DNA of 38,997 nt from a virus. Under the pieces are notes generated by a model, which was given only the letters and a program-made list of their open reading frames with translations, searched no databases and was not told the DNA's origin. The DNA is taken from positions 1-38,997 of the IMG/VR virus record IMGVR_UViG_3300029571_000023; one strand, written 5' to 3'. Numbering within the stretch: the stretch's first letter is position 1; each line of letters begins with the position of its first letter. Made by a program: the position numbers and the translations under genes. Shown piece after piece: positions 1 through 38,997 of the stretch.

Positions 1-87
1 AAGACTGCACGTTTATAGCAAAGATGGACGCGCAGTCGGAACACGGAAAAGCTATCTTCGGAGGCGGGCTATTGCTTTCTGAGAAAG
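1..87. repeat. 87-bp terminal overlap identical to 38911..38997 (circular-assembly signature)
   Basis: Read directly: both copies are identical. The overlap lies inside a CDS, so it is an assembly overlap rather than a physical end. Confidence 0.95.
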
Positions 88-197
88 CTGCAGCCGAGAA
101 AGCTGCAGCCGAGAAAGCTGCAGCCGAGAAAGCTGCAGCGCACATTTGGGAACTGTCAGAACGGGAAAGGCATATTGTTGCAAAACTAGGTGAATAA
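1..197 (+). CDS. C-terminal end of the DNA methyltransferase that starts at 38301 (wraps the circular junction)
   Basis: The frame entering from 38301..38997 continues (codons at 3,6,...) to TAA 195-197: ..FIAKMDAQSEHGKAIFGGGLLLSEKAAAEKAAAEKAAAEKAAAHIWELSERERHIVAKLGE*. Confidence 0.7.
   Translation, partial: DCTFIAKMDAQSEHGKAIFGGGLLLSEKAAAEKAAAEKAAAEKAAAHIWELSERERHIVAKLGE
81..140 (+). repeat. 4 x 15-bp tandem repeat GAGAAAGCTGCAGCC, in frame, encoding (EKAAA)4
   Basis: Units at 81-95, 96-110, 111-125 and 126-140. The last unit differs by one synonymous base. Each unit carries CTGCAG. Confidence 0.95.
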
Positions 198-217
198 AAC
201 GAGGAAAGGCGGAGAAT

Positions 218-982
218 ATGGCAACGAGGCACAAGCGGCGGAAGTTTTCCGGCTGCGTCTGCGAGCAGATCGTATATACGGTATCGAGCGGCGCAGGCAT
301 GAGGACCAGCAAGCCGAAAAAGCCGCGCTTTCAGACGGAGTCGGAACGCGAAGAATTTAATCAAAAGATCTCCGCGGCGAAGTTTGCCGCGCTCGTCAAT
401 GCAAACTTCGGACCGACGAGCTTTTACTCTACCCTCACGCTAGATGCAGACAATGAGGTACACACCGCGCAGGAGATGCGCAGAATCCGGGATAATTATT
501 ACCGGCGACTGCTCTACCGCTATCCAGAGGCAAAGCTTGTGATTGTATACGGGCGGGGCAAATCGACAAACCGTTTTCACCTGCACATGATCACGGACGG
601 CATTCCGGTCGATGAGATCGGAATGCTATGGGGACTCGGCAGCGTGATTGACTGCAAACCGCTGAGAAAGCACAACTATTATGTAAACCAGAACGGCGAC
701 AAGGTTGACCATGGGCAGGACTACACAGCGCTGGCAAATTACCTGCACGGACACTGGCGCAAGGAGTTTGGCGGGCACCGCTGGAAAGCGAGCCGGAACT
801 GCGTCCGACCAGAGCCGGAACCAGCAACCGAGGCAGTGCGGGAGTACAGCCCGCAGCGCCCGCCAGTTGCGCCACGCGGGTACATTCTCGTCGAGGCGAG
901 AGCCACACAATACGGATTCCTATATTTTAAATATGTATGGGACCCCAAAAAAGAAGTACGCAAGCGACCGGGAGCCGCTTAA
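218..982 (+). CDS. HUH-superfamily Rep-like (rolling-circle initiator-like) protein
   Basis: 254 aa with three ordered motifs: FYSTLTLD (motif 1-like), RFHLHMITDG (HUH) and DYTALANYLHGHWRK (Tyr motif). Recognised by eye only. Confidence 0.45.
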   Translation: MATRHKRRKFSGCVCEQIVYTVSSGAGMRTSKPKKPRFQTESEREEFNQKISAAKFAALVNANFGPTSFYSTLTLDADNEVHTAQEMRRIRDNYYRRLLYRYPEAKLVIVYGRGKSTNRFHLHMITDGIPVDEIGMLWGLGSVIDCKPLRKHNYYVNQNGDKVDHGQDYTALANYLHGHWRKEFGGHRWKASRNCVRPEPEPATEAVREYSPQRPPVAPRGYILVEARATQYGFLYFKYVWDPKKEVRKRPGAA

Positions 983-1038
983 TTTAGCCCTTGTAAATGT
1001 GTAGGGTTTTAGAACGAAACACGGAAGGAGTTGAGCAA

Positions 1039-1443
1039 GTGTCAAAACCTCGTTACTGGTGGTACGGGAATGTCTGCCGCACCATCGGCGCATTCCCGAA
1101 ACTGGATCAACAGGTTCGGGACATGAGCCGCCAAAAGACAACGCCGGGCTATTCTTCGCAGCCAGGCGGGCGCTCTTCCGGTCGCGCCGTTGAGGACATC
1201 GCCGTGCGCGTCCTGTCCTCTCAGGAGTACCGGGACTATGAGGCGGTGAGCCGAGCCATCAACACAGCGCGGACATGGAGAGACGGCGCATCCGTGCTGG
1301 CGGTTGTATCCGCACATACATGGGGAAAGCGGCTGCGCTTTGATGAGATCGGGCGCGCCATGTACATGAGTACAGCATCGGCAAAGCGGCTGCATCAGCG
1401 TTTTGTCTATGAGGTCGCGCGGGAGCTGGGCTACAAAAGTTGA
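1039..1443 (+). CDS. Late-gene activator, sigma-70 region-4-like HTH (RinA/ArpU-like)
   Basis: GTG start 8 nt after GGAAGGAG. C-terminus ..RLRFDEIGRAMYMSTASAKRLHQRFVYEVARELGY is r4-like. It sits just upstream of HNH/terminase, as RinA-type regulators do. Confidence 0.5.
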   Translation: MSKPRYWWYGNVCRTIGAFPKLDQQVRDMSRQKTTPGYSSQPGGRSSGRAVEDIAVRVLSSQEYRDYEAVSRAINTARTWRDGASVLAVVSAHTWGKRLRFDEIGRAMYMSTASAKRLHQRFVYEVARELGYKS

Positions 1444-1501
1444 GCTAACACAGCCAAAAAAATGTGCTAGAGTTGTAGCGTGGAGAATCGGAGGGAAACA
1501 C

Positions 1502-1822
1502 ATGCAGCCATGGGCAGCAGGCTTTTATGCATCTGCGCGCTGGAAGAAATGCCGCGCCGGATATATCAAGTTCCGCAGGACAATTGACGGCGGGCTTTGT
1601 GAGGAGTGCAAAGACAAGCCGGGATACATCGTCCACCACAAACAGGCGCTCACACAGGACAACATCAAGGACCCGGAGGTCAGCCTGTCCTACGCAAACC
1701 TTGAGTATGTCTGCAAGGATTGCCACGACAAGTTTGACGGTCACGGCATTACAAAATCGCTGACGCAAAAAATATTTTTCGACGCCAACGGTGACCCGAT
1801 CCCCCCCGTCGCGCGAGGCTGA
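1502..1822 (+). CDS. HNH endonuclease (terminase-associated)
   Basis: ATG after GGAGGG. Motifs CEEC..GYIVHHK..N..LEYVCKDCHDK (Cys4 plus HNH core). The position before TerS is typical of HK97-like cos phages. Confidence 0.8.
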   Translation: MQPWAAGFYASARWKKCRAGYIKFRRTIDGGLCEECKDKPGYIVHHKQALTQDNIKDPEVSLSYANLEYVCKDCHDKFDGHGITKSLTQKIFFDANGDPIPPVARG

Positions 1823-1965
1823 GCCGGCAGCGGAATCACCGCAGCCCCGGGCTCGGAAGAATACGCAGGTCGTTCGCGAGCCCCCCCTCCAAAAGCGCGG
1901 CGATATGTAATACACGCGCACGCGCGGAGAGCGCGCAAAAATCACACGAAAAGGAGGCGCTTTTT
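1823..1965. other. Candidate cos / packaging-recognition region
   Basis: 143-bp non-coding gap between HNH and TerS with GC-rich symmetric elements (gcgcgcacgcgcggagagcgcgc) and a C7 run. Assigned by position only. Confidence 0.3.
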
Positions 1966-2346
1966 GTGGCGAATAAGCAGGAAAAGACGAAAGAACAGCG
2001 TATCCGCGCAGAGAAAGCGCGACTCAAGCGGATTTACAAAACGCTGCCGAAAGAAGCGGCGGGAACTGTCGCGGGGCTGATTGACCAGGCGGCTTTTATG
2101 CGCGTCGAGTGTGAGGACATGGCAGAGGACCTGCGGGAAAACGGATGGACGGAACCGTTCCGGCAATCGGAACGGCTGGAACCGTATGACCGGGCGCGCC
2201 CCATTGGTCAGGCGTACAACTCCACCAACGCGAACTACCAGAAAATCATCAAGCAGCTCACGACGCTCCTGCCGAAGCCGGACACCGCGCCGCGGCAGGA
2301 AGACGACGGATTTGGAAGTTTCGTCCGGGAGCGTGATGAAGCGTGA
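1966..2346 (+). CDS. terS: Terminase small subunit, P27-family-like
   Basis: GTG start after AGGAGG. 126 aa, basic N-terminus, central LIDQAAFMRVECEDMAEDL.. pattern. Overlaps the TerL start. Confidence 0.7.
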   Translation: MANKQEKTKEQRIRAEKARLKRIYKTLPKEAAGTVAGLIDQAAFMRVECEDMAEDLRENGWTEPFRQSERLEPYDRARPIGQAYNSTNANYQKIIKQLTTLLPKPDTAPRQEDDGFGSFVRERDEA

Positions 2347-4100
2347 ATCTCACACGATATCCGGAAACGTACAATCCGATACTCGAGTATTGGCAGGCTA
2401 TACAGGATGGGCGGGAAACCGTCAGCCTGAAAGTGCAGAAAACATACCGGCACGTTGTAGAACAGCTCGAAGCTACAGAATCTGAGTTTTACTACTCGCC
2501 GAAACGTGCCAACCATGTGCTTGAGTTTTTTGAGAACTACTGCCACCACTCCAAAGGCAAAGCGGGCGGGCAGCTCGTCAAATTAGAGCTTTGGGAAAAG
2601 GCTCTGCTGGCGACGATCTTTGGCTTTGTCGACATTGAGGGCAACCGGCAATATCACGAGGCGGTCCTGATTGTCGGCAAGAAAAACGGCAAGTCGCTGC
2701 TCGCGTCCGGCGTAGGGCTATATCTGCAAATGGCGGACGGAGAGGCAGGACCGGAGGTCTACGCGGTAGCCACAAAACGCGATCAGGCAAAGATCATCTG
2801 GCAAGAAGCAAGGCGCATGGTACAGAAGTCGCCGGCGCTGCGCAAACGGACGCGCTGCCTGGTCGGCGAGATAGACAGCGATTATAACGACGGCGTATTT
2901 AAGCCGCTATCGTCTGACAGCGACACGCTTGACGGCTTGAACATCCACGGCGCGATGATGGATGAGATCCACCAGTGGAAAAACGGGCGCCCGCTATATG
3001 ACATTATTGCCGATGGCGATCAGGCGCGCGCGCAGCCGCTGCGTTTTATCACGTCCACTGCGGGTGTTATCCGCGAGGACATCTACGACGAAAAGTACGA
3101 AGAAGCCGAGCGCATTATCAACGGCTATGAAGATCCGGACGGGTACCACGACCCGCGCCGGATTGCGTTTATCTATGAGCTTGACAAGCGCAGCGAGTGG
3201 ACCGATGAAGCCTGCTGGAAGAAAGCAAACCCGGGTCTCGGCACGATCAAGAGCTACACGGCGCTCAAGGAGCGCGTCGAGCGGGCAAAGAAGAATCCGG
3301 CGCTCGTCAGGAATCTCGTCTGCAAGGATTTCAACATACGCGAAACATCTTCCGAGGCGTGGCTCAACTTTGAACAGCTGGACAACCGAGACACCTTCCA
3401 GTTGGACAAAGAAAACCGCCGTATGATCTGGACACACCACATGACCGACGGGCAGACGCAGGAGCGAATCCTATCCTACCCGCGTTATGGCATCGGAGGC
3501 GCGGACCTCTCCAAGACGACGGACCTGACGGCGGGGAAGGTTCTGTTCCAGGTGCCGGAGTTACCGGACATCCTGTTTGTCCTCTCCATGTACTGGCTGC
3601 CGCAGGAGCTTTTGGAAAAGCGCGTGAATGAGGACAAGATACCGTATGACAAGTGGCATGAGCGCGGATTGGTCCGGCTATCAGAGGGAAACAAGATCCG
3701 ATATGAGGACGTAAAAACATGGTTTGTCGAGGTGCAGGAAGACCTCGATATTTTTATACCATTCGTCGGCTATGATGCATGGTCTGCGTCCTACTGGACA
3801 GACAGCATGGCAGACTACTTTGGAGCCGAAGCGATGATACCGGTGCACCAGGGCGTGAAGACCCTGTCCGAGCCGATGAAGCGCTGCGGAAATGATCTGG
3901 AGTCCAAGCGGATTGTGTACAACAACAATCCAGTTGACAAGTGGTGCCTTGCAAACACCGCTTACGACGAGGACAAAAACGGCAATATCCAGCCGCACAA
4001 AACGAACAAGTCGACACGCCGCATAGACGGCACGGCGGCGCTGCTCGACGCCTACGCGATCTACGATCAAAAGCAGGCGGAATACACAAGTATGCTCTAG
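2343..4100 (+). CDS. terL: Terminase large subunit
   Basis: 585 aa. Walker A-like VGKKNGKS, DEIHQW (Walker B-like), C-terminal nuclease region. Canonical position. Confidence 0.9.
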   Translation: MNLTRYPETYNPILEYWQAIQDGRETVSLKVQKTYRHVVEQLEATESEFYYSPKRANHVLEFFENYCHHSKGKAGGQLVKLELWEKALLATIFGFVDIEGNRQYHEAVLIVGKKNGKSLLASGVGLYLQMADGEAGPEVYAVATKRDQAKIIWQEARRMVQKSPALRKRTRCLVGEIDSDYNDGVFKPLSSDSDTLDGLNIHGAMMDEIHQWKNGRPLYDIIADGDQARAQPLRFITSTAGVIREDIYDEKYEEAERIINGYEDPDGYHDPRRIAFIYELDKRSEWTDEACWKKANPGLGTIKSYTALKERVERAKKNPALVRNLVCKDFNIRETSSEAWLNFEQLDNRDTFQLDKENRRMIWTHHMTDGQTQERILSYPRYGIGGADLSKTTDLTAGKVLFQVPELPDILFVLSMYWLPQELLEKRVNEDKIPYDKWHERGLVRLSEGNKIRYEDVKTWFVEVQEDLDIFIPFVGYDAWSASYWTDSMADYFGAEAMIPVHQGVKTLSEPMKRCGNDLESKRIVYNNNPVDKWCLANTAYDEDKNGNIQPHKTNKSTRRIDGTAALLDAYAIYDQKQAEYTSML

Positions 4101-4110
4101 GAGTGACAAC

Positions 4111-5313
4111 ATGGGATTTTTTAAAAACCTCCTCGAAAACATCACAACGACAAAGCGTGTCTCGACCGTGCAAATGGTACAGGAGCGCGGAAACGGCTTT
4201 TACAGCTACAACGGCAAAATGTATCAGTCGGACATTGTCCGCGCTTGCATCCGCCCGAAGATCAAGGCAATCGGAAAGCTGACGGCAAAGCACATCCGGG
4301 AGACGATCACCGCAGACGCGCGGAAGATTGCCGTCAATCCGGAGCCGTATATCCGGTTTTTGCTGGAGGAGCCGAACCAATACATGACGGGGCAGCTGTT
4401 GCAGGAAAAGCTTGCTGCGCAGCTGATTCTCAACAACAACGCTTTTGCCGTTATCATGCGCGACGAAAACGGATTTCCGAACGCCATATTCCCGGTTGCG
4501 GCGATGCAGGCGGACGCCGTCTATGACGCGGGCGGGAATCTATACCTGAAATTTTACATGCAAAACGGGAACGTCCTGACGTTCGCCTACGACGATGTGA
4601 TCCACCTGCGCGGGGATTTTTACGAAAACGACATCTTCGGAGACCCGATCGCGCCGGCAATCGTGCCGCTGATGGAGATTGTCACAACGACGGATCAGGG
4701 CATCGTCAAGGCAATCCGGAACAGCGCCGTCGTACGGTGGCTGCTGATGTTCGCCTCGTCGATGCGTTCGGAGGATATCAAGCAGCGGGCGCAGGACTTT
4801 GCAGATAGCTTTCTAAACGTGTCGAACGGAACAGGCGTTGCGGCGGTCGACGCAAAGGCAGAGGCAAAGCAGATTGACCCGAAGGATTATGTGCCAAACG
4901 CGCAGCAGATGGACAAGACCACGCAGCGCATTTATGCCCTGTTTAACACCAACCAGCAGATTGTCACGTCGATTGCCAACGAAAACGAGCAGAATGCCTA
5001 TTTTGATGCCGAGATTGAGCCGGTCCTGAAACAGCTGAGTGGTGAGTACACCCGCAAACTATTTTCAAGGCGCGAGCGCGGCTGCGGAAACCGCATCGTT
5101 TTTGAGGCGTCGGCGTGGGATTTTGCGTCGACAACAACAAAGCTAAATCTGCTGCAAATGGTCGACCGCGGCGCGCTGACGCCAAACGAGTGGAGGCGCG
5201 CCTTTAATCTCGCTCCGGTTGACGGCGGAGATAAGCCGATTCGCAGGCTTGACACGCAGCCGGTCGACCGGAATACAACGCAGATCACGCAGAAGGGAGA
5301 TGATAACGCATGA
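4111..5313 (+). CDS. Portal protein (HK97-family-like)
   Basis: 400 aa directly after TerL, SD TAGGAGTG, followed by the protease and capsid genes. Confidence 0.85.
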   Translation: MGFFKNLLENITTTKRVSTVQMVQERGNGFYSYNGKMYQSDIVRACIRPKIKAIGKLTAKHIRETITADARKIAVNPEPYIRFLLEEPNQYMTGQLLQEKLAAQLILNNNAFAVIMRDENGFPNAIFPVAAMQADAVYDAGGNLYLKFYMQNGNVLTFAYDDVIHLRGDFYENDIFGDPIAPAIVPLMEIVTTTDQGIVKAIRNSAVVRWLLMFASSMRSEDIKQRAQDFADSFLNVSNGTGVAAVDAKAEAKQIDPKDYVPNAQQMDKTTQRIYALFNTNQQIVTSIANENEQNAYFDAEIEPVLKQLSGEYTRKLFSRRERGCGNRIVFEASAWDFASTTTKLNLLQMVDRGALTPNEWRRAFNLAPVDGGDKPIRRLDTQPVDRNTTQITQKGDDNA

Positions 5314-6005
5314 AGATCAGCATTCGCGGACCGATTGTGTCCAGCAACACACACCGATTTTACCAGTTTTACGGGATGGAGGCGACAAGCCCGAAATCCG
5401 TAGCAGATGCGCTTGCAAAAGGCGCGGGAGAGCGGGCGGAAGTGGAAATCAACTCGGGCGGCGGCGAAATTTTCGCGGCAAGCGAGATATACACAGCGCT
5501 GCGCAATTACGCCGGCGGCGTACACATCCGCATTGTCGGGTTGGCGGCGTCCGCCGCGTCGATCATTGCGATGGCAGGCGAGTCGGAAATGACGCCGACC
5601 GGAATGATGATGATCCACAACGTACAGACGAGCGCCGACGGTGACTACCGCCAGATGGAGCATACCGCAGGGGTCCTGCGGGACGCCAACCACGCGATCA
5701 CGTTGGCGTACATGGCAAAGACCGGGAGGCCCGAGCAGGAAATTGCCGCCATGATGGATGCGGAAACGTGGATCACGGCAGACAGGGCGGTGGAGCTGGG
5801 ACTCGTTGACCGGGTAATGGAGCTGGGCGGTGAGCAGAAGCCGCTGGCGGCAGACTTTTACTCCGGCATGCTCAGCGAGGACGCGCTGCGGCGCGCAGAG
5901 AATTTCATGAAAAGCCAGGCAAAAGAGCCTGGTTTTTTTATGCCCGAGCGGGCGCAGGTAGAAGCAAAACTGAAATTTTTAAAACTTAAAGGAGAACTAA
6001 AATGA
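5310..6005 (+). CDS. Prohead serine protease, ClpP-like (S14)
   Basis: EINSGGGEIFAASEIY..GLAASAASIIAMAG..MMMIHN is a ClpP-family signature. Lies between portal and capsid. Confidence 0.85.
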   Translation: MKISIRGPIVSSNTHRFYQFYGMEATSPKSVADALAKGAGERAEVEINSGGGEIFAASEIYTALRNYAGGVHIRIVGLAASAASIIAMAGESEMTPTGMMMIHNVQTSADGDYRQMEHTAGVLRDANHAITLAYMAKTGRPEQEIAAMMDAETWITADRAVELGLVDRVMELGGEQKPLAADFYSGMLSEDALRRAENFMKSQAKEPGFFMPERAQVEAKLKFLKLKGELK

Positions 6006-7216
6006 CGAAAGAACTTTACAACACCAAGCGCAAGCAGCTCATGGACGAAGCCCAGAAGCTGCTGGACGAAAGCAAGACTGCCGAGGCGCAGGCAAAAATG
6101 AAGGAAGTCGAAGAACTCGACGCCAAGTTTGAGGAAGAGGCAAAGATTCAGGCGAACCTCAACGCCCTCGCAGGCGCGCAGGCGCAGAACCCGGCAGCCG
6201 CGGCGCAGTCCGTCAACCTGACCGGAAGCGCAAAGCCGCAGGAAGCGCTCGACATGTACGACACAGACGACTACAAGCGAGCCTTCATGAACTACGTCCT
6301 TGCGGGCAAGAAGATCCCCGCCGAGCTGACCAACGCAGACGCAAACACGAAGACCTCCGACGTCGGCGCGGCGATTCCGACGACCACGCTCCAGAAGATC
6401 TACGAAAAGATCGAGTCGACAGGCATGATTCTGCCGCGCGTGACGCACACGTCCTACAAGGGCGGCGTGACGGTGCCGACCAGCTCGGCGAAGCCGACCG
6501 CATCGTGGGTCAGTGAGGGAGTAGGCTCTGACAAGCAGAAAAAGGCGCTCGGCTCCATCACGTTTGCCTATCACAAACTGCGCTGCGCGATCTCCATGTC
6601 GCTGGAAGTGTCCATCGTGACATATCCGATGTTTGAATCGCAGTTTGTGGCAAACGTCGCAGAGGCGATGGTAAAAGCGGAGGAGCAGGCAATCATCAGC
6701 GGCTCCGGCTCCGGGCAGCCGAAAGGCATCATCAAGGAGACCGTTGTGACTGGTCAGAACATCGACATTGCGGCAGCGACTACGGCTATCGCCTACACCG
6801 ACCTTGTCAAGGCGGAGGCAGCACTCCCGCAGGCATACGACACCGACGCGGTGTGGTGCATGACGAAGAAGACCTTCTTCGAGCAGATTGTCGGCATGGT
6901 CGACGACAAGAAGCAGCCCGTCGCTCGCGTCAATTACGGAATGAGCGGCAAGCCGGTCTACTCGCTCTTCGGGCGCGAGGTCGTCCTCGTCGGCGACTAT
7001 CTGCCGTCCTTCGCAGCGAGCGTGACTGCGGATACAATCTTCGCCTTTATTTTCAATTTCAAGGATTACCTCTGGAATGAGAATCTCGGCATGACGTTCC
7101 GCAAGTACACCGATAACGCAACCGACGACGAAGTGACCGTTGCGCTGGCGCTCGTCGACGGCAAGGTGGTCGACAAAAACAGCCTCGTAACGCTGACCAA
7201 GAAAAAGGCGGGCTAA
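6002..7216 (+). CDS. Major capsid protein, HK97-type, with N-terminal delta/scaffold-like coiled coil
   Basis: 404 aa. E/K/A-rich helical N-terminus, then a typical HK97 MCP body. SD AAAGGAG. Confidence 0.85.
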   Translation: MTKELYNTKRKQLMDEAQKLLDESKTAEAQAKMKEVEELDAKFEEEAKIQANLNALAGAQAQNPAAAAQSVNLTGSAKPQEALDMYDTDDYKRAFMNYVLAGKKIPAELTNADANTKTSDVGAAIPTTTLQKIYEKIESTGMILPRVTHTSYKGGVTVPTSSAKPTASWVSEGVGSDKQKKALGSITFAYHKLRCAISMSLEVSIVTYPMFESQFVANVAEAMVKAEEQAIISGSGSGQPKGIIKETVVTGQNIDIAAATTAIAYTDLVKAEAALPQAYDTDAVWCMTKKTFFEQIVGMVDDKKQPVARVNYGMSGKPVYSLFGREVVLVGDYLPSFAASVTADTIFAFIFNFKDYLWNENLGMTFRKYTDNATDDEVTVALALVDGKVVDKNSLVTLTKKKAG

Positions 7217-7245
7217 ACACAAGAGCCAACAGGGAGGGATAGACA

Positions 7246-7533
7246 ATGACATTACTGGACGTTGCGAAAACCGCCCTGCGGCTGAGTACGACCGCGCTTG
7301 ACGGAGAAATTTCCGATGAGGTCGACGCCTGCCTGCTGCGCCTGCATATCGCGGGCGCAGCGGGCGCAGACGAGGACCCGCTAGTAAAAGACGCGGTTCG
7401 CGCCTATGTCCGCTGGCAGCACGATTTCTGCGGGCGCGGCAGCGAATGGAAAGCTTGCTTTGAGGAGCTGCGAGACGCGATGGGATTGTCGGACGATTAC
7501 CGGCAGACAGGAGGCGCGGGCAATGATCTTTGA
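7246..7533 (+). CDS. Head-tail connector (gp6-like)
   Basis: 95 aa. LDVAKTALRLSTTALDGEISD.. pattern. First gene after the capsid gene. Confidence 0.6.
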   Translation: MTLLDVAKTALRLSTTALDGEISDEVDACLLRLHIAGAAGADEDPLVKDAVRAYVRWQHDFCGRGSEWKACFEELRDAMGLSDDYRQTGGAGNDL

Positions 7534-7825
7534 TACACAGATCACGCTGCGCCTGCTGTCCTACCCTATCGTGAGCGGGAAGACAACAGAAAAACTGGAG
7601 CGGGAAACTACTGTCTGGGCGGCGCGGAAATCCGTCAACCGCGCGGAATACTACCAGGCGGCGCAGGCGGGAAAGCAGACGGACGCGATCTTCCGGATGC
7701 ACAGTGCGGAATACCGGGGTGAGCAGCAGCTCGCCTGCGGCTCGGACGTCTTTGACGTGGTCCGCAGCTATGGAGCCGAGACGGAGGAGATTGAGCTGAC
7801 CTGCAAACGGAGGGACGGAGCATGA
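7523..7825 (+). CDS. Head closure / head-tail adaptor protein
   Basis: ATG 7523 after AGGAGG (the track ORF starts too early at 7406). About 100 aa, conserved position. Confidence 0.55.
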   Translation: MIFDTQITLRLLSYPIVSGKTTEKLERETTVWAARKSVNRAEYYQAAQAGKQTDAIFRMHSAEYRGEQQLACGSDVFDVVRSYGAETEEIELTCKRRDGA

Positions 7826-8145
7826 TGATCTATGAAGCGCTTGCCGACATCGGCGTTCCGGTGTGCCATCCACCATACAAGGGCGCGGAGGAAACGTACA
7901 TCACGTATCAGCTGCTCGGGCAATCCGGGCAAATATACGCCGAGGGGCGAGAGGCGGAAACCGGCGCAGCGTATGCCGTATCCATCTTTGCCGAGGGCTT
8001 TGCAGCAGATCTCCTGCGGCGGACGAAAGCGGCGCTGGAAAGCGCGGGCTATATCGTGACCGTAGACATGGAGAGCTACGACAAGGACACTGGGCGCACG
8101 CAGATTGCGCTCATTGCGGAGATGGAGGGCGCTGTGTATGGCTAA
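7822..8145 (+). CDS. Head-tail joining protein (unassigned family)
   Basis: 107 aa, start/stop coupled to its neighbours in the connector block. Confidence 0.4.
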   Translation: MMIYEALADIGVPVCHPPYKGAEETYITYQLLGQSGQIYAEGREAETGAAYAVSIFAEGFAADLLRRTKAALESAGYIVTVDMESYDKDTGRTQIALIAEMEGAVYG

Positions 8146-8566
8146 GTTCGAAACCTCCGGGCTGGACAAGATGATGGCGACGCTGCAGGACGTGGACGTT
8201 CTCGATGAGGCAACGATCAAAGAAATGATGGACGCGGCAGGCGAAATTCTGGTTGCGGAAATCAAAAAGCGCGTAGCGCAAAGCGGTTTTGCAACGGAAG
8301 ACTACGTAAAAAGCATCAAAGCGACGAAGATTAAGCGGAACAAATACGGCGAGCCGTATATTCAGGTGACGTCCGTAGGCAAAAACAAGCATGGTGTGCG
8401 CCGAGCCGCCGTGCTTTTTGTTTTGAATTACGGGCGCGGACCGGCGTACGGCAAAATCAGCGGAACGTATTTCTGGACCAAAGGATCGAAAGCCGCAGAA
8501 AGTCAAGTGGACAAAGAGTTGGAGGATATCCTCACAAAAAAGCTGAAAGAAAGGGGCTTATTATAA
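8138..8566 (+). CDS. HK97 gp10-like tail-completion protein
   Basis: ATG 8138. MAKFETSGLDKMMATLQD.. is a gp10-like N-terminus. Precedes the major tail gene. Confidence 0.6.
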   Translation: MAKFETSGLDKMMATLQDVDVLDEATIKEMMDAAGEILVAEIKKRVAQSGFATEDYVKSIKATKIKRNKYGEPYIQVTSVGKNKHGVRRAAVLFVLNYGRGPAYGKISGTYFWTKGSKAAESQVDKELEDILTKKLKERGLL

Positions 8567-9130
8567 ATGCCGAGTTTTGATTTACGCGGTATCCGGGCGG
8601 GCAAGTACAAAAACACGTCCGGAACTGTATCTTACGAAAATCCGACGGACGTCGGCGATGCCATGAGCGCACAGCTCGACCTGAGGTTTGCCGAGGGCAG
8701 GCTCTATGCAGAGTCGAAGCTGGCGGAGTACATCAAACTTGCAACCGGCGGCACTATCTCGCTGGCAGTCAAGTACATCAAGAAGGCAGCGCAGGCAATG
8801 CTCTACGGCTGCACGACGGACACAAGCAAGGAAAACATCAAGTTCTCCGCCAAGGACGTGGCAAACTACGTGGGCGTCGGATTTTACGCGCCGGACAAGG
8901 TAGACGGCGTGACGAAATACACCTGCGTCTGGGTGCCAAAAGCGCTGTTTGGTCCGCCATCGATGGCGTACCAGACGAAGGGAGAAAACATCCAGTTCAA
9001 CACGCCAACCACGACCGGCGAATTCCTCGCGGACGATTCCGCCGACGAGTTGCTGCTCGAGACCGAGACCGTCGATACCGCGGCAGATGCGGTCACGTGG
9101 ATCAAAGGAAAGCTGGGTGAGACGCAATGA
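8567..9130 (+). CDS. Major tail protein (phi13/TP901-1-like)
   Basis: 187 aa, SD AAAGGGG. Immediately upstream of the chaperone pair and the tape measure. Confidence 0.7.
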   Translation: MPSFDLRGIRAGKYKNTSGTVSYENPTDVGDAMSAQLDLRFAEGRLYAESKLAEYIKLATGGTISLAVKYIKKAAQAMLYGCTTDTSKENIKFSAKDVANYVGVGFYAPDKVDGVTKYTCVWVPKALFGPPSMAYQTKGENIQFNTPTTTGEFLADDSADELLLETETVDTAADAVTWIKGKLGETQ

Positions 9131-9510
9131 CTGACGTGCGGCAGAAAACGGCGGAATATGAGTATGCAGGCAGGATCTACAACCTGACCTGCAACATGAA
9201 CGTCCTTGCGGACGTGCAGGAGGAATATGACGGCGATCTGATGCGGGCGCTTCGAAGCGTGACAAGCTTCAAGTCGACGCTGCGGTTTCTGGCGGCGATG
9301 CTCAATGACGCGGCGGAAACGCAGGACCTGCGCGGAGAGGACGGAAAGCTGCTGCGCGTGACCGCGCGAGAGCTGGGGCGCAAGCTGACAATGACGCAGA
9401 CAACGGACGCGGCACAGCTCATCACAAAACTGATTATGGCAGCAATGCCGGAGCGGGAGGACGCCGAGAAGCCGAAGCAGGACAGCGGCGGGAACCAGCC
9501 AAAAAACTGA
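9127..9510 (+). CDS. Tail assembly chaperone (G-like, zero-frame product)
   Basis: 127 aa between the major tail and tape measure genes. Ends CCA AAA AAC TGA. Confidence 0.7.
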   Translation: MTDVRQKTAEYEYAGRIYNLTCNMNVLADVQEEYDGDLMRALRSVTSFKSTLRFLAAMLNDAAETQDLRGEDGKLLRVTARELGRKLTMTQTTDAAQLITKLIMAAMPEREDAEKPKQDSGGNQPKN

Positions 9511-9719
9511 CAGAGCCGGGAGAATCAGAGCAGCACGGCGGCTTTGATTTTCCCGGCTTTTTGGCAATCTGGCTTTACCAGCTGCGCATGCCGGAGCGGC
9601 TTTTCTGGAAGACCATGACGCCGCGCCGGCTGCTTGCGACACTGGCACGACCGGATAGCGAGCCGAAGGAACCGCAGGAGCCGTTGTCGCTGGCAGAATA
9701 CTTGAGCGGAGGGAAGTAG
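9127..9719 (+). CDS. Tail assembly chaperone GT-like fusion made by a -1 frameshift at 9501-9507
   Basis: The -1 frame is open from the slip site to TAG 9717-9719: KKLTEPGESEQHGGFDFPGFLAIWLYQLRMPERLFWKTMTPRRLLATLARPDSEPKEPQEPLSLAEYLSGGK*. Confidence 0.6.
9501..9507 (+). promoter_or_regulatory. Slippery heptamer A_AAA_AAC (X_XXY_YYZ) for -1 programmed frameshifting
   Basis: It is in the correct register of the 9127 frame and directly precedes the stop codon. Confidence 0.65.
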
Positions 9720-9720
9720 C

Positions 9721-11451
9721 ATGCCGAACATCAACACAAAGTTTTCGCTTTCCGGCGAAAAGGAATACAAAGCCGCGATCTCGCAGATCGGCGACGGCAT
9801 GCGGGTTCTCAACTCCGAGATGCGCAAGGTCGAGAGCGAATACGCAAAAAACGCCGACAGCGTTGAGGCGCTGACGAAGGTAAACGACGTCCTTGAGCGG
9901 AAGATCTACTCGCAGACGGAAAAGATCGAGACGCTGAAAGCGGCATTGCAGACGTCAGCCGAGAAATACGGTGTGGCAGATAAGCGCACCATGGCGTGGC
10001 AGGCGAGCCTCAACAACGCCGAAGCCGAGCTGAACAAGATGAACGCCGAGCTGGAGGAGAACAACGACGCGCTTGAGAAAGCTGGCGCGAACGGGACAAA
10101 GTTCCAGCAGGCGATGGAGAAAATCAAGGACTCCGTCGCAAAGGCGAAAGAGGAAGGTACGGGCGCGAAGGGCATCTTTGCCAACCTCAAGGAATCCTTT
10201 GCACACGGCAAGGGCGAAGCGGTCGGTCTCGGAGACGCAATCGGAGGCGCGGCGGATAAACTCGGCATTCAGCTTCCCGAGGGCGCCAGCAAGGCGCTGA
10301 ACTCCCTCAACGGCATCAGTGCCGGAACGGCTGCGGTGGCCGGCGGCTTTGCGGCGGTCGCGGCTGCCATCGTCAAAACGGAGAAGGCGCTCATTGACAT
10401 GACGAAGGAGGCGGCGGAGGGCGCGAAGGAGATCGAGACTTTTGCCTCCATCACAGGGCAGAGCGAGCAGCAGGTGCAGCAGATGCAGTACGCATCCGAG
10501 AAGCTCGGCGTATCGTATGATCGCGTGCGGGACTCGCTCAAGGAAATCACGAACAAAATGCAGGAAGCCGAGAACGGCTCGGCGGACACAGCTGCGGCAT
10601 TTGATAAGTTAAAGGTCAGCTTGCGCGGGCAAAACGGCGAGCTTCGAGACGCGCAGGACGTTTTTCTTGACGTCATCGACGCGCTCGGGAACGTCGAAAA
10701 CCAGTCAGAGCGCGACGCGCTTGCTATGGACCTCATGTCCGAGAGCGCGCAGGAGCTGAACCCGATGATCGAAGCCGGGCGCGAAACGATTCAGCAGTAC
10801 GCGCAGGCGGCAAGCGACATGGGTCTTGTGCTGGAGGAGGACGAGCTGAAGGCACTGACGGACGTGCAAAGCGCGTTCTACGATCTCGAGCAGCAGCAGA
10901 AGGCGACCAAAAACCAGCTGGCGGCGGAGTTCGCGCCGTATCTTACCTCGTTCTACAGTGACATGTCGGAGGCGACGCGCACGTTCGGGCAGACGCTGGA
11001 GGACAGCGGCATTGTGTCGGCGTTTGGGTCGCTGCTGGAGTTTGTGGGCGAGCTGATCGACCCGACAAGCGTACTCGGGCAGACGACGCTTCCGATTCTG
11101 GAGGGCTCGCTTGAGGGCGTGGCGCTGGTGCTGGCAACCGTTGTGGACAGCCTTCGTGCCATCACAGGCTTGCTGGATGGTCTGGCGGACTGGATCGACA
11201 CCGGAAGCACGCAGACGTGGAAGGACGCTTTCAGCTTTAAGGCAACGAACGCCGTGCTTGACATCTGGGATTCCAGCGGCTCTAATCCATCTCCCTCTCG
11301 CGGCGGCGGCAGCTTCAGCGGAGGCTTCGGCGGCGGAACGAGCGTGACGAATAACTATTACACGGTGAGCGGCGTGAACGTGAAGACGGTAAACCAGGTG
11401 GCGGACGCTGCGGAGAATTCCCGGCAGCATAACCGGAAGTACGGAGGATGA
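9721..11451 (+). CDS. Tape measure protein
   Basis: 576 aa, long coiled-coil N-terminal half, hydrophobic Ala/Gly segments, Gly-rich C-terminus. Canonical position. Confidence 0.8.
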   Translation: MPNINTKFSLSGEKEYKAAISQIGDGMRVLNSEMRKVESEYAKNADSVEALTKVNDVLERKIYSQTEKIETLKAALQTSAEKYGVADKRTMAWQASLNNAEAELNKMNAELEENNDALEKAGANGTKFQQAMEKIKDSVAKAKEEGTGAKGIFANLKESFAHGKGEAVGLGDAIGGAADKLGIQLPEGASKALNSLNGISAGTAAVAGGFAAVAAAIVKTEKALIDMTKEAAEGAKEIETFASITGQSEQQVQQMQYASEKLGVSYDRVRDSLKEITNKMQEAENGSADTAAAFDKLKVSLRGQNGELRDAQDVFLDVIDALGNVENQSERDALAMDLMSESAQELNPMIEAGRETIQQYAQAASDMGLVLEEDELKALTDVQSAFYDLEQQQKATKNQLAAEFAPYLTSFYSDMSEATRTFGQTLEDSGIVSAFGSLLEFVGELIDPTSVLGQTTLPILEGSLEGVALVLATVVDSLRAITGLLDGLADWIDTGSTQTWKDAFSFKATNAVLDIWDSSGSNPSPSRGGGSFSGGFGGGTSVTNNYYTVSGVNVKTVNQVADAAENSRQHNRKYGG

Positions 11452-11452
11452 T

Positions 11453-13660
11453 ATGGGCGTAGGTGTTTTTGAGGGTACGCGCACAAGCGCGCACAGAAAG
11501 GTAACGCTAACAAGCGCACTGTTTAACCAGATCGACGAAATGAACCCCACGTTGTCGCACACGCCGTCCGGACCGACCGGCAGCCCTTACGCCATCACAA
11601 GAACATGGGCGCTGCTGCAGGGAACCCTTCGGGAGGGTCCGGAAAAAGCGCTTCTGTGCAAATTTTACAGTGATACCGGCGGAAAGTTACCCTTCGATAA
11701 AAAGTTCGTGCAATTCGATGCGGACAACGGCTGCAAGATCACGTTCAGCCCGACGCAGATTGACAACACGGGGCAGAACTCGCTGATCGAGCTGCAAACC
11801 GTGCAAACGGCGTATGACCCGTATAACGTAAACTACAACACCGCGCCAAACCGCGCAACCATCCGGCAGACGTTCGTTTCGTCGCTCATTGTTGGGCAGG
11901 AAATCACGCTGGCACCGGGTATCTGGTACGATGTCGGCTCGACTGCGAGCCTGCGCAACGCGCTGAACAACGGCATCTGCTTTGCCATCGGCGCGAGCGA
12001 CCCAAGCCCAAAGAACAGCGCAGCCACATCATGGGAAACGAAAATATGGCTCAGTCTCAGCTCGATCAAGTTGACGGTAGAGGTCGCAGACTTCCAGCTG
12101 GGATTTACGAGCCTTGCACCGGACGCGGGGGCGTATGTTCAGCCGGACGCGGCGGCAACCATCACATGGGCGGTAGACATTCCAGACTCGCCGGACATGT
12201 ACTTTAACGAAGCCCCCGCGCAGGCGTCGTTTGAAATCCAGTATTACACCAAGAGTGCAGGGACGACTTCTGCGACACGGACGCTTACCGGCACGACGGC
12301 TACCAGCGCGACAATCCCCGCCGCGCACATGACGGGGGCGGAGAGCCTGAGCTGGCGCATCCGGGTAACGTCGAATGACGGCATTGTGGGCAATTGGTCG
12401 GATTGGCGCACCTGCACGTGCGTCAACCAGACCGGCAAAGCGACGGCTTTAAGCCCGGACGGGGCAAATATCACGCCGAACGAAATTGTTTCGTTTTTGT
12501 GGGAACACAGCTCCGTTTCCGGCAGACCGCAGGCGGGTGCGCAGATTCAAATCAAGTACGCGGGCGCAAGCGACTACATCACGATCTACAACGGGCAGAC
12601 GACGCTTCGGCGGGCGGCGATCTCGCTGGCGGGAACAAATCCGCAATCCGGGCAGGCGCAGTGGCGTGTGCGGACGCAGGACGATCTCGGCGCGTGGTCG
12701 GCGTGGTCGGAGCCTCTGTATGTTTACATTGTCGCTGCGGCGACGGCTCCGTCGGTAACGAGCGTTACAACCGGGACGGCGCGCCCGACGGTAAGCTGGC
12801 AGAGCAGCAACCAGACGGGCTACCGGGTGATTATCCGGTCGGTATATGGTCCGGTTTTCTACGATTCCGGGGTACTCCCCGGCGCGGAGCAGAGCTATAA
12901 AATCCCAAAATATCTTTCGAACAACAACTACATTGCGGCGGTGACGGTGTGGAATGAATACGCCATCGAGAGCGCGGAAGGCACGCGGGCGTTCACCGTC
13001 GACGCTTCCGCCGTCGCGCCGGGAAAGGCGGAAATTGAAATAGCGGAGGAAGGAAACGGGTATGTGTGCATTAAGGCAACCTATCTCCCGGAAGCGTCGC
13101 GGTTCCTGCTGCTGCGCGACGGCGTGGCGGTTGGCGAAATGGTTAAGGGCGCGAACCAGTGTTATGATTTCGGCGCGGGAATTGGCAGGCACAACTACAG
13201 AATCCGCAGCCTGAACGAAAACGGCTACTCGGATAGTGATCTGGTTCGCACCACGCAGGAAATTCAAAGCGGGCTGCTCGTCTTCGCGGAGGAGGCTATA
13301 ACGAAATACGGCGCGAACACCATGATCGAGCTGCGCGTGAACCGAGACGCGCCGCCGGGGCATACGGACGATTTGGCACTGGAGGCGACGCAGCAGACGT
13401 TTCAGGGGCGCTCACTCCCCGTCACGGAATTTTCCGGGCGGCGGACGCACACGCACCGGCACGCCTTCGCCATGCTCTCGCAGAGCGATATGAAGGAGCT
13501 TATTTCCGCCATCTTAGAGCAGAAAACGCTTTTGTACCGCGATCAATACGGCAAGCGGTATTTCTGCACATGCAGCACGCTGCCGGTGAGCTACGACAAG
13601 TTTTCGCAAAGCTTTACGCTGGAGCTTGACGAGGTGGACTACAAGGAGGCGATCGAGTGA
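11453..13660 (+). CDS. Tail protein with FN3-like repeats and a C-terminal Dit-like (siphovirus tail component) region
   Basis: 735 aa. Repeated W..W / Y.I.I / G.WS.WS modules between about aa 230 and 600. First gene after the tape measure. Confidence 0.55.
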   Translation: MGVGVFEGTRTSAHRKVTLTSALFNQIDEMNPTLSHTPSGPTGSPYAITRTWALLQGTLREGPEKALLCKFYSDTGGKLPFDKKFVQFDADNGCKITFSPTQIDNTGQNSLIELQTVQTAYDPYNVNYNTAPNRATIRQTFVSSLIVGQEITLAPGIWYDVGSTASLRNALNNGICFAIGASDPSPKNSAATSWETKIWLSLSSIKLTVEVADFQLGFTSLAPDAGAYVQPDAAATITWAVDIPDSPDMYFNEAPAQASFEIQYYTKSAGTTSATRTLTGTTATSATIPAAHMTGAESLSWRIRVTSNDGIVGNWSDWRTCTCVNQTGKATALSPDGANITPNEIVSFLWEHSSVSGRPQAGAQIQIKYAGASDYITIYNGQTTLRRAAISLAGTNPQSGQAQWRVRTQDDLGAWSAWSEPLYVYIVAAATAPSVTSVTTGTARPTVSWQSSNQTGYRVIIRSVYGPVFYDSGVLPGAEQSYKIPKYLSNNNYIAAVTVWNEYAIESAEGTRAFTVDASAVAPGKAEIEIAEEGNGYVCIKATYLPEASRFLLLRDGVAVGEMVKGANQCYDFGAGIGRHNYRIRSLNENGYSDSDLVRTTQEIQSGLLVFAEEAITKYGANTMIELRVNRDAPPGHTDDLALEATQQTFQGRSLPVTEFSGRRTHTHRHAFAMLSQSDMKELISAILEQKTLLYRDQYGKRYFCTCSTLPVSYDKFSQSFTLELDEVDYKEAIE

Positions 13661-14760
13661 TTGATCTGGCAACCGGAAGGTACACGGCGGCGGAGGTGCA
13701 AAAGGCGCTTCACGCGGCGGGCGGCTCCCGGCGGGTATGGTATAGGTTGGAGCGGCTGAACGCATACAAAATCAAGCTCGGGGAGCTGCGGATGGAGACG
13801 GGCAGCATTGAGCAGGACGCAAACGCGAGCATCATGCGCACGGGGCGATTTACCGTCCGCGACGAGGCGGGCGTCAACTGGCACGCGGAACTCCTGCGCC
13901 CGCTTTTCTGCCTCGAAATGCCGGACGGCGGAACGGCAGAGTATCCGCTCGGCGTGTTTTACATGCCGACGATCACAAAAAGCGGGTACAAGCACATCTA
14001 CCGCGAGATTGAGGCGTACGACACCACGATGCTTTTGTGGGACGATCAGGTACCGGAGCGCTACAGCATCGCGCGAGGCACGAAGTACACAAGCGCGCTG
14101 AGCGGCATTTTCTCGAGCGTGGGCGTTCACGATGCGATTATCGAGCCGTCCGATTCCGTCACAGAGACGACGCTGGAATGGGAGGCGGGAACAACAAAGG
14201 GCGAGATTGTAAAGCAACTCATGGATGCGGACAACTACGCGCCATTGAGCGCGGACGCATGGGGGCGCTGGGTGTGCCGGAAATACCGCGATCCGCGTTC
14301 GCGCTTCGCGGAGTACAGCTACAAGGCAGACGAAATGAGCGTGCTTCTTCCGGCGCAGACGCTGGTAGAGGACGTTTACGGGCTGCCGAATGTATTTATC
14401 GGCATCGTCTCCCGCCCAGACCGGACGCCAATGAGCTTTTTCTACGAGATTACGGACTCGTCCAGCCCGCTGGCGGCGGTCAACCGGGGCGGGCGGAGAA
14501 TCGCGGACACCAAGATTTACGACGACGCCGCGTCGGCAATCGCGCTGGAGGCGGCAGTAAGGCGGCGCGCCGGGCGCGCTGCGGCGTATTTATCTCAGCT
14601 GACGTTTGAAACCGCCGCCATGCCGCACCACGGCGCGGAGGATGTGCTGTGGCTCGAAGCGGGGGAGGTGCGCGGAAAGTATCTGGAAACAAAGTGGACG
14701 CTGCCGCTGGAACCGGGCAGCGGCATGACGCACGAGGCGCAGAAGGAGGACACGCTTTGA
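13657..14760 (+). CDS. Tail-tip / baseplate hub (Tal-like) protein
   Basis: 367 aa, GTG start overlapping the upstream stop. Assigned by position only. Confidence 0.45.
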   Translation: MIDLATGRYTAAEVQKALHAAGGSRRVWYRLERLNAYKIKLGELRMETGSIEQDANASIMRTGRFTVRDEAGVNWHAELLRPLFCLEMPDGGTAEYPLGVFYMPTITKSGYKHIYREIEAYDTTMLLWDDQVPERYSIARGTKYTSALSGIFSSVGVHDAIIEPSDSVTETTLEWEAGTTKGEIVKQLMDADNYAPLSADAWGRWVCRKYRDPRSRFAEYSYKADEMSVLLPAQTLVEDVYGLPNVFIGIVSRPDRTPMSFFYEITDSSSPLAAVNRGGRRIADTKIYDDAASAIALEAAVRRRAGRAAAYLSQLTFETAAMPHHGAEDVLWLEAGEVRGKYLETKWTLPLEPGSGMTHEAQKEDTL

Positions 14761-14984
14761 TTCAGGATGATCTTTTTTTGAAGCAGAAGCAGGAAAAGCA
14801 ATCTGTGCAGCTGGCTACCGTTTCCGAGGTGGCAGACGACGGCGTTCGGCTGCTGATTGACGGGGAATCGGAGCCAAGCCAGATGATATGCAGGTATCTG
14901 GCAAGCTATACGCCGGAGGCGGGAGACCGGGTGTTTTTCCAGCGCGTCGGCGGGGCGATGCTGGTATTCGGAAAAATATCATAA
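14757..14984 (+). CDS. Small tail-associated protein (unknown family)
   Basis: TTG start 6 nt after GAAGGAGGA, overlapping the upstream stop (TTTGA). 75 aa. The track start at 14649 is unsupported. Confidence 0.4.
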   Translation: MIQDDLFLKQKQEKQSVQLATVSEVADDGVRLLIDGESEPSQMICRYLASYTPEAGDRVFFQRVGGAMLVFGKIS

Positions 14985-14988
14985 AAAA

Positions 14989-15008
14989 GCCGCCCCAGAC
15001 GGGGCGGC
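14989..15008. terminator. Hairpin terminator between convergent genes (U-run on the minus strand)
   Basis: GCCGCCCC-AGAC-GGGGCGGC with an A6 run on the plus-strand 5' side, which gives U6 after the hairpin for the minus-strand TA operon. Confidence 0.7.
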
Positions 15009-15018
15009 TCGGAGGGAA

Positions 15019-15303
15019 TTATCGGGAGAGTTTATAGAGCATGTATTGGTTAAGACTGACGCCCTCGACGTCCGCCTCCTCTTTCAGGAGCTTGTGCAGG
15101 CTCTTCGGAATGCGCAGGACAAGGCGACCGCTGAACCCGTCCAGCTCGCGCTTGAGCGCCTCGAGGCTTACGGTTGTACCGTCGTCCATTGCTTCTGCTT
15201 CGGCAAGCGAAGCGGCTTCTTCTTCGCTCAGCGTCTCCGGCTCTCTTGCGTTGATGGCGGCAAGACGCGCGTCCAGCTCGGACGCGGTAAGATTCTTTTT
15301 CAT
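15019..15303 (-). CDS. RHH antitoxin (HicB/BrnA-like C-terminal ribbon-helix-helix)
   Basis: 94 aa. C-terminus RLVLRIPKSLHKLLKEEADVEGVSLNQYMLYKLS is the classic RHH antitoxin tail. SD GAGGAGG. Lies 12 nt after the toxin gene. Confidence 0.75.
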   Translation of the reverse strand: MKKNLTASELDARLAAINAREPETLSEEEAASLAEAEAMDDGTTVSLEALKRELDGFSGRLVLRIPKSLHKLLKEEADVEGVSLNQYMLYKLSR

Positions 15304-15315
15304 GGCTGTTCCTCC

Positions 15316-15561
15316 TCAATATTTGATATTGGTGCGGGTGTTGATCTCGACGACAACGATAACGATCTCGCCTTGCACCCAGTCAAAGACGATGCGGTAA
15401 TGGTCTATCTTGTACCGGTATCTTGCTTTGTATCCGCCGAGGCGGACGATGTTCCCCTCAAGCCGGGAAATCTGGTCGAGCGCCTTGTAGAGTTTCTTGC
15501 GCGTCTTTTCATCGACGCTTGCCAGATATTTTTGCGGCTGCTTTTTCAGTTTAATTTCCAT
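15316..15561 (-). CDS. RelE/ParE-superfamily toxin
   Basis: 81 aa. ..LDQISRLEGNIVRLGGYKARYRYKIDHYRIVFDWVQGEIVIVVVEINTRTNIKY matches the ParE_toxin pattern (G..YR.r.gdyRi.f....). SD AGGAGGG. Confidence 0.8.
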   Translation of the reverse strand: MEIKLKKQPQKYLASVDEKTRKKLYKALDQISRLEGNIVRLGGYKARYRYKIDHYRIVFDWVQGEIVIVVVEINTRTNIKY

Positions 15562-15583
15562 GCGTTTCTTCCCTCCTGTGTTT

Positions 15584-15609
15584 ATATGATACTATATATA
15601 GTATCATAT
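15584..15609. promoter_or_regulatory. Perfect 26-bp palindrome ATATGATACTATA|TATAGTATCATAT (candidate TA operator)
   Basis: Read directly. It fills the -35/-10 spacer of the TA promoter. Confidence 0.75.
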
Positions 15610-15614
15610 GTCAA
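15586..15614 (-). promoter_or_regulatory. Sigma-70-type promoter of the TA operon: TTGACA-17 nt-TATCAT
   Basis: Minus strand: TTGACA (15609-15614), a 17-nt spacer, TATCAT (15586-15591), then the leader and AGGAGG. Confidence 0.7.
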
Positions 15615-15642
15615 GAGGAATTTCGCGAAAGGAGTAAAAAAT

Positions 15643-15966
15643 ATGAGCCTTACCATTATGCAGGGCGACCAGTATGCGATTCCGTTTGTGGGGAAGCTCA
15701 ACGGGGAGCCGCTGGACCTGACGAAGATCGAGCAGATTGAGTTTGTTGTAGGTCCGCTGCGCAAGGTCTACCCAGGCGAGGTCACGACGGACGAGGACGG
15801 GACCTTCCTATTTCCTCTGACACAGGAGGAGACCTTTGCATTCAAAACGTCCATGCTCTCCGGGCAGGTGCGCGTGAAGTTTACGGGCGCGACAAAGCCG
15901 GAAGTCATTGGCTTACCGACGGGCTTTATCCGCGTGCTGGACTCTATGAGCCGGGAGGTGCTTTAA
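15643..15966 (+). CDS. Tail-associated hypothetical protein
   Basis: ATG 15643 after AAAGGAG. The upstream part of track ORF 15046.. is antisense to the TA genes and is spurious. Confidence 0.55.
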   Translation: MSLTIMQGDQYAIPFVGKLNGEPLDLTKIEQIEFVVGPLRKVYPGEVTTDEDGTFLFPLTQEETFAFKTSMLSGQVRVKFTGATKPEVIGLPTGFIRVLDSMSREVL

Positions 15967-16232
15967 TGGCAATAACGTTTGAGGTCAAGCAAAAGCCGGC
16001 AGTCGAGTTTGACGTAGCAGGGGTGCGCGTCATTGAGGTCGGCACCGGAGGCAGCAAGCCCTATGAGGGCGTATACGACGTAACGCCGAAGACTTACGAG
16101 CCGGTGGTGCTGCCGACCAGAAACAGGCTTTTGTCTCGCAACGTAAACGTTGCAAAGATTCCACAGTACGAAGTATCCAACGCCGCCGGTGGGCTGACGC
16201 TCATCATGGGCGACGAGTATATGAACAGTTAG
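15966..16232 (+). CDS. Tail fibre-associated small protein
   Basis: 88 aa. Its C-terminus IPQYEVSNAAGGLTLIMG parallels the C-terminus of the next gene (IPVTYTDNAAGGQTLQIGG). Confidence 0.5.
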   Translation: MAITFEVKQKPAVEFDVAGVRVIEVGTGGSKPYEGVYDVTPKTYEPVVLPTRNRLLSRNVNVAKIPQYEVSNAAGGLTLIMGDEYMNS

Positions 16233-16242
16233 GAGTGAGCAT

Positions 16243-16830
16243 ATGGCAAACAAGTATGTAAACAAACTGATCGTCGGCACGGAGGTCAAGCTCGATCTGT
16301 CGGGCGATACCGTCGTTGCAAGTGACCTCAAAAAGGGCGTCACCGCGCACGACAAGTCCGGCGCGCCGATCACCGGCACGAACGAATTTGACGTCAACTC
16401 TCAGGACGCGGACGCTGCGGTTGCGGAGGTTCTGTCTGGCAAGACATTCTACGCGCGAGGCTCGAAGCTCACCGGCACCATGCCGGACAACGGCGCAAAG
16501 ACACTCGACATCGCAGAGAAAGACGACGAGCCTGCTATTCCGATGGGATTCCACGACGGCTCCGGCAAAGCGCGCCTCAAGGCGACCGAAAAAGCAAAGA
16601 TCATTCCCGGCAATATCAAGTCCGGCATTACCATTCTCGGCGTGGTGGGCAGCTACGGCGGCGAGGCGGTCAAGGCACAGGCGAACAAGAACGTCACGCC
16701 GAGCTTTGCCGAGCAGGTCGTGACGCCGGATGAGACGTATGACTATCTGTCGCAGGTGACTGTCGCGGCAATCCCCGTGACCTACACCGACAACGCCGCA
16801 GGAGGGCAGACGCTCCAGATCGGAGGCTGA
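16243..16830 (+). CDS. Tail fibre / receptor-binding cassette protein 1
   Basis: 195 aa. The N-terminal motif VKLDLSGDTVVASDLKKGVTAHDKSGAPITGT is shared with the next gene. Also carries a KNVTPS..QVVTPD..YDYLSQVTV..IP motif. Confidence 0.55.
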   Translation: MANKYVNKLIVGTEVKLDLSGDTVVASDLKKGVTAHDKSGAPITGTNEFDVNSQDADAAVAEVLSGKTFYARGSKLTGTMPDNGAKTLDIAEKDDEPAIPMGFHDGSGKARLKATEKAKIIPGNIKSGITILGVVGSYGGEAVKAQANKNVTPSFAEQVVTPDETYDYLSQVTVAAIPVTYTDNAAGGQTLQIGG

Positions 16831-16831
16831 G

Positions 16832-17257
16832 ATGGCAGTCAACAAAGTCGCCCTTAACGGCGAAGTCAAGCTTGACCTGACCGCCGACACCGTAACGCCG
16901 GAGACACTTCTCAAGGGGAAGACGGCGCACAACGCGGCGGGCGAGCTGATTACAGGAGTGTATGAGCCTATGAACATAAAACAGTACACCGGTACGCTGC
17001 TTGCTTCTGGCTGGGCTGCTGATTCACATGGCTACCAGGCGCAGACGATCACGATCACGGGATTGAAAGCTTCTTATGATATCGACCCGCAGTGGGACGT
17101 TTCCCTTTCCGGCACGGACCCAGATGCAGACGCGGCTTTATTGGAGGGCTTCGCGTTAATCCACAACTACAAGACCGGCGCGAACAGCCTGACCGCACAG
17201 TGCATCGGCAAAGCGCCAACAGTGAATATCCCCGTGAAGGTGGTGGTGTTCGGATGA
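16832..17257 (+). CDS. Tail fibre / receptor-binding cassette protein 2
   Basis: 141 aa. N-terminus VKLDLTADTVTPETLLKGKTAHNAAGELITGV is paralogous to the 16243 gene. Confidence 0.55.
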   Translation: MAVNKVALNGEVKLDLTADTVTPETLLKGKTAHNAAGELITGVYEPMNIKQYTGTLLASGWAADSHGYQAQTITITGLKASYDIDPQWDVSLSGTDPDADAALLEGFALIHNYKTGANSLTAQCIGKAPTVNIPVKVVVFG

Positions 17258-17946
17258 GTGGGCGCAGTCCTAGATGGTTCACCGGAATCCGTGGCAACTA
17301 TTCAGATAATCTTGCAGACAACACGTGGGAACAGATTATAGAAGTCTGCCAGAAAAAGATCGTCCCCCCATCGTGGAAGGTTGGAGATCAGAAGGCGATG
17401 ACGATCAATGCTGTGGATTATCTTGTCGACATTATTGGTATCAATCACGACGACTATTCCGACGGCTTCGGCAAAGCCCCGTTTACCTTCCAGCTGCACG
17501 ACTGCTACGGAAAAAACGAAATGGAGGGCAGCAACACAAACAGAAACGGTTGGGAAGGCTGCGCCATGCGGCAGACACATCTTCCTGCCATCTTGGTTCA
17601 ATTGCCGCTGGAAGTGCAAAATGGCATCCAGAATGTGAATAAACTGACATCTGCGGGCAACAAAAGCACCACCATCGTAACAACGGCAGACAAACTGTTT
17701 TTTCCAAGCGATGTGGAAGTGTTTGGTGATGTTGATTCTTCCGCGCCAGGCGAAGGTAAACAATATCAGTATTACAAAGAAAACGGAAGCAAAATAAAAA
17801 TGCTAGACGGCGCGGAATCCAGATGGTGGACACGTTCCCCGTCTATAAACGGCACCACAAATTTTATCTTCGTATCATCCGCCGGCACTAAGGGAACTAT
17901 CCGGGGCGGCGCTGCGCTTGGCGTGCCCTTCTGCTTCTGCTTCTAG
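17254..17946 (+). CDS. DUF6273-like domain protein (candidate receptor-binding/adhesin module)
   Basis: ATG 17254 (ATGA overlap). Pattern VGD.K...I......IIG.NHDD...TFQ....NTN.NGWEGC.MR..LP...LP..VQ..I..V.K.T..G.......T.DKLFFPS..EVFG...EG.QY.YY......WWTRSP...GVPFCF. Recalled from memory. Confidence 0.5.
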   Translation: MSGRSPRWFTGIRGNYSDNLADNTWEQIIEVCQKKIVPPSWKVGDQKAMTINAVDYLVDIIGINHDDYSDGFGKAPFTFQLHDCYGKNEMEGSNTNRNGWEGCAMRQTHLPAILVQLPLEVQNGIQNVNKLTSAGNKSTTIVTTADKLFFPSDVEVFGDVDSSAPGEGKQYQYYKENGSKIKMLDGAESRWWTRSPSINGTTNFIFVSSAGTKGTIRGGAALGVPFCFCF

Positions 17947-17956
17947 GGGGTGCATC

Positions 17957-18310
17957 ATGGGAATGTTTTTACGAAGGGGACTTCCCAGCAAATTCACGGT
18001 AATTCTGAGCGCCCCTGTTTCTTACAGCAGTACCTATTCCATGTATGCCGTAGTTAACGGCGAAAAACTAACGGATGCTACAGCACTAACGTTTCATGCT
18101 GGAAGTAAAGTTCCGATCACCATATCATATAAGGCACGAAACAGCCACGGCAATGTTATTTTGAATGGTGTAACTGTATCAAACGAAAAAGAAGGTACTT
18201 ACGAATTTGTAGCCACAACAAACACACGCATTTTATTCGAACAAAAGAAAACACATAACGAAAACGGAAATGTTGTGTGGACACCGACCTGCACCATCAC
18301 GGAAAATTGA
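17957..18310 (+). CDS. Hypothetical beta-rich small protein (AT-richer cassette)
   Basis: ATG 17957, 117 aa. Visibly lower GC than the flanks. Confidence 0.45.
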   Translation: MGMFLRRGLPSKFTVILSAPVSYSSTYSMYAVVNGEKLTDATALTFHAGSKVPITISYKARNSHGNVILNGVTVSNEKEGTYEFVATTNTRILFEQKKTHNENGNVVWTPTCTITEN

Positions 18311-18325
18311 TTTAGGGGGCTATTT

Positions 18326-19000
18326 ATGTACATCACACACGACGATCAAACCTACGCGAACGTCCGGGTATACAGCACATCCGGCTCTGTCCGTTTTACA
18401 GGCGATTCTCTTTCGGGGCTTTCGGAGCTTACCGGCGAGATTGCCGTCTTTGCCGACAACGGCTTCCAGATGCAGACCTATACGCCGGGAGACTTTCTGC
18501 GGCAGGAGATTCAGGACGGGAATTGGCTGCTGACGAATACGCCGCTGCCGACCCCGCAGCCAGTCGTTGCAACGCCTGTTGCCTACGATCTGAACATGTC
18601 CACGGCGTTTGCGGTGAAGCTGCTCATGAGCGAGAAAAAGCCCGAGACGGCAGACGAGATTATTAAATGCTCGGCGCTCTGGGACGAGTGGGAGCCCGGA
18701 AAGCACACGGTGGATGAGATCTTCACCGTGGGAGGCGACCCGTGGAAAGTCTACCAGAGCTACGACAACGCCGTCCATCCGGACATCGCGCCGGGAAACG
18801 CTGTGTGGTACACGTTCAATAAGCCACTCCACGGCACGACAAGGGAAACTGCGCGGGAGTTTATTCAGCCGCAGGCGGGTACGGTCGATATCTACCTCGC
18901 CGGCGAGTGGTGCATCTTCGAGGGCAAGGCGTGCAAGGCAAAAAGAGACACCAATTTCAGCCCGAAGGATTATCCGGCGGACTGGGAAGTTGAGGAATAA
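18326..19000 (+). CDS. Tail-associated protein with an aromatic-rich, carbohydrate-binding-like C-terminus
   Basis: 224 aa, SD AGGGGG. The C-terminal W/Y-rich segments (WDEWEPGK..GDPWKVYQSY.., ..GEWCIFEGKACKAK..DYPADWEV) are reminiscent of CBM5/12. Weak call. Confidence 0.35.
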   Translation: MYITHDDQTYANVRVYSTSGSVRFTGDSLSGLSELTGEIAVFADNGFQMQTYTPGDFLRQEIQDGNWLLTNTPLPTPQPVVATPVAYDLNMSTAFAVKLLMSEKKPETADEIIKCSALWDEWEPGKHTVDEIFTVGGDPWKVYQSYDNAVHPDIAPGNAVWYTFNKPLHGTTRETAREFIQPQAGTVDIYLAGEWCIFEGKACKAKRDTNFSPKDYPADWEVEE

Positions 19001-19030
19001 CGGACTGCCAATGGCAGGAAAGGAGCATGC

Positions 19031-19333
19031 ATGAATGAAGTAGAAATGGAGCACAGATTAACGGTTGTGGAGAAGCTGGCCGGAAGCAACAAACACAGGA
19101 TCGACGATCTGGAAGCAGACACGAAGACCTTACAGGAGCTGTCGACCTCCTGCAAGGTCATGGCGGAGCAGCTGGCGGCGATGAACAAGCGGCTCGACAA
19201 GGTGGACGCCGCTGTGACCAACATCCAGAGCGTTCCTGCGGGGCGCTGGGACGCGATTGTAAAAGCCGTGGTTACGGCGCTGGTCGCAGGCTTAGTCGGC
19301 TACGCGCTGGCTCTTGCGGGGCTGGGAGGCTAG
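19031..19333 (+). CDS. XhlA-like lysis-associated membrane protein
   Basis: 100 aa. N-terminal coiled coil plus a single C-terminal TM (WDAIVKAVVTALVAGLVGYALALAGLGG). Heads the lysis cassette. Confidence 0.65.
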   Translation: MNEVEMEHRLTVVEKLAGSNKHRIDDLEADTKTLQELSTSCKVMAEQLAAMNKRLDKVDAAVTNIQSVPAGRWDAIVKAVVTALVAGLVGYALALAGLGG

Positions 19334-19334
19334 T

Positions 19335-19586
19335 ATGGCGGACGGGCAGAAAAAGCCGCAGCGGAAGACAAAGGGGCGCATGGCGCGGGAGCTGGTCTAC
19401 TACTGCATTTATGCCCTGACGCTTACGCTCGCGTGGGCAGTGGTTATCAAGACGGTTGCGGTCATCCTAGACCGCCCGTCCGACCTCTCCGACGTGCTGA
19501 TCTTCGCGGCAGCGGCGTTTGGCGGGGAGCTGCTGCTCCTGCTGTGCAAGAGAGTATTTGCAAAACCGAATGAACCGGTAGAATGA
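19335..19586 (+). CDS. Holin-like protein (2 TM)
   Basis: ATG 19335 after GGGAGG. Basic N-terminus and two hydrophobic helices. Confidence 0.55.
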   Translation: MADGQKKPQRKTKGRMARELVYYCIYALTLTLAWAVVIKTVAVILDRPSDLSDVLIFAAAAFGGELLLLLCKRVFAKPNEPVE

Positions 19587-19597
19587 AAGGGGTACAT

Positions 19598-19825
19598 ATG
19601 GAAAACATCAAAAAGCGGCTGGGCAACCTGCTCAGCGTCAAGAGCCTGGTCACGCTCTCGCTGACCATCGTCTTTGCCGTCCTCGCCCTGCGGGGAGACA
19701 TCACAGGCAAGGACTTCCTGACGATCTTCCTGACAGTAATTACCTTCTATTTCGGCACGCAGTCGCAGAAGGCACAGGACGCGATCGACAACGCGGGTAC
19801 GCCGCAGGAGGGCGAACAGAAATGA
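19598..19825 (+). CDS. Holin (2 TM, charged C-terminus)
   Basis: ATG 19598. TMs SLVTLSLTIVFAVLAL and FLTIFLTVITFYFG. Immediately upstream of the endolysin. Confidence 0.6.
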   Translation: MENIKKRLGNLLSVKSLVTLSLTIVFAVLALRGDITGKDFLTIFLTVITFYFGTQSQKAQDAIDNAGTPQEGEQK

Positions 19826-20514
19826 TGAAAGCATCCGAGCTTGTGCGCAGGCACATTGACGTTGCGAAGAACTACAAGACCGTCTACATGTGGGGCTGCT
19901 TCGGCTCCCCGGTGAGCGAGACAATCATTGACGAGAAATCCGCGCAGTACCCGGACTGGTACACCGGCGGCAGAGTCACATATCTGCGCAGCCTCATCGG
20001 AAAAGTTGTCTATGGCTTTGACTGCGTGAACCTGACAAAGGGCATTCTCTGGGGCTGGAACGGCAACAAAAACGCCTACTACGGCGGCGCAAGATACGCC
20101 TCGAACAGCGTTCCGGATGTCTCCGCCGACGGCATGATTGCAAAGTGCAAGGACGTGTCCGCCACCGGCTGGGACAAGCTGATTCCCGGCGAAGGTCTCT
20201 GGATGCCAGGTCACTGGGGCATGTACATCGGTGACGGTCTGGCGGTCGAATGCACCCCGATCTGGGACAACGGCGTGCAGATTACCGCCGTCCAGAACAT
20301 CGGCACGAAGGCAGGCTACCACGCCCGCAACTGGCAAAAACACGGCAAGCTCCCGTGGGTCGAGTACGACACTGTGAAAATCGACGCCGAGGTTGAAGAA
20401 GCAAAAAAGACCATCCGGCAGAAAGCCGGATTGACCGACGGCACGATTGATTATCTCGCCGCCTATAAGTACGGCGACGATCTTCTCAAAAAGCTTGCAA
20501 AAGCGATGAAATAA
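19822..20514 (+). CDS. Endolysin, NlpC/P60-like cysteine peptidase
   Basis: YGFDCVNLTKGILWG (catalytic Cys context) and PGHWGMYIGDGLAVE (His context). Follows the holins. Confidence 0.65.
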   Translation: MMKASELVRRHIDVAKNYKTVYMWGCFGSPVSETIIDEKSAQYPDWYTGGRVTYLRSLIGKVVYGFDCVNLTKGILWGWNGNKNAYYGGARYASNSVPDVSADGMIAKCKDVSATGWDKLIPGEGLWMPGHWGMYIGDGLAVECTPIWDNGVQITAVQNIGTKAGYHARNWQKHGKLPWVEYDTVKIDAEVEEAKKTIRQKAGLTDGTIDYLAAYKYGDDLLKKLAKAMK

Positions 20515-20550
20515 ACTGCCTGCCGCGCTCTGCCGGAAGGAGGGACGCCT

Positions 20551-20799
20551 TTGGCGAGCGCGAGAGTCAATATACCCGAAGATCTGTCCGGTTTGCTGCA
20601 CAGCGAGTGGGAGCGCGTCATAGAGGAAACCGGATACAGCCGAGAGGACGCCGAGATCGTGCGCCGCTACATCGTGGGGAAACTCCCACAGATCGACGTC
20701 GCCGTCGAGCTGTGCATGGAGCGCAGCACACTGTCAAGGCGCCTGCCCGGAATTTATAGCAGAGCGCGGCAGACAGCACGGAAACTGCATATGATATGA
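20551..20799 (+). CDS. Small sigma-r4/LuxR-like HTH protein
   Basis: TTG start 6 nt after AGGAGGG. ..IVRRYIVGKLPQIDVAVELCMERSTLSRRLPGIYSRARQ.. is HTH-like. Confidence 0.45.
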   Translation: MASARVNIPEDLSGLLHSEWERVIEETGYSREDAEIVRRYIVGKLPQIDVAVELCMERSTLSRRLPGIYSRARQTARKLHMI

Positions 20800-20803
20800 G
20801 ATT

Positions 20804-20830
20804 CCCCGGTGTCAAAGTCTGACACCGGGG
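20804..20830 (+). terminator. Rho-independent terminator ending the late/lysis operon
   Basis: CCCCGGTGTCA-AAGTC-TGACACCGGGG (11-bp stem) followed by a T-rich tail. Confidence 0.75.
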
Positions 20831-20903
20831 GTGCATTTCTTAAAAACTCTTCCAATCAGCAACGTTAACAATTGTGAATTTATACAAAAACAACTTCAAA
20901 AGG

Positions 20904-20932
20904 TTGACAAATCGGAGAACTGCGCATAATAT
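20904..20932 (+). promoter_or_regulatory. Near-consensus sigma-70 promoter TTGACA-17 nt-TAATAT
   Basis: Read directly in an AT-rich gap, 120 nt upstream of the NYN gene. Confidence 0.7.
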
Positions 20933-20980
20933 GAAAGCACAACGATAGTAACAAGTCTACGTCTGTTGTGCTATTAACAG

Positions 20981-21031
20981 GCCCCCGGTAATAAGCGCCC
21001 CACTCATAAGGGGTTCGCTGAAACCGGGGGC
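20981..21031 (+). promoter_or_regulatory. Structured 5' leader hairpin of the NYN gene
   Basis: Outer stem GCCCCCGGT/ACCGGGGGC, inner stem GCG-CCCC/GGGG-tt-CGC, ending 10 nt before the SD. A further stem GCACAAC/GTTGTGC (20937-20971) sits at about the TSS. Confidence 0.45.
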
Positions 21032-21052
21032 TTCATCATTATGGAGGAAAGT

Positions 21053-21733
21053 ATGGTGCGAAAGACTGCAATTCTGGTAGATGGTGCGTTTTACAGAAAG
21101 CGCGCAGCGTTTCTTCGGGGTGCAAAGACTCCTGAAGAACGTGCAAAAGAACTGTATGCTTACTGCATGGCGCATATCCGAGATGAAGGGGCGCACGCAG
21201 ACTACCACGAAGAGCGCGAACTTTACCGCATTTTTTATTATGACTGCCCTCCGCTCAAGAAGACCGTTTATCACCCTGCCCTGAAACGCAACATAGATTT
21301 TGGGAAATCGGATACATATTCGTGGGCAAATGCATTTTTTGAAGAATTGAAAAAGAAACGCAAGGTTGCGCTCCGAATGGGGGCGTTGTCCGATGCGAAT
21401 GCACACTTTTCCCTTAAACCTGATGCAACAAAAGCAATCTGCCAAGGGAAGCGAAATGTTTCTGACTTGACCGAGAATGACTTTTCTATTTCGTTCAATC
21501 AGAAAGGTGTCGATATGCGTATCGGCTTAGACATAGCTTCGTTGGCATACAAAAAACAGGTGGATCAGATCATCCTCATCGCTGGCGACAGCGATTTTGT
21601 GCCAGCTGCAAAGCTTGCAAGAAGAGAAGGCATTGATTTTATCCTTGATCCAATGGAGGCGACGATTCGTGACGATCTCTTTGAGCATATTGATGGGCTG
21701 AAATCTCTTTGGAAAAAGCAGCCAAGTAAATAA
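21053..21733 (+). CDS. NYN-domain (LabA/PIN-like) putative ribonuclease
   Basis: AILVDGAFY.. at the N-terminus and ..NQKGVDMRIGLDIASLAYKKQVDQIILIAGDSDFVPAAKLARREGIDFIL match NYN hallmarks (D..., KGVD, SGDSDF). Confidence 0.75.
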   Translation: MVRKTAILVDGAFYRKRAAFLRGAKTPEERAKELYAYCMAHIRDEGAHADYHEERELYRIFYYDCPPLKKTVYHPALKRNIDFGKSDTYSWANAFFEELKKKRKVALRMGALSDANAHFSLKPDATKAICQGKRNVSDLTENDFSISFNQKGVDMRIGLDIASLAYKKQVDQIILIAGDSDFVPAAKLARREGIDFILDPMEATIRDDLFEHIDGLKSLWKKQPSK

Positions 21734-21748
21734 CCTTTTTCTTTTTAT

Positions 21749-21774
21749 CCCCGGTGTCAGAGACGGCACCGGGG
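21749..21774 (+). terminator. Terminator after the NYN gene, near-duplicate of the 20804 hairpin
   Basis: CCCCGGTG-tcagagacgg-CACCGGGG followed by CTTTTCGTATTT. Confidence 0.7.
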
Positions 21775-21870
21775 CTTTTCGTATTTCACGCAACTTCACA
21801 TTCCCGCACACTTGCGCCACCCTTAAAAATCTGCGCTCCGGTACAATGGGAGCATAAGGAGGGACACAGG

Positions 21871-22341
21871 ATGGCATACAACCCATACACCGGGCGCTGG
21901 GAGATGGACGGCGCGCAGCAGGTGCAGATGCAGCCCATGCCGCGGGCGCAGGTGCCGCAAATGCCGCAGCAGCCGCCGAAACTCGGCGTGCTGACCGTGG
22001 CCAGCGAGGCCAGTATCAACAATTTGCAGATGCAGCCAAACGACAACGCGCTCGCGCTGCATGAGACGGAAAATCTGCTCTATTACATCCGCACCGACAG
22101 CATGGCGGCAAAGACCATTGCGCGGTTCCGGATATTCCCGGAGCCGACGGAAGAGGAAAAGGCAGCGACCCAGCTGCAAGAGCAGCTGAAGCAGATCACG
22201 GACGGCCTACAGAGCATGGCCGGGAAAATCGAGGAATTGGAGGGAAAACTCAATGCAAAATCCGATCATGGCACTGATGGGCGGCGGCAGCGGAAACAAA
22301 CTGCTGAACGGCCTGATGCAGACGGCAATGACGACGCTTAA
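21871..22341 (+). CDS. Q/P/M-rich N-terminus + beta-rich core + coiled-coil protein (unknown function)
   Basis: ATG after AAGGAGGG. MAYNPYTGRWEMDGAQQVQMQPMPRAQVPQMPQQPP..LTVASEASINNLQMQPNDNALALHETENLLYYIRTD... The last ~30 aa overlap the next ORF. Confidence 0.5.
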   Translation: MAYNPYTGRWEMDGAQQVQMQPMPRAQVPQMPQQPPKLGVLTVASEASINNLQMQPNDNALALHETENLLYYIRTDSMAAKTIARFRIFPEPTEEEKAATQLQEQLKQITDGLQSMAGKIEELEGKLNAKSDHGTDGRRQRKQTAERPDADGNDDA

Positions 22342-22459
22342 AGGCCAGAGTCCCCAGATGGTGCTTAGCTTCCTCGCCTCCCAGCCTGGGTTTAATGACT
22401 GGTTTGAGGCAAACAAAGACAAAACGGTCGGCGAGCTCGTCGGCCAGATCAGCAAGTGA
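22253..22459 (+). CDS. Small helical protein (unknown function)
   Basis: 68 aa. ATG 7 nt after GGAGGG. Overlaps the previous ORF by 89 nt in the +1 frame. Confidence 0.45.
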   Translation: MQNPIMALMGGGSGNKLLNGLMQTAMTTLKGQSPQMVLSFLASQPGFNDWFEANKDKTVGELVGQISK

Positions 22460-22509
22460 TACCGCGCGTAAGCGCCTATCAATAATCTAGCCCGAAAGGA
22501 GGGAATACA

Positions 22510-23073
22510 ATGGATAAGGACTATGGCTTCGGCGGATGGGGTATTGTGATTCTCATTGCGCTGTTCTTCCTGCTCTTCGCGGGCAGAGGCTTCGGCGGCA
22601 GCAGCGGCGAGAGTGCCCCGGCGACGCAGGCCGACGTACAGCGTGCAACGGACTTTGCGGCTCTGGAGCGCCAGAACAACGAGGGCGTGGCCGCAACGCG
22701 TCAGGGCGCGTACGACGTCACAAGCGCCGTCAAGGACAACGCCTACAACATCCTCGGCGAGCTGCGCGACTTGCAGTCCGTCACGGAGAGCGGCATCTCT
22801 GTGCAGCAGAAGTGCTGCTGCGACATTCTCCGCGCGATCGACGGAGTTAATTACTCCGCCAGCATCAACGCTTGCGAGATCAAGACGGCTATCCACGCCG
22901 AGGGCGAGGCGACCAGAACGCTCCTGCAGCAGCAGGAGAACCAGCGCCTGCGCGACGAACTCGCACAGAGCCGCGCCGCGAACAACGACTATATGCAGTC
23001 GCAGTACATCCTCGGCCAGCTGGGCAGGTACTACCAGAACCCGCCCTGTAATCCGTGCGGCTGCGGCGGCTGA
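22510..23073 (+). CDS. N-terminally membrane-anchored coiled-coil protein with CCC and CNPCGCGG motifs
   Basis: 187 aa, SD AAAGGAGGG. TM WGIVILIALFFLLFAG, then a Q/N/A-rich helical region, QQKCCCDILRAI, and the C-terminus NPPCNPCGCGG. Confidence 0.6.
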   Translation: MDKDYGFGGWGIVILIALFFLLFAGRGFGGSSGESAPATQADVQRATDFAALERQNNEGVAATRQGAYDVTSAVKDNAYNILGELRDLQSVTESGISVQQKCCCDILRAIDGVNYSASINACEIKTAIHAEGEATRTLLQQQENQRLRDELAQSRAANNDYMQSQYILGQLGRYYQNPPCNPCGCGG

Positions 23074-23101
23074 CGGACGGACCAAACCTGATATAACTAT
23101 C

Positions 23102-23122
23102 CGGGGCGATTGCCCCGTTTTT
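23102..23122 (+). terminator. Short intra-operon terminator/attenuator
   Basis: CGGGGC-GATT-GCCCCG followed by T5. Confidence 0.6.
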
Positions 23123-23147
23123 CATAATTTTGAAAGGAGACGAGTAA

Positions 23148-23600
23148 ATGTCTTGTAGCGGAAACAGCAAATCCTATCAGAAATCCTGCGTCCGGTATTT
23201 TAATAACAGCCCGCAGACGCTTGCAGCAAACGCTGCGACAGTGCTCACGCTTGCGGGCGCGAAGGTTGTCAACTCCGGCGAGTCCATTCAGGTCGAGCCT
23301 CAGAGCTACGACACCGTAAAAATTGGGCTCTATCACCTAGTAGCCGATGCGGTCATTACGTCGTCCGCGGCTGGCGAGCTCACCTTGCAGTGGTACATGG
23401 ACGGCGTCGCGCTGCCCTGCACGCTGCGCAAGGTAACGCTTCCGGCAACCGGAAACACCGAGATCCACACGGAGACGGAACTGGCGCTGCCCGGGTGCTG
23501 CTGCTGCGTGAACCACACCTTTACCCTCATTGCGACGACCGACTCGACGGCAGCGGGCAATGTGGTCGAGCTCTGCACCGGCCTGCTCAAACTCGCGTAG
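23148..23600 (+). CDS. Cys-rich beta-rich protein (possible TNF/C1q-like jelly roll, BclA-C/DUF3992-like)
   Basis: 150 aa, SD AAAGGAG. N-terminus MSCSGNSKSYQKSC, internal GCCCC, alternating beta pattern (LYHLVADAVITSSAAGELTLQWYMDGVALP..). The fold call is speculative. Confidence 0.5.
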   Translation: MSCSGNSKSYQKSCVRYFNNSPQTLAANAATVLTLAGAKVVNSGESIQVEPQSYDTVKIGLYHLVADAVITSSAAGELTLQWYMDGVALPCTLRKVTLPATGNTEIHTETELALPGCCCCVNHTFTLIATTDSTAAGNVVELCTGLLKLA

Positions 23601-23603
23601 CCT

Positions 23604-24077
23604 ATGACGGACAAGATCAAAGCCTATAAGGCAAAGCTCTGCGAGGCGCTTGAGGCGTGTATGGCGGAGCCCGTGAGCTCCCGAAGCGTTGGCAGCTGCA
23701 CCATGCTCATGGACGCGCTGTGCAAGGCGGATAAGATCACGATGGAGTCCGAAGCCTCCACGTTTACCGAGGACGACGCGCGGCGCTGGGTGCAGCATAT
23801 GAAAAACGCCGACGGCTCGACCGGACCGCATTGGACGCAGGAGCAGACCGCAGCCGTCGCTGGAAGCGTCGGCGTGCATGATGTTGATCCCTGGGCATGG
23901 TACGCCGCGATGAACATGATGTACTCGGATTACTGGGAGTCCGCGATGCGCTACGGCGTCGACCGCCCGGAGTACTACGCAGATCTCGCCAAAGAGTTTC
24001 TTTTTGATAAGGACGCGGGCAGTCCGGAGCAGAAGATCGCGGCTTACTACCATAGCATAGCGGCACCTCAAATTTAG
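23604..24077 (+). CDS. Helical Cys-containing protein with a W..HM.N.DGS.GPHWT.EQT motif (unknown function)
   Basis: 157 aa ORF starting 3 nt after the upstream stop. No clear SD. Confidence 0.45.
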   Translation: MTDKIKAYKAKLCEALEACMAEPVSSRSVGSCTMLMDALCKADKITMESEASTFTEDDARRWVQHMKNADGSTGPHWTQEQTAAVAGSVGVHDVDPWAWYAAMNMMYSDYWESAMRYGVDRPEYYADLAKEFLFDKDAGSPEQKIAAYYHSIAAPQI

Positions 24078-24084
24078 CGCGGAC

Positions 24085-24103
24085 GAACACAGTTTGAACA
24101 CAG
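24085..24103 (+). repeat. 2 x GAACACAG direct repeats (11-nt period), candidate arm-type Int sites
   Basis: 24085-24092 and 24096-24103. The same octamer recurs at 24327-24334 and, as 7/8, at 24339-24345. Confidence 0.45.
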
Positions 24104-24143
24104 AAATCTTTTTCGGTGTTGCAATACAAGAACTATTATAGGC

Positions 24144-24166
24144 TTCGAATCTCTCCTTCCGCGCCA
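24144..24166 (+). mobile_element. Candidate attP core: tRNA 3'-end-like segment (T-loop to CCA)
   Basis: TTCGAAT-CTCTC-CTTCCGC-G-CCA parses as T-loop, T-stem 3' strand, acceptor 3' strand, discriminator and CCA. No matching 5' half lies upstream. It is 180 nt from the int 3' end. Confidence 0.5.
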
Positions 24167-24170
24167 GAAT

Positions 24171-24209
24171 AAAAGCGTCTGAGAAAATGATTCTCAGACG
24201 CTTTTATTT
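24171..24209 (+). terminator. Strong rho-independent terminator just after the tRNA-like core
   Basis: AAAAGCGTCTGAGA-aaatgatt-CTCAGACGCTTTT followed by ATTTG. Confidence 0.8.
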
Positions 24210-24326
24210 GTTTGTTCTGAAAGTTTAAAGGATGAACGCGGAACTTTATGCGAAAAATGTTCCGGCTTCACATGCAAGATGGGATAGCAAAGAATAGCGG
24301 ATTTTAGCATCAAAACACACATGTGT

Positions 24327-24345
24327 GAACACAGAAAAAACACAG
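24327..24345 (+). repeat. GAACACAG + AACACAG direct repeats (12-nt period), second arm-type cluster
   Basis: Read directly. Abuts the integrase stop codon. Confidence 0.45.
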
Positions 24346-25368
24346 TCAGAATTTGCTATCCATCTTTGCTGCTGCAACCTCGATGGTATTGTCAAGCACG
24401 TCGGTATAAATGTCCATCGTGGTCGAAAGCTGCGCGTGACCGAGGAGCGTCTGGGCGGTTTTATAATCCACGCCCGCGTCGTGCAGCGCGGTCGCGTAAC
24501 CGTGCCGGATCTCATGCGGTGTGACCGTAACGCCGCTCTCGGTCTGGTAGGCGGCGTACAATCTTGTGACGCGATGGTTCATCAGTGGGGTTTCGCCGCC
24601 ATCATCAGAAAAAATATACCCATGCTTTTTGTCGGGCAGGACAGCAGCCAGAGCCGATAAAAGCGGTATGACGCGGTTGCCTGCCTCTGTTTTCGGACTT
24701 TTGATATACGGTCGTGCGCCGATGTAATAGGCGGACTTATTGATTCGAACCTTCTTTGCTTTGCGGTCGATATCCTCATAGCGCAGCGCAAGCGCTTCGC
24801 CGCGCCGGCAGCCGGTGTAATAGATCAGATACGCAAAAAGCCCGAACGGCTTATCAAGGCTGTTTTTGATCAACTGGATCTGTTCTGCTTTGGGTGCGCG
24901 GCGCTTTTTCTGCGGCAGGTTCTTCGGCAGCAGGACCGCCTCCGCCGGATTGTACATGATGTAGCCCTCGCGCTGGGCTTTGTTTAAGATCTGGCGGATG
25001 ATCTGCCGCTGCGTGGCGACGGTCTTTTTGGCATACGTTTTTGCAAAGCGGTTGATGTACTTTTCCACATCCTTCGCCGTGATCGACGAAACGTCTTCTT
25101 TGCCGAATTCCGCAACTGCCCGGCTGTAGGCTGGCTTGTAATTCTTCTGGCTGTTGTTCGCAAGTGTTGGTTCGATCTCGTTCCACCAGGCGTGCGCTAC
25201 GTTCTCAAAGGTCTCCGTCTTCCCGGATGCGAGATCGGCGCGATAGCTTTTGACTTTCTCCCAGACCTCGCGGTCAGTCTTCCCCCGGAAGGCCTTGCGT
25301 TTGCCGTTAATTTTGATAATCGTTTCATGCAGCCCGTCAGGGCGAACGTAATATTTCGGGATTGCCAT
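24346..25368 (-). CDS. int: Tyrosine integrase
   Basis: ATG 25368 after GGAGG (the track start 25404 lacks an SD). C-terminus ..TPHEIRHGYATALHDAGVDYKTAQTLLGHAQLSTTMDIYTDV carries the R..HxxR..Y signature. Confidence 0.9.
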   Translation of the reverse strand: MAIPKYYVRPDGLHETIIKINGKRKAFRGKTDREVWEKVKSYRADLASGKTETFENVAHAWWNEIEPTLANNSQKNYKPAYSRAVAEFGKEDVSSITAKDVEKYINRFAKTYAKKTVATQRQIIRQILNKAQREGYIMYNPAEAVLLPKNLPQKKRRAPKAEQIQLIKNSLDKPFGLFAYLIYYTGCRRGEALALRYEDIDRKAKKVRINKSAYYIGARPYIKSPKTEAGNRVIPLLSALAAVLPDKKHGYIFSDDGGETPLMNHRVTRLYAAYQTESGVTVTPHEIRHGYATALHDAGVDYKTAQTLLGHAQLSTTMDIYTDVLDNTIEVAAAKMDSKF

Positions 25369-25385
25369 AAAAAACCTCCAAAGAT

Positions 25386-25421
25386 GCCGCTCCGGTTTCT
25401 CCAACCGGGGCGGCTTTTTTT
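25386..25421. terminator. Hairpin terminator between the regulator and int (T7 run on the plus strand)
   Basis: GCCGCTCCGG-tttctccaa-CCGGGGCGGC followed by TTTTTTT. Confidence 0.55.
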
Positions 25422-25422
25422 G

Positions 25423-25815
25423 TTATGTTCGGAACCAACCGATATTTGGGGTCAGGATATCGACCGCAAAAAGAAGGAATATAAACGCAGTAAGGCAGAC
25501 GCAGACAACGAAGAAACGTTTGTTCCAGCGCTCCTTCCGCGCAATGGCGCGTTGCAGATCGTCAATACGTGTCTCGTAAAGCTCGCCTTTCGTGCGCTCG
25601 CACATGCCTCCTGCATGCTGCGCAGCATCCGCGCCGACGCCGAGCGCGTCGCAGATGGCGGTAATTGTAGAAGCAGATGCGTTTGAGCCTTTTGAGGAAA
25701 GGACGCGCGAGACGGTTGACTCAGAAATTTGTGCAAGTTGCGCAAGGTCCTTGTTTGTTAGGTTTTCCTCCTCCATTTTGGCAATACATCTGGATATCAG
25801 CTGCTCAAAATCCAT
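25423..25815 (-). CDS. XRE-family HTH regulator with a C-terminal transmembrane anchor
   Basis: 130 aa. LTNKDLAQLAQISESTVSRVL (HTH), a coiled segment, then FFVVCVCLTAFIFLLFAVDIL (TM). No SD before the ATG. Confidence 0.6.
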   Translation of the reverse strand: MDFEQLISRCIAKMEEENLTNKDLAQLAQISESTVSRVLSSKGSNASASTITAICDALGVGADAAQHAGGMCERTKGELYETRIDDLQRAIARKERWNKRFFVVCVCLTAFIFLLFAVDILTPNIGWFRT

Positions 25816-25816
25816 G

Positions 25817-25905
25817 ATTTCACGACGCTTTCATAAATTTCACCAGGAATTGCAGATATATTTTACAGATTTCACCAAATTGCAAAAATGTAGATTGCAT
25901 TTCAC
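25817..25905. repeat. 4 x ATTTCAC and 3 x ATTGCA motifs in the regulator's upstream region (candidate operators)
   Basis: ATTTCAC at 25817, 25837, 25869 and 25899. ATTGCA at about 25849, 25879 and 25894. Confidence 0.5.
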
Positions 25906-25963
25906 GGCGCGCGGGGGTACGGTTGAGGCGTAGGGACGGCTCCCACCGCCTGCACAAACCAAA

Positions 25964-25995
25964 GCCCGCGTCGTTTTTCGGCAAGCGGCGCGGGC
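25964..25995 (-). terminator. Terminator of the BRCT gene
   Basis: On the minus strand: GCCCGCG..loop..CGCGGGC followed by TTTGGTTTG. Confidence 0.5.
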
Positions 25996-26005
25996 ATCAA
26001 CTAAG

Positions 26006-26935
26006 TCAATCACCATTCTCGCCGAGCGGAGAGTCCCATACAGCATCCCAAAAATCCGTCTCGTTTATGATCTGGACTTTTCCGCCGGCGCGCCGCACGG
26101 ACATTGCCGCCTCAATCTTGCGCCCATAGCAGGAGTAAGCCCAGCACGGATTGCCAGCATTGCCGACAATCAAATAGTCGGTTTTGCGTGAGACGTTGGA
26201 GATAAATGTACCACCGAGCCGCTCAATTTCCTCGACAATTTCCTTGCGCGTGGCTCTGTATGACTCGCCGGTAAAGCAAAAGACTTTCCCGTCAAATGTA
26301 AGGTCCGGGCAATAGGCGCAAATGCCATCAATGGAGTATTTTTTTCGCAAAGCCTCAAAATCCGGCTCGTGCAGGTTTATGGAGTCTTTAAAGTCGACCA
26401 CATTGCTGCAAAACGCGAGAAGGGAGTTGCGCTCGTCAGCGGTTATGACTCCATCCTCAAGGATTGTGTGCAGGAGCGAGTTTAGCTCGTCAAATGGATA
26501 TGTGCCTTGCAGGTAGTCGTTCGAGGTGAGCCAATCGGACAGGGTGCGGATCTCTTTATCGCTGATGTCAGAATCCGCCATGATACCGTGAATCATGCCA
26601 TGCAAAAATTGCACGGACGAAGTGACGATATTATAGTAGCTGGAGTTGTCGGCAAAATTACCACAAAGCCAAAGGATGTTTTGACGCTCGTCGTCGTCGA
26701 TACGATCATCCTTGATCGCCTCCTCAATTATAGGGATAAGCTCCGAAAACGGGTGACGATCGCGCAGATTCGCATGAATAAGGCACCAATTGGCAAGCTC
26801 GCTTACCTCGGCGGTGCTGACATCGCCGCTGGAAGAAATACCAGCTACAATGCCGCGAAGCATATTGATCGCCTTGTGCAGCTCGGCAGGCTTCGTAAAC
26901 TGACGGTATTCGTCCGGATTTTTGATCTGAGACAT
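26006..26935 (-). CDS. Two TerB-like helical repeats + C-terminal BRCT domain protein
   Basis: 309 aa. Internal duplication: LRGIVAGISSSGDVSTAEVSELANW..PFSELIP..DDDERQNILWLC versus LHGMIHGIMADSDISDKEIRTLSDWL..PFDELNS..TADERNSLLAFC. C-terminus KVFCFTGESYRATRKEIVEEIERLGGTFISNVSRKTDYLIVGN.. is LigA-type BRCT-like. Own TATAAT at 26971-26976. Confidence 0.65.
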   Translation of the reverse strand: MSQIKNPDEYRQFTKPAELHKAINMLRGIVAGISSSGDVSTAEVSELANWCLIHANLRDRHPFSELIPIIEEAIKDDRIDDDERQNILWLCGNFADNSSYYNIVTSSVQFLHGMIHGIMADSDISDKEIRTLSDWLTSNDYLQGTYPFDELNSLLHTILEDGVITADERNSLLAFCSNVVDFKDSINLHEPDFEALRKKYSIDGICAYCPDLTFDGKVFCFTGESYRATRKEIVEEIERLGGTFISNVSRKTDYLIVGNAGNPCWAYSCYGRKIEAAMSVRRAGGKVQIINETDFWDAVWDSPLGENGD

Positions 26936-27069
26936 GGATAGAACCTCTCAAAGTACGCAATTTTGTGCGGATTATACTGCCTATAGGGGCTTATTTATAT
27001 CGTAAGCCAGATGGCAAAAAGAAGCAATGGCAAATGTGAACAAAAAATGAAGGAAATTTTTGTGGAGGA

Positions 27070-27192
27070 ATGGAGGACGAAGTGGAAAACACGGAAGAAT
27101 ACGTCATTGGAGAGATCAAGCGCTTGTTGGAGCGGGCAACGCCGGACCAGCTGATTATTATACTGCGGATTCTGCAAAACATCGTAAAATAA
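27070..27192 (+). CDS. Possible 40-aa acidic helical micro-protein
   Basis: MEDEVENTEEYVIGEIKRLLERATPDQLIIILRILQNIVK*. Protein-like composition, but the SD spacing is poor (GGAGGA directly abuts the ATG). Confidence 0.25.
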   Translation: MEDEVENTEEYVIGEIKRLLERATPDQLIIILRILQNIVK

Positions 27193-27194
27193 GC

Positions 27195-27218
27195 GCCGGA
27201 GCGGGAAACCGTTCCGGC
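27195..27218 (-). terminator. Hairpin downstream of the toxin gene
   Basis: GCCGGAGCGG-GAAA-CCGTTCCGGC. On the minus strand it is followed by GCTTATTTT. Confidence 0.45.
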
Positions 27219-27224
27219 GAAAAC

Positions 27225-27704
27225 CTACAGACCAAGAAGTTGTTTTTCAATTTCGGCAATATCCGGGAAAACAAGGCGGGCACCTTTGCGCTGCAAGGCG
27301 AGCAGTTTCCGCGCCCGCTTTGAAAGCTCGGCTTCTAGCGCCGCGTCTACGCGGACAGGAAGGCTGGTGCGCGCATCTATGTACTCGCCGGAAATATAGC
27401 GTTCCGTAACGGGACACATGTTTTGGAGCAGAAACGCCTTTTTGCGACCAAGGACTTCGCCAAAAAGGATGGTGTCGCATTTCCCGTAGCGCTGGACCTT
27501 CTTCTGGTAAATAGCCTCGAACTTTTCAACGCGGGAAGAAATCGGAATCAGCCAGAATAGCCGGGTAGCTTCGTCGAAGAAAGCGTAAAAGCACGGACGA
27601 CCGTGCGGAACGCCGTTTACTGGCTCCTTGTTTTGCATAAGCCCTTCGCTCGGGACATCTTGATAATATGCGTCCGACAGAAAATAGAAGTGACCGATCT
27701 CCAT
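27225..27704 (-). CDS. Type III toxin, ToxN/AbiQ/CptN-like endoribonuclease
   Basis: ATG 27704 after GGAGAG, 159 aa. MEIGHFYFLSDAYYQDVPSEGLMQNKEPVNGVPHGRPCFYAFFDEATRLFWLIPISSRVEKF..KKAFLLQNMCPVTERYI follows the ToxN/AbiQ layout (FY..s..Y, RP, W.aPlSS.K, lNM.Pv). The track start 27893 runs across the repeats. Confidence 0.7.
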   Translation of the reverse strand: MEIGHFYFLSDAYYQDVPSEGLMQNKEPVNGVPHGRPCFYAFFDEATRLFWLIPISSRVEKFEAIYQKKVQRYGKCDTILFGEVLGRKKAFLLQNMCPVTERYISGEYIDARTSLPVRVDAALEAELSKRARKLLALQRKGARLVFPDIAEIEKQLLGL

Positions 27705-27721
27705 ATATCTCTCCAAGAAAA

Positions 27722-27747
27722 AAGGCTCTGCCGGACGGCAAAGCCTT
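27722..27747 (-). terminator. Terminator/attenuator between the antitoxin repeats and the toxin gene
   Basis: 11-bp stem (one mismatch) AAGGCTTTGCC-GTCC-GGCAGAGCCTT followed by U6 on the minus strand. This is the ToxIN-type layout. Confidence 0.7.
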
Positions 27748-27754
27748 ATAATTT

Positions 27755-27846
27755 GCGCTCGCCAATATTTCAGTTGCATAGCGAGAAGCAACAAACATTT
27801 GGACTCGCCGTTATTTGAGTTGCATAGCGAGAAGCAACAAACATTT
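27755..27846 (-). ncRNA. Type III antitoxin RNA candidate: 2 x 46-nt tandem repeats
   Basis: Units 27755-27800 and 27801-27846 are 41/46 identical, with the last 29 nt identical. Minus-strand unit: AAAUGUUUGUUGCUUCUCGCUAUGCAACU(C/G)AAAUA... It contains an internal GUUGC/GCAAC hairpin. Confidence 0.75.
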
Positions 27847-27866
27847 GCAGATGATCTCTCATCTGC
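27847..27866. promoter_or_regulatory. Perfect palindrome GCAGATGA-TCTC-TCATCTGC at the predicted TSS
   Basis: Read directly. It lies between the -10 element and the first repeat unit. Confidence 0.5.
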
Positions 27867-27870
27867 CTCT

Positions 27871-27899
27871 AGTATATGCCACACGGTCAACAATGTAAA
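27871..27899 (-). promoter_or_regulatory. Promoter of the type III locus: TTTACA-17 nt-TATACT
   Basis: Minus strand: TTTACA (27894-27899), a 17-nt spacer, TATACT (27871-27876). Confidence 0.6.
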
Positions 27900-27990
27900 C
27901 TCGGAATGTTGTACGAAAAAACAAGCGAAAATTTTGATAAATCACAGATTTATTTACAATTCTGATACACATGAAAAACACCGGAGACGA

Positions 27991-28374
27991 TTATTCGTCC
28001 CCGGGCTTTTTTTGCAACTCTCCGACAAAAGCTTCGATTGCTGCCCACTTTTCAGGCGGCAGCGCCATCAAAAGCGAAATGAAGCGTTTGCGGAAGGAGT
28101 CGTCTGCGTCGGACATGATGTCCGTAACCAGAACGGCAAGTTCCTCATTCACACTGCGCTGCACGTACATTTCCCCGACGCCGTTTTCCAGCCATGCGAG
28201 AGAAACGTTAAATTCTCGGCAAATATCTGAAATCGTTCGCTCAGTTGGGATATACGTACCGGAGCATATCCTTGAAACGTGAGCCTGCGTCAAATGAATG
28301 CGGTCTGCAAATTTGGACTGTGTCAAACCTTGATCTTTGATTATAAACGCAATGCGCTCATTGATAGTATTCAC
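27991..28374 (-). CDS. CI-like XRE-family repressor
   Basis: GTG 28374, 8 nt after AAGGAGG. INERIAFIIKDQGLTQSKFADRIHLTQAHVSRICSG (HTH) plus a C-terminal helical domain. Divergent from a plus-strand promoter. Confidence 0.7.
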   Translation of the reverse strand: MNTINERIAFIIKDQGLTQSKFADRIHLTQAHVSRICSGTYIPTERTISDICREFNVSLAWLENGVGEMYVQRSVNEELAVLVTDIMSDADDSFRKRFISLLMALPPEKWAAIEAFVGELQKKPGDE

Positions 28375-28433
28375 AAAACCGACCTCCTTGTAGTTATAGG
28401 TTATCACATGGAGGAATAATTGTCAATCAAAAA

Positions 28434-28479
28434 ATATACGAAACGAATAAAATTATGCTTGACAATATACGTAGCGTAT
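28434..28479. promoter_or_regulatory. Two operator-like half-palindromic sites ATATACG-N3-CG(A/T)AT, 31 bp apart
   Basis: ATATACGAAACGAAT (28434-28448) and ATATACGTAGCGTAT (28465-28479). The second fills the spacer of the rightward promoter. Confidence 0.45.
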
Positions 28480-28487
28480 GTTAAAGT
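28459..28487 (+). promoter_or_regulatory. Rightward (early) promoter TTGACA-17 nt-TAAAGT
   Basis: Read directly in the divergent region next to the repressor gene. Confidence 0.55.
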
Positions 28488-28524
28488 ATACACAGCGAAT
28501 ACGACAAGCGAGGTGAACACAAGG

Positions 28525-28725
28525 ATGGAGGGCGTTGTGAAGTTTGGCGCGGCATGCATGCTTGCTATCGGGTATCTTTCGATCTGGTTCCTGCCAAAAG
28601 CGGCGACGGAGGCTGCAATGAAAGACAGGAACCATGCGAAAGAGACCTTGATGCAATGGCTGATGTGCTTAATGTCTATCGCGCTCGCATATTTGCTTTC
28701 GCTTCTGCTCCACGCAGAAATATAG
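28525..28725 (+). CDS. Small 2-TM membrane protein
   Basis: 66 aa from ATG 28525 (GAGGTG 9 nt upstream). TMs FGAACMLAIGYLSIWFL and LMCLMSIALAYLLSLLL. The 3' end overlaps the convergent gene by 57 nt. Confidence 0.4.
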   Translation: MEGVVKFGAACMLAIGYLSIWFLPKAATEAAMKDRNHAKETLMQWLMCLMSIALAYLLSLLLHAEI

Positions 28726-29067
28726 AGCGTTTCTTATGCTGTCAACGCTATCGCCATTGTCGATGTGGGCGCAAAGAACGTCAAGGCAGTCTCCGAGTTT
28801 GCCGGTTTGCGTAGCGAGAACTGCGGAAACCGCGCAGGATGCAGCTGCACGTTTTTCTACATTGTCGGGCGAGTAAGTAAACAGCACAACCGCGCGCGCC
28901 ATCTCAGAGAAAGCATTGTCACCGGAAACAACATCGTCACGGCTCCATTGTAAGCGAAGCTTCGCGGCTTCTTTGGCGGATGTCACGCGAGCAATCAGCA
29001 ACGATAGCGCCCCGGACGATACGACACCGGCAAGCGAGATTAGCGCGCAGGCAACAGGATCAGACAT
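28669..29067 (-). CDS. Membrane-anchored 132-aa protein (candidate superinfection-exclusion/immunity factor)
   Basis: ATG 29067, 7 nt after AAAGGAGG. MSDPVACALISLAGVVSSGALSLLIARV (TM) plus a soluble domain. It is the only credible part of the 556-aa antisense track ORF. Confidence 0.55.
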   Translation of the reverse strand: MSDPVACALISLAGVVSSGALSLLIARVTSAKEAAKLRLQWSRDDVVSGDNAFSEMARAVVLFTYSPDNVEKRAAASCAVSAVLATQTGKLGDCLDVLCAHIDNGDSVDSIRNALYFCVEQKRKQICERDRH

Positions 29068-29149
29068 ACAGACACCTCCTTTCAACCAGAGTTTAGCACA
29101 CAGGCGAAACGGGGGCAAGACCAGAGAATGATAAGAAAGGGTGAGAAAA

Positions 29150-29299
29150 ATGTCGGAAGAACAGAAGAGGCAGGCTGAAAAGCTCACAACCGAAATGAAT
29201 AAGCTGACGCCGGAGATGCGCGAAAAGGCACTGATCTTTATGCAGGGCATGGCGGCAATGGCGCAGCCGGTCAAGCAGGACGAGCAGAAGGAGGCGTGA
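29150..29299 (+). CDS. 49-aa early protein
   Basis: MSEEQKRQAEKLTTEMNKLTPEMREKALIFMQGMAAMAQPVKQDEQKEA*. Its stop is coupled to the next start. Absent from the track (shorter than 60 aa). Confidence 0.45.
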   Translation: MSEEQKRQAEKLTTEMNKLTPEMREKALIFMQGMAAMAQPVKQDEQKEA

Positions 29300-29301
29300 A
29301 A

Positions 29302-29493
29302 ATGGCAACAGAAAAGCTGGAAACCTTCGCCGTCCGCATTCTGGAACGAATGGGGAACTGGGAACAGTGGGCAGCGACACGCGAGAAATATAGGAAGGCG
29401 CTGAAACGCGCCGCTCTGCTGGAACAGAACGGCGCGAAGAGCGTGACCTTGCATTTTAGCGGAAAGACGGCAGCGCCTCGTCAAGAAGCTTGA
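29302..29493 (+). CDS. Hypothetical early protein
   Basis: ATG 8 nt after GGAGG. 63 aa. Confidence 0.5.
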   Translation: MATEKLETFAVRILERMGNWEQWAATREKYRKALKRAALLEQNGAKSVTLHFSGKTAAPRQEA

Positions 29494-29546
29494 GGGTATC
29501 CGGGGAAACGTCATCCGGGAGGAAAGGGCAACAGGAGGAAAGGAAA

Positions 29547-29762
29547 ATGCAGGAACAGAGGAAAAGCATGGAGCAGCAGCTGGCAGAGCTTCTGACACGG
29601 GATTGCAAAGAAGCTCTGGAGGCAATCGCAGAGGAAACCGGCTACACAGCCGACGAATTAAAGCCGCTCTGGCAGGAATGGCTGGATACGCAGTACGGCG
29701 AGAAATCGGTGATGGCAATTGCAAGGGATTTTGTAGGTGTCGCGCTGGAACACGATTTGTAA
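29547..29762 (+). CDS. Hypothetical early protein
   Basis: ATG after AGGAGGAAAGG. 71 aa, acidic and helical. Confidence 0.5.
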   Translation: MQEQRKSMEQQLAELLTRDCKEALEAIAEETGYTADELKPLWQEWLDTQYGEKSVMAIARDFVGVALEHDL

Positions 29763-29778
29763 GGAGGCGTGAGGAACC

Positions 29779-29988
29779 ATGCGTGAGGCGGAGGGCTATC
29801 GTCCGCAGCTGGAGCTGCTGACGGACATGTTCCCGGGGCGGGCGGCGATCACGGTCAACGAGTGCCAGAGCGCGCTCGGCATTGACCGGCGGACGCTGCT
29901 TGCCGAGCGCGAATTTCCGGCGCGGAAGATCGGCGGCAAGTACGCGGTGCCGTTGACCGAGCTGGCGCGCTGGCTGACGAGGAAATGA
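29779..29988 (+). CDS. Excisionase/MerR-type HTH DNA-binding protein
   Basis: ..ITVNECQSALGIDRRTLLAEREFPARKIGGKYAVPLTELARWL is an excisionase-family HTH pattern. Confidence 0.55.
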   Translation: MREAEGYRPQLELLTDMFPGRAAITVNECQSALGIDRRTLLAEREFPARKIGGKYAVPLTELARWLTRK

Positions 29989-30006
29989 TAGGAAGGGACA
30001 GGAACG

Positions 30007-30240
30007 ATGGCTGATTTTTTGAGATTTTTTGACGATATCGTCAAGCGGGTCCCGATGCACCTTGAGATCACCTATAGCAAGGTAACAGACTGGGGCGTCC
30101 GGATTTACCGAAAAGGCTGCAACGCTGACGGCTCGGACATGGAGATTGTAGGCGTCCAGTGCTGCGACATGGAGCTGTGCTTCGCGACGGCGCAGGTAAA
30201 ACTCAAAAACTGGCTTCTGGACACAGAGGGAGGATATTGA
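30007..30240 (+). CDS. Hypothetical early protein
   Basis: 77-aa ORF preceded by an SD. Confidence 0.45.
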   Translation: MADFLRFFDDIVKRVPMHLEITYSKVTDWGVRIYRKGCNADGSDMEIVGVQCCDMELCFATAQVKLKNWLLDTEGGY

Positions 30241-30242
30241 AT

Positions 30243-30464
30243 ATGGCGAAGAAACTACACGTCGAAATCGGCATTGACGGTGAAACGTCAATATCAAGAA
30301 TTGAGGGCAGCGGCGGTGATTTGATCGCCGCAGCAGCATTTGCGGTCAATGCGTTTTACAGAGCTTTTGCAAAAAATAGCGAAGAAGATGCCAGAGGCTT
30401 TAAATTTCTCATGCAGAAAATGGTTGCAGAAGATGATTCCGTGATCTGGTCAAAGACGATTTGA
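30243..30464 (+). CDS. Hypothetical early protein
   Basis: ATG 30243 after GGGAGGA. 73 aa. Confidence 0.45.
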   Translation: MAKKLHVEIGIDGETSISRIEGSGGDLIAAAAFAVNAFYRAFAKNSEEDARGFKFLMQKMVAEDDSVIWSKTI

Positions 30465-30477
30465 GGAGGGACACACC

Positions 30478-30714
30478 ATGAGAACGAACCTTGCGCGAGT
30501 AGAACCGGAAGAAACCACGCGGGAGCGCCGGGCGCGGCTGCGGGAGGAAATGCAGTACCGGAGGGCGCTGCGGCTGATCGTGAAGACCTGCTGCATCTGG
30601 CTGGGCGGGGCGGCGTATGTCCTCGCGGTGATTGCCGGATACGGGCATATGATGGACGTCGCTGCCGTGACAGGCGCAATCGCAATCGGCTTGTCGGTCT
30701 ACGGGGCAATGTGA
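30478..30714 (+). CDS. Small membrane protein (2 TM)
   Basis: SD GAGGAGGG. Basic N-terminus and hydrophobic C-terminal half. Confidence 0.5.
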   Translation: MRTNLARVEPEETTRERRARLREEMQYRRALRLIVKTCCIWLGGAAYVLAVIAGYGHMMDVAAVTGAIAIGLSVYGAM

Positions 30715-30715
30715 T

Positions 30716-30931
30716 ATGGACGAGCGGATCACAGTCAGGTTTCGTCCAGAGCAGCTGGACGACGTAATTGACGCGCTGTTTGCCTACGCAGACGATTGCG
30801 TCAATGATCGCGAGATCCTGCTCAAAATGCCGCGCGTGGACCGGGAAACGGTGAATGATCTGGCGCGGCGGGAGACGCAGCTAAACAAGCTGGGCAGATG
30901 GCTCCAGCACGTGAAGGAAGAGGCAGAATGA
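30716..30931 (+). CDS. Hypothetical early protein
   Basis: 71 aa, translationally coupled to its neighbours. Confidence 0.45.
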   Translation: MDERITVRFRPEQLDDVIDALFAYADDCVNDREILLKMPRVDRETVNDLARRETQLNKLGRWLQHVKEEAE

Positions 30932-31173
30932 TGCCGAATCTAACGCCGCGATTGCGCCGGATCAAGCCGCCATGCGGCAGATTCTGCCCAGCCAGGATGG
31001 CGGGATGCAGCACCATGTGCTGCAACTGGACGCTCTATGAGAGCATCCGGAACTATCTCTACGTGGAAAACGGACAGGCGCGGAAAAATTTAGAGTTAGA
31101 TCTTGCGGCACAGAAGCAGATAAACCGTGCGGACAATCAGGTGAGGAGGCGCAAACACTATGGCGCGAAATAA
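30928..31173 (+). CDS. Cys-rich hypothetical protein
   Basis: ATG 30928 (ATGA overlap). CGRFCPARMAGCSTMCC. Confidence 0.45.
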   Translation: MMPNLTPRLRRIKPPCGRFCPARMAGCSTMCCNWTLYESIRNYLYVENGQARKNLELDLAAQKQINRADNQVRRRKHYGAK

Positions 31174-31408
31174 TATCGACTACAACGGCGAGCGGGAAAA
31201 CCGCCATCCTGCCGTAATTGCGCAGGCAGGATACACCGGGAAAAACCACTACGCCGTGACATACAGCGGACAGACGGTCTTTGTCCGCGCTTCGGACGAG
31301 CTTGCCGCGCTGTTTACGGCGGCAAAGCACTGGGGCTATAAATTTACCCGCCCCGAGTACCACCAGAACGCAGTCGCCAGAAAACTGCACTACACGCCGG
31401 GGCTTTGA
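31160..31408 (+). CDS. Hypothetical early protein
   Basis: 82 aa, SD GAGGAGG. Confidence 0.45.
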
Positions 31409-31424
31409 GGGGAGGCGCGGAGGT

Positions 31425-31868
31425 ATGCTGACGCATCTGAGCCTGTTTACCGGGATCGGCGGGCTGGATCTGGCTGCCGAGTGGGCAGGATTTACAACCA
31501 TCGGGCAGTGTGAGTTTGCCGACTACCAAACAAAGGTGCTGGAAAAGCACTGGCCGGACGTGCCGCGCTGGCGGGACATCCGGACATTGACAAAGGAGAG
31601 TTTTTATGAGCGCACAGGATTGCGAACAGTTGACGTTATTTCCGGGGGATTCCCCTGCCAGCCCTTTTCCGTGGCTGGAAAGCAAAAGGGAAAAGAAGAC
31701 GATCGTTACCTCTGGCCGGAGATGCTCCGAGTTATCCGAGAGCTGCGCCCGCGCTGCGTTGTCGGTGAGAACGTACCTGGAATCATCAAGATTGCCGCCG
31801 GGCAAGTGGTCAAGGATTTGGAGCGTGCAGGCTATCACGTCGTCGTGTTTAATTTTGAAGCTGCGGCT
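31425..31868 (+). pseudogene. N-terminal half of a DNA (cytosine-5) methyltransferase (motifs I-VI only)
   Basis: LFTGIGG (I), GGFPCQPFS (IV), GENVPG (VI). Similarity ends at ..VVFNFEAAA, just before the expected QxRxR. No TRD or motifs VIII-X. The frame runs on into an unrelated sequence. Confidence 0.6.
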
Positions 31869-31907
31869 TCTCGGATCTGTTTGAGATCCGGAAGGGAGGC
31901 GGCGCGG

Positions 31908-32189
31908 ATGAATAGCAATACCGTTTCCGCCATCGTCATCGCCGTCGAGTTTGCCCTCCGCGCGGTGTGCGTCTACGCCATTTTGCGCGTAACGCTGACG
32001 CTTTTTAAGATCGACAAGGCAGAGAAAGCCGAAAAAGAGCGCGACGCGGCGCTTACCTACGTCCCGGAAATCTGCCGGACGTGCGCCTGGGGCGCATCGT
32101 GCAAAAAAGACGACCTATGCTGCCCCTGCCCGGAGTGGAAGTTCTGCGGGAAAACAATCGTGGAGGTGTTCGGCGATGACGACGGATGA
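31908..32189 (+). CDS. TM + Cys-rich small protein (in frame with the MTase remnant)
   Basis: Internal ATG 8 nt after [58 protein letters not shown]. Confidence 0.4.
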
Positions 32190-32658
32190 ACTTCTGAAAG
32201 CGCTGGCGCGCCTTCGCGTTGAGACCGGTTCCCTTGCCTGCCTCGGCTGCGGGCGCGAGCATAATTGCAGCACGCACGGCTGCCAGATCCTGCGCGAGGC
32301 GGCGGCTCAGCTTGAGCATTTTACCGCCGAGAACCGGGCGCTGCGCAACGCTTTGGCCACGAAGCCGACGAAGCGCTCGCTGTATGCAAGAGCCACGTAC
32401 CTGCGGGAGATGGTAAAAGAGCTGAACGCTCAGCGGGAAAAGACCGAGGCCGAGAGGGACGCGCTGCTTGAGCAGATAAAAGCGCGTCGCTCGTGTCTGG
32501 ATTGTAAGCATTTCGACTACTGCGAATTTGATGATGCGACTGTCATCGACTGCATGAACTGTGTGACGAAAAATTGTCCATGTTACCAATGCGGCAATTC
32601 CAACCGCTGGGAATGGCGCGGCTTGCCGGGAGCGCCGGAGGAAGGAGAAAAGGCATGA
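32176..32658 (+). CDS. Cys-rich coiled-coil hypothetical protein
   Basis: 160 aa, SD GGAGGTG. Confidence 0.5.
32631..32658 (+). repeat. 28-bp gene-boundary repeat AGCGCCGG(A/C)GGAAGGAGAAAAGGCATGA, copy 1
   Basis: 27/28 identical to 33505-33532. It carries the stop of one gene plus the SD and ATG of the next. Confidence 0.85.
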
Positions 32659-33137
32659 AAGCTGTTTTAATCAGCATCCGCCCGAAGTGGTGCGAGAAGA
32701 TCATCAGCGGAGAGAAAACGATCGAGGTGCGCAAGACGCGACCGAAGATGAACCCGCCGTTTAAGTGCTACATTTACCGTTCGGTTCAGGGCGGCGTCAT
32801 CGGCGAGTTTGTATGCGACGACATTTTTGAAAGGATCGTCAGAGTAGGAACAAGCTGTGAACCGCCGAAATATTGCATCTGCGATTGGAACATGGACTGC
32901 ACCCCACTTGATACGCTTCTTGCGGATGCCTGCCTGACAAAAGACGAGCTGGAGAAGTATCTGGACGGCGGCGTCGGCTACGGATGGCACATTTCCAACC
33001 TCAGAATTTACGATCACCCGCGCGAACTGCGGGAATTTTATGCTGTGCCAAATGAGGTAGAGGTAGCGCTCAAGGCAAAACCCAAGCCGGTCACCCGCCC
33101 GCCGCAGAGCTGGCGCTATGTGGAGGAAGACACATGA
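32655..33137 (+). CDS. ASCH-domain protein
   Basis: [31 protein letters not shown].. is a typical ASCH N-terminus. Confidence 0.65.
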   Translation: MKAVLISIRPKWCEKIISGEKTIEVRKTRPKMNPPFKCYIYRSVQGGVIGEFVCDDIFERIVRVGTSCEPPKYCICDWNMDCTPLDTLLADACLTKDELEKYLDGGVGYGWHISNLRIYDHPRELREFYAVPNEVEVALKAKPKPVTRPPQSWRYVEEDT

Positions 33138-33532
33138 GCTACGATATTTCGTTCAAGGTCAAAGTCGAAGGAGTTGATACCTACGTCCCCGTTGGTGAGT
33201 GCGACGCAAATATAACTTGGAACGCTCGGAAGATTATTGAGAAGTCAACTGGGCTGGAATGGAAGAACTGCCAGAACAATGGGCTTTGCGTGGATGTAAT
33301 TCCAAAAATCGAGGCTGGCTTGAGAACGTTGGAGCAGAACCCAGATTCGTTCAAAGAATACGAAGACCCGAACGGGTGGGGGACGGTAAAAGAAACAGCA
33401 CAATTTTTCCGGAACATTCTTAACGATTGGAATGATTTCCAGCAATGGTATGAAGAACTTGTTCCGGTTACGACGTTTTGGATTGGATGCTGGCTTCTTA
33501 CGGAAGCGCCGGCGGAAGGAGAAAAGGCATGA
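33134..33532 (+). CDS. Hypothetical early protein
   Basis: 132 aa, SD GGAGGAAG. Confidence 0.5.
   Translation: MSYDISFKVKVEGVDTYVPVGECDANITWNARKIIEKSTGLEWKNCQNNGLCVDVIPKIEAGLRTLEQNPDSFKEYEDPNGWGTVKETAQFFRNILNDWNDFQQWYEELVPVTTFWIGCWLLTEAPAEGEKA
33505..33532 (+). repeat. 28-bp gene-boundary repeat, copy 2
   Basis: See 32631-32658. Confidence 0.85.
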
Positions 33533-33876
33533 GACTTACAACGGATACCCCGAAAAACAATCTTGAAATGGCGCTGAACCTGTTCTACGTCAAGGACAAA
33601 GAGGTATGGGTGCGTGGATACGGGAAGAACGGCGCAGACATCAGCCTGTTCGACCTGTCGCGGGATCTGACCAGATGGAACTGCCCGTATGTGGACTTGG
33701 ATATCTCGGATGATTCCTTCTCGACGATGATGGCCGAATGGCTCTGGGAAGATGTTGAATCGTTCGAGCACGTTTTGGCTCTGCTCTATCAGGCAGCATG
33801 GGTATGCGCGGAGCTGCGCGAACATTTGAAGGAGTTCGAGGACAAGGAGGATGCCGATGGAACGAATAACGTTTGA
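33529..33876 (+). CDS. Hypothetical early protein
   Basis: ATG 33529 (ATGA overlap). 115 aa. Confidence 0.5.
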   Translation: MRLTTDTPKNNLEMALNLFYVKDKEVWVRGYGKNGADISLFDLSRDLTRWNCPYVDLDISDDSFSTMMAEWLWEDVESFEHVLALLYQAAWVCAELREHLKEFEDKEDADGTNNV

Positions 33877-34324
33877 AGGAAGCTTCTGCGACATTGCGCA
33901 ATGTCGCGAGCTGCCTTGCCCGTATGACGGAAGTTGCACGCAGAAGGAGGTATGGGAAAGGCTCAAAGCATATGAAGATTCGAGATTATCACCGCAGGCG
34001 TGCGCCGAGGCACGAGAAATAGAGGAAACACTTTCCGGCTGTGGTTACTCCATCTCACGAATGGTGGATCTGATGAAAGCCGACAAGGACGGGCGCGTCG
34101 TGATTCTGCCGTGCAGGCAGGGAGATGAGCTGTGGACATACTGCAATCACCCGGTTAAGCGGGTATATAGTTTTACCGTATCGGACGTGAGCACACTGAA
34201 CGGGCGGACTGTGCTGAATACGCTAGGTCTCGGGACGATCAGCCCAGAGGACATCGGCAAAACCGTTTTTCTGACCCGCGAAGAAGCCGAGAAGTCTTTG
34301 CAGGAAATGGAGGGCGAGGCATGA
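33857..34324 (+). CDS. Hypothetical early protein
   Basis: ATG 6 nt after AGGAGG. Cys-rich N-terminus. Confidence 0.5.
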   Translation: MERITFEGSFCDIAQCRELPCPYDGSCTQKEVWERLKAYEDSRLSPQACAEAREIEETLSGCGYSISRMVDLMKADKDGRVVILPCRQGDELWTYCNHPVKRVYSFTVSDVSTLNGRTVLNTLGLGTISPEDIGKTVFLTREEAEKSLQEMEGEA

Positions 34325-34512
34325 AGGTAATTCTGGTCGAGAGCGATCTTATTGGCAGACTTGAGACGTTAGTCAACGGTGCTATCGAGAAATTTACGCC
34401 GGAACGCGTGGTGGACATTAAGTACAGCTCCGCGATTGATGGCAGATCCCACGAACATTATTACTCCGCGATGGTGATTCTCAAGGATGAGGAGGGCAAG
34501 AAGGATGGATGA
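34321..34512 (+). CDS. Hypothetical early protein
   Basis: 63 aa, coupled start. Confidence 0.45.
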   Translation: MKVILVESDLIGRLETLVNGAIEKFTPERVVDIKYSSAIDGRSHEHYYSAMVILKDEEGKKDG

Positions 34513-34807
34513 AAAGAAAATCTTAGGGACAGCACTATCCTTTTATGGATGCGAAATTCAGCAAGTCATCGCAATCGAAGAACTGAGTGAGCTGCAAAAA
34601 GAGCTGTGCAAAAGTCTTAGATCAGGAGCTGACAAGCCGCACATTTCTGAAGAAATCGCGGACGTACAAATCATGCTGGAGCAAATGATGATGCTTTACG
34701 AGTGCCACGAGGATGTTGCGGTCTGGCGGAAGAAAAAGGTTGCGCGCCTGCATGATCGGCTAATCCGTGATGGGGGTATAGGAGGTGACGACAATGTTTC
34801 AGATTGA
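34505..34807 (+). CDS. MazG-like nucleotide pyrophosphohydrolase (small phage type)
   Basis: ..QVIAIEELSELQKELCK..ISEEIADVQIMLEQM.. has EExxE and ExxD helices typical of MazG-like proteins. Confidence 0.5.
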   Translation: MDEKKILGTALSFYGCEIQQVIAIEELSELQKELCKSLRSGADKPHISEEIADVQIMLEQMMMLYECHEDVAVWRKKKVARLHDRLIRDGGIGGDDNVSD

Positions 34808-35129
34808 GCTTTTATCCGGCGGCGTTTTCTGGGTGTACGCCGTATACCCGCAGAATAGCGCGTTTTTGATTTGGAAAGACGACCACTGGGTTTGGATGGC
34901 GGCTGATAAGTGTAAACCGTATGTCCAGCCGTGGGCAGTTACTACCGGCGATAACTTTCCGTCCACAGACGCTGTGCCGGTGGTGCGTTGCAAGGATTGC
35001 AGATACCTGGGGAGGGAGCTAGACAAAGGGCTTTACAGCTGCGATGACTACAACCTGCCATATTGCGAGCCGGACAGCTATTGCAGCCACGGCAGGCGGA
35101 AGGAGGAGACAAAACATGCGGTTGATTGA
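34794..35129 (+). CDS. Hypothetical protein with a C-terminal VPVVRCKDCRY Cys motif
   Basis: ATG 8 nt after GGAGG. Confidence 0.5.
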   Translation: MFQIELLSGGVFWVYAVYPQNSAFLIWKDDHWVWMAADKCKPYVQPWAVTTGDNFPSTDAVPVVRCKDCRYLGRELDKGLYSCDDYNLPYCEPDSYCSHGRRKEETKHAVD

Positions 35130-35406
35130 CGCGGACGCATACAAAAAACTGCATCAGTCAAAATGCGTGGGCGACTGCGGCTGCTGATCGAGCATCACCG
35201 ACGGCATGATCTGCACGCTGATCGACGAGGCGCCGACCGTGGAAGAGGCAATCGTGCCGCTGAAATGCAAATACTGCGGCTACTCATACCAAAAAATGCC
35301 GCCGTCCGGAGAACCGCTGTTCCGTTGGTGCCGGAAGTGGCAAAACATCGTCCGGGACACCGATTTTTGCAGCTATGCAGGAAAACGCGGAGAAGTAGAC
35401 GTATGA
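35116..35406 (+). pseudogene. RLIDADA...APTVE-type phage protein interrupted by an in-frame TGA at 35185-35187
   Basis: MRLIDADAYKKLHQSKCVGDCGC*SSITDGMICTLIDEAPTVEEAIVPLKCKYCGY.. lies in a single frame. Only the first ATG has an SD (GGAGGAG). Confidence 0.5.
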
Positions 35407-35837
35407 GCGGGCTGCGCTTTGAGTCGATGGCGGACATGCCACCGAGAATGCGGGAGATTTACGCCAAACAGCGTCTTCCGGAGGCACAGCAGGAGCAGAA
35501 ACGGCAGGCAAAGTACAAAAACGCGCCGGAGAAGCGCGCCGGGGTACGCTTTGACAGCAAAAAAGAGGCGCAGCGCTATGACGAGCTTTTGACCATGCTG
35601 CGGGCTGGGCTTATCTCGGATCTGAGGCTGCAACCACAGTTTACATTGCAGGAGAGCTACTGCACCGAGACCGGAGAGCGGGTCCGCGCGGTGAGATACA
35701 CGGCGGATTTTTCGTACCGAGCCGGAGGGAAACTGATTGTCGAGGATGTCAAGTCAACGGCAACGCGGACAAAGGAGTACCTGCGCAACAAAAAGTTTAT
35801 GCGCTCAAAATTTGGAATCGACATACAGGAGGTTTGA
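35403..35837 (+). CDS. DUF1064-family protein (PD-(D/E)XK-like, putative Holliday-junction resolvase)
   Basis: ..VRFDSKKEAQRYDELL..LRLQPQFTL..VRYTADFSY..LIVEDVKS.. is the DUF1064 pattern. Confidence 0.65.
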   Translation: MSGLRFESMADMPPRMREIYAKQRLPEAQQEQKRQAKYKNAPEKRAGVRFDSKKEAQRYDELLTMLRAGLISDLRLQPQFTLQESYCTETGERVRAVRYTADFSYRAGGKLIVEDVKSTATRTKEYLRNKKFMRSKFGIDIQEV

Positions 35838-35838
35838 C

Positions 35839-36027
35839 ATGGACGAGGAAACCAAAGCAAGACCGGAGCCGCCCTGCGGCTTGCCGAAGCAAGGAAACAA
35901 CTGCGCCAACAAAAGCGCGATCTTTTGCGCAAAGTGCGGATGGAATCCGGAAGAGCAGGCGCGGCGCAAGGCGCTGCCGCTTACCAAAAACGGGGCGGGC
36001 TTGCTGCATAAGGATATCGGCACATAA
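35839..36027 (+). CDS. Small Cys4 (zinc-ribbon-like) protein
   Basis: ATG after AGGAGG. CGLP..C..CAKCGWNP. Confidence 0.45.
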   Translation: MDEETKARPEPPCGLPKQGNNCANKSAIFCAKCGWNPEEQARRKALPLTKNGAGLLHKDIGT

Positions 36028-36401
36028 AATAGGCAACCAGCCGGGGTACATATTTATATTATCTGGACTTTTGCCGCTGCCGCTCCGCCATGAGACGGCA
36101 GCGGGAGGATTGCCCCGACTTTTGCAAACCGCCTGCGGGCTGGATCAACCGCAGGCGGGAATGAAAAAGCGTGTGGAACGTGCGCTTTGTGGGACGTTAC
36201 CCAACGCCGGACCGCGCAAGGACCGGCGACATCGCATGACCTCCCAATCCCCCAAGCCGGCTGAGCAGACAAGGGCGGCTCGCCCGGAGACGCGCAGCGA
36301 TCATGCGGATGGCGCGGCGCGCCGGGTGCAGGCGGTGAAAGTCCGTCACTGCAAGGGGACCGGGTTTCCGGTCCCCGGACGAAAATAAAAGGAGCGGGAC
36401 A
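36028..36401 (+). other. 370-bp GC-rich, hairpin-dense non-coding region (candidate structured RNA or replication origin)
   Basis: Perfect stems at 36074-82/36096-104 (9 bp), 36129-38/36149-58 (10 bp) and 36355-63/36368-76 (9 bp, GTTT loop). ORFs here on both strands lack an SD and look R/P/G-rich and unlike real protein. Confidence 0.4.
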
Positions 36402-36611
36402 ATGAGAAACATGTTTGGAGCCGCAGAAACGAGAGAAAGCGGAGTCTACGGATACCTACGGGACCCGAGGCGCGCAACAAAGGGGCTTTGCTACAATGTG
36501 CGCTGCTCGGGACGGAACAATTACAAGGGTGCATGGAGCTGCACAAACTGCTATCTGTGCGTCGAGCGGAAATTAGCCCGCCAGTCTCGGCGGGAAGTTA
36601 TAACGATCTGA
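36402..36611 (+). CDS. Small basic Cys-containing protein
   Basis: SD AAGGAG. 69 aa. Confidence 0.45.
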   Translation: MRNMFGAAETRESGVYGYLRDPRRATKGLCYNVRCSGRNNYKGAWSCTNCYLCVERKLARQSRREVITI

Positions 36612-36624
36612 AAGGGGCATCAAT

Positions 36625-36972
36625 ATGGCAAAAATCATGGAGCTGTTTTATGGCGAGCTGGGGCAATTTCAAACAGCGATGGAAGATGAAAAGTGGGAGG
36701 TTGATTTCCGGGGCGAGAAATACCCGCCGCGTATCACAATGGACCAGCTGACACCGCCGCTGTTTGAAGTCACGGAGGACGGACCGCAGCGAGAGCCGCC
36801 AGCCTGCATACAGGTGATCGGGACGCCGGATCTGCGCGTTATCACGACTGGCAAGCTCCAGATCAGCAAGAAAGAACTGAACCGCTACGTGAACACCGCT
36901 GAAAAGCTGTTGCTGCTCTATCTGCACGGATTTATGCAGGAACAAAAGGAACTGGAGGCGGAGAAGGGATGA
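36625..36972 (+). CDS. Hypothetical protein
   Basis: 115 aa, SD AAAGGGG. Confidence 0.5.
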   Translation: MAKIMELFYGELGQFQTAMEDEKWEVDFRGEKYPPRITMDQLTPPLFEVTEDGPQREPPACIQVIGTPDLRVITTGKLQISKKELNRYVNTAEKLLLLYLHGFMQEQKELEAEKG

Positions 36973-37295
36973 ATTTTGCGCAGAGGCTCAAGGAGACGTT
37001 ACAGACAGGTCTGGATATAGGCTTTAAGGCAGGCGTACAGAAGGGCTGCGATATATGGATGGCGGCGCTTGCGCAGGAGGGCTTCGGCGCTGAACGCATG
37101 ATTCGAATGTATGAGCGCGTGGAGGCGATAAACAACGAGCTGGGAATTGCGTGGATGTGCGAGCCGGAGTCTGACTACGCGCAGGAGCAGCTGGACCGGA
37201 TTCTGGAGCCGGTCTGCGGGGACCGTTTCACACCATTTCGCGACCGAAATCCGGATGTCAAGCAGTTTAACTATAAAAGGAGGGAACGAAAATGA
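36969..37295 (+). CDS. Hypothetical protein
   Basis: 108 aa, ATGA coupling. Confidence 0.5.
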   Translation: MNFAQRLKETLQTGLDIGFKAGVQKGCDIWMAALAQEGFGAERMIRMYERVEAINNELGIAWMCEPESDYAQEQLDRILEPVCGDRFTPFRDRNPDVKQFNYKRRERK

Positions 37296-38035
37296 GTGAG
37301 AAAAACAAGCGAGCCGAGGAACTTCTGTTTGGAAAGGAGCGCATGACATTCGCAGAGATCATGCAATCCATGGAGGCATGTGCAAAGATCAACTGTGAAA
37401 AGTGCGCACTTCACGCGATCATTGACGGATGGAGTCAGGTGGACTTACCAGACTGTAGCACGGTCCTGATGAAAAACGCGACAGACACGCTGCTGGAGTA
37501 TTACAACAAACTCCGAACACCAGAACCGGCGGTCAACGCAAAGGCGGAGGAACGCCACGAGGAATGTAGCAGCAAGGTCGAGGGTTATCTGGATTCCTGC
37601 CCGGTCTGCCCGAACTGCAATTACATATTTGACGAGTTTAGTATAAGCGAGGAAGTATACATACAGCATTTCCCGTTCGGCGGTGAGGACCGGCTCGCCC
37701 TGAAAAAAAGCGAAATGGAAGTTAATCCAACAAAATGCCCGAAATGCGGGATGCGGATCACGGGAATCAGATGGACGACGGGAGATACCGTCGGGGGAAG
37801 ATTTGGGTATTTTTTCAGCCGCGCGCGCAAAGAGGAGCTGCACCGAGAGGAAAGCAGCGAAGAAAACCGGAAGGTTTGGCGCTGGGATGATATCTTCCAG
37901 GTATTTCGCTGCCCAGTTTGCGGTCGACCGGAAAAGCCATCGATGAAACTGCGGGCAAAAAGCGGCGTGCAGTACGTTCTGCCGCAGAAGTGCGGTTATT
38001 GCGGCGCCCAGATGGAAGGAGTTGAGGCAAAATGA
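37292..38035 (+). CDS. Multi-zinc-ribbon protein
   Basis: 247 aa, SD AGGAGGG. Several CxxC pairs (CPVCPNC, CPKCG, CPVCG, CGYCG). Confidence 0.5.
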   Translation: MSEKNKRAEELLFGKERMTFAEIMQSMEACAKINCEKCALHAIIDGWSQVDLPDCSTVLMKNATDTLLEYYNKLRTPEPAVNAKAEERHEECSSKVEGYLDSCPVCPNCNYIFDEFSISEEVYIQHFPFGGEDRLALKKSEMEVNPTKCPKCGMRITGIRWTTGDTVGGRFGYFFSRARKEELHREESSEENRKVWRWDDIFQVFRCPVCGRPEKPSMKLRAKSGVQYVLPQKCGYCGAQMEGVEAK

Positions 38036-38238
38036 TCATTGATATTCTGGAGCTTGCGGCGGTGCTGGAATGGCTGGCATTGGGAGCGCTGACGTTTTTC
38101 AAGCTGCGCAGCCTGAACCGCCGCGCGGATAAGGTCATGAAAGAGGCTGAAGGTGTTTTTACGCCGAACGAATTACGGGAGGCTTTTGGGAAAGAGCCAA
38201 TGCAGGAGAACATTAAGTATTTGGATGCTGATCGCTGA
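38032..38238 (+). CDS. Small N-terminally membrane-anchored protein
   Basis: 68 aa. TM LELAAVLEWLALGALTFF. Confidence 0.45.
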   Translation: MIIDILELAAVLEWLALGALTFFKLRSLNRRADKVMKEAEGVFTPNELREAFGKEPMQENIKYLDADR

Positions 38239-38300
38239 ACGCATGGGCGGAACTTCCGCCCACGCTTTGAGCGGGCAGAAGAAAAAAGGAGGGCTGAACC

Positions 38301-38997
38301 ATGCAATGGCAGCAGGGATGCTTGTTTGATGACAACCAGGAGTATGACGCTTTCACGGAGAAATTCAAACCAAAGAAGACGACGGACGATTGCTATACGC
38401 CGCCGCTCGTTTATGATGCGATCCGGGATTGGGTATGCGGAGAGTACGGGATCGACCAGACCAGAATCGTGCGACCGTTCTATCCGGGCGGAGATTATGA
38501 ACGCTTTGACTACCCGGACGGCTGCGTCGTGCTGGACAACCCGCCGTTCTCAATTTTGAGCAGAATTTGTGAATTTTACATCGACAGAGGAATCGCATTT
38601 TTTCTTTTTGCGCCGTCACTCACATGCTTTAGCGGGCGCAGCGTAGTGATGCGGATGAACCACATTATTTGCGACGCCGACATTACATATGAGAATGGGG
38701 CAGTTGTTAGAACGGCGTTTGTGACGAGTTTCGGTGGTAAGATTGCGCAGACCGCGCCGACACTCAGAAAAGCAATCGAGCGGGCAATGCAGACGATCAA
38801 GGAGGGAATGAGGAAGGAATTACCAAAGTATACATATCCGGATTATGTTCTGACGGCAGCGATGATGCAAAAGTACGCACATTATGGGGTTGATTTTGCG
38901 GTGCAAAAAGAAGACTGCACGTTTATAGCAAAGATGGACGCGCAGTCGGAACACGGAAAAGCTATCTTCGGAGGCGGGCTATTGCTTTCTGAGAAAG
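38301..38997 (+). CDS. DNA methyltransferase, amino-MTase type (NPPF motif); continues at 1..197
   Basis: AGGAGGG SD. ..TTDDCYTPPLVYDAI.. and ..CVVLDNPPFSIL.. ((D/N)PP(F/Y) motif IV). The frame is open to the window end. Confidence 0.6.
   Translation, partial: MQWQQGCLFDDNQEYDAFTEKFKPKKTTDDCYTPPLVYDAIRDWVCGEYGIDQTRIVRPFYPGGDYERFDYPDGCVVLDNPPFSILSRICEFYIDRGIAFFLFAPSLTCFSGRSVVMRMNHIICDADITYENGAVVRTAFVTSFGGKIAQTAPTLRKAIERAMQTIKEGMRKELPKYTYPDYVLTAAMMQKYAHYGVDFAVQKEDCTFIAKMDAQSEHGKAIFGGGLLLSEK
38911..38997. repeat. Second copy of the 87-bp terminal overlap
   Basis: Identical to 1-87. Confidence 0.95.

Follow-up and report, generated by a model that had tools for sequence, protein, structure and literature searches.

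The question raised by this locus is whether a stretch of the minus strand, read from its letters as a ToxIN-type toxin–antitoxin system, really is one, to which type III family it belongs and what it does for the phage that carries it. The window, that is, the whole stretch of DNA analysed (38,997 nucleotides, IMG/VR record IMGVR_UViG_3300029571_000023), is a complete circular genome with an 87-bp terminal overlap and belongs to a temperate, siphovirus-type phage. Pfam and PHROG searches identified terminase, portal, major head protein, tape measure, integrase and HTH_3 repressor genes, and the lysogeny module has the order repressor–cptIN–BRCT gene–HTH–integrase, which confirms the carriage between cI and integrase on a temperate phage that the sequence-only reading had proposed. 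A small 40-aa convergent ORF had no family match. CptN was not found by tblastn among 50,697 deposited phage genomes and megablast with half of the window returned trivial matches only, indicating that this phage is absent from the GenBank phage records.

Sequence scans located every part of the ToxIN-type architecture in the order that had been described, near base-exact (Table 1). The results showed that the locus is a complete and well-conserved type III toxin–antitoxin module of the CptIN kind, carried by a phage; it is a typical representative of that known family, which has not been described on a phage in the searchable literature. The analysis shows the family of the toxin, the layout of the locus, its place on a phage, the pseudoknot (through covariation) and the action of purifying selection, and it is very probable that the module is functional within the lysogeny module of this temperate phage.

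Table 1. Positions of the cptIN elements and of the neighbouring lysogeny genes in the window
Feature	Position	Strand	Basis or detail
Whole cptIN locus	27899-27225	-	Promoter, leader hairpin, two 46-nt units, third AAAU boundary, terminator, Shine–Dalgarno, 159-aa ORF
Predicted sigma-70/sigmaA-type promoter, TTTACA-17 nt-TATACT	27871..27899	-	Consensus scan, 10/12 matches
Leader hairpin, 8-bp stem, GAGA loop	27847..27866	-	Perfect palindrome GCAGATGA-GAGA-TCATCTGC
CptI antitoxin unit 1, 46 nt	27801..27846	-	TRF; nhmmer unit E = 2.5e-8; covariation
CptI antitoxin unit 2, 46 nt	27755..27800	-	TRF, unit HMM, covariation; 41/46 identical to unit 1
Third C|AAAU boundary, partial third unit (AAAUU)	27750..27754	-	Predicted 3′ processing site releasing unit 2
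Intrinsic terminator between repeats and toxin gene	27722..27747	-	11 pairs, 4-nt loop, U-run; MFE and centroid folds
Shine–Dalgarno GGAGAG	27714..27709	-	4 nt before ATG at 27704
cptN toxin gene, 159 aa, endoribonuclease by family	27225..27704	-	NF047359, PDB 4RMO_A, AF2 model
cI-like HTH_3 repressor gene, directly upstream of cptIN	27991..28407	-	Pfam HTH_3/HTH_19; PHROG transcriptional repressor/regulator families
Terminator of the repressor gene	28004..27981	-	Terminator scan
Tyrosine integrase, end of lysogeny module	24346..25404	-	Pfam Phage_integrase; phrog_1 integrase, 1.1e-67

Comparison of the 159-aa protein with the NCBIfam equivalog NF047359 (‘CptIN’) gave 198.7 bits (E = 4.1e-59), twice the cutoff of 90, over the whole profile (1-150/150), and phmmer matched it to CptN (PDB 4RMO_A) over residues 5-154 with E = 8.6e-19. 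The AF2 model (pLDDT 93.6, pTM 0.90) had 4RMO_A as its best PDB match in Foldseek (E = 5.4e-12, TM 0.83/0.85), followed by ToxN, AbiQ and MazF. Both the profile search and the structure prediction that had been put forward as checks were thus positive for CptN, and together they demonstrate that the protein is a bona fide CptN, bearing out the view that the locus is CptIN-like rather than ToxIN-like. The broader resemblance to ToxN, AbiQ and CptN needs to be divided: it holds for CptN by sequence, but for ToxN and AbiQ by fold only (TM ~0.65). Pfam gave no toxin match at E <= 1, ToxN_toxin included, and PADLOC gave no hit; these negative results rule out membership of ToxN/AbiQ, and CptN membership is not thereby excluded.

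The motifs listed by the sequence-only reading turned out to be invariant or near-invariant columns of the family (F6 Y7, R36 P37, W51 P54 S56 S57 K61, L92 Q94 N95 M96 C97 P98). S56/S57 and Y108 align with S51/S52 and Y104 of the Eubacterium (Agathobacter) rectale toxin, CptN(Er), and are conserved (>=90% or invariant); the Arg of the active-site triad is given without a residue number in the description of that toxin (PMC4627078). At the position of R58 in the SSR motif, the subfamily consensus has Q. The adenine-specifying Asp81 of CptN(Er) aligns to a gap and its Ser85 stands opposite Lys89, an invariant residue of this subfamily, implying that cleavage specificity may differ from that of CptN(Er).

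The mechanical ORF list gives a protein of 222 aa, starting at TTG 27893 and thus carrying 63 extra codons, and some database homologues are also over-extended (172-215 aa). If these calls were right, the 222-aa ORF would be the true gene and the repeats would be a chance or regulatory duplication, such as an attenuator or leader, and not an antitoxin. However, TTG 27893 falls inside the predicted promoter, after its −35 box but before its −10 box and ahead of the expected start of transcription, the toxin homologues (393, mostly 158-162 aa) align from M1, which is invariant in the family alignment, and the extension would cross the terminator as well as units that show base-pair covariation, not codon-like conservation. 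As public gene calls for the identical protein also give 159 aa, such a reading has next to no probability: the 222-aa ORF is a mechanical artefact, and the claim that an over-extended ORF masks the locus applies to the naive ORF list but not to public callers. A Shine–Dalgarno sequence was found in 109 of the 117 related loci. The terminator that had been described as an 11-bp stem followed by U6 is present, except that the AA at the base of the stem is able to pair with two of these six U, and a terminator-like hairpin occupies the equivalent position in 115/117 related loci.

The TTTACA-17-TATACT promoter is likewise present as described. Three promoter-like sites were observed in the 1.6 kb around the locus compared with 2.1 expected from shuffles, so the promoter call alone is not significant; a promoter-like site was found at the same relative position in 109/117 related loci, and the predicted cptIN promoter lies just downstream of the terminator of the repressor gene. 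From its sequence and position, this promoter probably drives the cptI–cptN transcript. The palindrome claimed at the predicted start proved to be perfect. As an RNA hairpin it has an MFE of −12.6 kcal/mol and is kept in both the MFE and the centroid folds of the whole leader; it forms the predicted 5′ end of the transcript, and its last base is the C immediately 5′ of the first AAAU. A stable hairpin was found at the leader position in 77/117 related loci compared with 15/117 control segments, with stems that vary by locus (AGAUAG/CUAUCU, CAGUAA/UUACUG, GAGCAG/UUGCUU and others). The hairpin may protect the 5′ end or present the first processing site.

Downstream of the hairpin lies the top-scoring tandem repeat of the window (TRF, 46 nt x 2.2, 27751..27849, score 163), and a 20-nt core of the unit has two exact occurrences where 0 are expected. 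The two head-to-tail 46-nt repeats, identical at 41 positions, are confirmed, as are the first 5 nt of a third unit. In RNA sense, however, the 29 identical nt come first in each unit, not last as had been stated, and all five differences fall within the L2 loop and the 3′ tail. Unit 1 reads AAAUGUUU-GUUGC-UU-CUCGC-UAU-GCAAC-UCAAAUAACG-GCGAG-UCC; the L2 loops of the two units (UCAAAUAACG and UGAAAUAUUG) are A-rich. The hairpin GUUGC/GCAAC proposed for each unit exists, but a second stem, CUCGC/GCGAG, had been missed and with it the pseudoknot: each unit forms an H-type pseudoknot of two 5-bp stems, S1 (GUUGC/GCAAC) and S2 (CUCGC/GCGAG). A C.A mismatch in S1 of the TRF consensus is an artefact of merging two different units.

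The covariation check proposed for the repeat was performed on a comparative set of about 120 loci with 142 unique units, which were defined by a sequence-only HMM and aligned with MAFFT, pairs being counted on the named structure; a flexible stem-finder was discarded because it over-fitted, matching terminators and random segments. The result showed that the pairing of the pseudoknot is kept in 99.1% of cells compared with 20-31% in slid controls. Compensatory (double) changes occur at 8/10 pairs, and the observed values were matched by 0/500 shuffles. Judged from the sequences of these units, CptI here carries the CptI pseudoknot topology. The Rfam check, on the other side, matched no curated family: within 27500-28100 nothing relevant turned up at E <= 10, and across the whole window nothing reached the gathering score.

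Exactly two units were found upstream of the toxin gene in 116/125 related loci by the unit HMM, and TRF was positive for a tandem repeat in 82/120 relatives. The two units are usually non-identical in the subfamily (median 36/46) and differ systematically: unit 1 has U-A at the centre of S1 and an AAAUA-type L2, and unit 2 has C-G at the centre of S1 and a Y-AAAA-type L2. All three boundaries have the form YC-AAAU(G/A/U), both in the window and family-wide. By analogy with CptI of E. rectale, CptI(Er), which is cleaved GA^AAG, leaving a 3′ A>p (PMC4627078), cleavage would be expected at CA^AAU, that is, at 27846|27845, 27800|27799 and 27754|27753, with a register of +/-1 nt.

Comparison of cptN with an 87% relative gave a dN/dS of about 0.05 (dS about 1.56), a sign of strong purifying selection on a gene that is intact. 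Across the hairpin-plus-repeat region, ~7/118 nt differ from this relative, none of them in stems. Relatives at 98% carry the same module; here the 4 nonsynonymous and 0 synonymous differences are too few for interpretation. The identical protein was found on at least 24 metagenome contigs. In ERZ28614643, a 55.8-kb contig has the prophage at one of its ends. A viral contig search with the single CptN protein as query gave no matches, and with the alignment as query CptN relatives were found on 46 IMG/VR viral contigs, those checked having terminase, portal or tape-measure genes adjacent. At least seven related loci have an integrase nearby; this is a lower bound, and searches with the window's integrase, TerL, portal and MCP (tblastn and iterated HMMs) lacked the sensitivity to quantify the phage association.

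Taken together, these features suggest how the module could work. A constitutive promoter, active in the prophage alongside the repressor, would yield a short RNA comprising the leader hairpin, two 46-nt CptI units and the terminator, and occasional read-through of the terminator would yield cptN mRNA too, so that antitoxin RNA would be in excess of toxin. CptN, an endoribonuclease, would process the precursor by cutting at each of its three CA^AAU junctions, which are conserved, and the released 46-nt H-type pseudoknots would hold it in a closed, inactive protein–RNA ring (2:2 if like the E. rectale complex). Once transcription of the locus stopped, possibly because a superinfecting phage shuts it off or because the prophage is lost, the labile RNA would decay and free CptN would cut cellular and/or phage RNAs, resulting in growth arrest. 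Processing, inhibitory complex, trigger and biological role are thus all drawn by analogy with characterized systems and are best read as a putative scheme.

As to the biological role, the module is most likely an abortive-infection-type defence for the lysogen, an addiction module that benefits the prophage, or both at once. In the first case, the module is expressed in the lysogen, the shut-off of transcription by an incoming phage frees CptN and the infection is aborted. The sister families, ToxIN, AbiQ and TenpIN, are established to act in this way (PMC3401426, PMC5086642). The locus also sits in a cargo slot of the lysogeny module, the neighbour gene of which differs among close relatives (BRCT protein, 439-aa gene, 112-aa gene or none), as is typical of prophage defence islands, and a promoter of its own would allow it to be expressed in the lysogen. 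However, anti-phage activity has never been demonstrated for any CptIN (PMC3401426, PMC4627078, PMC5086642); two CptIN loci that were tested gave no phage resistance against coliphages in Escherichia coli (PMC3401426, PMC4627078). The abortive-infection action claimed by the sequence-only reading therefore stands for the sister families, and a defence role of CptIN is an extrapolation from ToxIN, AbiQ and TenpIN. On this balance we regard protection of the lysogen as quite possible, without committing to it.

The same negative tests can be turned towards prophage addiction, in which the module mainly stabilizes the prophage, cells that lose or excise it are killed or arrested (post-segregational killing) and no defence against other phages is provided. 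Stabilization of a plasmid, seen with one CptIN locus, is the only phenotype shown for the family (PMC4627078, PMC5086642), and the locus lies between repressor and integrase with its own promoter. But tests with coliphages in a heterologous host are weakly informative (PMC3401426). The 87% relative, moreover, lies on a bacterial chromosome in an ordinary context without a mobile element to stabilize, and in other phages the cassette is found beside terminase or inside tail genes, not in the lysogeny module, which equally fits portable defence or ‘moron’ cargo. Addiction is accordingly a possibility that we hold with some reserve.

The likely host clades (Clostridia) commonly carry related CptIN loci, and the chromosomal 87% relative has near-identical units with identical stems. 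Such loci could be targets of the phage: its CptI RNA would neutralize host CptN during infection, much as phage PhiTE does with a pseudo-ToxI, and cptN itself would be incidental. This is very improbable given that the toxin gene is intact and under the strong purifying selection described above, that cptIN is in the lysogeny module and not in an early lytic region, and that CptI antitoxins are reported to show high specificity for their cognate toxins (PMC4627078). Returning to lysogen defence and addiction, a stronger combined proposal, that CptIN is an anti-phage module of the lysogen and that the unit-1 and unit-2 RNAs of this subfamily form a heterotypic ring with CptN (one RNA of each unit, unlike the homotypic complex of E. 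rectale), is rather unlikely to hold in both its parts.

CptIN is the least understood among the structurally characterized type III families: it has a crystal structure and a plasmid-stabilization phenotype but no demonstrated anti-phage role or natural biological context. An intact, strongly constrained cptIN as cargo of a temperate gut phage offers a concrete setting in which the role of the family can be tested, and an anti-phage role in the lysogen, if true, would be the first defence function of CptIN in a natural context. The comparative set in addition provides a covariation-supported secondary structure for a CptI subfamily unmatched in Rfam, and a conserved leader hairpin. The known CptIN mechanism is unchanged, the locus extending a known kind and not founding a new one.

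The closest known system is CptIN of E. rectale (PDB 4RMO; Rao et al. 2015, PMC4627078), with which the locus shares the toxin family (by curated HMM, sequence and fold) and the order of promoter, ~2 repeats of ~45 nt, terminator and toxin. The antitoxin has in common with CptI(Er) a 5-bp S1, a 2-nt junction, a UAU loop, an A-rich L2 of 9-10 nt, single-stranded tails and an A-rich junction at the processing site. However, the toxins are only ~28% identical, Asp81/Ser85 of CptN(Er) are not conserved here, the units are 46 nt here and 45 nt there, and the stems have no sequence similarity. The fit to CptI-type repeats that had been suggested is good: published cptIN loci have repeats of 40-48 nt in 1.9-3.4 copies (PMC3401426, Table 2), and 46 nt x 2.2 copies lies within both ranges. 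cptI repeats have been described as nearly perfect (PMC12283969), whereas the units of this subfamily usually are not identical. All 33/33 cptIN loci of the founding survey (Blower et al. 2012) were chromosomal (PMC3401426), in contrast to the phage-carried locus described here, and no report of a phage-borne cptIN was found in the searchable literature.

ToxIN (P. atrosepticum, B. thuringiensis, E. coli) and AbiQ (L. lactis) share with the locus the logic of a processed repeat RNA that inhibits an endoribonuclease, the terminator between RNA and toxin and a Kid/MazF-like fold (TM about 0.64-0.68), but no detectable toxin sequence similarity (Pfam ToxN_toxin, PADLOC). Unlike CptI here, ToxI consists of 34-36-nt units repeated 2.8-5.5 times and its complexes are 3:3 triangles, and abortive infection has been demonstrated for ToxIN and AbiQ, not for CptIN. 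With regard to carriage, a converting phage of Clostridium botulinum has toxIN (PMC3401426), tenpN occurs in viral genomes (PMC12283969) and a prophage of C. difficile has AbiF/RCd22 (bioRxiv 10.1101/2025.04.15.648962). Like the cptIN locus, these are RNA-antitoxin cargo of prophages for which defence and/or maintenance has been proposed, but their toxins come from other families than CptN.

When the 159-aa protein was searched against Pfam-A and PADLOC, no match was returned, indicating that it is not a ToxN or AbiQ at the sequence level. It matched the full length of the curated NCBIfam equivalog model NF047359 ("type III toxin-antitoxin system CptIN family toxin") at 198.7 bits (cutoff 90, E = 4.1e-59). 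A phmmer search of PDB sequences gave CptN of Eubacterium rectale, CptN(Er) (4RMO_A, E = 8.6e-19, residues 5-154). The same entry was the nearest structure (E = 5.4e-12, TM 0.83/0.85) to an AlphaFold2 model from a 37-sequence alignment (mean pLDDT 93.6, pTM 0.90), followed by E. coli ToxN, AbiQ and P. atrosepticum ToxN at TM ~0.64-0.68 and then by MazF/Kid toxins, an order also given in the CptIN structure paper (PMC4627078). The sequence-only reading had named a profile search and a structure prediction as checks on its ToxIN/CptIN-like type III assignment; with NF047359 and 4RMO_A matched, that assignment was essentially right, and the locus is a typical CptIN, not a ToxIN. NCBI's pipeline would be expected to name the gene correctly.

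A large protein collection contained 393 homologues at E ≤ 1e-5, mostly of 158-162 aa, and the protein motifs picked out by the sequence-only reading fall on alignment positions that the family keeps invariant or nearly so. S56/S57 and Y108 align with S51/S52 and Tyr104 of CptN(Er). Conservation does not extend to the two CptN(Er) residues that specify adenine, Asp81 aligning with a gap and Ser85 with an invariant Lys89, so by sequence comparison the cleavage specificity may differ in detail.

All elements that had been listed for the locus were found on the minus strand of 27899..27225 (see the table). The mechanical ORF list has a 222-aa ORF from a TTG at 27893, and the earlier view that it is over-extended, by 63 codons, is borne out; M1 of the 159-aa protein is an invariant column of the family alignment, and the identical protein, on at least 24 metagenome contigs (28 index blocks), was called as 159 aa every time. 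An identical cptN is present on a 38,965-bp metagenome scaffold. The promoter match by itself is within chance (three found versus 2.1 expected in the region), and the call draws its weight from position and family-wide conservation. The cptI repeat is the top-scoring tandem repeat of the window, which has precisely two copies of the unit core versus 0 expected. The 151-nt leader folds with z = -4.25 against shuffles, with hairpin and terminator present in both MFE and centroid structures.

Features of the cptIN locus, the surrounding phage genome and a chromosomal relative
Feature	Position	Strand	Basis or remark
Promoter-like site TTTACA-17-TATACT	27899..27871	minus	consensus scan, 10/12 matches
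Perfect 8+4+8 palindrome GCAGATGA-GAGA-TCATCTGC	27866..27847	minus	sequence reading
46-nt tandem repeat, 2.2 copies, score 163	27751..27849	minus	TRF
CptI unit 1	27846..27801	minus	repeat register
CptI unit 2	27800..27755	minus	repeat register
Intrinsic terminator, 11 pairs, 4-nt loop, U-run	27747..27722	minus	between repeats and cptN
cptN, 159-aa ORF	ATG 27704 to 27225	minus	GGAGAG 4 nt before ATG
Large terminase	2343-4100	plus	
Portal	4111-5313	plus	
Major head protein	6002-7216	plus	
Tape measure	9721-11451	plus	
NYN (RNase) domain protein, 230 aa	21041..21733	plus	between tail genes and integrase
Tyrosine integrase	24346-25404	minus	
Second HTH protein	25423-25815	minus	
BRCT-domain protein, 309 aa	26006-26935	minus	BRCT C-terminal; phrog_3989 (unknown function)
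40-aa ORF	27070..27192	plus	convergent to cptN
HTH_3 repressor	27991-28407	minus	
Repressor gene terminator	28004..27981		
Early genes HTH_17, DNA methylase, DUF1064	from ~29.1 kb	plus	divergent
Terminal direct repeat, exact, 87 bp	1..87 and 38911..38997		
15-nt x 3.9 perfect tandem repeat (GAGAAAGCTGCAGCC)	81..139	plus	partly within terminal overlap
87%-identical CptIN (L134)	ENA ERZ15610113 NODE_4918, 4400-5083		leader hairpin and stems same as window's

The two units are 41/46 identical, as had been read, with the correction that the 29 identical nucleotides are the first 29, not the last, all five differences lying in the 3' part. The family was represented by 80 loci from species-representative genomes (out of 221 that matched) and 46 from IMG/VR viral contigs. 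Of 120 upstream regions that could be used, 82 gave a TRF repeat of 45-48 nt in 1.9-2.3 copies (exactly 46 nt in 76 of these), its end lying ~50 nt from the start codon, and loci negative by TRF also have two units, only more diverged from one another. A sequence-only HMM run on 125 regions gave exactly two units in 116, one in five and three in one.

The sequence-only reading had seen one hairpin in each unit, which stands as stem S1, and had overlooked a second stem, S2, crossing it. To evaluate this named structure (S1, columns 9-13/24-28; S2, columns 16-20/40-44), its pairs were counted on 142 unique units aligned by MAFFT without structural input. The results showed standard pairs in 99.1% of cells versus 20-31% with partners slid by 1-3 columns, compensatory double changes in eight of the ten pairs (129 cells) and no column shuffle among 500 reaching any observed pairing measure; S1 was recovered independently by RNAalifold. 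The covariation check proposed earlier therefore supports a two-stem pseudoknot. Rfam held no family matching the RNA. The window unit reads AAAUGUUU-GUUGC-UU-CUCGC-UAU-GCAAC-UCAAAUAACG-GCGAG-UCC, and the E. rectale unit, CptI(Er), taken from a primer in PMC4627078, reads AAGUUU-ACCAC-UG-ACCGA-UAU-GUGGU-AUAUAAAU-GGUCGG-GUUGA. Both share a 5-bp S1, a 2-nt junction, a UAU loop, an A-rich L2 loop of 9-10 nt and single-stranded tails, whereas their stem sequences are unrelated, as expected because antitoxins are cognate-specific.

The two units of a locus are systematically unlike in most relatives (median 36/46 identical in the unit alignment), although cptI repeats have been characterised as nearly perfect (PMC12283969). 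The commonest pairing (48/114 loci) has S1 GUUGC/GCAAC in unit 1 and GUCGC/GCGAC in unit 2; the window belongs to a minority (9/114) with GUUGC/GCAAC in both. Unlike units may mean that the toxin-RNA rings are heterotypic, or that two types of unit diverged long ago. The central S1 pair (columns 11/26) is also coupled to L2: units with U-A have A in column 33 in 66 of 67 cases, the other being a gap, and those with C-G have it in 0/75, with A in column 35 in 75/75. This could be tertiary (A-minor or base-triple) covariation, similar to the L2-S1 contacts that exist in CptI(Er), or mere inheritance of two unit lineages.

CptI(Er) is cut at GA^AAG, leaving a 3' A with cyclic phosphate (PMC4627078). 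YC-AAAU is present at all three unit boundaries of the window; by analogy, we infer a CA^AAU register, in which cleavage would release two 46-nt units, and the 5 nt that had been read as the start of a third unit would serve as the third processing site. Among 117 loci, a terminator-like hairpin lies between repeats and ATG in 115, and an SD and a promoter-like site are each present in 109. A stable hairpin ends 1-2 nt ahead of the first CAAAU in 77/117 loci compared to 15/117 control segments; it has a 6-8-bp stem, whose sequences vary and compensate between loci, and a purine-rich tetraloop. Given this conserved position, the window palindrome, correctly described as perfect and placed at the predicted start site, is a conserved leader hairpin of the subfamily. 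At -12.6 kcal/mol it is among the most stable in the set. No description of it was found in the available text of the CptIN papers; it may protect the 5' end or present the first cleavage site.

Compared with the 87%-identical relative (P0004/L134), dS is ~1.56 (saturated), dN 0.077 and dN/dS ~0.05, and the hairpin-plus-repeat region differs at ~7/118 nt, none in a stem. These values indicate functional constraint. This relative lies on a bacterial chromosome among two-component systems, with no phage genes within ~5 kb, suggesting that the cassette was exchanged recently between chromosome and phage.

The exact terminal repeat indicates that the window is a circular assembly and hence a complete phage genome of ~38.9 kb (55% GC). 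The placement of cptIN between cI and int was confirmed, the minus-strand order being repressor, cptIN, BRCT, HTH and integrase. Since a separate terminator closes the repressor gene, cptIN is predicted to be transcribed independently. In 98% relatives the 196-nt upstream region is the same and the repressor-cptIN-...-HTH-integrase order is kept, and the cargo slot from cptN to the HTH gene differs in content (BRCT 309-aa, 439-aa, 112-aa or none); the BRCT protein could be a further lysogen-expressed accessory or defence gene. The 40-aa ORF, whose end is separated by 33 nt from the stop codon of cptN and which has no match in Pfam or PHROG, is called as a gene of 36-40 aa in all close relatives, even with another cargo neighbour. 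The NYN protein, and a DUF7841 protein adjoining the integrase in contigs with identical cptN, may be additional accessory genes.

The phage context recurs, as other viral contigs demonstrate. One (L085) has cptIN between large terminase and a serine recombinase, and ~15 near-identical IMG/VR loci (L103-L117, L121, L126) have it in a gap between tape-measure gene pieces. In L103:2766-12346 the gap is ~2.9 kb and the flanking ORFs match consecutive parts of one tape-measure profile, phrog_4211 (291-764 and 772-946, then 945-1564), as though an insertion with cptIN had split a giant tape-measure gene. CptN was absent by tblastn from deposited phage genomes (INPHARED, 50,697 records).

The founding survey described 33 cptIN loci, every one of them on a chromosome, whose repeats were 40-48 nt long and numbered 1.9-3.4 copies; the two that were tested in E. 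coli did not protect it from six coliphages (PMC3401426). The structure paper showed the complex to be a 2:2 heterotetramer and documented self-processing, cognate specificity and plasmid stabilisation, while finding no abortive infection (Abi) (PMC4627078), and an Abi role for the family is unproven. A 2025 survey stated that no phage type III systems besides toxIN on a Clostridium phage had been reported, and then reported tenpN in viral genomes (PMC12283969); a 2025 preprint placed an AbiF/RNA system on a C. difficile prophage (bioRxiv 10.1101/2025.04.15.648962). No report of phage-borne cptIN was found in the part of the literature covered. That the lysogeny module of a prophage can carry toxin-antitoxin or Abi genes is a well-established concept, and the phage cptIN may serve lysogen defence, prophage addiction or both. 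To the known CptIN systems, the present analysis adds a second stem and a covariation-supported pseudoknot, a conserved leader hairpin, three predicted processing sites and a recurring phage context.
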